From contig JALWSI010000222.1 in assembly GCA_027080315.1 (NCBI GenBank), forward strand, positions 1 to 39,292: 39,292 bases of DNA. The letters run 5' to 3'. A program made the position numbers and the translations under genes. This DNA comes from a bacterium. Lineage in GTDB: Bacteria > Thermosulfidibacterota > Thermosulfidibacteria > Thermosulfidibacterales > JALWSI01. Shown here piece after piece: positions 1-39,292 of the stretch; position 1 is the stretch's first letter, and each line of letters starts with the position of its first letter. The notes under the pieces are model-generated. The model saw nothing but the letters and a program-made list of their open reading frames with translations, ran no database searches and was not told the origin of the DNA.

Positions 1-459
1 AAGATCAATCTCATGTTCAAAGCTACCACGGCTCAGGTGGCGCACATTGGTTCTCTCCATCACCACCACCTGTGGATGCGCCCTCAGCTTAGGATCCAGC
101 TGGCCATATCCCACATCAACAGCATAAACCAATTTGGCGCCTTTCAGGAGCAGACAATGGGTGAACCCGCCGGTAGAGGCGCCAAAGTCTGCTGCGGTTT
201 TACCTTGCACAGAGATATTGAAGCCTTCAATGGCGGCTTCAAGCTTAACCCCTCCCCAACCCACATAGGGAATCTGCTCTTCAACCTCTAAGGAGACATC
301 AGGAGGCAGAAGCTCTCCTGCCTTCTCAACAACTCTTCCCTCTGCCCTCACCAGACCTGCCATGATGAGGGCCTTGGCCTTTTCTCGGCTTGAAGCAAGG
401 CCTCTCTTCACAATTAGCAGATCAGCCCGCTCTTTCTTGGAAGGTTCAGCTCTGTTCAA
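1..459 (-). CDS. tlyA: TlyA-family rRNA (cytidine-2'-O)-methyltransferase, N-terminal ~153 aa; the 3' end runs off the window start
   Basis: My reverse-strand translation reads [135 protein letters not shown]. That is an S4-like domain followed by an FtsJ/SAM-binding motif. It is absent from the ORF track because it is truncated. The only in-frame start after the upstream stop is TTG at 457-459, overlapping the csrA 3' end by 14 nt. Confidence 0.8.
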
Positions 460-676
460 GAATCTCCGGAAGACCCTCTGGGATCTCTACCGCGCTTCTT
501 GCAGCCTCAATGTTCTCTCTCAAAATGGCCTCGTAAACCTCTTTTCGGTGAACCGAAAGCTCCCTGGGCGCCTCTATGCCCAGTTTCACGGACTTTCCTG
601 AGATCTCAACCACCTTAACCTCAATGTTGTCTCCAATGATGATGCTCTCGTCCACCTTGCGGGTTAGAACCAGCAT
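446..676 (-). CDS. csrA: Carbon storage regulator CsrA (76 aa, long C-terminal tail)
   Basis: [51 protein letters not shown] is the canonical CsrA fold signature. ATG at 676 is preferred over the track's TTG at 682. It starts 6 nt after the fliW stop. Confidence 0.93.
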
Positions 677-682
677 GGCCAA

Positions 683-1120
683 TCAGTCCTTGAACACCCT
701 GTGCTTGGTAGAATACTGGCTATCCACCAGCACCAGCTGCTTACCCAGTCTCTCCTTACGGTTTATCACCACAGGGGCCTTGAGGTTGGCTGTCATCTTT
801 TTAGGCTCGTTGGGAGGAATCACCAACATCACCCACACCTCTGCATCGGTAGGCTCGGTTATCTTCAGCTTGGCCGCCTCGTCTCTGGTTATGGCCACCC
901 GGTAAGAGGGCTCAACAAGCTGAGCGGGAAGAAGCACAAAGGCCAGAGCCGGATCATCAACCGACTGAAGCCACTTGAAGGGGGTTATCCCTTTTTTAGT
1001 TTTATGATCAAGAAGAACAAAGCTACTGGTGTGGGGAAAGCCTATTATGGGCTCCACCATTGAGATGATCTCTTTCTCATCAATCTCCAACTTTCCAAAC
1101 CTTGTGGTCTCTATCTGCAA
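683..1120 (-). CDS. fliW: Flagellar assembly factor FliW (CsrA antagonist)
   Basis: 145 aa beginning MQIETTRFGKLEIDEKEIISMVEPIIGFPHTSSFVLLD..., with typical FliW N-terminus and size. TTG start at 1118-1120 is preceded by AAGGAGAGG. It lies immediately upstream of csrA, the conserved fliW-csrA pairing. Confidence 0.9.
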   Translation of the reverse strand: MQIETTRFGKLEIDEKEIISMVEPIIGFPHTSSFVLLDHKTKKGITPFKWLQSVDDPALAFVLLPAQLVEPSYRVAITRDEAAKLKITEPTDAEVWVMLVIPPNEPKKMTANLKAPVVINRKERLGKQLVLVDSQYSTKHRVFKD

Positions 1121-1247
1121 CGGACCTCTCCTTAAAAGCGGCTCGGTTTCTTGGGGTGGTTGTAATACAGACCTCCCTTAAACGCAAGAAACGGTCCGTC
1201 TCTGATGTTTACAAAGGACTTCTGTTCTGGTTATTAAGCAAGTCGCC

Positions 1248-2546
1248 ATGGACAGAATCTTGATGATCGTTATTGACGGATTGGGAGACCAGGCCCAGGA
1301 CGACCTTGGGAGGCGCACCCCTCTGCAAGTGGCCTATACCCCCAATCTGAACCACCTCGCCCTTTTGGGGGGCTGTGGCCTCTACCACGGACTTGCCTCA
1401 GGGGTGATTCTGCCCAGCGATCTGGCACACTTTCTCCTCCTGGGCTACCAAGCAAACCAGTTTCCAGGCAGGGGATACCTTGAGGCCTTAGGGGCCGGTC
1501 TTACCACCCCACCCAATACAGCCCTCTTCATGGCCCAGGGCTGCTGGATAGACGAGAGGGGTGTGCTTTTGGAGAGCCGTCCCAAGATCGGTCAGGAAGA
1601 GTGGGAAGAGGTTCTAAAGGCCATCCCCCTCACCATGCACCACAAAGGCCAAAGGCTCACCCTTCATCCCATCTCTCCCGGTGAGGCCATTGTGGCCATT
1701 GAAGGGGGTTCCCACGAGGTTAGCGACTCCCATCCCCTTGTGCTGGGGGCCCCATCGCTGAAGGTAGAGCCCTTTGAGAAGGGGAACGAGAAGGCACTTG
1801 TCACAGCAGAGCTTCTAAACACCTACCTTATTGAGGTGCACAGGACCCTTCAGAGGCGCTCTTTCAAGGCAAAGGGAGAGAAGGATGAACGCCCCACAAT
1901 AAACGCCATTCTGACCTGGGGAGGGGGAAGGCTGCAGCAGGTGGAGAGTTTAGAGGAGAGATGGGGGCTGAGAAGCGCCTCCTTAGCCTCGGGAAGGGCT
2001 TACAAAGGGCTATCTCTCGCCTTGGGGATGGACCACTACGAGCTGCCAGAGCTGGAGGATCCGGGAGACGATCTTCTGAAGAGGCTGCAACAGGTGGAGA
2101 GGCTTATTGAGGAGTACGACATGGTCTATCTCCACGTGATGGCAATTCACCGAGCCGCCCACACCAGAAACCCCTGGAACAAGGTTGAGGCCATTGAGTC
2201 GTTGGACAGAGCCCTACCCTACTTAGCCGAGCGGTTCGTAACCCAAGACGGGCTTCTTACGGTTATCACCGGCGATCACTCAATACCCTCTTCAGGCTTC
2301 ATGCTCCACAGTGGAGAGCCTGTACCCCTGCTCATAATCGGCTCAAAGGTGCGGCGAGGAGAGACCAGAACCTTTGACGAGGTGGCTGTGGCTCAAGGCT
2401 CTTTGGGGTTCTTAAGGGGACCGGAGCTTATGCACACCATATTGAGCTACACAGGCAGGGGCAACATGTTTGGTCGCTATCAGGGCCCTCAACATCGTCC
2501 CTACTTTTCGCCACACCAGGCAACCCCCATGCCCTGGTGGCATTAA
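1248..2546 (+). CDS. apgM: Cofactor-independent (archaeal-type) phosphoglycerate mutase / metalloenzyme-superfamily phosphomutase
   Basis: 432 aa. The N-terminus ILMIVIDGLGDQ...GRRTPLQVAYTPNLNHLA and the C-terminal ITGDHSIPSSGFMLHSGEPVPLLI match the ApgM metal-binding motifs. Confidence 0.82.
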   Translation: MDRILMIVIDGLGDQAQDDLGRRTPLQVAYTPNLNHLALLGGCGLYHGLASGVILPSDLAHFLLLGYQANQFPGRGYLEALGAGLTTPPNTALFMAQGCWIDERGVLLESRPKIGQEEWEEVLKAIPLTMHHKGQRLTLHPISPGEAIVAIEGGSHEVSDSHPLVLGAPSLKVEPFEKGNEKALVTAELLNTYLIEVHRTLQRRSFKAKGEKDERPTINAILTWGGGRLQQVESLEERWGLRSASLASGRAYKGLSLALGMDHYELPELEDPGDDLLKRLQQVERLIEEYDMVYLHVMAIHRAAHTRNPWNKVEAIESLDRALPYLAERFVTQDGLLTVITGDHSIPSSGFMLHSGEPVPLLIIGSKVRRGETRTFDEVAVAQGSLGFLRGPELMHTILSYTGRGNMFGRYQGPQHRPYFSPHQATPMPWWH

Positions 2547-2551
2547 GACCC

Positions 2552-4792
2552 TTAGAATTTGGGCTTTTTGCCGTTCACAACCCGTTCTACGGCCTGTGCC
2601 AGCTCTTGCAGGGAGAAGGGCTTGGGCAAGGCACCCACAAAACCGTACTCTTTGAAGTTTGTCACAGCCTTATCCGAGCTTGCAACGCTGGTGATGATAA
2701 CCTTGGCCTTTGGGTCAACCTCAAGGATGGACCTGCAGGTCTCCTTACCATCCATGCTCTCTTCAGGCATCAACAGGTCAAGAATAACAACATCAAAAGG
2801 AGCACCTGCATCCTTAGCCTCTTTGAACTTTTCAACCGCCTCTTTTCCGTTGTCCACCGCCACCACACAGTAACCGAGGTTACTTAGCAGGGTGCAGAAG
2901 AGTTCCTTCTGGTAAGGGTCATCCTCCATCACCAGAACCTTGCCATTTCCTCTCAAACAGGCTTCAGAGGCGCTATCGGCCGCCGGCAACAACACTGTGA
3001 AGGTGCTTCCCTCTCCTAAGACAGACTCTACCTCAATATCTCCACCGTGCCTTTTCACCACAGAGTAGGCAATAGAGAGGCCCAACCCCCTACCCATCTC
3101 CTTTGTGGTGAAGAAGGGATCAAATATGCGTTTCTGCTGCTCTACGGGAATTCCAGGGCCAGCATCAGAAATCCTAACAGCCACATACCTACCATCTGGC
3201 AAAGAGAGATCGGGATCCCCTGCCGGAGGCACTGTGATATTTTCGGCCCTCACATAAACTATTCCGCCCTCAGGCATAGCTTCTTTGGCATTGGTGATTA
3301 TCTCGCTAAAGGCATTAAGGAGCTGATGGTAGTCTCCTTTCACATCCCAGAGATCGGGAGAGATGTCCAGAGAGATCCTCACCTTTCCACTCTCATTCCT
3401 TTTCAGAACATCTTGCACAGACTCACCCAAAAGCTCCTTCAATGAGACCACCTTGCTCACAGGAACGCCACCAGGGGAGAAGGTGATGAGCTTTCTGGTA
3501 AGGGTTGCCGCCCTCAACACGGCCCTCTCTGCCTTCTCAAGCATCTCATCGGCTTTTGTAGAAACCCCAAATTCTCTGGCCATGGTGATATTACCCACCA
3601 CTATGGCCAGTATGTTATTGAAATCGTGGGCTATGCCACCTGCCAGCTCTCCTACGGCCTGCAGTTTTCTAAACTGCAGCACCTGCTCCTGTAGCATGGT
3701 CTCCTTTGTCACATCCCTGCAGGCCACCAGCATCATCCAACCTTTCTTTTCCTCTTTGGGAATCTTGCTGGCCACTGCATCCACCCAAATCTCTACTCCG
3801 TCAGACCGTTTGAAGAGCCACTTAAAAGAGACCCTCTCTTTCACCAGAACATCAGAGGCCCAAGAATTGAACTTCTTGAAGGAAGGCACCCCGTCGGGCT
3901 GCTGTTCAGGAGAAATCTCAGCAGGATGTACCAAAACCTGGGACATCTCTTGACAGCCAAGCATCTCCAGCATAGCCCTGTTGCAATCGCTTATTCTCTC
4001 TCCGTCAAATATGAACATTGGCTCAGGGGAGTTCTCAAACATGGCTCTGAAACGGTATTCTGACATGCTGAGCTTCTTGGTCTCAGCAGAGACCCTTGTG
4101 GTACCCACAAAGATCAATAGAAGTCCAGCAATCCATAAAAATAGATCAACCATTACTGAACGGGCAATCTCTCGTCTTTCAAGAAGAAGATACGGCTTTA
4201 AGGGGACAAAAACGCTTATCCCTCCCCTTATGTCCCCAAGTTTGTATCCCTGTTTTGCATGGCACTTAAGACACGCCTTCTCGGTAACCAAAGGGAGCAT
4301 TAGACGTATGGCAGGACCGCCTCTGAAGGTGACCTTCTCCCAATACTCCTTCTCACCCTTCTCAAAAAGGGTAAGAGCCCTTCTCTCCCACTCATCTGGA
4401 GCGTTCTTGGGGTTTATGGGTTTCAAACTGGTTATATGGCCCTGGGTCCCCAGTCTCTTCTTCTGAAGCTCAAACACCTGTCTGGTCATGTAAGCGGGGT
4501 TTATCTTGGTGAGGAGCCTACCCGAAGGGGTCTTTATATCCCTCTCTGGCACCTTAAGGTAAGGATTAGGGGGAGTGGTAGGCGACACAGGGGCATAAAC
4601 CCCGCCGTGCATGGCGTTCCACGCCCTGAAGAGTATGGTCTCTTCAATAAAGGACCTTGCCGCCTCCCTCGCTGAGTTCAGGGCAAATCTATGGATGTGC
4701 TGTATGGTGTAGAGACAGGAGGCCCCTATCCCTAAGGTCCAAATAACCGCAAGAAAAATCCCCCACTTAACGATCTGTTTTCCAGACCTCAT
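2552..4792 (-). CDS. Hybrid sensor histidine kinase: TM, DUF3365-like heme-c (CxxCH) sensor domain, TM, PAS, HisKA, HATPase, receiver
   Basis: 746 aa. Motifs: CLKCH at residues 174-178 in EKACLKCHAKQGYKLGDIRGGISV; H-box GIAHDFNNIL; G-box EMGRGLGLSIA; C-terminal REC with VVILDLLMP. ATG is preceded by GGGGGAAGG. Confidence 0.92.
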   Translation of the reverse strand: MRSGKQIVKWGIFLAVIWTLGIGASCLYTIQHIHRFALNSAREAARSFIEETILFRAWNAMHGGVYAPVSPTTPPNPYLKVPERDIKTPSGRLLTKINPAYMTRQVFELQKKRLGTQGHITSLKPINPKNAPDEWERRALTLFEKGEKEYWEKVTFRGGPAIRLMLPLVTEKACLKCHAKQGYKLGDIRGGISVFVPLKPYLLLERREIARSVMVDLFLWIAGLLLIFVGTTRVSAETKKLSMSEYRFRAMFENSPEPMFIFDGERISDCNRAMLEMLGCQEMSQVLVHPAEISPEQQPDGVPSFKKFNSWASDVLVKERVSFKWLFKRSDGVEIWVDAVASKIPKEEKKGWMMLVACRDVTKETMLQEQVLQFRKLQAVGELAGGIAHDFNNILAIVVGNITMAREFGVSTKADEMLEKAERAVLRAATLTRKLITFSPGGVPVSKVVSLKELLGESVQDVLKRNESGKVRISLDISPDLWDVKGDYHQLLNAFSEIITNAKEAMPEGGIVYVRAENITVPPAGDPDLSLPDGRYVAVRISDAGPGIPVEQQKRIFDPFFTTKEMGRGLGLSIAYSVVKRHGGDIEVESVLGEGSTFTVLLPAADSASEACLRGNGKVLVMEDDPYQKELFCTLLSNLGYCVVAVDNGKEAVEKFKEAKDAGAPFDVVILDLLMPEESMDGKETCRSILEVDPKAKVIITSVASSDKAVTNFKEYGFVGALPKPFSLQELAQAVERVVNGKKPKF

Positions 4793-4908
4793 CCTTCCCC
4801 CTTAGATAAGGTGAGCCCCCCTTTTGGTGCTCTTCCTCTATTCTCGCCTTTTCAAAAAGTCAAGGTTGTTGCCATCACTCAATACTCTTGGTAGAGGATG
4901 CCCCTGTT

Positions 4909-5586
4909 ATGGATGGCTTCAGCGACCTGCATACCCACACGGTTTACAGCGACGGGGTTCTCATCCCCGCCGAGCTGGCCCGAAGGGCTCTGGTTAAGGG
5001 CATAACCCATCTTGCCTTCACAGACCACGGGGACAGCAGCAACCTTGACCTTATCGTTCCAAGGGTGGCTCGTTTGTGTAGAGAGATCAACGGATTGCAG
5101 CTGGGAATAACCCTGCTCCCCGGCATAGAGCTGACCCATGTTCCCCCACCCCTCATTCCCCCTCTGGTTGAGAGGGCGAGATCAATGGGTGCTGTTGTTG
5201 TGGTGGTTCATGGGGAGACGGTGGTGGAACCGGTGGCCCCAGGCACAAACATGGCGGCAATAGAGGCAGGGGTGGACATCCTTGCCCACCCGGGACTGCT
5301 AACAGAAGAGGAGGCCCATCTAGCCGCAGAGCGTGGGGTCTTTCTGGAACTCACGGGACGCCCCGGACACGCCTTCGCCAACGGCCATGTTGCAACCTTG
5401 GCCCGTAAGGCGGGGGCCAAATGCGTGTTCAACACCGACACCCACCAGCCCAAAGACCTCATGGACAAAGCCACCGCCACAAAGGTATTGAGGGGGGCCG
5501 GCCTTTCAGAAAGAGAGGTGGAAGAGGTCTTCTCAAACTCCCTTGAGCTGGCAAAGAAGAAACTGAAAGAGATGAGAGGAGAGTAG
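4909..5586 (+). CDS. PHP-domain metal-dependent phosphoesterase (histidinol-phosphatase-like)
   Basis: MDGFSDLHTHTVYSDG... plus later HGE/H/D motifs typical of the PHP family. The track ORF begins at TTG 4888; I prefer the in-frame ATG at 4909. Confidence 0.75.
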   Translation: MDGFSDLHTHTVYSDGVLIPAELARRALVKGITHLAFTDHGDSSNLDLIVPRVARLCREINGLQLGITLLPGIELTHVPPPLIPPLVERARSMGAVVVVVHGETVVEPVAPGTNMAAIEAGVDILAHPGLLTEEEAHLAAERGVFLELTGRPGHAFANGHVATLARKAGAKCVFNTDTHQPKDLMDKATATKVLRGAGLSEREVEEVFSNSLELAKKKLKEMRGE

Positions 5587-5591
5587 TTAAG

Positions 5592-6275
5592 ATGGCAAAG
5601 GCAAAGCTAAAGAAGAGAAATAAGAAGAAGGATGTCACCGAGCCAGACGAGTTTATTCTAACCGTATCCTCGGCCTTCAGCTACCTAATGGAGCACAAGC
5701 TCATGTTGGCGGGGAGCATTCTGGCAATTCTGCTGGTGGTGGTGGCCGTTGGAGGCACAGCCTACTACCGGAACTCCTACGTTCAGAGAGCCTCCATGGA
5801 GTTCGGAGACGCCCTCCAGTACTTCCACGCAGGTGCAGAGGCAACCCCGGCAAACGCCACAGCCATAAAAAACGCCCTCAAGGGCTTCAAGAAGGTGACA
5901 AAAGAGTACTCGGTCTCTCCCTTTGCCAAGTACTCAAGGCTCTACATTGCAAGGTGTTACCAGCTTCTTGGAAAGACCGACAGGGCAATAGAGGAGTACA
6001 AAACGGCTCTGCAGAAGCTGGGAGAAGAGCCCCTTGCGGTTCCCTGGCGTGTCACCGCGGCCTATGCAGACCAGAGCGAGCTGAAAGAGATGGAGTCCCT
6101 TCTTGGCAAGAACGGGGTGATGATGGAACCCTACCTTCGCTACTCTCTGGCCATGCTTTACGAGACCAAAGGGGAAAAAGAGAAGGCTATAGAGGAGCTC
6201 AAGAAGGTGAAGGACCAGTTCCCGTCTTCTCCCTTTGCAGAAGACGCAAGAAAAGCCCTTGAGTTGCTAAAGTGA
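5592..6275 (+). CDS. Membrane-anchored tetratricopeptide-repeat protein (YfgM-like)
   Basis: 227 aa with a Lys-rich N-terminus, one TM helix (LMLAGSILAILLVVVAVGGTAYY), then TPR-like repeats (ARCYQLLGKTDRAIEEYK, AMLYETKGEKEKAIEEL). Confidence 0.6.
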   Translation: MAKAKLKKRNKKKDVTEPDEFILTVSSAFSYLMEHKLMLAGSILAILLVVVAVGGTAYYRNSYVQRASMEFGDALQYFHAGAEATPANATAIKNALKGFKKVTKEYSVSPFAKYSRLYIARCYQLLGKTDRAIEEYKTALQKLGEEPLAVPWRVTAAYADQSELKEMESLLGKNGVMMEPYLRYSLAMLYETKGEKEKAIEELKKVKDQFPSSPFAEDARKALELLK

Positions 6276-6280
6276 GACCC

Positions 6281-8056
6281 ATGGCCCAAAAGCTCTTCCT
6301 TTCAGGTGACGAAGCCATAGCCCGAGGGGCCTGGGAGGCAGGGGTTAAGTTCGCCTCTGCTTACCCCGGAACCCCGAGTACAGACATAGTGGACTCGGCA
6401 GCAAAGTATCCGGAGATCTATGCCCAGTGGTCCCCCAACGAGAAGGTAGCCTTAGAGGTGGGCATAGGGGCCTCAAGGGCAGGGGTGAGGGTGCTGGTGG
6501 CCATGAAGCACGTTGGGCTCAATGTAGCTGCGGATCCCTTCATGACCTTCTCCTACACAGGGGTTGGTGGTGGCACCCTCATCGTTAGCGCCGACGATCC
6601 CGGGATGCACAGCTCACAGAACGAACAGGACAACCGCACCTACGCCCGCATGGCGAAGGTCCCTATGCTTGAGCCTGCGGATCCCGAAGAGTGCCGCAGG
6701 CTGGCCCTATTTGCCTACCAGCTAAGCGAAGAGTACGACACCCCGGTCCTCATGCGGATCACCACCAGAATAGCCCATGGCAAAGGTATTGTGAACATGG
6801 GGGAGCGCCAAGAGGTTGAGCCTGCCGACTCTTGGAAGGCAGACACCGAAAAGTGGGTTATGCTGCCCACCTTTGCCCGCATGAGACACCCAAAGGTTGA
6901 AGAGAGCATCCAGAAACTGGCTGTGCTCTCTGATCAATGGGAAGAGAACAGAATCATCAATTTGGACGGAGAAGCGGATTTCGGCTTCATCTCAAGCGGA
7001 GTACCGTACCAGTACGTCCGTGAGGCCTTTCCAGAGTCCCCTGTGCTGAAGCTAACAATGACCCATCCCCTGCCTGAGGAGAAGATCAGAGAGTTTGCAA
7101 GCAAGGTCAAAAGACTCTACGTGGTTGAAGAGCTTGACCCCTTCCTTGAGATGGCCATCAAGGCCATGGGGATAAAGGTGATAGGCAAAGAGGCCTTCCC
7201 CATCCTTGGAGAGCTCTCAACAGAGCTGGTTTATGAAGGGGTTACAGGAAAAGAGAGAAAGCCCTTAATCAACGTTCCAGAGAACCTACCTGCAAGGCCC
7301 CCAACCTTGTGCGCCGGCTGCCCCCATAGAGGTGTCTTCACCGTGCTGCGTAAGCTGAAGGTGGTGGTGATGGGAGACATTGGCTGCTACACCCTGGCGG
7401 GATTGCCCCCCCTCAACGCCCTTCACGCCTGCGTATGCATGGGAGCAGGCATTGGCATGGCCCACGGCGCCACCATGGCAGGGGCACCTTCGGACAAGAC
7501 CGTTGCCATTATCGGGGACTCCACCTTCATGCACTCTGGGATAACCGGGGTGATGGACATAGTGTACAACAAGGGGGTGGCCACTGTGATTGTGCTTGAC
7601 AACTCAACCACCGCCATGACGGGAAAGCAGGATCACCCGGGAACCGGGGTCACCCTGAAAGGGGAGAAGACGAAGAAGGTCTCCATTGAGGCCATATGCC
7701 GAGCCGTAGGGGTTGAGAGGGTGCGCTACATTGATCCCTACGATCTTGAAGAGACCCAGAAGGTGCTGAAAGAAGAGCTTGAGGCCAAGGAGCCTTCGGT
7801 GATCATCACCACAAGGCCCTGCACCCTCATCACCAAAGAGAGGCCCGGCATCACCTACACCGTTGATGAAGATAAGTGCATAGGCTGCGGTCAGTGCTCA
7901 AATGTGGCCTGTGTGGCGGTCTTCTTGAGCGGCAACGGCACCAAAGTGGCCAAGGTGGATCCCCTGCTCTGCTACGGCTGCGGGGTGTGCGCCCAGGTCT
8001 GCCCCACAAAGGCTATTGTGAGCACCAACGGAGATGGAAAGGAGAAGAGGCCATGA
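6281..8056 (+). CDS. iorA: Indolepyruvate:ferredoxin oxidoreductase alpha subunit
   Basis: N-terminus MAQKLFLSGDEAIARGAWEAGVKFASAYPGTPST; TPP-binding GDSTFMHSG; C-terminal 2x[4Fe-4S] motifs CIGCGQC and CYGCGVCAQVCP. ATG 6281 is preferred over the track's GTG 6272. Confidence 0.9.
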   Translation: MAQKLFLSGDEAIARGAWEAGVKFASAYPGTPSTDIVDSAAKYPEIYAQWSPNEKVALEVGIGASRAGVRVLVAMKHVGLNVAADPFMTFSYTGVGGGTLIVSADDPGMHSSQNEQDNRTYARMAKVPMLEPADPEECRRLALFAYQLSEEYDTPVLMRITTRIAHGKGIVNMGERQEVEPADSWKADTEKWVMLPTFARMRHPKVEESIQKLAVLSDQWEENRIINLDGEADFGFISSGVPYQYVREAFPESPVLKLTMTHPLPEEKIREFASKVKRLYVVEELDPFLEMAIKAMGIKVIGKEAFPILGELSTELVYEGVTGKERKPLINVPENLPARPPTLCAGCPHRGVFTVLRKLKVVVMGDIGCYTLAGLPPLNALHACVCMGAGIGMAHGATMAGAPSDKTVAIIGDSTFMHSGITGVMDIVYNKGVATVIVLDNSTTAMTGKQDHPGTGVTLKGEKTKKVSIEAICRAVGVERVRYIDPYDLEETQKVLKEELEAKEPSVIITTRPCTLITKERPGITYTVDEDKCIGCGQCSNVACVAVFLSGNGTKVAKVDPLLCYGCGVCAQVCPTKAIVSTNGDGKEKRP

Positions 8057-8628
8057 AGAGCTACAACCTCCTCTTTGCAGGAGTGGGGGGACAAGGGGTG
8101 CTACTGGCCTCTGAGGTGATCTCTGCCTTGGCCATGAACCGTGGCTGGGATGTGAAGAAGAGCGAAATCCACGGCATGGCCCAGAGAGGGGGCAGTGTGG
8201 TCTCCCACGTGAGAATCTCTGAGACCCAGGTCTTCTCTCCCACCATCCCTCTGGGAGAAGCCACCCACCTCGTCTCCTTTGAAGAGCTTGAGACCCTCAG
8301 GTACCTTGACCACATGAGCCCCCAAGGACTGGTGATCATGAACCTCCAAAGGGTGAACCCCATGACGGTGCTTGCGGGAGCCGCCGAGTATCCCACCAAC
8401 GCCTCAGAACTCATAAAGGAAAGACTGAGGCTCATTGAGGTTAATGGGGTAGAGCTGGCCCAAAAGGCGGGGAATCCAAGGGCAGTTAACACGGTGCTTC
8501 TGGGTGTGCTCTCAAAGGACCTTCCCTTTGAAGAAGAGGAGTGGATAGACACCTTTAAGCAGGTGGTGCCCCCCAAGATACTTGAGATCAACCTCAAGGC
8601 CTTCAGGCTGGGGAGAGAGGCGGGCTAA
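8053..8628 (+). CDS. iorB: Indolepyruvate:ferredoxin oxidoreductase beta subunit
   Basis: Internal ATG of track ORF 7876..8628. MKSYNLLFAGVGGQGVLLASEVISALAMNRGWDVKKSEIHGMAQRGGSVVSHVRI is the IorB signature. ATGA overlap with the iorA stop. Confidence 0.9.
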   Translation: MKSYNLLFAGVGGQGVLLASEVISALAMNRGWDVKKSEIHGMAQRGGSVVSHVRISETQVFSPTIPLGEATHLVSFEELETLRYLDHMSPQGLVIMNLQRVNPMTVLAGAAEYPTNASELIKERLRLIEVNGVELAQKAGNPRAVNTVLLGVLSKDLPFEEEEWIDTFKQVVPPKILEINLKAFRLGREAG

Positions 8629-8647
8629 GCCACCTCTCTCCAAAGAA

Positions 8648-9799
8648 TCAAACCGCCAGGCGGAGTATCTTCTCAATAAGCTCTTTGGTGTACTCCTTGT
8701 AGCCCCAGTGGAAGGCGAGCCTGTTTCCGTTCTCTGCCAAGGCGGGGATGTCGCTCTCTGGGATGCTGGCCTCTGAGAGCCTAACAGGGCACTCAACCCT
8801 CTTCAGCCACCTCTCAAAGGCCTCTATGCCCTCATCAACTCCCTCAACCCCGAAGACCCTGCTGGCAAACCTCTTTATCTCTTCTGCCTTCTCATCCTTC
8901 ATGAGCCTCATCCAAGCAGGCATCACTATGGCCAAGCCCGCCCCGTGGGCAATGTCGTAAAAGGCGCTAAGAGCATGCTCTATTGCGTGGCAGGGAAGCA
9001 TAGGGGCAGCACTCACCCCGCACCAAGTGAGGCCCGAAAGTGCCAAAGAGGAGGCCCACATGAGATCGGCCCGAGCGGTGTAGTCCTCTGGGTTCTCCTG
9101 GGCCTGGGGGGTTCTCTCCACAATGGTCCTCATCAATGTCTCCATGATGCCCTCGGGAATGGGGGAGTTGAGGTCCTCCCTGTTCATGTAAACCTCAAAA
9201 ACATGAGAAAAGGCATCAACCGCGCCGTAGGCCGTCTGATCCTTGGGAACGCTGAAGGTTATGGTGGGATCAAGCACCGAGACCTTGGGAAATAGATAGG
9301 GAGACCTGAAGCCGTATTTTGCCTTCTTCTCCTCGTTGGTGATCACCAACCCCGCGTTCATCTCTGAACCTGTGCCGCATATGGTGAGCACCGTGACTAT
9401 GGGCAAGGCCGCCTTTATTGTCTGGGTGAACTCAAAGAACTCCCACACATCGCAGTCTGCAAGGGCCCCTGCGGCAATGGCCTTGGATTCGTCAATAACC
9501 GATCCCCCGCCCACGGCGAGAACAAGGTCCACCTTCTCTCTTTTGGCCTTCTCAACACCCTCCCGGGTATGGGAGAGCACGGGATTCGGCTTCACCCCTG
9601 AATGTTCAACCCACTCTATGCCAGCCTCTTTGAGGCTATCAAGCACCTGCTGGTAAAGCCCCGTCTTCTTTATTGACCCCTTTCCGTAAACCAGAAGCAC
9701 CTTGCTTCCACCGTACTTCTTAACCAGCTTGCCCAGTTTTTTAACACCGTTCTTGCCAAAGACCACCTCGGTGGGATTCCAGAACACAAACGGCTGCAT
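8648..9799 (-). CDS. Iron-containing (group III) alcohol dehydrogenase, YqhD/butanol-dehydrogenase-like
   Basis: 383 aa. Contains LAVGGGSVIDESKAIA and His-rich metal-site motifs (AFSHVFE, HAIEHALSAFYDIAHGAGLA). Strong SD GGGAGGTGAGGT lies before the ATG. Confidence 0.9.
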   Translation of the reverse strand: MQPFVFWNPTEVVFGKNGVKKLGKLVKKYGGSKVLLVYGKGSIKKTGLYQQVLDSLKEAGIEWVEHSGVKPNPVLSHTREGVEKAKREKVDLVLAVGGGSVIDESKAIAAGALADCDVWEFFEFTQTIKAALPIVTVLTICGTGSEMNAGLVITNEEKKAKYGFRSPYLFPKVSVLDPTITFSVPKDQTAYGAVDAFSHVFEVYMNREDLNSPIPEGIMETLMRTIVERTPQAQENPEDYTARADLMWASSLALSGLTWCGVSAAPMLPCHAIEHALSAFYDIAHGAGLAIVMPAWMRLMKDEKAEEIKRFASRVFGVEGVDEGIEAFERWLKRVECPVRLSEASIPESDIPALAENGNRLAFHWGYKEYTKELIEKILRLAV

Positions 9800-9856
9800 A
9801 CCTCACCTCCCTGAACCTTCAGAGTATCCTCGTCTCCTTATTTTACACCTTTGTTG

Positions 9857-10957
9857 TCACCTTTCAAGAAGAGAGCGGTAGAGGGCTGCGGTTTTGGCAG
9901 CCATGGAACTCAGGGAGAAGAGCCTCATCTGTCTGTCCCTGGCCTGAAGCCCCAGCCTCTTTCTTAACCGGGGGTTTGTAAGCATCCTTGTGATGGATCG
10001 AGAGAGAAGCTCGGCCTCTTTTGGGGGCACCAGAAGCCCGGTAATCCCCTCTTCCATGGCCTCCTCAGCCCCTCCAACCCGGGTGGCAACAATCGGGGTA
10101 CCCATGGCCATGGCCTCAAGGATGGCATTGGAGAACCCCTCTTTGAAAGAGGAGAGCACCATACAGGAGGAAGATTGAAGGATTGAAGGCACATCATCCC
10201 TCACCCCTGCAAATAGCACCCTTTTCAGACCCAAGCTTTCGGCCCTGCCCTTCAGCTCATCCTCCAAGGGGCCTCCACCCACAAGCAACAACCAGGCGTT
10301 GTCAAAACGGGCTTCAATCCCTCTCCAGGCCTTAAGAAGCACCCCATGCCCCTTTTGAGGCACTAAGCGGGCAACACATGAGACCACCTGGGCACCATGC
10401 GGGATCCCCAGCTCCTCAAAAAGGCCATCAGAATCACCCTTTAGCCCTGAGATGAGAACCCCGTTGTGAAGCACAGAAACCTTTTGGGGATCCGCACCGG
10501 TCTCCTCAAGATACTCCCTCCAGACCTCCCGGGATACGGTGATGGTGTGGGTGCGAAAGGGATGAAGAAAGGCATCTGTGAGCCTTTGACGGGATGAGTC
10601 CCAGTGCTGAAGGTTGTGGATATTGGCAATAATCACAGGAACCTGCCCCAAAAGGGCAGCCACAGTCGCAGAGGCATTGGGCCTGTACATGTGGCTGTGA
10701 ACGATCTTGGCCCCCTTCTTTCTCAAGAAAAGGGCAAGCTTCAGCAAGCTCCATGGATGGAATCTCCCCTTGAAGGGGATAAGGGCGACAGGGATTCCAG
10801 CCTTTTCAAACTTTTCTGCCAAAGGACCCCGGGAGTGAATACAGACAACCTCGCAGTCAAACTCCCCTTTAAGCTCCTTGAGCACCGCAAGGAGACGCTT
10901 CTCCACCCCACCCACAGTGAGGTAAGAGATCACCCTGACAACCTTGGGTCTATTCAC
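9857..10957 (-). CDS. Glycosyltransferase family 4 (GT-B)
   Basis: C-terminal EGFSNAILEAMAMGTPIVATRVGGAEE is the GT4 E-x7-E region. The start is ambiguous: GTG 10957 lies 3 nt after the upstream stop, while the track's TTG 10993 overlaps the upstream gene by 44 nt. Confidence 0.85.
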   Translation of the reverse strand: MNRPKVVRVISYLTVGGVEKRLLAVLKELKGEFDCEVVCIHSRGPLAEKFEKAGIPVALIPFKGRFHPWSLLKLALFLRKKGAKIVHSHMYRPNASATVAALLGQVPVIIANIHNLQHWDSSRQRLTDAFLHPFRTHTITVSREVWREYLEETGADPQKVSVLHNGVLISGLKGDSDGLFEELGIPHGAQVVSCVARLVPQKGHGVLLKAWRGIEARFDNAWLLLVGGGPLEDELKGRAESLGLKRVLFAGVRDDVPSILQSSSCMVLSSFKEGFSNAILEAMAMGTPIVATRVGGAEEAMEEGITGLLVPPKEAELLSRSITRMLTNPRLRKRLGLQARDRQMRLFSLSSMAAKTAALYRSLLER

Positions 10958-12080
10958 CAAGCAGCTCCCGGTAGAGGCCTTCCACCTTCTCAACGGCGAA
11001 GCCCTGATCCATCCGCCAAAGGGCCCTTCTGCGGGCTATGGCTCCCATCCTCTTTGAGAGCCTGCGGTTTGCTGCGAAAGGGGAAAGGGCCGCTGTGAGG
11101 GCAGAGGGGTTGTAAGGAGGAATCACCATCCCGGTGTGCAGGTGATCCACCACCTCGCCAATAGCCCCCACCTTGGTGCCCACCATGGGCCTTCCCGCGG
11201 CGTGGGCCTCCAGAGAGACACGGCTTGACCCCTCGGAACCAACAGAGGTAAGCACCATAAGATCCGCAGAGTCCATGAGAGCCGGTACATCAGAGCGGTG
11301 TTCCAAAAAGAGCACCTGGTCTTCAATTCCCAGAACCTTAGCGTGTCTCTCCAAGACGGGGAGCAGGTCCTCCCTCTTTCTACCCACAACAACCGCCTTT
11401 GCATTACCCCAGCTTCTGAGAATAGGCGCCACTCCCTCCAAAAATATCTGAAGCCCCTTCACCGGGGCGTAGCGAGAGATATTGAGGATAAGGATACCCT
11501 CTTCAAGGTCAATCTCTTTCCGAAAGCCATTCCCTCTGTGGCAGGAAGAGAAGCGCCCAAGATCAACCCCATCGTAGATCACCCTGATCTTATCCCGCCA
11601 TGCCTTTTTGTGAAGGTAGGCATCTTTCACAGCGTGGGATACAGCGATAACCGCCTTCAGCCTGTGATGAATCACCTCGTTGAAGGGGTTGCCAGAGAGA
11701 GGAACCGGCACGTGTCTGGTCCTCACAAAGGGCAAAGAAGGGAAGAGAAGTGAGAGAAAAAAACCCAACCAGGTGTCGGGGGAAGAGTGGGTGTGAATAA
11801 TTTGAACCTTATGACTCTTAACGATCCTAAGCAAGCTCACAACGTCTCTGAGCAACCTGCCCAGCCTGCGCAAAGGGGACATGTAAATGCCTGTTACCAC
11901 CTCCACATTGGGGGTCTCCTTGAGCCTCTGGTAGAGATCGCTGCGAGAGAAGCAGACCAGCCCCACCCTGTGTCCCTTACCTGCAAGACCCTCAATGAGG
12001 GCAGCGGTGCTTGCCCCTGTGCCACCCTTGCCACGAATGGCCACCAGGTGAAGCACCTTGAGGCGAGGCTCTTTCTTCAT
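10950..12080 (-). CDS. Glycosyltransferase family 4 (GT-B)
   Basis: 376 aa. N-terminus LKVLHLVAIRGKGGTGAS and C-terminus EGSSRVSLEAHAAGRPMVGTKVGAIGE. ATGA overlap with the upstream GT4. Confidence 0.85.
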   Translation of the reverse strand: MKKEPRLKVLHLVAIRGKGGTGASTAALIEGLAGKGHRVGLVCFSRSDLYQRLKETPNVEVVTGIYMSPLRRLGRLLRDVVSLLRIVKSHKVQIIHTHSSPDTWLGFFLSLLFPSLPFVRTRHVPVPLSGNPFNEVIHHRLKAVIAVSHAVKDAYLHKKAWRDKIRVIYDGVDLGRFSSCHRGNGFRKEIDLEEGILILNISRYAPVKGLQIFLEGVAPILRSWGNAKAVVVGRKREDLLPVLERHAKVLGIEDQVLFLEHRSDVPALMDSADLMVLTSVGSEGSSRVSLEAHAAGRPMVGTKVGAIGEVVDHLHTGMVIPPYNPSALTAALSPFAANRRLSKRMGAIARRRALWRMDQGFAVEKVEGLYRELLGE

Positions 12081-13204
12081 GGCTTCAGGAGCCTCCAGTA
12101 GAGCCGCTTGATCGCTTCAACGGTGCCATCAAGGTTGAAGAGACGCTCAACCCTCTCTCTTCCAGCCTTACCCATGAGACGCCTCTTCTCCTCGCTTTTG
12201 AGCAACCCATCAATGGCCTCTACCAAGGCCTTGGCGTCCCCTGGAGGGACAAGAATCCCTGTACCCTCTGAGACCACCTCTGGAAGCCCCCCTGTTCTGC
12301 TTGCCACCACAGGCCTCTCCATGGCCATGGCCTCTATGGCCACCCTGCCAAAGCCCTCTTTGGCAGAGTGTAAGGAGGGCACCAAAACCACCTGGGAAGC
12401 GGCCATAAGCCTCGGTATATCATGGCGGTTTCCAAGAAAGATCACCCTCTCTCCAACCCTTAGCTCCTGAGCCAGCCCCCTTAGCACCCCGGGCCAGCTC
12501 TGCTCCTGAGCAGAGGCCTCACCGGCGAAGAGAAGATAGGGAGAGGGTTCACTCTTAAGCAGGCTTAGGGCCGTGATTGCCACATCGTGGCCCTTTGTGG
12601 TGTCAACCCTACCAACGAGAAGGAGGATAGGGGACTCTCTGTCTATTCCCAGCTCTTCCCTCACCCCTTCTCCCGTCACCTCACGAGGATTGAAGCAAGA
12701 GAGATCAACCCCGTTGTAGACCACCTCAACAGGTGTATTCTTCAAATCCTTCAAAGAATCGGCAACCGCCTGTGAAACACTGATCACCAGATGGGCATCT
12801 TCCAGCTTGTACTTCTCCACCTTGTCGGGGGTTACGGTGTTTCGGACATGCACCACAACAGGCAGGTTCAGCTTTTTGCCCAGATGCACCCCGTAAGGAG
12901 CATCCCAAAGGGTGTTGCAGTGAACAAGAGACACCTTCTCTACCTTAGCAAGATCCCTCAAGGCCTTGAGGGTGAAGGGCAGCCTGACCCAGTTCTTTGC
13001 TTTGCGCCACATGCCCATGGGTAGAATAGCGTACCTCACCCCTGCATCCTCAAGCTTCTGGGTGAGCACCCCCTCCCCAGAGGTGACCACAAGTGGAGAG
13101 AATGGAGAGAGCTCTCTGTGGCTAACCAGCTGGTAGAGGCTCTCCAAGGCCCCTCCGTAGCGCACCACCCCCTGAAGGTAAAGCACAGAAAGATTCCTCT
13201 TCAT
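12077..13204 (-). CDS. Glycosyltransferase family 4 (GT-B)
   Basis: 375 aa. C-terminal EGFGRVAIEAMAMERPVVASRTGGLPE motif. First of three tandem paralogs. Confidence 0.85.
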   Translation of the reverse strand: MKRNLSVLYLQGVVRYGGALESLYQLVSHRELSPFSPLVVTSGEGVLTQKLEDAGVRYAILPMGMWRKAKNWVRLPFTLKALRDLAKVEKVSLVHCNTLWDAPYGVHLGKKLNLPVVVHVRNTVTPDKVEKYKLEDAHLVISVSQAVADSLKDLKNTPVEVVYNGVDLSCFNPREVTGEGVREELGIDRESPILLLVGRVDTTKGHDVAITALSLLKSEPSPYLLFAGEASAQEQSWPGVLRGLAQELRVGERVIFLGNRHDIPRLMAASQVVLVPSLHSAKEGFGRVAIEAMAMERPVVASRTGGLPEVVSEGTGILVPPGDAKALVEAIDGLLKSEEKRRLMGKAGRERVERLFNLDGTVEAIKRLYWRLLKP

Positions 13205-13250
13205 GGGGATTGTTTAATAACACACCTGCAGAAAAGAGATAAACCTGCAG

Positions 13251-14405
13251 TTAAGCAGGCTCAATCCAGCGTCTCTCTGCAAAGACCGAGTTGCCCAGAA
13301 GGCAGAAGACCTCGTAGGTGATGGTGCCAAGCCACTCTGCAATCTCAAAGACCGAGACTCCGGCCTCCCCCTGCCTTCCCATGAGCACCACCTCGTCTCC
13401 AATCTCAGCCTCTGGCACCTGGAAGAGGTCAAGAAGGGTGAGGTCCATGCACACCGTTCCCACCACAGGGACCCTCCTGCCCCTCACCACCATGAAGCCC
13501 TTGTTTGAGATGCCTCTAAGGTAGCCTGTGGCATACCCCACGGGAACTATGCCCAGAAGCATATCCCTTGGAGCCACAAAGGTTCGGCCATAGCTGATGC
13601 AGCTTCCCTTCTTCACCTGTCTTATCTCAACAAGGCGGGAGGCCACCCTCATGGCCTCCTTCGCCTCCTCAAAGCCCTTCAGCCCCCCGTAGAGCACTAT
13701 TCCAGGTCTAACCAGGGTGTGATGAGACTTAGGATACCAGGCTATGGCGGCGCTGTTGGCAATATGAACCCATCTGGGTCTAAAGCCGGCCCTTTTCACC
13801 ATCTCAACAACAGAGTTGAAGCGAATAAGCTGCTGCTGGGTGTACTCTCTGGCCTCCTCATCATCCACATCCGCCACTGAGAGGTGAGAGAGAAGGCCCT
13901 CTAAGCTGAGTTCAGGATGGGAAGAGATACGGTCAAGAAGATCCCTCAGCTCATCCTCGCCACACCCTCTCCTGCCCATTCCCGTGTCAACCTTCAGGTG
14001 AACCCCCAACCTCTCGCCGCATCTGGAGGCGGCCCGGGCAAGGGCATCAATAGCCTCGCTACAGCTAACAACAGGGGATAGCCTCTGTTTAACCACCACT
14101 TCGGCATCTTCAAGAAAGAACCCACCAAGCAGGATTATGGGCTGGGGGAATCCCGCCTCTCTCAGCTCTACTCCCTCATTGGGCATGGAGACCGCCAGCA
14201 CCTCTGCTCCCTCCTCTGTGAAGGCCCTTGCAGCCTCCACCATTCCATGCCCATAGGCCCCAGACTTCACCACAGCAGCCACCGCAGTGCCAGGAGAGAG
14301 GAGGCTTTTAACCGCCCTCAGGTTGTTGCGAAGAATAGAGCCATCTACCTCTACACTCATCCATCCCATGGGGTGAGCTATACAGCGAGAAAGCGCTTCA
14401 GGCAA
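13251..14405 (-). CDS. alr: Alanine racemase
   Basis: 384 aa. PLP-lysine motif AAVVKSGAYGHG, and W-x-E-V-D near the N-terminus as in Alr. TTG start at 14405 lies 2 nt after the upstream stop. Confidence 0.9.
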   Translation of the reverse strand: MPEALSRCIAHPMGWMSVEVDGSILRNNLRAVKSLLSPGTAVAAVVKSGAYGHGMVEAARAFTEEGAEVLAVSMPNEGVELREAGFPQPIILLGGFFLEDAEVVVKQRLSPVVSCSEAIDALARAASRCGERLGVHLKVDTGMGRRGCGEDELRDLLDRISSHPELSLEGLLSHLSVADVDDEEAREYTQQQLIRFNSVVEMVKRAGFRPRWVHIANSAAIAWYPKSHHTLVRPGIVLYGGLKGFEEAKEAMRVASRLVEIRQVKKGSCISYGRTFVAPRDMLLGIVPVGYATGYLRGISNKGFMVVRGRRVPVVGTVCMDLTLLDLFQVPEAEIGDEVVLMGRQGEAGVSVFEIAEWLGTITYEVFCLLGNSVFAERRWIEPA

Positions 14406-14407
14406 AC

Positions 14408-15595
14408 CTAAGAGAGAATGGTAACAAGATGTGACACGTTAATAGAAAGGTCTTGGGCCAAAAGGGAGCGCTGAATCTGCATAATACAGGCGGGGCAATC
14501 GGTTAACACCAACTCCGCTCCCGACTCTCTGATCCACTCTGCCTTCTCTCTGCCCACCTCAGAGGAGAGATGGGAGAACTCAACCGAGAGGGTACCTCCA
14601 AAGCCACAGCACCTATGGGGGTTCTCCATGGGAGAGAAACGTTCACCCAGCAGCTCCTGAACCAGCTCAGTGGCATCTATCCCCTGGCCTCTGCCCAAAT
14701 GGCAGGGCTGGTGCCAGGTGGCAAGCTTCACCCCTTGGGGCAGGCTTACAGAGAGATCCTCCCTGTGCCTCTGTAAGAGCTCCACAACATCCAACACAGG
14801 GAGAGGGAGGTCATACTCCTTTTTTAGGGTTGAGGCACAAGAGGCGCAGGCGGTGAGAATGAAGTCAGCCCCTGTTGACGAGAAGAGTTCTGTGTTGGCA
14901 GCTATGATGGCCTCTGCCTCCTTACGAAACCCCATGGCCAGATGTGGATGGCCACAGCAGAACTGATCCCGTGGCACAATGCACGAGTACCCCAGTCTGT
15001 GGAGCAATCTCACAGTGGCCTCGGCGATCTGGGGATAGGAATGGTCAATAAGGCAGCCCAGAAAGAGAAGAACCCTTCCTTTGGATCCCCCCGTCTCAAT
15101 CCCACTGAAGGAGTTGCGAAAGGGAGTGGTGGATATAGGAGGCATAAAGAAGCCCTCCTCAAGGAGTTTAGGTATCCTCAAAAGCATACCTCGGGTCCTC
15201 CCATCAGGGGAGATTAAGCCCAGGGGTCCCGCGGTTTTAGCCATAAAGTCCATAGCCCTTGGATGGCTCAGCACCCAGGAAAGGGCCATCTTCCACCTGG
15301 GAGATCCGCCTCTCTCCCTCAGCAACCCCCTGCCCCTCTGGACAATCTCTGTGACGGGTACCTTGTTGGTGCACACATCCTCACAGGCCATACATAGGAG
15401 ACAGGTGTGGAGGATCTCGTAGGCGGTGGCTGAGCCCCTGCAGCCCTCGGTGAGATGCCGGGTTAACACCACCCTTCCTCTGGCAACTGAGGTCTCTTGT
15501 CTAAGCACCTGAAGGGTGGGGCAGACGCTTCTGCACCTGCCGCACCTTACACAGAGGGAGAGAGACTCTTCCCACTGTTCTGCCTTTGAGGTCAT
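14408..15595 (-). CDS. (Fe-S)-binding oxidoreductase subunit, GlcF/HdrD-like (two 4Fe-4S motifs plus two CCG domains)
   Basis: 395 aa. CVRCGRCRSVCP and CLLCMACEDVC ferredoxin motifs. Two CCG signatures (QFCCGHP, HRCCGFGG) with flanking Cys. Confidence 0.8.
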   Translation of the reverse strand: MTSKAEQWEESLSLCVRCGRCRSVCPTLQVLRQETSVARGRVVLTRHLTEGCRGSATAYEILHTCLLCMACEDVCTNKVPVTEIVQRGRGLLRERGGSPRWKMALSWVLSHPRAMDFMAKTAGPLGLISPDGRTRGMLLRIPKLLEEGFFMPPISTTPFRNSFSGIETGGSKGRVLLFLGCLIDHSYPQIAEATVRLLHRLGYSCIVPRDQFCCGHPHLAMGFRKEAEAIIAANTELFSSTGADFILTACASCASTLKKEYDLPLPVLDVVELLQRHREDLSVSLPQGVKLATWHQPCHLGRGQGIDATELVQELLGERFSPMENPHRCCGFGGTLSVEFSHLSSEVGREKAEWIRESGAELVLTDCPACIMQIQRSLLAQDLSINVSHLVTILS

Positions 15596-15604
15596 GGCTA
15601 ACCT

Positions 15605-16228
15605 TTATCGGCTCAGGGTATCAGACCGCCAAGAGGAGAGCACCTCTTTGAGAAGAAGGTAGAGCCTGCGCACAGGGAGTCCCACCACATTGGTGTAAGA
15701 GCCTCTAACCTCCTCCACCAGACAGGCTCCATGCCCTTGAATACCATAGGCCCCTGCCTTGTCCATGGGCTCTCCCGTTGACACATAACGTTCAATCTCC
15801 TCTTCTGTGAGAACCCCGAATCTAACAAAACTCTCTTGAAAGAAGTCCTCTTCTCCCCCTGGATAGGCCACGCACACCCCTGTGATCACCCTGTGCTCTC
15901 GTCCAGAGAGCATCTGCAGCATCTCCACTGCCTCTTGGGGAGTTTCGGGCTTTCCCATAATTCTCTCATCCAACACCACTACTGTGTCCGCACCTATCAC
16001 CAAAGAGTTTGGATAAAGATCAAACACCTCCCTGCACTTCTGAGAGGCGGCCGTAAGAGCGTAATCCTCAGGAGACTGGCCACTATCAGGGCAGGGTTCT
16101 TTTGCAGGAATCACCACCTCAAATCGGGGTAGAATGAGACTTAAAAGCTCTCGCCTACGGGGGGATGCCGATGCCAGGATGAAGCTCACTCCCCCTGGCA
16201 CCGGCAAAAGCGTTTCAGGCAGGCTCAA
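15605..16228 (-). CDS. maf: Maf-family nucleoside triphosphate pyrophosphatase
   Basis: Maf signatures FILASASPRRRELLSLI, GADTVVVLD and KAGAYGIQG. The start is uncertain: TTG at 16228, or a GTG a few codons downstream. Confidence 0.9.
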   Translation of the reverse strand: MSLPETLLPVPGGVSFILASASPRRRELLSLILPRFEVVIPAKEPCPDSGQSPEDYALTAASQKCREVFDLYPNSLVIGADTVVVLDERIMGKPETPQEAVEMLQMLSGREHRVITGVCVAYPGGEEDFFQESFVRFGVLTEEEIERYVSTGEPMDKAGAYGIQGHGACLVEEVRGSYTNVVGLPVRRLYLLLKEVLSSWRSDTLSR

Positions 16229-16249
16229 GGTTCCTTGCCAACTACCTCT

Positions 16250-16588
16250 TTACTTACACTCACACGCAGGCACCCACTCCCAATGCACCTTACACTTTCC
16301 AGGCACAAAACGGGACTCGTAGTGCCCACAACCGCAGCAACACGGATCTGCCACCCAGACACACTCCCAGTGTCCCGGATCGCAGGTGGTAACTGCCTTC
16401 CAGTATCCCCTTACACAACAATCACAACAGTTGCAGCAATTGCAGGTGGTACAACAGGTGGTGCAGGTTGCGACTGCGCAGGTTCCACAGCAGTCACAGC
16501 ACTGCGCCTGTGACGTAGAAACACCCAAGCCAATCACCAAGGCCAGCGCCAAAAGCAGAGACGCCAGAATAGTCGCTCTTCTCCTCAT
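16250..16588 (-). CDS. Exported cysteine-rich small protein of unknown family (112 aa, 24 Cys)
   Basis: ATG is preceded by GAAGGAGGTG with 7 nt spacing. Signal peptide MRRRATILASLLLALALVIGLGVSTSQA. The mature part starts QCCDCCGTCAVATCTTCCTTCNCCNCCDCC. No family recognised. Coding status is inferred from the SD, the signal peptide and operon fit. Confidence 0.6.
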   Translation of the reverse strand: MRRRATILASLLLALALVIGLGVSTSQAQCCDCCGTCAVATCTTCCTTCNCCNCCDCCVRGYWKAVTTCDPGHWECVWVADPCCCGCGHYESRFVPGKCKVHWEWVPACECK

Positions 16589-16676
16589 GCGATACCACCT
16601 CCTTCACCCATCTAATCTTCACCTTTTACCTGCCCTTGCCCCTGCCTTTACAATTATTGAATGCAAAGGTCAAGCC

Positions 16677-17774
16677 CTATTTCCTCAACGGGCCTTTCTC
16701 TCGCCAGATGTTTGAGAGAATGCCAGCAGCGGCATAAGTGACCACCAGCGAGGATCCTCCGTAGCTCATTAAAGGCAAAGGAACCCCAACCACAGGCAAC
16801 AACCCCATGGTCATTCCAACGTTGATGAAGAAGTGGAGAAGGAACATGGTGGCAAGACCTGCCCCCACAAGGCAGCTGAAGCTATCCCTGGCATATCTTG
16901 ATACGGCGTATGATTGCCATATAAAGACAGCATAGAGAAGCAAGAGAAGAACACTGCCCACAAAGCCCCACTCTTCTGCAAATACCGCAAACACAAAATC
17001 GGTGCACTTCTCTGGAAGAAAGTTGAGTCTGCTCTGGGATCCGTGACCGTAGCCCTTCCCCAGAAGGCGTCCTGAGCCTATGGCTATCTTTGACTGAATC
17101 AGGTGATAACCCTTGTTAAGAGGATCTCTCTCGGGATTGAGCACCGCTCTTATCCTGTCCTTCTGATACTCCTTGAGCACCACATCGGAGTTCCAGATCA
17201 CTGGAATACAGAGGGCAAAGACCACCATGATACTCAAAGCGGTCTTGGGACGAACAGAACGGTGAAGCACCATAGTACCAGAGATACCCATCATCACCAG
17301 AGCCGTGCCAAGATCGGGCTGGCTTGCTGTGAGCAGAAAGAGAGGAGCCAGCACCCCAAGGGGTTTAAACAGGGTCACGAAGTTGTAAGGTTGTCTCTCC
17401 TTCTCAATCACCCAGGCAGTGGCAAGCACCAGAGAGATCTTTGCAAACTCAGAGGGCTGAATCTGGAAAATCCCCAAGTTTATACGACGCTGGGCCCCCA
17501 TGGTGGTAACACCTGCAACATCCACTGCCACCAAGAGAAGAACCGACAAGAGGTAAAGAGGACCTGTAAGGCGTCTCCAGGCATCAGAGGGAAGAATCAG
17601 CATGGTGAAATAGGCAGCCAAACCCAACATGTGCCAGAAAACCTGCTTCATAACCAGAGAAGGTGGAGAGACGCTGGATAGGGTAACCAGTCCCACCACT
17701 CCTAAAAGCACCATTGGAATAAAGAGCCTGAAGGGAGGCACCAACCTGCGGAGTAAGGAATCCTGGCTACTCAT
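16677..17774 (-). CDS. rodA: Rod shape-determining protein RodA (SEDS peptidoglycan glycosyltransferase)
   Basis: Multi-TM FtsW/RodA/SpoVE pattern with QPSEFAKI, DFVFAVFAEEWGF and PLPLMSYGGSS. I start it at the internal ATG 17774 (MSSQDS...), which overlaps the mrdA stop by 8 nt, rather than at 17867. Confidence 0.92.
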   Translation of the reverse strand: MSSQDSLLRRLVPPFRLFIPMVLLGVVGLVTLSSVSPPSLVMKQVFWHMLGLAAYFTMLILPSDAWRRLTGPLYLLSVLLLVAVDVAGVTTMGAQRRINLGIFQIQPSEFAKISLVLATAWVIEKERQPYNFVTLFKPLGVLAPLFLLTASQPDLGTALVMMGISGTMVLHRSVRPKTALSIMVVFALCIPVIWNSDVVLKEYQKDRIRAVLNPERDPLNKGYHLIQSKIAIGSGRLLGKGYGHGSQSRLNFLPEKCTDFVFAVFAEEWGFVGSVLLLLLYAVFIWQSYAVSRYARDSFSCLVGAGLATMFLLHFFINVGMTMGLLPVVGVPLPLMSYGGSSLVVTYAAAGILSNIWREKGPLRK

Positions 17775-19563
17775 CTTGCTGGGGATCCTCTCCTTTAAGG
17801 TAGTAAGAGATAAGCCTGCCCACCAAGGGGGCGGCGCCTGAGCCACCGTGGCCACCGTGCTCAACAATGGCAGCTACTGCTATCCTGGGATCTTCAACAG
17901 GGGCAAAGGCGGCAAACCAAGCGTGATCCCTCATTTTGTAGGGGATCTCCTCTATCTTTGTGTGGGGAACCTTCTGGTGCACCACCTGGACCGTTCCCGT
18001 TTTGCCTGCCACATGGATACCCTCCACCTTAGCAAGATGGGCTGTGCCATGCTCCTCCTCCACAACCCCTTGCAACGCCTTTATTATCACCCTTAGAAAA
18101 CGCCTCTTCAAAGGAAGCTGCTTCTCAGGAAAGCTCTTGCGAGGAGAGAACAAGAGATGCGGGGTTACGGCCTTTCCCATCTCTCCCACCGTGGCCATGA
18201 GATGAGCGATCTGAAGAGGAGTAACAAGAAGATAGCCCTGCCCTATTCCCATGATGAGGTCCTCCCCGGGAAACCACACCATGCCCAGCCTCTTCTTCTT
18301 CCATTCACGGGAGGGCACCACACCCCTGTACTCGTGGGGCAGATCTATGCCCGTGCGAGCACCAAGGCCAAGAAGACGGGCATACTTGCCCATCTTGTCA
18401 ACAGTGAGCATCTCCCCCAGCTTGTAGAAGTAGATATCACAAGACTCAACAATGGCCCTGTGAAGGCGCACAATCCCGTGGCCACTACGCTTCCAGCATC
18501 GGTAACGACGGTTCTTGAAAATATAGACCCCCTTGCACACCTCAGGGGTTCTGGGAGTGATCACCCCTTCTTGAAGCCCCGCCAGCCCCACCACCACCTT
18601 GAAGATGGAACCTGGGGAGTAGAGGCCCTGGATGGCCCTGTTCTGTAAAGGATGGTTGGGATTGCGGATAAGCCTTCTCCACTCCCTGGGGTTTAGAGAC
18701 CTGGTGAAGAGGTTCGGGTCGTAGGCTGGGCTACTGGCCATTGCCAGAATCTCGCCGTTTCTGGGATCCATGGCCACAATAGCCCCCACCTTGCCTTTTA
18801 AGAGCTTTTCCGCCTCTCTCTGGAGTCTCACGTCTATTGTGAGACGGATATCCTTTCCGGGAATGGGCTTGGATCGGTTAACCATGCGAACCTTCTTGAG
18901 CCTTGCGTCAACCTCCCACTGCTCCCATCCCCCTATTCCCCTGAGAAGATCGTCGTACTGGCGTTCAATGCCAGTCTTACCAATCATGTCACCGCCCCAG
19001 AACCGCCCCTGTTGAAGCTCCTTTGAAGAGACCTCTCCCATGTATCCAATAACATGGGATGCCAAGGTGCCATTGGGATAGAACCTTCTCTCTTCAGGGG
19101 AGAGGATGATTCCCGGAAGCATCCACTCCCTCTCCGCCACCCGGGCAACCTCTCTCTCTGAGAGGTCTCTCTTAATCAGGCAAGCCACTGTAGGGTTTTT
19201 TCTGGCGTCCTCTATCCTCTCCTCAAGCTGCTCCCGAGAGATCCTTAAGAGCCTTTTCAACTCCTTCTTCAGATCATTCCACCCCTTCTTGGGAACATCG
19301 TCTGCCAGAAGATAGAGGTTGAAAGAGGGTTTGTTTATGGCCAAGGGAATCCCGTTTCTGTCCAATATCCGTCCCCTAACTGGACGCACCCTGTAAACCC
19401 TCACCCTGTTCTTCACTGAGAGCTTCAAGTATTTTTCGCCATTCACAATCTGAAGCCTCAGTAAGGCAAAGAGCAGAACGGTAAGAAGCACAACCAAAGC
19501 AAAGTAGAAGTAGGCTATTCTCCCTCTCAGCTCTTCCAGGAGGCGAAGGTCCCAAGAGGACAT
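17767..19563 (-). CDS. mrdA: Penicillin-binding protein 2 (elongasome transpeptidase)
   Basis: 598 aa with an N-terminal TM anchor. Transpeptidase motifs SPGSIFK (SxxK), a central SxN-type region and KTGT. It is followed by rodA, the conserved pairing. Confidence 0.93.
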   Translation of the reverse strand: MSSWDLRLLEELRGRIAYFYFALVVLLTVLLFALLRLQIVNGEKYLKLSVKNRVRVYRVRPVRGRILDRNGIPLAINKPSFNLYLLADDVPKKGWNDLKKELKRLLRISREQLEERIEDARKNPTVACLIKRDLSEREVARVAEREWMLPGIILSPEERRFYPNGTLASHVIGYMGEVSSKELQQGRFWGGDMIGKTGIERQYDDLLRGIGGWEQWEVDARLKKVRMVNRSKPIPGKDIRLTIDVRLQREAEKLLKGKVGAIVAMDPRNGEILAMASSPAYDPNLFTRSLNPREWRRLIRNPNHPLQNRAIQGLYSPGSIFKVVVGLAGLQEGVITPRTPEVCKGVYIFKNRRYRCWKRSGHGIVRLHRAIVESCDIYFYKLGEMLTVDKMGKYARLLGLGARTGIDLPHEYRGVVPSREWKKKRLGMVWFPGEDLIMGIGQGYLLVTPLQIAHLMATVGEMGKAVTPHLLFSPRKSFPEKQLPLKRRFLRVIIKALQGVVEEEHGTAHLAKVEGIHVAGKTGTVQVVHQKVPHTKIEEIPYKMRDHAWFAAFAPVEDPRIAVAAIVEHGGHGGSGAAPLVGRLISYYLKGEDPQQDE

Positions 19564-19564
19564 C

Positions 19565-21868
19565 TCAATCTTCCTTCAAGACCGCCAAGGTTGCCCCTGC
19601 TCCTCCTTCGGAGCCTGGAAGATCCTCTATGCGTGAGACCAAAGGATGCTCCTGCAAGGCCTCTCTCACAGCAGACTTCAGTATGCCCTGACCCACTCCG
19701 TGAACCACCCTTATGCTCTCTCTGCCAGCTAAGTAGGCGTCGTGGATCTGGCGATCAAGTAGAGCAAGGGCATCGTCAACCCTCTGACCTATCAAGTTTA
19801 TCTCGTAGGGAGGAGCCTTCACCTTTGCAGGGCGAAAGAGCACATCCTGAGGTGAGTCAGGAGCTTTGGAAGCATCTCCTTTGCGCACCAACTCAAGCTC
19901 CTCAATGGGCACCTCAATCAAGAATCCACCCGCCTCAACCCTGGCCTTTTTGGAGCTCAACCAGACCACCGGGCCCTCTTTGGATGTGCCCTTTATCTTC
20001 ACCACATCTCCAATCCTTATGGGTTGAGAGGTAAAAGAAATAGGCCTTCTCTTGCCTGTCTCTTTGACCCTATCAGCCACCTCACGCTGTAGCCTATCAA
20101 GCTTACGATGATCAGAGAGGCTGCGACGGGCTTCCCGAATCTCCTCCTTCAATTCAGTAAGGCGGCGGAGCTCCTCTTCCCATAGCCCCTCAATCTCTTC
20201 CCTTCTCTTTCTCAGCCTCTCTTCTTCTTGGGCGATACGCCGCCTCAGCCTCTCTTCATCCTTCTTCAACCGTTCCTGCTGGGATTTAACCCTCTTTATC
20301 TCTCTCTCAAGCTCCCTGATGAACCTGTCAGCCTCCTTCTCCCTCTTGCCCTTCCATCTCATGGCCTTCTCAATCACCCTTCTGGGCATCCCAAGCCTCT
20401 GAGCAATGGCAAAGGCGTTGCTACGACCGGGAACCCCTATCTCCAATCGGTAAAGAGGCTGCAGGGTCTCAACGTCAAAGGCCACAGAGGCATTCTCCAT
20501 CCCCCTTCTCATCCGGGCAAAGGCCTTGAGAGAGTCGTGGTGAGAGGTGACCATCACCCACACCCCCCTGCTGTGAAGCTCATCAATGATGGCCATGGCC
20601 AAGGGAGCCCCCTCTGCAGGGTCGGTGCCTGCGCCTATCTCATCAATCAGCACAAGCCCGGGAGGGGCCGCCTTCTCAACCATCTCTTTGATCCTGGAGA
20701 TATGGGCAGAGAAGGTGGAGAGATTCTGCTCAATGTTCTGTTCGTCTCCAATGTCAGACCATATGTTTGTGAAGATTTTGAACTGAGAGTCTTCGCTAAC
20801 AGGAACTGGCAGCCCGCTCTGCACCATGAGGGCAAGTAACCCAACGGTTTTGAGGGCCACGGTCTTCCCCCCAGTGTTGGGCCCTGTGATCACCAAGGTG
20901 GTGAACCCCTTGCCCAAAGTGAGGTCAAGGGGAACGGTTCTATCCTTTCCTTTCTGAAGCAGAAGCAGGGGATGATATCCCTTCTGAATGGAGAGTGCCC
21001 CCTTCTGAACCACCGCTGGAACATTGGCCTCCCACTTCAAGGCCCATCTCGCCTTGGCAAAGGTGAGATCAAGGTGTCCCAAAATCTGGCGGTTCTTCTT
21101 GAGAGAGCCCAGATGAGAACGGATCCTCTCCGCCGCACCCAAGAGTATCCTCTCAATCTCCCTCTTCTCTTCCCTCTCAAGAGAGACCAGCCGGTTGTTG
21201 AGATGAACCACTTGCTGGGGCTCAAGAAAGGCGGTCTCTCCTGAGGCAGAGTGGTCTTGAACCACCCCCCCAATACGGTGCACGCTGCCAGACTTCACGG
21301 GAATAACATAACGACCGTTCTTTATGGTTATGGAGCGATCCCTGAAGTGGGACTGGAGCTGGGGTTTAGCCAGCAGCCTCTGAAGAGAGCCCATTATCTC
21401 CCTTCTTGTGAGGTTCAACCTTGAGCGAACCTCCCATAAACCGGAAGAGGCCTCGTCCCTGATCTCTCCAGAGGAGTCAAAGATGGAGCGCAAGCTCTCC
21501 ATAAGCCCCTCAAGGGGACGCAGGCCCTTGATCCAGCCGGAGATAAGGGAGAAACGCTCCTTCTCCTGCCATCTGGTCTTTAAGGCCGTTAGCTCTTCCA
21601 AGAAGAGAAGCACCTCCCAGGCCCCTTGCTTGGGTATTGAGCTACCCTTGGGTCTCACCATCTCAAGGTAGGGAAGAATGTCTGGAACACCCTCCAAGGA
21701 GAAGGGCTCCCCCTCTTCTTGCAGGACAGCCGTGGCCTGGGAAACCTCCTGGAGGCGTCTCACTATCCAGGGATAAGAGGCCTTGGGACGCAGAGAGAGC
21801 AAGAGATCACGCCCTAAGGGCCACTGTGCAAAGGCAGAGACGCCCTCCAGCACCTTTTGAAACTCCAA
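19565..21868 (-). CDS. mutS2: Endonuclease MutS2 (MutS domain V ATPase plus C-terminal Smr)
   Basis: Walker A ITGPNTGGKT, a coiled-coil Lys/Glu region, and C-terminal Smr (INLIGQRVDDALALLDRQIHDAYLAGRESIRVVHGVGQG). The start is unresolved: TTG 21868 is used here; the track's GTG 22042 would overlap yqeY by 127 nt. Confidence 0.9.
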   Translation of the reverse strand: MEFQKVLEGVSAFAQWPLGRDLLLSLRPKASYPWIVRRLQEVSQATAVLQEEGEPFSLEGVPDILPYLEMVRPKGSSIPKQGAWEVLLFLEELTALKTRWQEKERFSLISGWIKGLRPLEGLMESLRSIFDSSGEIRDEASSGLWEVRSRLNLTRREIMGSLQRLLAKPQLQSHFRDRSITIKNGRYVIPVKSGSVHRIGGVVQDHSASGETAFLEPQQVVHLNNRLVSLEREEKREIERILLGAAERIRSHLGSLKKNRQILGHLDLTFAKARWALKWEANVPAVVQKGALSIQKGYHPLLLLQKGKDRTVPLDLTLGKGFTTLVITGPNTGGKTVALKTVGLLALMVQSGLPVPVSEDSQFKIFTNIWSDIGDEQNIEQNLSTFSAHISRIKEMVEKAAPPGLVLIDEIGAGTDPAEGAPLAMAIIDELHSRGVWVMVTSHHDSLKAFARMRRGMENASVAFDVETLQPLYRLEIGVPGRSNAFAIAQRLGMPRRVIEKAMRWKGKREKEADRFIRELEREIKRVKSQQERLKKDEERLRRRIAQEEERLRKRREEIEGLWEEELRRLTELKEEIREARRSLSDHRKLDRLQREVADRVKETGKRRPISFTSQPIRIGDVVKIKGTSKEGPVVWLSSKKARVEAGGFLIEVPIEELELVRKGDASKAPDSPQDVLFRPAKVKAPPYEINLIGQRVDDALALLDRQIHDAYLAGRESIRVVHGVGQGILKSAVREALQEHPLVSRIEDLPGSEGGAGATLAVLKED

Positions 21869-21915
21869 GTGCCTGAGGGTGTCCCTCTCGGCAACCTCTA
21901 ACCTGCTGGAATCTC

Positions 21916-22368
21916 CTATCCTACAGCCTCCAGAAGCTTTCTCACCAAGGCGTTCACCTCTTTGCCATCGGCTTTGCCCTTCACAGCAGGCATAACCTCC
22001 TTCATCACCTTTCCCATCTCTTTGGGAGAGGTTGCCCCGCACCTCTCTATGGCCTCTCTGATTATGGACTCAAGCTCCTCTTGGGAAAGCTGCTTGGGCA
22101 GATAGGCGCTTAGGATCTCAAGCTCACGCTCCTCCTTGGCGGCAAGCTCATCCCTCCCACCCTTCCTGTACTGCTCAATTGACTCTTTACGCTGTTTGGC
22201 AGCCTTCTGGATAATTGAGAGGATATCCCCCTCTTCCAGCTCTCCCCCTGCATCTATCTCCTTGTTCTTGATCTCAGACATGAGAAGCCTCAGGGTAGAG
22301 AGTTTCACCTTGTCCTTCTCCTTCATAGCCTGCTTAATATCCTGCTGAATCTGGTCCTTTAGCCCCAT
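21916..22368 (-). CDS. yqeY: GatB/YqeY-domain protein
   Basis: MGLKDQIQQDIKQAMKEKDKVKLSTLRLLMSEIKNKEID...KESIEQYRKGGRDELAAKEERELEILSAYLP is the YqeY pattern. ATG 22368 has AAGGAGG 6 nt upstream and is preferred over TTG 22374. Confidence 0.85.
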   Translation of the reverse strand: MGLKDQIQQDIKQAMKEKDKVKLSTLRLLMSEIKNKEIDAGGELEEGDILSIIQKAAKQRKESIEQYRKGGRDELAAKEERELEILSAYLPKQLSQEELESIIREAIERCGATSPKEMGKVMKEVMPAVKGKADGKEVNALVRKLLEAVG

Positions 22369-22459
22369 TCTCAACCTCCTTTGCCTTATTCCTCGCCCTC
22401 TCCCTATCTTTTACTCCCAAGTAGGTACTATTAAAAGTGCAGGCTTTTCATCTCTGCTA

Positions 22460-22489
22460 TTGACCTTCTGCTCTTCAGGTGTGTAGAAG
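22460..22489 (+). promoter_or_regulatory. Candidate sigma70-type promoter for csp
   Basis: TTGACC (22460-22465), 18-nt spacer, TAGAAG (22484-22489). This would give a leader of roughly 170 nt. Motif match only. Confidence 0.3.
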
Positions 22490-22668
22490 CCTTACCAGAT
22501 AGAGCCGAAATCCGGTTGGTTGCAGGGCTTGAGAAAGGAGGTTGAGGTTTAAGGCCTTGCGTATCGGCGAAACTCCTAATCTCCCGCTGCCCCGGTGGGG
22601 GAAGAGGAAGATGAAAGAAGGGGAAAGTAGAAAGGCCCGCGAAAGGGCAAATATAGCGGAGGCAAGTG

Positions 22669-22872
22669 ATGTCAAGAGGTACAGTGAAGTGGTTCAGCGA
22701 TCAGAAGGGGTATGGATTCATCACCCCTGAGGAAGGTGGAGAGGATCTTTTTGTGCACTACTCAAACATTGAAGGAGAAGGCTTCAAGACCCTGAGAGAA
22801 GGCCAAGAGGTTGAGTTTGAGGTGGCCCAGGGCCGTAAAGGGCTTGAGGCAATAAAGGTTAACGCCCTGTAA
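22669..22872 (+). CDS. csp: Cold-shock protein, CspA family
   Basis: [34 protein letters not shown] contains the RNP1 (KGYGFI) and RNP2 (VFVHY-like) motifs. GGAGG lies 6 nt upstream of ATG 22669. Confidence 0.95.
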
Positions 22873-22889
22873 GACAAAAAGGACAACAA

Positions 22890-22918
22890 AAAGGCCCCCT
22901 TGTGGGGCCTTTATTTTT
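22890..22918 (+). terminator. Rho-independent terminator downstream of csp
   Basis: 9-bp stem AAAGGCCCC / GGGGCCTTT with 5-nt loop CTTGT, followed by ATTTTT. Confidence 0.7.
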
Positions 22919-22950
22919 AGAGCACCTTGCAATTTTATTCAAAAGATCTC

Positions 22951-22980
22951 TTGACTTACCACCACTCTCTGGAACATAAG
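22951..22980 (+). promoter_or_regulatory. Candidate sigma70-type promoter for tRNA-Phe
   Basis: TTGACT (22951-22956), 18-nt spacer, CATAAG (22975-22980), about 14 nt before the mature tRNA 5' end. Motif match only. Confidence 0.35.
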
Positions 22981-22993
22981 GTGCTCTGTCACT

Positions 22994-23070
22994 GGCCGGG
23001 GTAGCTCAGTCGGTAGAGCAGTGGACTGAAAATCCACGTGTCCCCAGTTCAATTCTGGGCCCCGGCACCA
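22994..23070 (+). tRNA. tRNA-Phe (anticodon GAA), CCA encoded
   Basis: Manual cloverleaf: acceptor GGCCGGG/CCCGGCC, D-arm TAGCTCAGTCGGTAGAGCA, anticodon arm GTGGA-CTGAAAA-TCCAC, T-arm CCCAG-TTCAATT-CTGGG, then ACCA. Confidence 0.95.
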
Positions 23071-23074
23071 TTCC

Positions 23075-23935
23075 TCACTTCAATATGATCTTTAAGGCAG
23101 TAAAGAGCAGAAGCACTGCAAAGGCTCTGCGTAGTACTTCAACTTTCACCTTAGCAGTTAGCCTTGCCCCAACCTGGGCACCTAAAGCGCCCCCCAGAAC
23201 CAGACATATCCAAGATGGAAGGTGCACATAGCCCAAGGAATGGGCAGGAAAGAGATGCCCCGAGGTGGTGCCAAAGAGGATGTATCCCAAAGCCCCTGTG
23301 CCTGTGATGAAAGGGATAAGGGAGGCAGAGGTGCCAACCGCCATGGTCATAGGAAACTTCAAGACGATCACCATAAGAGGCACCGCCACCACCCCTCCCC
23401 CAATTCCAAAGAAGGAGGCAATGGCACCCACCATCACCCCCACAGGGAAGAGCACCACGGGCTTAGGGGTAGAGAGGTTATTCTCTTGGTTAGGCTTAAC
23501 TCCCACATTAAGCCCAATACGGGCAGCGGCATAAAATAGAAGCAGGGCAAAGGCCTTCTTCATAATCAAACCGTTCACATGGGTGGCAATGGTTGATCCA
23601 ATAAGGGCACCAAGCAATCCCCCTGCCGCAACGAAGGGAAACCCCTCTTTGTGAAAATGTCCCTTCTTTATGTGGGCCAAGGAGCTGGAGAGGGAGAGAA
23701 AGGTTGCTGCGGCCAGGCTGGTGCCCAAGGCCATGTGAACCGCCACCTCATGGGGAAACCCTATGGTGGGAAAGAGGTAGAAGAGGAGGGGAACCATGAT
23801 AACCCCCCCACCTATTCCTAAAAGGCCGGCCAGAAAGCCCGCCAGAAGCCCAGTGAAAAGAAGAAGCAGATAAGCAGCTATCTCTTTATCCTCCCACTGC
23901 ACCAGCCAGTTTGAAAATGGGGAGGTAAAGGGCAA
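23075..23935 (-). CDS. TauE/SafE-family (DUF81) anion exporter membrane protein
   Basis: Polytopic membrane protein with two Gly-rich repeats (GLLGIGGGVIMVPLL and SFFGIGGGVVAVPLM). The start is uncertain: TTG 23935 overlaps pilC by 50 nt; GTG 23902 is an alternative. Confidence 0.8.
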   Translation of the reverse strand: MPFTSPFSNWLVQWEDKEIAAYLLLLFTGLLAGFLAGLLGIGGGVIMVPLLFYLFPTIGFPHEVAVHMALGTSLAAATFLSLSSSLAHIKKGHFHKEGFPFVAAGGLLGALIGSTIATHVNGLIMKKAFALLLFYAAARIGLNVGVKPNQENNLSTPKPVVLFPVGVMVGAIASFFGIGGGVVAVPLMVIVLKFPMTMAVGTSASLIPFITGTGALGYILFGTTSGHLFPAHSLGYVHLPSWICLVLGGALGAQVGARLTAKVKVEVLRRAFAVLLLFTALKIILK

Positions 23936-25100
23936 TAACTATGGTGCCTATGAACCCCCCAATAAAGACCAGCATCAAGGGCTCAACCATTGAGGTCAAC
24001 GCCTCAACGGCAGCATCAACCTCGTCCTCAAAAAAGTCCGCAACCTTATCCATCATCTCATCAACAGCTCCAGTCTGCTCACCGGCAGCGAGCATCTCAA
24101 GCATCATGGGAGGGAAAACCCCAGAGACCTGAAGGCTCTTTGACAACAGCTCACCCTTTGCCACATCGTCTCTGGCCTTGAGAAGAGCATCGGCTATCAC
24201 CTTGTTACCAGAGGTGCCGGCGATTATGTCCAACGAATCAAGAATCGGAATACCGCTCTTCACCATTGTGGCAAGACTTCGGGAGATACGGGCCACTGCA
24301 ACCTTTCTCATGAGGGGCCCGATAATGAACACCCTGAGAGAGAGTCTGTCTATGAACTCCTTAATCTGATCCACCTTCAAGAGAAACTTCATGGCCACTC
24401 CGAAGGCCACAAGACCAATCAGCACATAGACATAAGAGGATCTGAGAAAGTTGCTCATATCAATAATGAACTTGGTTAAGGCAGGAAGCTCAACATGGGA
24501 CTGGTTAAAGATATCAACAAAGGTTGGCACAATCTTTATGAGCAAGAAGGCTGCTATACAGATGGCCATGACAATCACAAACAAGGGATAAACCATGGCC
24601 GTTATAACCTTACGCCTGAGGGCGAGTATCTTCTCAATAAAGATAAACCAGCGATTGAGCATGAGATCCAGATTACCAGTGGCCTCTCCTGCCTCAACCA
24701 TGCTTATGTAGAGTTTGCTAAAGGTCTCTGGATGACGCTTCAAAGCCTCTGAGAACTTACTGCCACCCTCAACATCCTCTCTTATCTCAGTAAGAATCTG
24801 GGCCAGCTTCTTGCTGGTCACCTGTTGAGCAAGGGTGTTTATTGCCGTAGGCAGAGGAATTCCTGCCCCTATCATGGCAGCAAGCTGTCTGGTGAAGACG
24901 GCAACATGTTTAATCCTAACCTTGGGCTTAAGAAAGGGAAGAGAGATCTCTTTCCTCAGTCCCTTCTCAACGGGTTTTATTGTGAGGGGATAGAGCCCCT
25001 GGCTTCTCAGCTTTCTCTCGGCCGCTTGAGGAGTAGGAGCATCAACCTCTCCTGAGACAACCTCCCCATCTACATCCCGGGCCTTATAGCTGAACTTCAA
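23886..25100 (-). CDS. pilC: Type IV pilus / type II secretion platform protein (PilC/GspF family)
   Basis: 404 aa. N-terminus MKFSYKARDVDGEVVSGEVDAPTPQAAERKLRSQGLYPLTI, two GspF repeats (FTRQLAAMIGAGIPL and ISRSLATMVKSGIPIL) and three TM segments. TTG start with AGGAGAG upstream. Confidence 0.88.
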   Translation of the reverse strand: MKFSYKARDVDGEVVSGEVDAPTPQAAERKLRSQGLYPLTIKPVEKGLRKEISLPFLKPKVRIKHVAVFTRQLAAMIGAGIPLPTAINTLAQQVTSKKLAQILTEIREDVEGGSKFSEALKRHPETFSKLYISMVEAGEATGNLDLMLNRWFIFIEKILALRRKVITAMVYPLFVIVMAICIAAFLLIKIVPTFVDIFNQSHVELPALTKFIIDMSNFLRSSYVYVLIGLVAFGVAMKFLLKVDQIKEFIDRLSLRVFIIGPLMRKVAVARISRSLATMVKSGIPILDSLDIIAGTSGNKVIADALLKARDDVAKGELLSKSLQVSGVFPPMMLEMLAAGEQTGAVDEMMDKVADFFEDEVDAAVEALTSMVEPLMLVFIGGFIGTIVIALYLPIFKLAGAVGG

Positions 25101-25110
25101 TCAATCTCTC

Positions 25111-26358
25111 CTAAATGTACTCTAAATGGACAGCCCCCCATGTTCCACAAGAGTCGCACCTGTCGTTCCACTGGTCCAGGACGGCACCGCATTCCTGGCA
25201 TTTGAACCTCTGAAGCAGCCCTTCGGTGCATCCCTTTGAATACATCTCCAAGGCGATCTTATCCTCTCCATTGGCCTCCCTGGCCTTGGCCCTCAATAGA
25301 TCCGCCATGGCAATGGGGGCATCAATGAGCCCTGCCGCCTTCACCGCCTCAGAGAACATTCCCAGTCTCAAATAGAGCATCACCAAAGGAATGCGAGACT
25401 GGGGGCTTTTGGTGTTGGCAGAGGCGAACTTCTGGAAGAAGTGGATGGCCTCTGCAGGGTGGTTCTCTTCTGCCACAAGCTCCATGAGCCTCTCTGCAAG
25501 CTCAAGAGCTTCAGGGTTCTCCATAAGCCCCTTCTGAAGCCTCTCCACCGCCTTTTTGGGCTCTACCAACTGGGAATAGGCCATGTAGGCAGGAACAAAC
25601 TTTGGGTACTTCTTGGTCAACTTAAGCATGGCTGCCGCATCCTTCTCTTCCAAGGCAACCTGATATAGCAACCCCGTTAACCTCTTCTCCTCTTTTTCAC
25701 GAAGGCTTTGGGGGGTCTCCTTCACCAGCCTCTCCTGAAAGGCTATAGCCCTGCTGCTCTCGTGTAATCCAAGATGAGCCTCCACAAGCAACCTCAACAC
25801 CACCGCCTTGGGAGCCTTTTTATCTTTGAGCAGGGGCTTAAGCTCATCTAAAGCCTTAGAGTAATCCCCCATGGCCAGAAGGGTTCGGGACATCTCTATG
25901 CCCAAGACAGGGTTCTGTCCACCAGCCTGCTTCAGCTTAGTGTTAAGCTGAAGAGCCTCTTTGAGACGTCCCTCTTCTCTCAATACTCTACTCATAAGGG
26001 CACCAGCCAGCACAAAGGAGGAGTCTTCCTTCAAGGCCTTCTTCAACAGCTCAAGGGCATCCTCCTTTCTACCCTCCCCATAAAGGGTCTCTGCTGCAGA
26101 ATAGAGAGACTCAACCAAGGAGCGGGTCTCTTCCCTCTTCTTCCACTTACGCCTCTCAACAAGGAAGCCAACCTCGCGTCCAAGGTTCATGAGGTAAGAG
26201 ACGAGAAAGCCCACAGTCATCAGCACAACAACTACCAGAACAAAGGGAACATCGTAGGCAATATGGTTGGTGAGTTTAACATGCACAGACTGTGGATTCA
26301 TCATAAGAACATAGATCACCAATGCCAAAGGTATGATTGACGCTAAAAGAAACCTCAT
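25111..26358 (-). CDS. LapA-like (two-TM DUF1049-type) N-terminus fused to a LapB/YciM-like TPR protein with a C-terminal rubredoxin-type zinc finger
   Basis: 415 aa. Residues 1-75 give two TM helices plus a basic stretch RRKWKKRE. TPR repeats follow. The C-terminus is CQECGAVLDQWNDRCDSCGTWG (CxxC...CxxC), as in LapB. Confidence 0.7.
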   Translation of the reverse strand: MRFLLASIIPLALVIYVLMMNPQSVHVKLTNHIAYDVPFVLVVVVLMTVGFLVSYLMNLGREVGFLVERRKWKKREETRSLVESLYSAAETLYGEGRKEDALELLKKALKEDSSFVLAGALMSRVLREEGRLKEALQLNTKLKQAGGQNPVLGIEMSRTLLAMGDYSKALDELKPLLKDKKAPKAVVLRLLVEAHLGLHESSRAIAFQERLVKETPQSLREKEEKRLTGLLYQVALEEKDAAAMLKLTKKYPKFVPAYMAYSQLVEPKKAVERLQKGLMENPEALELAERLMELVAEENHPAEAIHFFQKFASANTKSPQSRIPLVMLYLRLGMFSEAVKAAGLIDAPIAMADLLRAKAREANGEDKIALEMYSKGCTEGLLQRFKCQECGAVLDQWNDRCDSCGTWGAVHLEYI

Positions 26359-26756
26359 TCCTCCTCCTCCTTAGGCCAGAGCTTAGGCACGTCTCCCCAC
26401 AATCTATCCAGATCGTAGAGCCTTCGTTCTTCCTCTCTGAATACGTGTACAGCTATATCACCGTAATCCAGTAGAATCCACTTTGCAGTATCATAGCCCT
26501 CCATGCGCCACAGATGCCAACCCCTCTTTGAGAAGGCAATCTCAACCTCGTCTGCAATGGCCCGGGCCTGGGCGGTGCTGAAAGCGGTACATATCACAAA
26601 GGCGCCCACTATTGCACTGTACTCCCTTAGATCCAAGGCCACGATCTCTTCCCCCAACTTATCCTCCATGGCCCCAACGGCCACCTGCACCTTACTTAAA
26701 AGGCTATCTTTCTGCCCCACATCCTCTTCAAGAACGGTACAACCCATGCTCTCCAA
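26355..26756 (-). CDS. rsfS: Ribosome silencing factor RsfS (Iojap family)
   Basis: KLGEEIVALDLREYSAIVGAFVICTAFSTAQARAIADEV...WILLDYGDIAVHVFREEERRLYDLDRLW is the RsfS signature. The start is ambiguous (TTG 26756, ATG 26747 or GTG 26720). It follows nadD, as in many bacteria. Confidence 0.88.
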   Translation of the reverse strand: MESMGCTVLEEDVGQKDSLLSKVQVAVGAMEDKLGEEIVALDLREYSAIVGAFVICTAFSTAQARAIADEVEIAFSKRGWHLWRMEGYDTAKWILLDYGDIAVHVFREEERRLYDLDRLWGDVPKLWPKEEEE

Positions 26757-27387
26757 TGTACTCTTCCACCTCTCCTTTTACCAGGTATTTTATCCCCAAT
26801 CCCTCACCCAATCTACCTCTAATCATAGAAGAAGAGATACCTATCTGTGGAACCGGAGTCAAACGAAGGGTGTTTGAAGCCCCCTCAACCTCGCACCTCC
26901 AAACCCTACCCTCAATATGGTAGAACTCTACCTGGGGAAACCTGAGAGAGAGCACCTTTAGATACCTTTGTAGCTCTTCTGAGCTAACTTCAAAACCGGC
27001 CCTCTCCATAACCACTATGCTCGTCTGGCTCAGGACCCTGGGAGGTTGGTGCCAGGTGTGGATATTTAGAAAGGCCTCTGTGCCAATAATGAAGTGGAAC
27101 TCTCCTTTGTAGAGCCTTTTCAATTCCTCAAGGGTGTCAGCGGTGTAAGAAGGGCCATCTCTTTCTGCCTCAATCTCGCACAACTCAAAAGCGGGGTTAT
27201 CCTCTATGGCCAACGCCACCATCTTGCTCCTGTGGCGATATGAGAGCACCTCTCTCTTGTGGGGAGGAGAGGCAGAGGGAATGAAGAGAATCCTGTCTAA
27301 AGCCGCATCCTCAAGCACCCATTGGGCCACGATGAGATGGCCCATATGGATAGGATTAAAGGTGCCTCCAAAGAGTCCCAGCCTCAC
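26728..27387 (-). CDS. nadD: Nicotinate-nucleotide adenylyltransferase
   Basis: MRLGLFGGTFNPIHMGHL (the (H/T)xGH motif) plus a downstream ISSSMIR motif. GTG start in a GTGA overlap with the helicase stop. Confidence 0.92.
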   Translation of the reverse strand: MRLGLFGGTFNPIHMGHLIVAQWVLEDAALDRILFIPSASPPHKREVLSYRHRSKMVALAIEDNPAFELCEIEAERDGPSYTADTLEELKRLYKGEFHFIIGTEAFLNIHTWHQPPRVLSQTSIVVMERAGFEVSSEELQRYLKVLSLRFPQVEFYHIEGRVWRCEVEGASNTLRLTPVPQIGISSSMIRGRLGEGLGIKYLVKGEVEEYIGEHGLYRS

Positions 27388-29300
27388 AAAAGGTCCTCCC
27401 CGTAAACCACCTTGGAGTCCCTTGGCAAGGCCTCCAAAAAGAGCCTGCCGTAGGACTTCTTAACTATTCTGGGATCAAGCAGATAAACCCTGCCTCTGTC
27501 CTCTTCGGTGCGAATCAACCGGCCAATCCCCTGCTTAAAGAGAATAACCGCATCGGGAAGAGAGAAGTCAGAGAAGGGATTCATCCCCCTTGACTGCAAA
27601 AACCTGCTCATGGCCTTAACCATGGGCTCATCTGGAGACCTGAAGGGAAGCTTAACTATCACCAAACTCTTCAAAGAGTCCCCCGGCAGGTCAACCCCCT
27701 CCCAAAAGCTCGCCACTCCCAAAAGCACGCCTTGTGGGTCCTCTGCAAAGGCCCTCTGAAGGGCCTCTCTTGGCCCATCGCCCTGAATGTACCACGATAG
27801 ATGAGGAAACCTGGCTTTAAGTCTCTCCCCTAGCTGTCTCATGGTTGAGATGGCGGTGAAGAGACACATTGTGCCTCCTCCCTCCCTCTCCACGATTGAC
27901 TCAATAAGGCGGCATAGCTCATCTAAATAGCCCCTATCCCTTGGATCAGGAGCATCGGAGAAGAGCACCACCTCCATCTGCCTCCCCCAATCAAAGGGAG
28001 ACTCCACAACAAGCTCCTTGGCGTAGGCTGGAATCCCAAGGCTTCTCCTTAGATACCCAAAGGAGCCTCCTACCGTGAGGGTGGCAGAGGTAAGCACCAC
28101 CGCCTCCATAGAGCTAAAGAGCAACTCTGACAGTAGTTCCCCTACATCCACCCTGATGAGCCTGAACACGGGATGGATATCCTTTTCAGGAGGCTCAACC
28201 CACCTAACATCCCCTTCCCTCTTCGCCTCCACAAAGCCTTTCAGCCCATCCCTGAAGGAGACCACATCCTTCACCCCAAGCTCCAAGGAGAGACGGGCTG
28301 CAACCTCTGGCTCCATCTCCCTCAGCAACACCTCACTGGCCAGCACAGCCTTGTCCAAGTGGAATACTATCTCTTTCAACATCATCTCTATCTCTGGTGT
28401 AACCACCCTCTCCCACTCAACATTGGTCTCCTTCTTCTCCCACAGGGGAAGAAGCTCACGGGAAAGGTTTAGCACCTGCCCTCTCACCGGAGACAACCAC
28501 TGGATCACCTCTTCTTCCATATTGGCCAGAAGGCTCCGTTTTTTGGTTATTCCCTCCAGTACCTCTGAGAGTCTGCCAAGATCCACGTTGCAGCCCAACA
28601 CCTCCATGGCCACCCTCTCCAGTTTGTGGGCCTCATCAATCACCAGAACCTGGGGATGAGGCATAGAGGTGTTCTCTCCAGCGAGATGGCTCAAAAGGAT
28701 GTGATGGTTCACCACCACTACCTGAGACTTCACAGCCTGACGCACCATCTTAAAGTAGAAACACCTGCGGTTGTAAGGACAGCTGTTTCCAAGGCAGTAC
28801 TCTCCGCTGCTCCCCACAAGGTAAGAGAGGTTAAAGAAGGGAGATCTCTCCAAGTCTCCATCCTCTGTCTGCCTTGCCCACTCCATCACCTGGGCAAGCG
28901 TCTCCTTGTCCGCACCTCCTCGTCCTGCAGCCCAGTGAAGCTTAAAAAGGCATAGGTAATTCTGTCGCCCTTTGAAGAGGGTGGCCTTGAAGGGATGGGG
29001 TAGCACCTTTTGCAGCAAAGGCACCTCGTGATTCATGATCTGGTTCTGAAGGTTCTTGGTGGTGGTTGATATGATAACAGGGTCATCCCTATCCCAAGCC
29101 GCTTTAATTGCTCCAGCAAGATAGGCCAGGCTCTTGCCCGTTCCAGTGCCCGCCTCAATAACCGCCACTCCCCCTTCCTCAAAGGTCTCCAATATGACCT
29201 GGGCCATCTCCTCCTGCCCTTTTCTGTATTTGAAGCCCTCCCATCTCTGGGCCAGAAGGCCAGTAGAAGAAAATAGGCTCTCCCACTCAATATCCACCAT
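27384..29300 (-). CDS. DinG/XPD-family Fe-S ATP-dependent DNA helicase
   Basis: 638 aa. Walker A EAGTGTGKSLAY and DEAH box VLVIDEAHKL. Four-Cys Fe-S cluster pattern (NYLC ... EYCLGNSCPYNRRC). C-terminal helicase motifs GVASFWEGVDLPG and FKQGIGRLIR. Confidence 0.85.
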   Translation of the reverse strand: MVDIEWESLFSSTGLLAQRWEGFKYRKGQEEMAQVILETFEEGGVAVIEAGTGTGKSLAYLAGAIKAAWDRDDPVIISTTTKNLQNQIMNHEVPLLQKVLPHPFKATLFKGRQNYLCLFKLHWAAGRGGADKETLAQVMEWARQTEDGDLERSPFFNLSYLVGSSGEYCLGNSCPYNRRCFYFKMVRQAVKSQVVVVNHHILLSHLAGENTSMPHPQVLVIDEAHKLERVAMEVLGCNVDLGRLSEVLEGITKKRSLLANMEEEVIQWLSPVRGQVLNLSRELLPLWEKKETNVEWERVVTPEIEMMLKEIVFHLDKAVLASEVLLREMEPEVAARLSLELGVKDVVSFRDGLKGFVEAKREGDVRWVEPPEKDIHPVFRLIRVDVGELLSELLFSSMEAVVLTSATLTVGGSFGYLRRSLGIPAYAKELVVESPFDWGRQMEVVLFSDAPDPRDRGYLDELCRLIESIVEREGGGTMCLFTAISTMRQLGERLKARFPHLSWYIQGDGPREALQRAFAEDPQGVLLGVASFWEGVDLPGDSLKSLVIVKLPFRSPDEPMVKAMSRFLQSRGMNPFSDFSLPDAVILFKQGIGRLIRTEEDRGRVYLLDPRIVKKSYGRLFLEALPRDSKVVYGEDLL

Positions 29301-30322
29301 CAGCTTCCCCCGGCTGTAGGTGCCCAGAACTTCCTAAGTTTGGCAGCAATGATCTCTCTTTTTGTGATAGGCGTGAACATGGAGTAGAACTGTTCAACGC
29401 TGCAGGTGGCATTGCCAAGTATCTCTCTCCTCTTCTCAAGAAGCTCAGGTAGTGCAAGAAGACCATGAAGTTTTCCTTTGAAGTAAGGGCCCCATTGACC
29501 GAGTTTAACGCAAAAGTAGAAAAACATGGCCATCTCTCCCAAAAGATAGGGCAAGAAACACCTAAGGAGTATTGAAACAGGGAGGTTCTTAACCCTCACG
29601 AAGGTGGTGTTTCTCACAGTGTAGTAAACAGAAAGAGGGCTATTGTTCACTATTGAAGATCTAACCTTGTGATGGACCACAGCCTTGGGAGAGTACCACA
29701 CCTCCCATCCTCTCCACCACGCCCTCATAGAGAGGTCCATATCCTCCCAGATGAGAAAGAAGTCCTCATCAAAAAAGCCCACATCCTCTATGCACTCCCT
29801 CTTGTAAAGGGCGGCCCCTGCACAGCCCCCCACCACCCTCTCCTCTTGAGATCGGCAGGATGCAGGCTTACCCTCACCCATCTTAAACCCCTTGAGCACT
29901 GTGGAGAAACCGTCACCTGCGCTGTCTATTATCGCTTCTCCGTAAACAAGGAGCTTTGAAGCCACAATTCCACATCTGGGATGGCGCTTCATGGTCAAGA
30001 CCATCTCTTCCAACCACCGGGAGTCTGCAACTGCATCGTTATTCAAGAGGGCTATGAGATCCCCTTTGGAAACCTGAAAGCCAAGGTTGTTGGCCTTGGC
30101 AAACCCAAGGTTCTCTCCAGTGGGGATAACGGTTAGGGGCAACCTGCCGTCAAAGGAGTGAATCACCCCAAGGGAGTTATCGGTGGATCCGTTGTCAACA
30201 ACAACCACTTGAGCCGGAAGCATACTCTGGTTGGTGAGGCTCTCCAAACACTCTCCAATAACGGCCTCACCGCTCCAGTTCACCACTATTACGGTTATCT
30301 TAGGGGATTCCACAGGGCTCAT
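29300..30322 (-). CDS. Glycosyltransferase family 2 (GT-A, rhamnosyltransferase-like)
   Basis: ITVIVVNWSG...VVVVDNGSTDNS...GFAKANNLG...LLNNDAV motifs. I start at ATG 30322 (ATGA overlap with the upstream stop) rather than the track's 30367. Confidence 0.88.
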   Translation of the reverse strand: MSPVESPKITVIVVNWSGEAVIGECLESLTNQSMLPAQVVVVDNGSTDNSLGVIHSFDGRLPLTVIPTGENLGFAKANNLGFQVSKGDLIALLNNDAVADSRWLEEMVLTMKRHPRCGIVASKLLVYGEAIIDSAGDGFSTVLKGFKMGEGKPASCRSQEERVVGGCAGAALYKRECIEDVGFFDEDFFLIWEDMDLSMRAWWRGWEVWYSPKAVVHHKVRSSIVNNSPLSVYYTVRNTTFVRVKNLPVSILLRCFLPYLLGEMAMFFYFCVKLGQWGPYFKGKLHGLLALPELLEKRREILGNATCSVEQFYSMFTPITKREIIAAKLRKFWAPTAGGS

Positions 30323-31572
30323 TCCCGGGGAGTGGCAACAACATAATATCCAGGTGCCCTCAGGCACGATTCATCAACACCTGGCAGTATTCCCGCAAGC
30401 CTCTTAAGCTCATCCTCATACTTCTGAGGTAAAGGAGCAGGCTGGGGCTCCTGAACCAGCACCTCAAACCCCGCCTCTTCAAACATCTCCCTCAAGGTGG
30501 CCTTTGTGAAGAAACGGAGATGCTCTACACACAAAAGACCCACAGGCACATAGTCAAACCTTCCCTGAAGCATGGCCCTGATAATGGGATAGAATCCTGT
30601 GTTAGGCACAGAGACTATCACCCTTCCCTTTTCAGTCAGCCATCCCCTAACCTTTCTCAAGAATCCCCAAGGATCTCTAAGGTGTTCTAAAATGTCTCCC
30701 AGAACCACAAGATCAAAAATCCTGTTCCAGTTGGGGGTATCCAACTCCACATCCATCACCTCTACCCTGTCCAGCACCTTGGCGGCCTTAGAGGCAGACT
30801 CTTCAAGGATCTCTATTCCCCAAACCTCACATCCAAACCTGTTTTTCAAAAGCCTGCCGAACTCACCCTTGGCACAACCCACATCCAAAACCCGTTTGGG
30901 GGCAAAGGTGATAAACTTAAGCATATCCTCGCGACTGCTGCCGTAAAAGTCTGCAAAAAAGTGGACCAAGCCACCGGCGGCAACAATTCTTCCACCCTTA
31001 GCCACCGCCTTCAATATGTCCGCAAGGGGAAGCTCGTCTCTCAAACCTTGAAAGGAAGAGGCAGGCAGGGCGCCAATCAGGGGATTGAACTCCCCTTGAA
31101 CCTCTCTTCGCTCATGGCTCCAGCCCTTTCCAATCTCCTCAAGATCATTTGGGGTCCAATAGGCCACAGGGAGACCCTGAGAAGGAGGGAAAGAGGGCCC
31201 CATGGGAAGGGCCAGAGCCCCCCCCTCTTTCAAAGCCGACACTAAGGGCCTCCACCAAGAGGTGGAAAAACACGCCCGTCTTGTCAAAGAGATGACCAGA
31301 AACTCCACCCTATTATCCTCAACCACCCTCTTCAACTCAGCGGTGGAAGAGGCTTGGGGAAAAGAGAGGGAAACGGCTTTATCCCCTGCGCTCTTCTTAA
31401 AAGTGTCAAAAGAGAGCTTATCCAGCCATTCTCCAGGCATCCCACCCTCCCAGATCTCATCCTGGGGAAGGTAGGCCATGAGAATCGACTCTCCCTCCTC
31501 ACCTCGTATTAACCAGTACATTGCTCCTCCTTCCAACCCATCCCATAAAGGCCTATGAACAAATCTATCCAT
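30319..31572 (-). CDS. Two-domain protein: uncharacterised ~215-aa N-terminal domain plus C-terminal class I SAM-dependent methyltransferase
   Basis: The C-terminal half has SAM motif I RVLDVGCAKGEFG and a post-I acidic residue (WGIE), then VLGDILEHLRDPWGFLRKV, typical of the Methyltransf_11/23 type. No motif is recognised in the N-terminal half. Confidence 0.75.
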   Translation of the reverse strand: MDRFVHRPLWDGLEGGAMYWLIRGEEGESILMAYLPQDEIWEGGMPGEWLDKLSFDTFKKSAGDKAVSLSFPQASSTAELKRVVEDNRVEFLVISLTRRACFSTSWWRPLVSALKEGGALALPMGPSFPPSQGLPVAYWTPNDLEEIGKGWSHERREVQGEFNPLIGALPASSFQGLRDELPLADILKAVAKGGRIVAAGGLVHFFADFYGSSREDMLKFITFAPKRVLDVGCAKGEFGRLLKNRFGCEVWGIEILEESASKAAKVLDRVEVMDVELDTPNWNRIFDLVVLGDILEHLRDPWGFLRKVRGWLTEKGRVIVSVPNTGFYPIIRAMLQGRFDYVPVGLLCVEHLRFFTKATLREMFEEAGFEVLVQEPQPAPLPQKYEDELKRLAGILPGVDESCLRAPGYYVVATPRE

Positions 31573-31707
31573 CTACCCTAACAAAGTCCAACTACCATCT
31601 TGCAAATGCAAAAAGTGGGAATACCTTTTGCTTCCCTTGACAAAACCATGTGAAGAGATGTTCTTTCACAGTGGGAGTTCGTTAACCACCGTGCGAGGAG
31701 GAAAGCA

Positions 31708-33426
31708 TTGAACAGAGAGGAGCTTGAAGAGCAATACCTACCACCTAAGGAGCTATGGCCCGAGATAATCATACCTGAAGAGGTCCCTATGCCTCCAAAG
31801 GCCAACCTCGCCTACGCGCTCCTTGACAGGCACGTGGCAGCAGGCAAAGGGGATCAGGTCGCCGTTAAGGACCTTGGCACCTGCTACACCTACAGAGAGA
31901 TACAAGAGGGGTCACTGCGTATTGCTCATGGTCTCGTCAACTTAGGAATACGAAAAGGTCAAAGGGTCTCTTACATGCTCAACAACACCAAAGAGGCCAT
32001 TATGGTGAACTTCGCGCTTCAAAGAATAGGAGCAATAGTGGCTCCATCGTCCCCCTATTGGGATAAAGAGTCTCTGAGATTTATCCTTAACAACGTTGGG
32101 GTCTCCCTTTGCGTAGTCAGTTCAGAGTACCTCTCAAAGATTGAAGCGGTTAAAGACGAAGTGCCCACTTTGAAATGGATAATGGTGGTAGGAGACCACA
32201 AGATATGCAGAGAAAGAGGACACATCTGCTTTGACCAGATGTTAGATACCGAAGATAGCAGCTACTTTCTTGAAGAGATGGATCCTGAAGACATAGCAGC
32301 AGTCCTCCATACCTCGGGAACCACCGGCAAACCAAAGGGCTGTGTACACAAGATAAAGAGCGTGATCTCTGAGTGCTACTTGGTGAACAAGTACGTGTGG
32401 CGTCTTGTGGAGGGAGACGTGTTGGGTGGGTCTGCCCCTGTATGCTTAGCTGCAGGCTACGGAACCTTCTGCCTTATCCCATTCTGGGCAGGTTCAACCA
32501 TATCTCTGATACCCAAGTTCTCTCCAAAAAACCTGATAGAGGCCATTGAGCGAGATGGAGTCACGGTACTAACAGGCCTAACAAACACCTACAAGGCCCT
32601 TCTCAAACACCCGGGATGTACCGAAGAGAGTACAAGGCATCTACGCCTCTGCACAGCTGGGGGCAGCACCCTGGATCCTCCGGTGTACCGCTCGTGGTTG
32701 GAAAGGGTGGGAAGGCCCATCTACGAAGGACTGGGGGCCACAGAGATGCTACACCTTGTACTCTCCAACGCCGTCCACATGAGGCCAAAGGCTGGATCGG
32801 TGGGCTTCCCCATCCCCGGGTTTGATGTGAAGATCATAAACGAAAAGAACGAACCCTGCCCTCCTGGGGAAATGGGTAGAATGATCGCCAAGGGTCCCAC
32901 AGGGGTGATATACTGGAACGCCCACAGGGTCCCAGAGCTCTTAGAGAAACAGAAGAGAAATGTTGTTGATGGTTATACCTGCTTGGGCGACGTTATGACC
33001 AAGGTGCCAAGCGGCTACTACTACTTTGTGGCAAGGGTTAAAGACCTCATGCATAAAGAGGGAAAGACCATAGGGCCTCTTGAGATAGAGGAGTTACTCA
33101 TCACCCACCCCTACGTAGAGGACGCGGGGGTGATCTCTTTGCCCAAAGAGGAAAACAAAGAAGACGAAGAGATAGTGGCCTTTGTGGTGACAAAGTGGGG
33201 CGACAACCTACCCATGGAAAAGAGAAGAGAGATACGGCAGTTCTGCAAAGAGAACTTGGATGCAGAGTACAAGGTGCCCGATTGCATAGAAGGGGTGGCC
33301 TTCATCCCCCGCACCCCGGCAGGCAAACCCCTGCGTAACATATTGAGAAAATGGGAAATGGGGAAAAGGCTGGAGAGGCAGCGCAAAGCTGGCTACAAAA
33401 GTGGAAGTTCAGGAGGATGCTCCTGA
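31708..33426 (+). CDS. AMP-forming acyl-CoA/aryl-CoA ligase (adenylate-forming superfamily)
   Basis: 572 aa. AMP-binding core LHTSGTTGKPKGCVH, then YEGLGATE, GDV...DGYYYFVARVKDL and PRTPAGKPLR. TTG start at 31708 is preceded by GAGGAGG with 6 nt spacing. Confidence 0.85.
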   Translation: MNREELEEQYLPPKELWPEIIIPEEVPMPPKANLAYALLDRHVAAGKGDQVAVKDLGTCYTYREIQEGSLRIAHGLVNLGIRKGQRVSYMLNNTKEAIMVNFALQRIGAIVAPSSPYWDKESLRFILNNVGVSLCVVSSEYLSKIEAVKDEVPTLKWIMVVGDHKICRERGHICFDQMLDTEDSSYFLEEMDPEDIAAVLHTSGTTGKPKGCVHKIKSVISECYLVNKYVWRLVEGDVLGGSAPVCLAAGYGTFCLIPFWAGSTISLIPKFSPKNLIEAIERDGVTVLTGLTNTYKALLKHPGCTEESTRHLRLCTAGGSTLDPPVYRSWLERVGRPIYEGLGATEMLHLVLSNAVHMRPKAGSVGFPIPGFDVKIINEKNEPCPPGEMGRMIAKGPTGVIYWNAHRVPELLEKQKRNVVDGYTCLGDVMTKVPSGYYYFVARVKDLMHKEGKTIGPLEIEELLITHPYVEDAGVISLPKEENKEDEEIVAFVVTKWGDNLPMEKRREIRQFCKENLDAEYKVPDCIEGVAFIPRTPAGKPLRNILRKWEMGKRLERQRKAGYKSGSSGGCS

Positions 33427-33457
33427 GAAGGAACTTCAACTTTCGCCATTTCACCCC

Positions 33458-33487
33458 TTGACAGCCCCAACCAATACCTACTACATC
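33458..33487 (+). promoter_or_regulatory. Candidate promoter for the tRNA-Leu/tRNA-Pro pair
   Basis: Perfect -35 TTGACA (33458-33463), but only a weak -10 (TACTAC or TACATC at 15-18 nt spacing). It lies about 15-20 nt upstream of the tRNA-Leu 5' end. Confidence 0.3.
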
Positions 33488-33502
33488 ACAGCTCCAGCGT
33501 TG

Positions 33503-33589
33503 GCCGAAGTGGCGGAACTGGTAGACGCGCTATCTTGAGGGGGTAGTGGGCGTTTGCCCGTGCGGGTTCGAGTCCCGCCTTCGGCACCA
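33503..33589 (+). tRNA. tRNA-Leu (anticodon GAG), long variable arm, CCA encoded
   Basis: Acceptor GCCGAAG/CTTCGGC, anticodon arm CTATC-TTGAGGG-GGTAG, long variable arm TGGGCGTTTGCCCGT, T-arm GCGGG-TTCGAGT-CCCGC, then ACCA. Confidence 0.93.
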
Positions 33590-33594
33590 TCACT

Positions 33595-33671
33595 CGGGGC
33601 GTGGCGCAGTCTGGTAGCGCACTGGCATGGGGGGTCAGTGGTCGGCCGTTCGAATCGGCTCGCCCCGACCA
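33595..33671 (+). tRNA. tRNA-Pro (anticodon GGG), CCA encoded
   Basis: Acceptor CGGGGCG/CGCCCCG (C1-G72, typical of bacterial tRNA-Pro), anticodon arm CTGGC-ATGGGGG-GTCAG, T-arm GGCCG-TTCGAAT-CGGCT. It begins 5 nt after tRNA-Leu. Confidence 0.93.
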
Positions 33672-33703
33672 TTCTTCCCACTCCCAAGGGGAGGTTTTCT
33701 GAG

Positions 33704-34459
33704 ATGCTTATCCTTCTCACCAACGACGACGGTATCTGGGCTAAAGGCCTGAAGGTTCTTGAGCAATCCCTTTCAAGCTTCGGCACCTGCTGCGTAGTGG
33801 CCCCCGACCGAGAAAAAAGCGCAGCAAGCCACTCCGTCACCCTCCACCGCCCCCTACGGGTTGAGGAGGTAGCACCAAACAGGTTCGCGGTGGACGGCAC
33901 TCCCACCGACTGCGTGATCCTCGGGGTTCACAAGCTCGCAGGCAAGAAGCCCGATCTATTGGTCTCTGGGATAAACGACGGGGGAAACATGGGAGACGAT
34001 GTTAGCTACTCCGGCACAGTGTCCGCCGCCATTGAAGGCACCATTCTGGGAGTCCCCTCCATAGCGGTCTCTTTAGCCCGGGGAGAGCACCGCAACTTTG
34101 AGACCGCAGGAGAGGTGATCAAAAAGATAGTCCCCTTAGTGGCAGAGAACGGCCTTCCCAAAGACGCCCTTCTGAATGTGAATGTTCCAGACGTGGAGAG
34201 TTTTGAAGAGCTGAAGGGAGTCAGGTGGACCCGCCTGGGAAAGCTCTCCTACGTTGACACCTTAGCAGAGATGAAGGATCCCCGGGGCAAGACCTACTAC
34301 TGGGTGGGAGGCACCCCGGTCAGGGAAGATGAGAACGGGGCAGACACCGATCTGGTAGCCGTTGAAGAGGGATACGTCTCCATCACTCCAATAAGGCTTG
34401 ACCTAACCCATAACAGGGCCCTGAGAGAGCTCAGAGAAAGATGGAAGGTCTCTCTATGA
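33704..34459 (+). CDS. surE: 5'/3'-nucleotidase SurE
   Basis: [19 protein letters not shown]...[25 protein letters not shown] is the SurE signature. The true start is the internal ATG 33704; the 5' part of track ORF 33554.. reads through the tRNA genes. Confidence 0.93.
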
Positions 34460-35109
34460 GGGAGAAGGAGAGGATAGAGAGAGCACGAAGAGAGATGGTG
34501 GACCTCATAAGGCGCCGGGGTGTCAGAGACGAAAGGGTATTACAGGCGATGTTAGAGGTTCCCCGCCATCTGTTTGTGCCCCTTCACCTTAGAGAGATGG
34601 CCTACGACGATACCCCCCTCTCCATAGGGAGCGGCCAGACCATCTCTCAGCCCTACATCGTAGCTCTTATGACAGAGGCTCTAATGCTTGACGGCACCGA
34701 GAAGGTGCTTGAGATAGGTACTGGGTCGGGATACCAAACCACCATACTTTCCCGTCTCTGCCGATGGGTTTACACCGTTGAGAGGCTTCCTGAGCTCTCC
34801 AAAAGGGCCCAAGAGTCTCTTAAAGGTTTGGGATGCAGAAACGTCTCATTCAAAGTAGGAGACGGCACCTTAGGATGGAGCGAACACGCCCCATACCAAG
34901 CCATAATGGTTACCGCGGGAGCACCAAAGGTACCAGAACCCCTTATTACTCAGCTTGCGGTGGGTGGTAGACTGGTCATTCCCGTGGGAAGTCAGTCTCA
35001 TCAGGAGCTGTTGAGGATCACCAAAGAGAATGATAAGGGGAAACTCCGGCGTGAGTCGCTGGGAGGGTGTATCTTCGTGCGTCTCATTGGGGAGGAGGGC
35101 TGGAATTAG
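34456..35109 (+). CDS. pcm: Protein-L-isoaspartate O-methyltransferase
   Basis: PRHLFVP...[28 protein letters not shown]...[16 protein letters not shown]...GGRLVIPVG are the canonical PCMT motifs. ATG 34456 is in an ATGA overlap with the surE stop. Confidence 0.93.
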
Positions 35110-35136
35110 GGAAGGATCAAACGATCTATGGAGAGT

Positions 35137-35213
35137 CGGGGCGTAGCGCAGCCTGGTAGCGCACCAGCTTCGGGAGTTGGGTGTCGGCCGTTCGAATCGG
35201 CTCGCCCCGACCA
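35137..35213 (+). tRNA. tRNA-Pro (anticodon CGG), CCA encoded
   Basis: Acceptor CGGGGCG/CGCCCCG, anticodon arm CCAGC-TTCGGGA-GTTGG. The T-arm and 3' acceptor are identical to the tRNA-Pro(GGG) at 33595. Confidence 0.93.
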
Positions 35214-35241
35214 TTATTCCTCTCATTCAACCCATCCCACC

Positions 35242-35679
35242 ATGATAGGAGTGATTGGAGCAGCATCACCACCTCAGGAACTAAGGGAAGTGGCCTATCT
35301 CGTGGGAAAAGGCATAGCTCAAAGAGGGTGGATTCTTGTCTGTGGAGGACGCACCGGTGTTATGGAGGAGTCTGCAAAAGGGGCAAGGGATGCTGGAGGA
35401 ATCACCGTGGGAATCCTGCCTTCTGGATCCACCGAAGAAGCGAATCCTTACATTATGTGCCCCATAGCAACAAACATGGGCTCTGCCAGAAACGCTATTA
35501 TCATCTCTACCTCCAAGGCCCTTGTGGCCATCGGAGGAGGATACGGCACCCTGTCTGAGATAGCTTTGGCCCTTAAGGCAGGCAAAAACGTGATAGGTCT
35601 TAAGACCTGGGACGTTCCAGGGGTGGTAAAAGCAGCAGACATAGAACACGCCTTCAAGCTGCTGGAGGAGACGGTGTGA
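35242..35679 (+). CDS. TIGR00725-family protein (LOG/SLOG Rossmann-like, lysine-decarboxylase-like fold)
   Basis: 145 aa. MIGVIGAAS...LVCGGRTGVMEESAKGARDAGGITVGILP...ALVAIGGGYGTLSEIALAL matches the GGxxGxM and GGxGTxxE pattern of LOG-like proteins. The start is the internal ATG of track ORF 35128.., whose 5' part is the tRNA. Confidence 0.7.
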   Translation: MIGVIGAASPPQELREVAYLVGKGIAQRGWILVCGGRTGVMEESAKGARDAGGITVGILPSGSTEEANPYIMCPIATNMGSARNAIIISTSKALVAIGGGYGTLSEIALALKAGKNVIGLKTWDVPGVVKAADIEHAFKLLEETV

Positions 35680-36356
35680 TTTTGGCTCCCAACACCCCAA
35701 TAAAGACGCTTTGGAAGGTAATTTTGATTCTCCTTCTCTCCTTAGCTTTGACACAACCAGCGGGGGCCAGAACCCGCAGCGGTTACATATACCACAAGGT
35801 TAAAAAAGGAGAGACCCTCTACCGGATTGCCAAAAGATACGGGGTCTCTTTGAAAGAGATAATGAGAGTGAACAGAATAAAAGACCCCAAGAGGGTGAGG
35901 GTTGGTAGGGTGCTGGCCATCCCAAAGAAGAGAAAAAGTTCCTATAAAAGCTCTTCAATCCAAGGTGCCAAAACCCAGAAAAAACGCGGCCACAGCACCA
36001 GAACAAAGAAGGGAGAGTTCATCCTCCCAGGAAGGGTGCTCCTGATGAATCCTGGAACCAACCACGGCCTTGACCTGAAGCTGGCAGGGGGCATAGTGAG
36101 GGCCGCAGGGGACGGTAAAGTGGCCTATTGCGCCTCTGCCATATCTATGGTGGGGTACTCCTCCCTCTTGATCATTCAACACGAAGGAGGGTTTGAGACC
36201 GTTTACGCAGGAAGCAACGTGGAGTGGACAAAGAAAAAAGGAGAATGGGTGATGCAGGGAGAAATCATAGGAATCACAAAGAACGGATATCCATTACACT
36301 TTGAGATCAGACGAAAGGGTCAACCTGTTTCTGCCCTTAGATACCTGAAAAGGTGA
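35676..36356 (+). CDS. Secreted LysM-domain protein with degenerate LytM (M23) domain, NlpD-like
   Basis: Signal peptide ending PAGA. LysM domain YHKVKKGETLYRIAKRYGVSLKEIMRVNRIKDPKRVRVGRVLAIP. The C-terminal M23 fold has NHGLD, VYAGS and PLHFEIR where active enzymes have HxGxD, YxHL and HLHFE. GTGA overlap with the upstream stop. Confidence 0.8.
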   Translation: MILAPNTPIKTLWKVILILLLSLALTQPAGARTRSGYIYHKVKKGETLYRIAKRYGVSLKEIMRVNRIKDPKRVRVGRVLAIPKKRKSSYKSSSIQGAKTQKKRGHSTRTKKGEFILPGRVLLMNPGTNHGLDLKLAGGIVRAAGDGKVAYCASAISMVGYSSLLIIQHEGGFETVYAGSNVEWTKKKGEWVMQGEIIGITKNGYPLHFEIRRKGQPVSALRYLKR

Positions 36357-36369
36357 GAGAGGAGATAGC

Positions 36370-37680
36370 ATGAGAGTAACGGTTATCGGTGCAGGCTACG
36401 TGGGGTTGGTCACTGCAGCGGGATTTGCTGAGTTTGGTAACGAGGTGATCTGCGTTGACAAGGTGAAAGAGAAGATAGACACCTTGAACCGGGGTGAGAT
36501 CCCATTTTACGAGCCTGGACTCAAAGAGCTTGTTGAGAAGGGCACCAAAGACCAACGACTGGAGTTCACCCAGGACATAGATAGGGCCATAAAAGAGGCC
36601 TTGGTGATATTCATAGCCGTGGGAACCCCTCCCAGAGGAGATGGAGGAGCAGACCTCTCCCACGTGGAAGAGGTGGCGAGAACTATAGCCAAGAACCTCA
36701 ACGACTACAAAGTGGTGGTCACAAAAAGCACCGTGCCTGTAGGCACAGGAGACAAGATAGAGGCCATAATTGAAGAGACCAAAAAGGGAGAGGTGGAGTT
36801 TGACGTAGCTTCAAACCCCGAATTTCTCAGAGAGGGCTCGGCGGTTTACGACTTCCTTCACCCCGACAGGGTGGTGATAGGAACCGAAAGCGACTCGGCG
36901 CGGGCCATCTTAAGAGATCTCTACCGCCCTCTCTACTTAAGGGACACCCCCTTCGTCTTCACCACCAGAAAGACCTCTGAGCTAATCAAGTACGCTTCAA
37001 ACTCTTTCCTCGCCATGAAGATCTCATTCATCAACGAGATTGCCAACCTATGCGACCTGGTTGACGCCGATGTTCACGTAGTAGCCAAGGGAATGGGGTT
37101 GGATGGAAGAATAGGCCCCAAGTTTCTGCATCCCGGACCGGGATACGGAGGTTCCTGCTTTCCCAAGGACACCATGGCCTTGCGCAAGATAGCAGAGGAG
37201 GTAGGCTACCACTTTAAACTGGTGAACTCCACAATAGAGGTGAACCAGCAACAGCGAGAGGTGGCGGTAAAGAAGATAGAAGAGGCTGCCGGAAGCTTGA
37301 AAGGGAAGACCGTCGCCCTGCTGGGACTCTCGTTCAAGCCCAACACCGACGACATCAGAGAGTCTCCAGCTGTGGACATAGCCCTCAGACTCCTTGAAAG
37401 AGGGGCAAAGATAAGGGCCTTTGATCCAGCAGCGATGAAGACCGCGAGCGAGGTTCTTAAAGATAAAGGAGAGGTGCTCTACGCAAAGGACTCATACAAC
37501 GCAGCAGAAGGGGCTGACCTTCTGGTGGTTGCCACAGAATGGAACCAGTTTAGAAACCTGAACTTAGAGCGGTTAAAAGAATCCCTTAAAGAGCCTGTTG
37601 TTGTTGACCTTCGCAACATTTACGAGCCGGAGAAGATGAAGTCCTTAGGGTTCAAATACTGGGGCATGGGAAGGAGATGA
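36370..37680 (+). CDS. ugd: UDP-glucose 6-dehydrogenase
   Basis: MRVTVIGAGYVGLVTAAGFAEFGNEVICVD (NAD-binding Rossmann motif). Catalytic region GYGGSCFPKDT. C-terminal UDP-binding LGLSFKPNTDDIRESPA. Confidence 0.93.
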   Translation: MRVTVIGAGYVGLVTAAGFAEFGNEVICVDKVKEKIDTLNRGEIPFYEPGLKELVEKGTKDQRLEFTQDIDRAIKEALVIFIAVGTPPRGDGGADLSHVEEVARTIAKNLNDYKVVVTKSTVPVGTGDKIEAIIEETKKGEVEFDVASNPEFLREGSAVYDFLHPDRVVIGTESDSARAILRDLYRPLYLRDTPFVFTTRKTSELIKYASNSFLAMKISFINEIANLCDLVDADVHVVAKGMGLDGRIGPKFLHPGPGYGGSCFPKDTMALRKIAEEVGYHFKLVNSTIEVNQQQREVAVKKIEEAAGSLKGKTVALLGLSFKPNTDDIRESPAVDIALRLLERGAKIRAFDPAAMKTASEVLKDKGEVLYAKDSYNAAEGADLLVVATEWNQFRNLNLERLKESLKEPVVVDLRNIYEPEKMKSLGFKYWGMGRR

Positions 37681-37692
37681 GAGGTGTTTGTT

Positions 37693-37980
37693 ATGGGTAA
37701 CCTTTTAAGAGCAATAGCTCAGATCATCAACATGGTGCTCAACATATACATGTGGATAGTGATCATCGCAGCCCTGATCTCCTGGGTGAATCCTGATCCC
37801 TACAATCCCATTGTGAGATTCCTCTACCGCGCCACAGAACCCGTCTTTCAGAGGGTACGCCGGTTCATTCCCCCCATGGGAGGAATAGACCTCTCGCCCT
37901 TAGTGGTTCTCTTGGCCATATACTTCCTTCAGTACTTCCTGGTTACCACCCTGCTGCAGCTCTCAGTGCGACTGGGATGA
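37693..37980 (+). CDS. yggT: YggT-family membrane protein
   Basis: About 95 aa with two TM helices. Contains WIVIIAALISWVNPDPYNPIVRFLYRATEPVFQRVRRFIPPMGGIDLSPLV, the YggT signature. ATG 37693 is preferred over GTG 37684. Confidence 0.8.
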   Translation: MGNLLRAIAQIINMVLNIYMWIVIIAALISWVNPDPYNPIVRFLYRATEPVFQRVRRFIPPMGGIDLSPLVVLLAIYFLQYFLVTTLLQLSVRLG

Positions 37981-38276
37981 GCCATCCTGCATGGATTGAG
38001 AACCATCCTCAAGGGATAGTGCTACTGGTGAAGGTACAGCCCAGATCCTCTAAAGCAGGAATAGGAGGAGAGATAGGCGGAAGGCTAAAGATAAAGCTAA
38101 GCTCTCCCCCGATTGAAGGAAAGGCCAACAAAGAGCTCATTGAGCTGGTGGCAAAGAGATTGAAGATAGCAAAGTCTGCCGTATCTCTGGTTAAAGGGGA
38201 AAAGGGGAAAGAGAAGAGTCTTCTCTGCAAAGGAATCTCTCCCCAAGAAGCGGCAGAGCTTTTAGGAGGTGGTTAA
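37977..38276 (+). CDS. DUF167 (YggU) family protein
   Basis: LLVKVQPRSSKAGIGGEIGGRLKIKLSSPPIEGKANKELIELVAKRLKIAKSAVSLVKGEKGKEK is the DUF167 pattern. ATGA overlap with yggT, the conserved yggT-yggU pairing. Confidence 0.8.
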   Translation: MSHPAWIENHPQGIVLLVKVQPRSSKAGIGGEIGGRLKIKLSSPPIEGKANKELIELVAKRLKIAKSAVSLVKGEKGKEKSLLCKGISPQEAAELLGGG

Positions 38277-39292
38277 GCTGTTCTCTCCTCTCAAGTTCAA
38301 CAAGGGTGTTCTTGAGCTACTGGACCAGAGGCTCCTCCCTCACAAGCAGGAGTGGGTGAGATGTGTCACACCTCAGGAGGTGGCCAAGGCCATAAAAGAG
38401 ATGGTTGTGAGAGGTGCCCCTGCCATTGGAATAGCCGCCGCCTTTGGAATGGCCATAGCCCTGAACGAAAGGGAGAACTGGTCAAAGGAAGAGGCCTTTG
38501 AGGCCCTACGGACAGCCAAGGTTTCCTTAGCCTCAAGCCGTCCCACAGCGGTTAACCTCTTCTGGGCCCTTGACCGAATCATGGCCGTTGTAGAGAAAAG
38601 CGAAGACGTGAAGGCTGCTGTGACAGAAGAGGCCTTCAAGATCTGGGAGGAGGACAAGAGGCAGAACCTCGCCATAGGGGAGAACGGTGGCAGACTGCTG
38701 AAGATAGAATCAAGGATTTTGACCCATTGCAACGCAGGGGCTTTGGCCACAGGAGGATACGGAACAGCCCTTGGAGTTATACGGTGGGGATTCTCTCAGG
38801 GCAGGGTATCAAAGGTGTGGGTTGACGAAACCCGTCCCCTGCTTCAGGGAGCCAGACTCACAGCCTGGGAGCTGGCCAAGGAGGGCATCCCCCATACTCT
38901 CATCACGGACAACATGGCAGGATGGCTGATGCAAAAGGGAGAGGTGGACGCGGTTGTGGTTGGAGCAGACCGAATCACAAAGCGAGGGTTTGTGGCAAAC
39001 AAGATAGGCACCTACTCTCTGGCGGTACTTGCCCACCACCACGGTATCCCCTTCTACGTTGCGGCACCCACCTCAACCATAGACTGGAAGATAGAGGACG
39101 GCAAAGAGATCCCCATAGAAGAGAGGGAAGAGAAAGAGGTCTCATCCTGCATGGGCAGAGCAACAGCCCCAAAGGCAACTCCTACCTACAATCCCGCTTT
39201 TGACGTCACCCCTCCAGAGCTCATTACAGCAATAATCACTGAAAAAGGGGTGGTGTTCAGTCCTCACCAAACCGGTCTTCAAACCATAGAGG
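38269..39292 (+). CDS. mtnA: S-methyl-5-thioribose-1-phosphate isomerase (eIF-2B alpha/beta/delta family); the 3' end runs off the window
   Basis: My translation reads VVKLFSPLKFNKGVLELLDQRLLPHKQEWVRCVTPQEVAKAIKEMVVRGAPAIGIAAAFG...RPTAVNLFWAL...ILTHCNAGALATGGYGTALGVIR...VDETRPLLQGARLTAWEL...ITDNMAG...VVVGADRI...ANKIGTYSLAVLAHHHGIPFYVAAP...NPAFDVTP. It is not in the ORF track because it has no stop in the window. The only in-frame start after the upstream stop is GTG 38269. Confidence 0.88.
   Translation, partial: MVKLFSPLKFNKGVLELLDQRLLPHKQEWVRCVTPQEVAKAIKEMVVRGAPAIGIAAAFGMAIALNERENWSKEEAFEALRTAKVSLASSRPTAVNLFWALDRIMAVVEKSEDVKAAVTEEAFKIWEEDKRQNLAIGENGGRLLKIESRILTHCNAGALATGGYGTALGVIRWGFSQGRVSKVWVDETRPLLQGARLTAWELAKEGIPHTLITDNMAGWLMQKGEVDAVVVGADRITKRGFVANKIGTYSLAVLAHHHGIPFYVAAPTSTIDWKIEDGKEIPIEEREEKEVSSCMGRATAPKATPTYNPAFDVTPPELITAIITEKGVVFSPHQTGLQTIE

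Follow-up and report, generated by a model that had tools for sequence, protein, structure and literature searches.

A predicted exported protein with a cysteine-dense block, encoded between rodA and maf in a small bacterial clade

The window, by which we mean the whole 39,292-nt stretch of contig JALWSI010000222.1 analysed here, carries on its minus strand an open reading frame at 16250..16588, which we call gene X, its product being protein X. The frame is predicted to encode an exported protein of 112 amino acids, about a quarter of them cysteine, and its coordinates agree with those of a first-pass annotation of the same DNA. Gene X lies between rodA and maf, and the features of the locus, in the direction of transcription, are:

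16677..17774, minus strand: rodA, the upstream neighbour (PF01098, FTSW_RODA_SPOVE)
16668..16673, minus strand: putative promoter -35 hexamer TTGACC; TTGAC is invariant at 5/5 orthologous loci
16645..16650, minus strand: -10-like hexamer TAAAGG, exactly 17 nt past the -35; TAA is invariant
16589..16640, minus strand: purine-rich 5' leader of about 50 nt, near-invariant in the 5 loci and containing the Shine-Dalgarno sequence GAAGGAGGTG
16596-16605, minus strand: Shine-Dalgarno sequence GAAGGAGGTG, 7 nt 5' of the ATG
16505..16588, minus strand: predicted signal peptide, residues 1-28, MRRRATILASLLLALALVIGLGVSTSQA, with a predicted signal peptidase I cut after S-x-A
16415..16504, minus strand: poly-Cys block, residues 29-58, QCCDCCGTCAVATCTTCCTTCNCCNCCDCC, with 15 Cys in 30 residues and 6 CC doublets
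16253..16414, minus strand: predicted C-terminal Trp-rich beta domain, 54 aa, residues 59-112, with 9 Cys, 8 of them invariant
16250..16252, minus strand: stop codon TAA, separated by 21 nt from the TTG at 16228 with which maf begins
15605..16228, minus strand: maf, the downstream neighbour (Pfam Maf, E 4e-60)

Judging from its sequence, the 88-nt spacer between the rodA stop codon and X holds a conserved sigma-70-like promoter of the gene's own (TTGAC, 17 nt, TAA). The first-pass annotation had placed the spacer, its TTGACC hexamer and the 21-nt gap to maf correctly, and had called the -10 weak. The -10 is indeed too weak for a consensus promoter scanner, which missed it, but it sits at an exact 17-nt distance and its TAA is conserved. 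At the other loci the hexamer reads TAAAAG, TAAATA, TAATAG and TAAAAG at identical spacing, and the 17-nt stretch between the two elements is scrambled among the five loci while the flanking TTGAC and TAA are kept. No metal-regulator-type palindrome was seen in this promoter.

The leader is near-invariant despite the saturation of synonymous sites in the coding part (dS about 1.2). It has no Rfam match even at E <= 10, it shows no conserved structure or covariation among orthologs, and it folds worse than shuffled sequences (z = +1.15); on these grounds we rejected a riboswitch or other structured leader. A short upstream frame in the leader (MGEGGGIA, then a stop) is probably incidental, because its ATG is absent in L089. 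The near-perfect Shine-Dalgarno sequence reported earlier is present 7 nt before the ATG, and its duplex, at -16.6 kcal/mol, is the strongest among the 28 window genes; X looks, from sequence, like a highly expressed gene. There is no terminator-like site between X and maf, nor between rodA and X, and we infer that X and maf are co-transcribed.

Beyond the window we found four orthologs of X (three complete, one partial), every one of them between rodA and maf; one had been overlooked by the gene caller. The gene is known from five uncultured bacterial genomes only, and in 5/5 of these its position in an mrdA-rodA-X-maf-...-alr cluster is fixed. Comparison of mature X in the window with its ortholog at L001 gives 28 synonymous and 3 non-synonymous codon changes (dN 0.020, dS 1.19) and one in-frame 9-nt indel, and all ten ortholog pairs show a like pattern of selection. 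Within the C-terminal domain alone the same comparison yields 21 synonymous changes and a single non-synonymous one. Measured over whole genes, dN/dS is 0.068 for X, 0.068 for PBP2 and 0.073 for RodA. The alignment of X contains 28 Cys columns, 21 of which are invariant, and 18 of these 21 mix TGT and TGC. When every stop-to-stop frame of the 39-kb window is scanned for Cys density, X reaches 16 Cys per 40 residues; the next-best frame has 8, and none other reaches 9.

One may nonetheless ask whether X is a gene at all, rather than an ORF that arose by chance in a low-complexity, (TGY)n-like spacer, or a shadow of a plus-strand ORF that is the real product. The block is of low complexity, two plus-strand frames are open across X, and gene callers left X out in one genome. 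However, all 31 changes in the antisense open frame are non-synonymous, against 28 synonymous and 3 non-synonymous in the sense frame, the remaining alternative frames contain stops, the indels among orthologs are all in frame, and the Shine-Dalgarno sequence, start codon and signal peptide features are all kept in the orthologs. This frame-specific selection refutes the non-gene reading, whose probability we put close to nil. X is a real gene under strong purifying selection; the first-pass annotation had taken it for one, and had proposed checking frame and Cys conservation in relatives, where the minus-strand frame and the Cys positions are preserved.

Orthologs of X occur only where RodA is at least 76% identical to that of the window. 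Among the next relatives RodA is at most 48% identical, and neither of the two that we examined carries X: in the outgroup with a 48%-identical RodA, rodA and maf overlap by 4 nt, and in the one at 45% another gene starts 24 nt after rodA and maf is absent. Since rodA and maf overlap in the nearest outgroup that has the rodA-maf order, X was inserted, with its own promoter, into the ancestral rodA-maf junction of a small clade, which bears out the earlier description of X as an insertion. A tblastn match in the Saccharibacteria locus L072 was discarded; it is an out-of-frame, stop-interrupted stretch within rodA, matched because of composition scoring.

Protein X begins with a predicted signal peptide whose n-region is MRR and whose 18-residue h-region has a mean Kyte-Doolittle value of 2.4-3.0 across orthologs, with an invariant Ser at -3 and an invariant Ala at -1. 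The signal peptide evolves rapidly, as signal peptides do (dN 0.28, versus 0.02 for the mature part), and this supports export. An earlier proposal of a signal peptide is thereby strengthened, since its n-region, h-region and S-x-A features are conserved. That proposal had allowed for Sec or possibly Tat: the RR pair is invariant, but the RRxFLK context of Tat signals is absent, the h-region is long and very hydrophobic and the c-region lacks a basic residue, and by its looks the signal peptide is of the Sec rather than the Tat kind. The cleavage region reads S-[QS]-A before the cut and Q(N)CC after it, so that Gln or Asn precedes the first Cys, and there is no L-x-[GAS]-C lipobox.

Mature X comprises 81-89 residues across orthologs, of which 25.9-29.2% are Cys. 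In the window the count is 24 of 84 (28.6%), including 15 in residues 30-58, just as had been reported. Most of these thiols lie in the poly-Cys block, which among orthologs spans 27-35 residues with 13-18 Cys (48-51%) and 5-7 CC doublets, the differences being made by in-frame indels. Its remaining residues are drawn from T, N, D, A, G, S, V and Q only, with no aromatic or large hydrophobic residue. AF2, run with a two-sequence alignment, assigns the block a pLDDT below 50, and it is predicted to be disordered in the apo state. To our knowledge it is the densest natural thiol array in a bacterial protein. The total number of Cys per ortholog is 24, 25, 21 and 26; that these totals run from 21 to 26 and include both parities, two being odd, argues against a fixed disulfide framework. 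On sequence grounds, variable totals would sit better with thiolates acting collectively than with one fixed set of disulfides.

The C-terminal domain is modelled by AF2 as four strands with pLDDT 77-90, again from a two-sequence alignment, and is thus a predicted Trp-rich beta-meander without a fold match. Its 8 invariant Cys lie mostly in loops and at the termini beside the poly-Cys block. It has 8-9 aromatic residues, 5 Trp among them, and in the model one face of the sheet carries W35, W46, W50, Y62, F66, W75 and W77. The three His-aromatic-Glu units described earlier in this half of the protein are present, but they are predicted beta-strands, and two of the three His vary (H to Y and H to N in L089); a His/Glu metal site on the sheet is for that reason unlikely, and we rejected it. 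The CCCGC motif said to separate the units is likewise not strict, the middle Cys of CCC being Ser in two orthologs.

The first-pass annotation could place X in no family it could name, and recommended homology searches of the BLASTP, HMMER and Foldseek kind; these match no characterised family. At E <= 10 there is no match in Pfam, NCBIfam, PADLOC or PHROGs. No PDB chain was matched by the sequence of X alone or by a profile, and Foldseek against the PDB gave generic hairpins only (best E 0.88). A word search of 5.8 billion proteins, using the single sequence and a five-ortholog profile, returned only the ortholog P0001, a metagenome pattern scan returned two close orthologs and nothing else, and a scan of viral contigs found no relative. 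Exhaustive phmmer against 1.84 billion representatives returned P0001 and one further protein, P0002, a BNR/Asp-box beta-propeller. A propeller blade of P0002 and the X domain are both four-strand beta-meanders, and they share a hairpin of the form TT-x-x-x-G-H-W-x-x-x-W and an F-V strand. However, the HMMER E-value of 4e-5 arose by summing seven weak repeats, hhalign gives the pair a probability of 8%, Pfam BNR matches P0002 and not X, and X, unlike the blade, lacks the Asp-box (SxDxGxTW). We therefore rejected P0002 as a homolog and treat the likeness as convergence. A literature search on exported bacterial metallothioneins or poly-cysteine proteins yielded no precedent.

With PBP2 and RodA encoded upstream and Maf and alanine racemase downstream, the genomic setting of X points, if anywhere, to the cell envelope. 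There are no metal-resistance or metal-sensing genes near X in the 39-kb window, and no maturase, Dsb or RiPP gene either there or at the other ortholog loci. The window does carry anaerobe-type genes (a ferredoxin-dependent 2-oxoacid oxidoreductase, a CCG/Fer4 protein and an Fe-ADH), and because of these a reduced periplasm is plausible in the host.

Our preferred reading, which we hold as a working proposal at somewhat less than an even chance, is that X is a periplasmic, metallothionein-like thiolate metal binder. X would be made with its Sec-type signal peptide, would cross the inner membrane unfolded and would be cut after S-x-A, releasing a two-module periplasmic protein of 81-89 residues. 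The first module would be the disordered, length-variable block, its 13-18 thiols spaced by small polar residues alone and its composition metallothionein-like; the second would be the near-invariant 54-residue, four-stranded, Trp-rich beta-meander, serving as a folded scaffold or as an oligomerisation or docking module. In the periplasm, block thiolates and the loop Cys of the domain might then enclose soft metals in metal-thiolate clusters, Cu(I), Zn/Cd and perhaps As(III)/Sb(III) being the candidates, and X would buffer or detoxify these metals before the cytoplasm or the wall-building machinery is exposed to them. In mammalian metallothionein 20 Cys hold 7 M(II) or 12 Cu(I); by that analogy the roughly 24 Cys of X could hold about 8 divalent ions or upwards of 12 Cu(I). 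A disordered apo block is in keeping with metallothioneins, which fold only upon metal binding (PMC7558416). Metal binding by X is favoured by the Cys content of the block and by its tolerance of indels that change the number of Cys. Against it stand the missing metal gene and metal-regulator palindrome, and an aromatic-rich C-terminal domain that is unlike metallothioneins; the extreme conservation of that domain suggests a specific partner or fold, beyond the needs of simple chelation.

The main rival, which we judge unlikely though still worth serious weight, takes X for a cell-wall-associated envelope protein cross-linked by disulfides. The Cys of the block would pair as disulfides within one chain or between chains, much as they do in keratin-associated proteins or in the OmcA/OmcB outer-membrane complex of chlamydiae, and the Trp-rich face of the sheet would bind glycan strands or a component of the elongasome. 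Aromatic platforms are typical of carbohydrate-binding modules, and the aromatic face of the model, the specific partner that domain conservation suggests, and the fixed place of X in the cell-wall cluster of five genomes all speak for such a role; small Cys-rich exported proteins are, moreover, known to stiffen a bacterial envelope through disulfides (PMC6752827). Yet X matches no carbohydrate-binding or OmcA family and has no lipobox, its block varies in length, and its Cys totals vary from 21 to 26 and are odd in two orthologs. The anaerobe-type gene content would also make an oxidising periplasm less likely, and no Dsb/VKOR gene was seen, which is weak evidence because the survey spans only 39 kb. 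On balance the evidence leans slightly towards a thiolate binder over a disulfide knot.

We consider it improbable that the thiols of X instead carry sulfur or redox equivalents, as a periplasmic buffer of polysulfide, sulfane sulfur or oxidants in a sulfidic habitat. Such a role would suit a very dense exported thiol array that tolerates changes in Cys number, it would agree with the anaerobe-type genes, and the outgroup samples carry labels like those of hydrothermal-deposit studies, if we interpret the sample names correctly. But there is no adjacent sulfur-metabolism gene, and the known carriers (Sud, TusA, DsrE, rhodanese) rely on a folded domain with one or two catalytic Cys and have no disordered block of 50% Cys; nothing positively sets this idea apart from metal binding. 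Least probable of the functional alternatives, and in our view very unlikely, is a RiPP precursor, bufferin-like or otherwise modified at Cys, whose maturases are encoded elsewhere. RiPP precursors nearly always cluster with their own enzymes, and none adjoin X: neither the window nor the ortholog flanks hold an MNIO/DUF692, DUF2063, radical-SAM or other maturase gene, and X has no DUF2282 match. MNIOs need O2, which would fit badly with anaerobe-type gene content. The first-pass annotation had set SCIFF/ranthipeptide precursors aside partly on account of the signal peptide, an argument that fails for RiPPs, because bufferin precursors, which are small Cys-containing periplasmic copper binders, themselves carry Sec signal peptides (PMC11626156); context is needed to decide.

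If X does bind metals as a periplasmic thiolate protein, it would be a bacterial metallothionein-like protein outside the cytoplasm and without enzymatic modification, one that would use a new fold and thiols packed far more densely than in known metallothioneins. This could matter for the way metals are tolerated in habitats that are anaerobic and perhaps hydrothermal, and for the design of bioremediation. A bolder extension, which we regard as doubtful, is that X represents a new class of bacterial protein, a Sec-exported "periplasmic metallothionein", joining a block of about 50% Cys to a novel Trp-rich single-sheet domain, of recent origin (partly by triplet-repeat expansion), fixed in the elongasome operon of a single deep-branching lineage and by now constrained like RodA and PBP2. 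In a variant of this idea the beta domain would dock the thiol array on peptidoglycan or on the Rod complex, so that protection against metals or redox stress would be tied to wall synthesis. Whatever its function, X cleanly illustrates a young gene, confined to one lineage, that is selected as strongly as its essential neighbours and was inserted between two genes whose translation had formerly been coupled. That gene callers can miss it is a reminder of how under-annotated small Cys-rich ORFs are. The reach of these statements is five uncultured genomes, and the function of X is a prediction.

How, finally, does X compare with known Cys-rich systems? It is not a SCIFF or ranthipeptide precursor, as had been noted: no radical-SAM gene is near, a signal peptide is present, and there is no TIGR/NCBIfam match. 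OmcA is likewise a small exported Cys-rich envelope protein, part of the OmcB/MOMP outer-membrane complex (PMC6752827). However, OmcA is a lipoprotein oxidised by the Dsb system into intermolecular disulfides, whereas X has no lipobox, Pfam match or homology to it, its Cys count is variable and sometimes odd, and its genome carries anaerobe-type genes. Bufferins share with X a small Cys-containing precursor and a Sec-type signal peptide, are periplasmic and act against metal stress; they have 4, 6 or 12 conserved Cys and a DUF2282 or BUF_6/12Cys signature, and adjoin MNIO (DUF692) and DUF2063 genes (PMC11626156). X differs in having 21-26 Cys and in lacking either signature, and neither the 39-kb window nor the surroundings of the orthologs hold an MNIO or DUF2063 gene.

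Csp1-type proteins are periplasmic, exported stores lined with Cys, whose thiolates take up many Cu(I) ions (PMC7558416; PMC9484137). The first-pass annotation was right that X is unlike these four-helix proteins, as AF2 predicts four beta-strands and a low-confidence N-terminus and there is no Pfam or PDB match, but in dismissing the class it passed over the existence of exported, Cys-lined copper stores. Csp1 is a pre-folded four-helix-bundle tetramer exported by Tat; X has a predicted disordered block and beta-sheet and a signal that looks Sec-type.

There is also a likeness to the metallothioneins (bacterial SmtA/BmtA, MymT, PmtA; eukaryotic MT-1/2), even though X matches no Pfam or NCBIfam family at E <= 10 and no PDB chain. 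Like them X is small and Cys-rich, with CC, CxC and CxxC motifs amid small polar residues, and the Cys fraction of mature X is of metallothionein kind. Apo disorder and folding around clusters are expected in both (PMC7558416), and in both the number of Cys varies between relatives. There are differences too. Typical metallothioneins have about 30% Cys, and the X block has 48-51%. Described bacterial metallothioneins are cytoplasmic, and X is predicted to be exported by a signal peptide. Metallothioneins have few aromatic residues, as does the X block, which has none, but X carries in addition a predicted folded beta domain with 8-9 of them.

The minus-strand ORF between rodA and maf, which we call X, translates from 16250..16588 into the same 112 residues that the first-pass annotation reported. 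Its surroundings are likewise as described there: a Shine-Dalgarno sequence, GAAGGAGGTG, at 16596-16605, 7 nt ahead of the ATG; an 88-nt spacer after the rodA stop, with a TTGACC hexamer at 16668-16673; and a gap of 21 nt before maf, which starts with TTG at 16228. The predicted mature protein contains 24 cysteines in 84 residues, and cysteine occupies 15 of the 30 residues at positions 29-58. When all stop-to-stop frames in the window are compared, the best 40-residue stretch holds 16 cysteines in X versus 8 in the runner-up. The observation is confirmed, and the earlier reading of X as a real, exported and inserted gene of no nameable family is supported.

Whether X is a gene can be judged from P0001, its sole homolog in a large protein collection (115 aa, 84% identity), which is encoded on a MAG contig (locus L001) with the gene order of the window, MutS2-PBP2-RodA-X-Maf-CCG/Fer4-Alr. 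Over the whole gene, the two copies differ at 12 first, 3 second and 44 third codon positions, and the single indel, of 9 nt, is in frame. In the mature part, 28 codon changes are synonymous and 3 non-synonymous (NG86 dN 0.020, dS 1.19); the signal peptide evolves far faster (dN 0.28). The whole-gene dN/dS of 0.068 is close to that of the essential neighbours PBP2 (0.068) and RodA (0.073), while Maf, the CCG protein and Alr lie above it (0.16-0.19). Every ortholog pair combines saturation at synonymous sites with a mature dN of 0.02-0.12. Furthermore, 21 of the 28 cysteine-containing columns are invariant, and both TGT and TGC are used in 18 of these 21, which indicates selection on cysteine itself rather than on the DNA.

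Two long open frames lie antisense to X:

16235-16513, plus strand, ORF antisense to X
16386-16715, plus strand, ORF antisense to X

Both are open because TGY, ACN, AAY and GAY codons are stop-free in reverse complement. The first-pass annotation had allowed that one of them might be the conserved product, but the comparison with L001 favours the minus strand: the antisense frame open in both sequences has 0 synonymous and 31 non-synonymous changes (against 28:3 for X), with no sign of selection, and the remaining alternative frames contain stops. Purifying selection in the sense frame, and none in the antisense, excludes a spurious ORF. We conclude that X is a genuine, strongly selected gene, and one that occurs in a single clade only.

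That clade consists of five uncultured genomes, the only ones in which X is known. RodA identity among the close relatives is 100, 86, 85, 84 and 76%, and the next value is at most 48%; named RodA relatives at 45-49% are Deferrisoma, Thermosulfidibacteraceae, Deferribacteres and 'Deltaproteobacteria' MAGs. Besides L001, locus L090 encodes an ortholog of 109 aa, and a metagenome scan yielded a partial third variant (L088). The gene calls of L089 leave a rodA-maf gap of 468 nt apparently empty, yet it contains

2120-2473 of L089 (GCA_964646015.1), plus strand, X ortholog of 117 aa, missed by the gene finder

Small, cysteine-rich, low-complexity genes can be systematically under-annotated. Matches of X by tblastn, over 94 fetched loci that include RodA neighbourhoods from many phyla, are confined to the clade. 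The nearest outgroup (RodA 48%) lacks X, and in its genomes with maf after rodA the two genes overlap by 4 nt:

7077-7080 of L091, rodA/maf overlap
5169-5172 of L092, rodA/maf overlap

An outgroup at 45% RodA identity has a different gene 24 nt after rodA, and neither maf nor X. Given the restriction of X to one clade and the outgroup overlap, we conclude that X was inserted, in this lineage alone, between a rodA and a maf that had been coupled; the overlap implies translational coupling, which the insertion broke. In the window's clade maf has a TTG start and only a modest Shine-Dalgarno sequence, and the insertion carries its own promoter.

In the intergenic alignment upstream of X, TTGAC is invariant, the 17-nt spacer is scrambled and the TAA of a -10-like hexamer is again invariant. 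Conserved hexamers flanking a diverged spacer would be the mark of a real promoter, one that a consensus scanner overlooks because of its weak -10. There is no terminator-like site between rodA, X and maf, and so X is probably co-transcribed with its neighbours as well. Two features precede the start codon:

16589-16640, minus strand, 5' leader of X, about 50 nt, purine-rich, nearly invariant in five loci, ending in the Shine-Dalgarno sequence
16585-16611, minus strand, upstream ORF MGEGGGIA* (ATG GGT GAA GGA GGT GGT ATC GCA TGA)

The near-invariance of the leader contrasts with the saturated synonymous sites in the same five loci. Rfam gave no match to it even at E <= 10, no pairs covary, and its fold is weaker than that of shuffled controls (z = +1.15); its conservation could reflect a role as operator, sRNA site or translational enhancer. 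Pairing of the Shine-Dalgarno sequence with the anti-Shine-Dalgarno (-16.6 kcal/mol) is the strongest among 28 window genes. The upstream ORF has an SD-like AAGGTGA of its own and a stop that overlaps the start of X (ATGA). Four of five orthologs keep it; since its ATG is missing in L089, it is probably a by-product of the conserved Shine-Dalgarno region.

The N-terminus, with an MRR n-region, an 18-residue h-region (mean hydropathy 2.4-3.0), an invariant Ser at -3 and an invariant Ala at -1, and with neither a lipobox nor an RRxFLK context, is read as a putative Sec/signal peptidase I signal. The poly-cysteine block that follows spans 27-35 residues among orthologs, with 13-18 cysteines (48-51%) in 5-7 CC doublets; its other residues are T, N, D, A, G, S, V and Q only, and AF2 pLDDT is below 50. 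Its coding sequence, 16415-16504 (minus strand), follows a triplet pattern resembling (TGY-TGY-RAY / ACN-TGY). This pattern, together with in-frame indels of 9-27 nt between orthologs, suggests that the block grows and shrinks by repeat slippage.

The C-terminal 54 residues hardly vary (relative to L001, 21 changes are synonymous and 1 is non-synonymous), and AF2 predicts four long strands at mature residues 33-41, 45-52, 60-67 and 71-79 (pLDDT 77-90). The 'His-aromatic-Glu units' of the first-pass annotation correspond to these predicted strands; L089 retains one of the three histidines, with H->Y and H->N at the other two. With the register taken from strand alternation, one sheet face would carry W35, W46, W50, Y62, F66, W75 and W77 along with C41, C48 and C71, and the other K/H/E/R and Val. 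Of the eight invariant cysteines of the domain, most lie in loop 2 (PC-x-CGC), in the turns and in the C-x-C at the C-terminus, and the meander topology would bring them to the pole where the block ends; two orthologs have Ser in place of the middle cysteine of CCC.

Pfam, NCBIfam, PADLOC and PHROGs assign X to no family at E <= 10, the PDB has no match by sequence or by fold (best E 0.88), and no copy was found in viral contigs. An exhaustive HMMER search of 1.84 billion representatives returned P0001 and P0002 only, and a five-ortholog profile against a 5.8-billion collection returned P0001 only. P0002, a 768-aa BNR/Asp-box propeller protein, owes its E of 4e-5 to seven blades, each a weak match, and was rejected as a homolog at a profile-profile probability of 8%. 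We treat the likeness as convergence, which merely agrees with a four-strand meander. The literature searched offers no earlier case of a bacterial poly-cysteine or metallothionein-like protein that is exported.

In the window, X has housekeeping genes for neighbours (MutS2, PBP2, RodA, Maf, a CCG/Fer4 oxidoreductase, Alr, three GT4 glycosyltransferases and an Fe-ADH), and ortholog flanks are similar; genes for radical-SAM, MNIO/DUF692, Dsb or metal-transport proteins are absent from the window. A ferredoxin-dependent 2-oxoacid oxidoreductase, along with the CCG/Fer4 protein and the Fe-ADH, hints that the bacterium lives anaerobically. The hybrid histidine kinase/response regulator encoded at 2552-4792 (minus strand) begins with a Tll0287-like domain and also has PAS domains; it may sense redox state or a ligand, and has no evident link to X.

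Some gene calls elsewhere in the window deserve comment. The SurE ORF at 33554-34459 (plus strand) overlaps tRNA-Leu and tRNA-Pro (33503-33671), and the SLOG/LDcluster4 ORF at 35128-35679 (plus strand) overlaps tRNA-Pro (35137-35213); Pfam similarity sets in at residue 53 of the first and residue 39 of the second, which places the true starts downstream of the tRNAs. A 178-aa ORF at 8061-8597 (minus strand), antisense to the POR gamma-domain gene at 7876-8628 (plus strand), has no Pfam match and is probably a shadow ORF.

If X is exported unfolded via Sec, any metal or disulfide would be acquired in the periplasm. We tentatively favour a periplasmic thiolate metal buffer of the metallothionein kind, although we hold this at somewhat less than even odds. 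The tolerance of the block for changes in length and cysteine number (13-18), the cysteine totals of the orthologs (24, 25, 21 and 26, odd numbers included), and a metallothionein-like composition in a block predicted to be disordered as apoprotein all fit collective thiolate chemistry better than a fixed disulfide framework; metallothioneins fold on metal binding only (PMC7558416). The same variability weighs against the main rival, a disulfide cross-linked envelope protein, to which we give perhaps one chance in four; it draws on the fixed place of X in the PBP2-RodA-Maf-Alr cluster, on the aromatic residues predicted for one face of the sheet, and on OmcA/OmcB of chlamydiae as a precedent (PMC6752827). 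A role as sulfur or redox carrier seems unlikely. Less likely still is a RiPP precursor with distant maturases: bufferins are RiPPs that do carry a Sec signal (PMC11626156), but X has none of the neighbours or signatures that define them.

X is a highly unusual, well-validated orphan gene. Judged by sequence, its family is new, whereas small exported cysteine-rich proteins as such are a class already known. X lacks the defining features tested for bufferins, SCIFF, OmcA and BNR repeats. The likeness that we propose, to metallothioneins and to Csp1-type periplasmic copper stores, is one of function, and not of sequence or fold.
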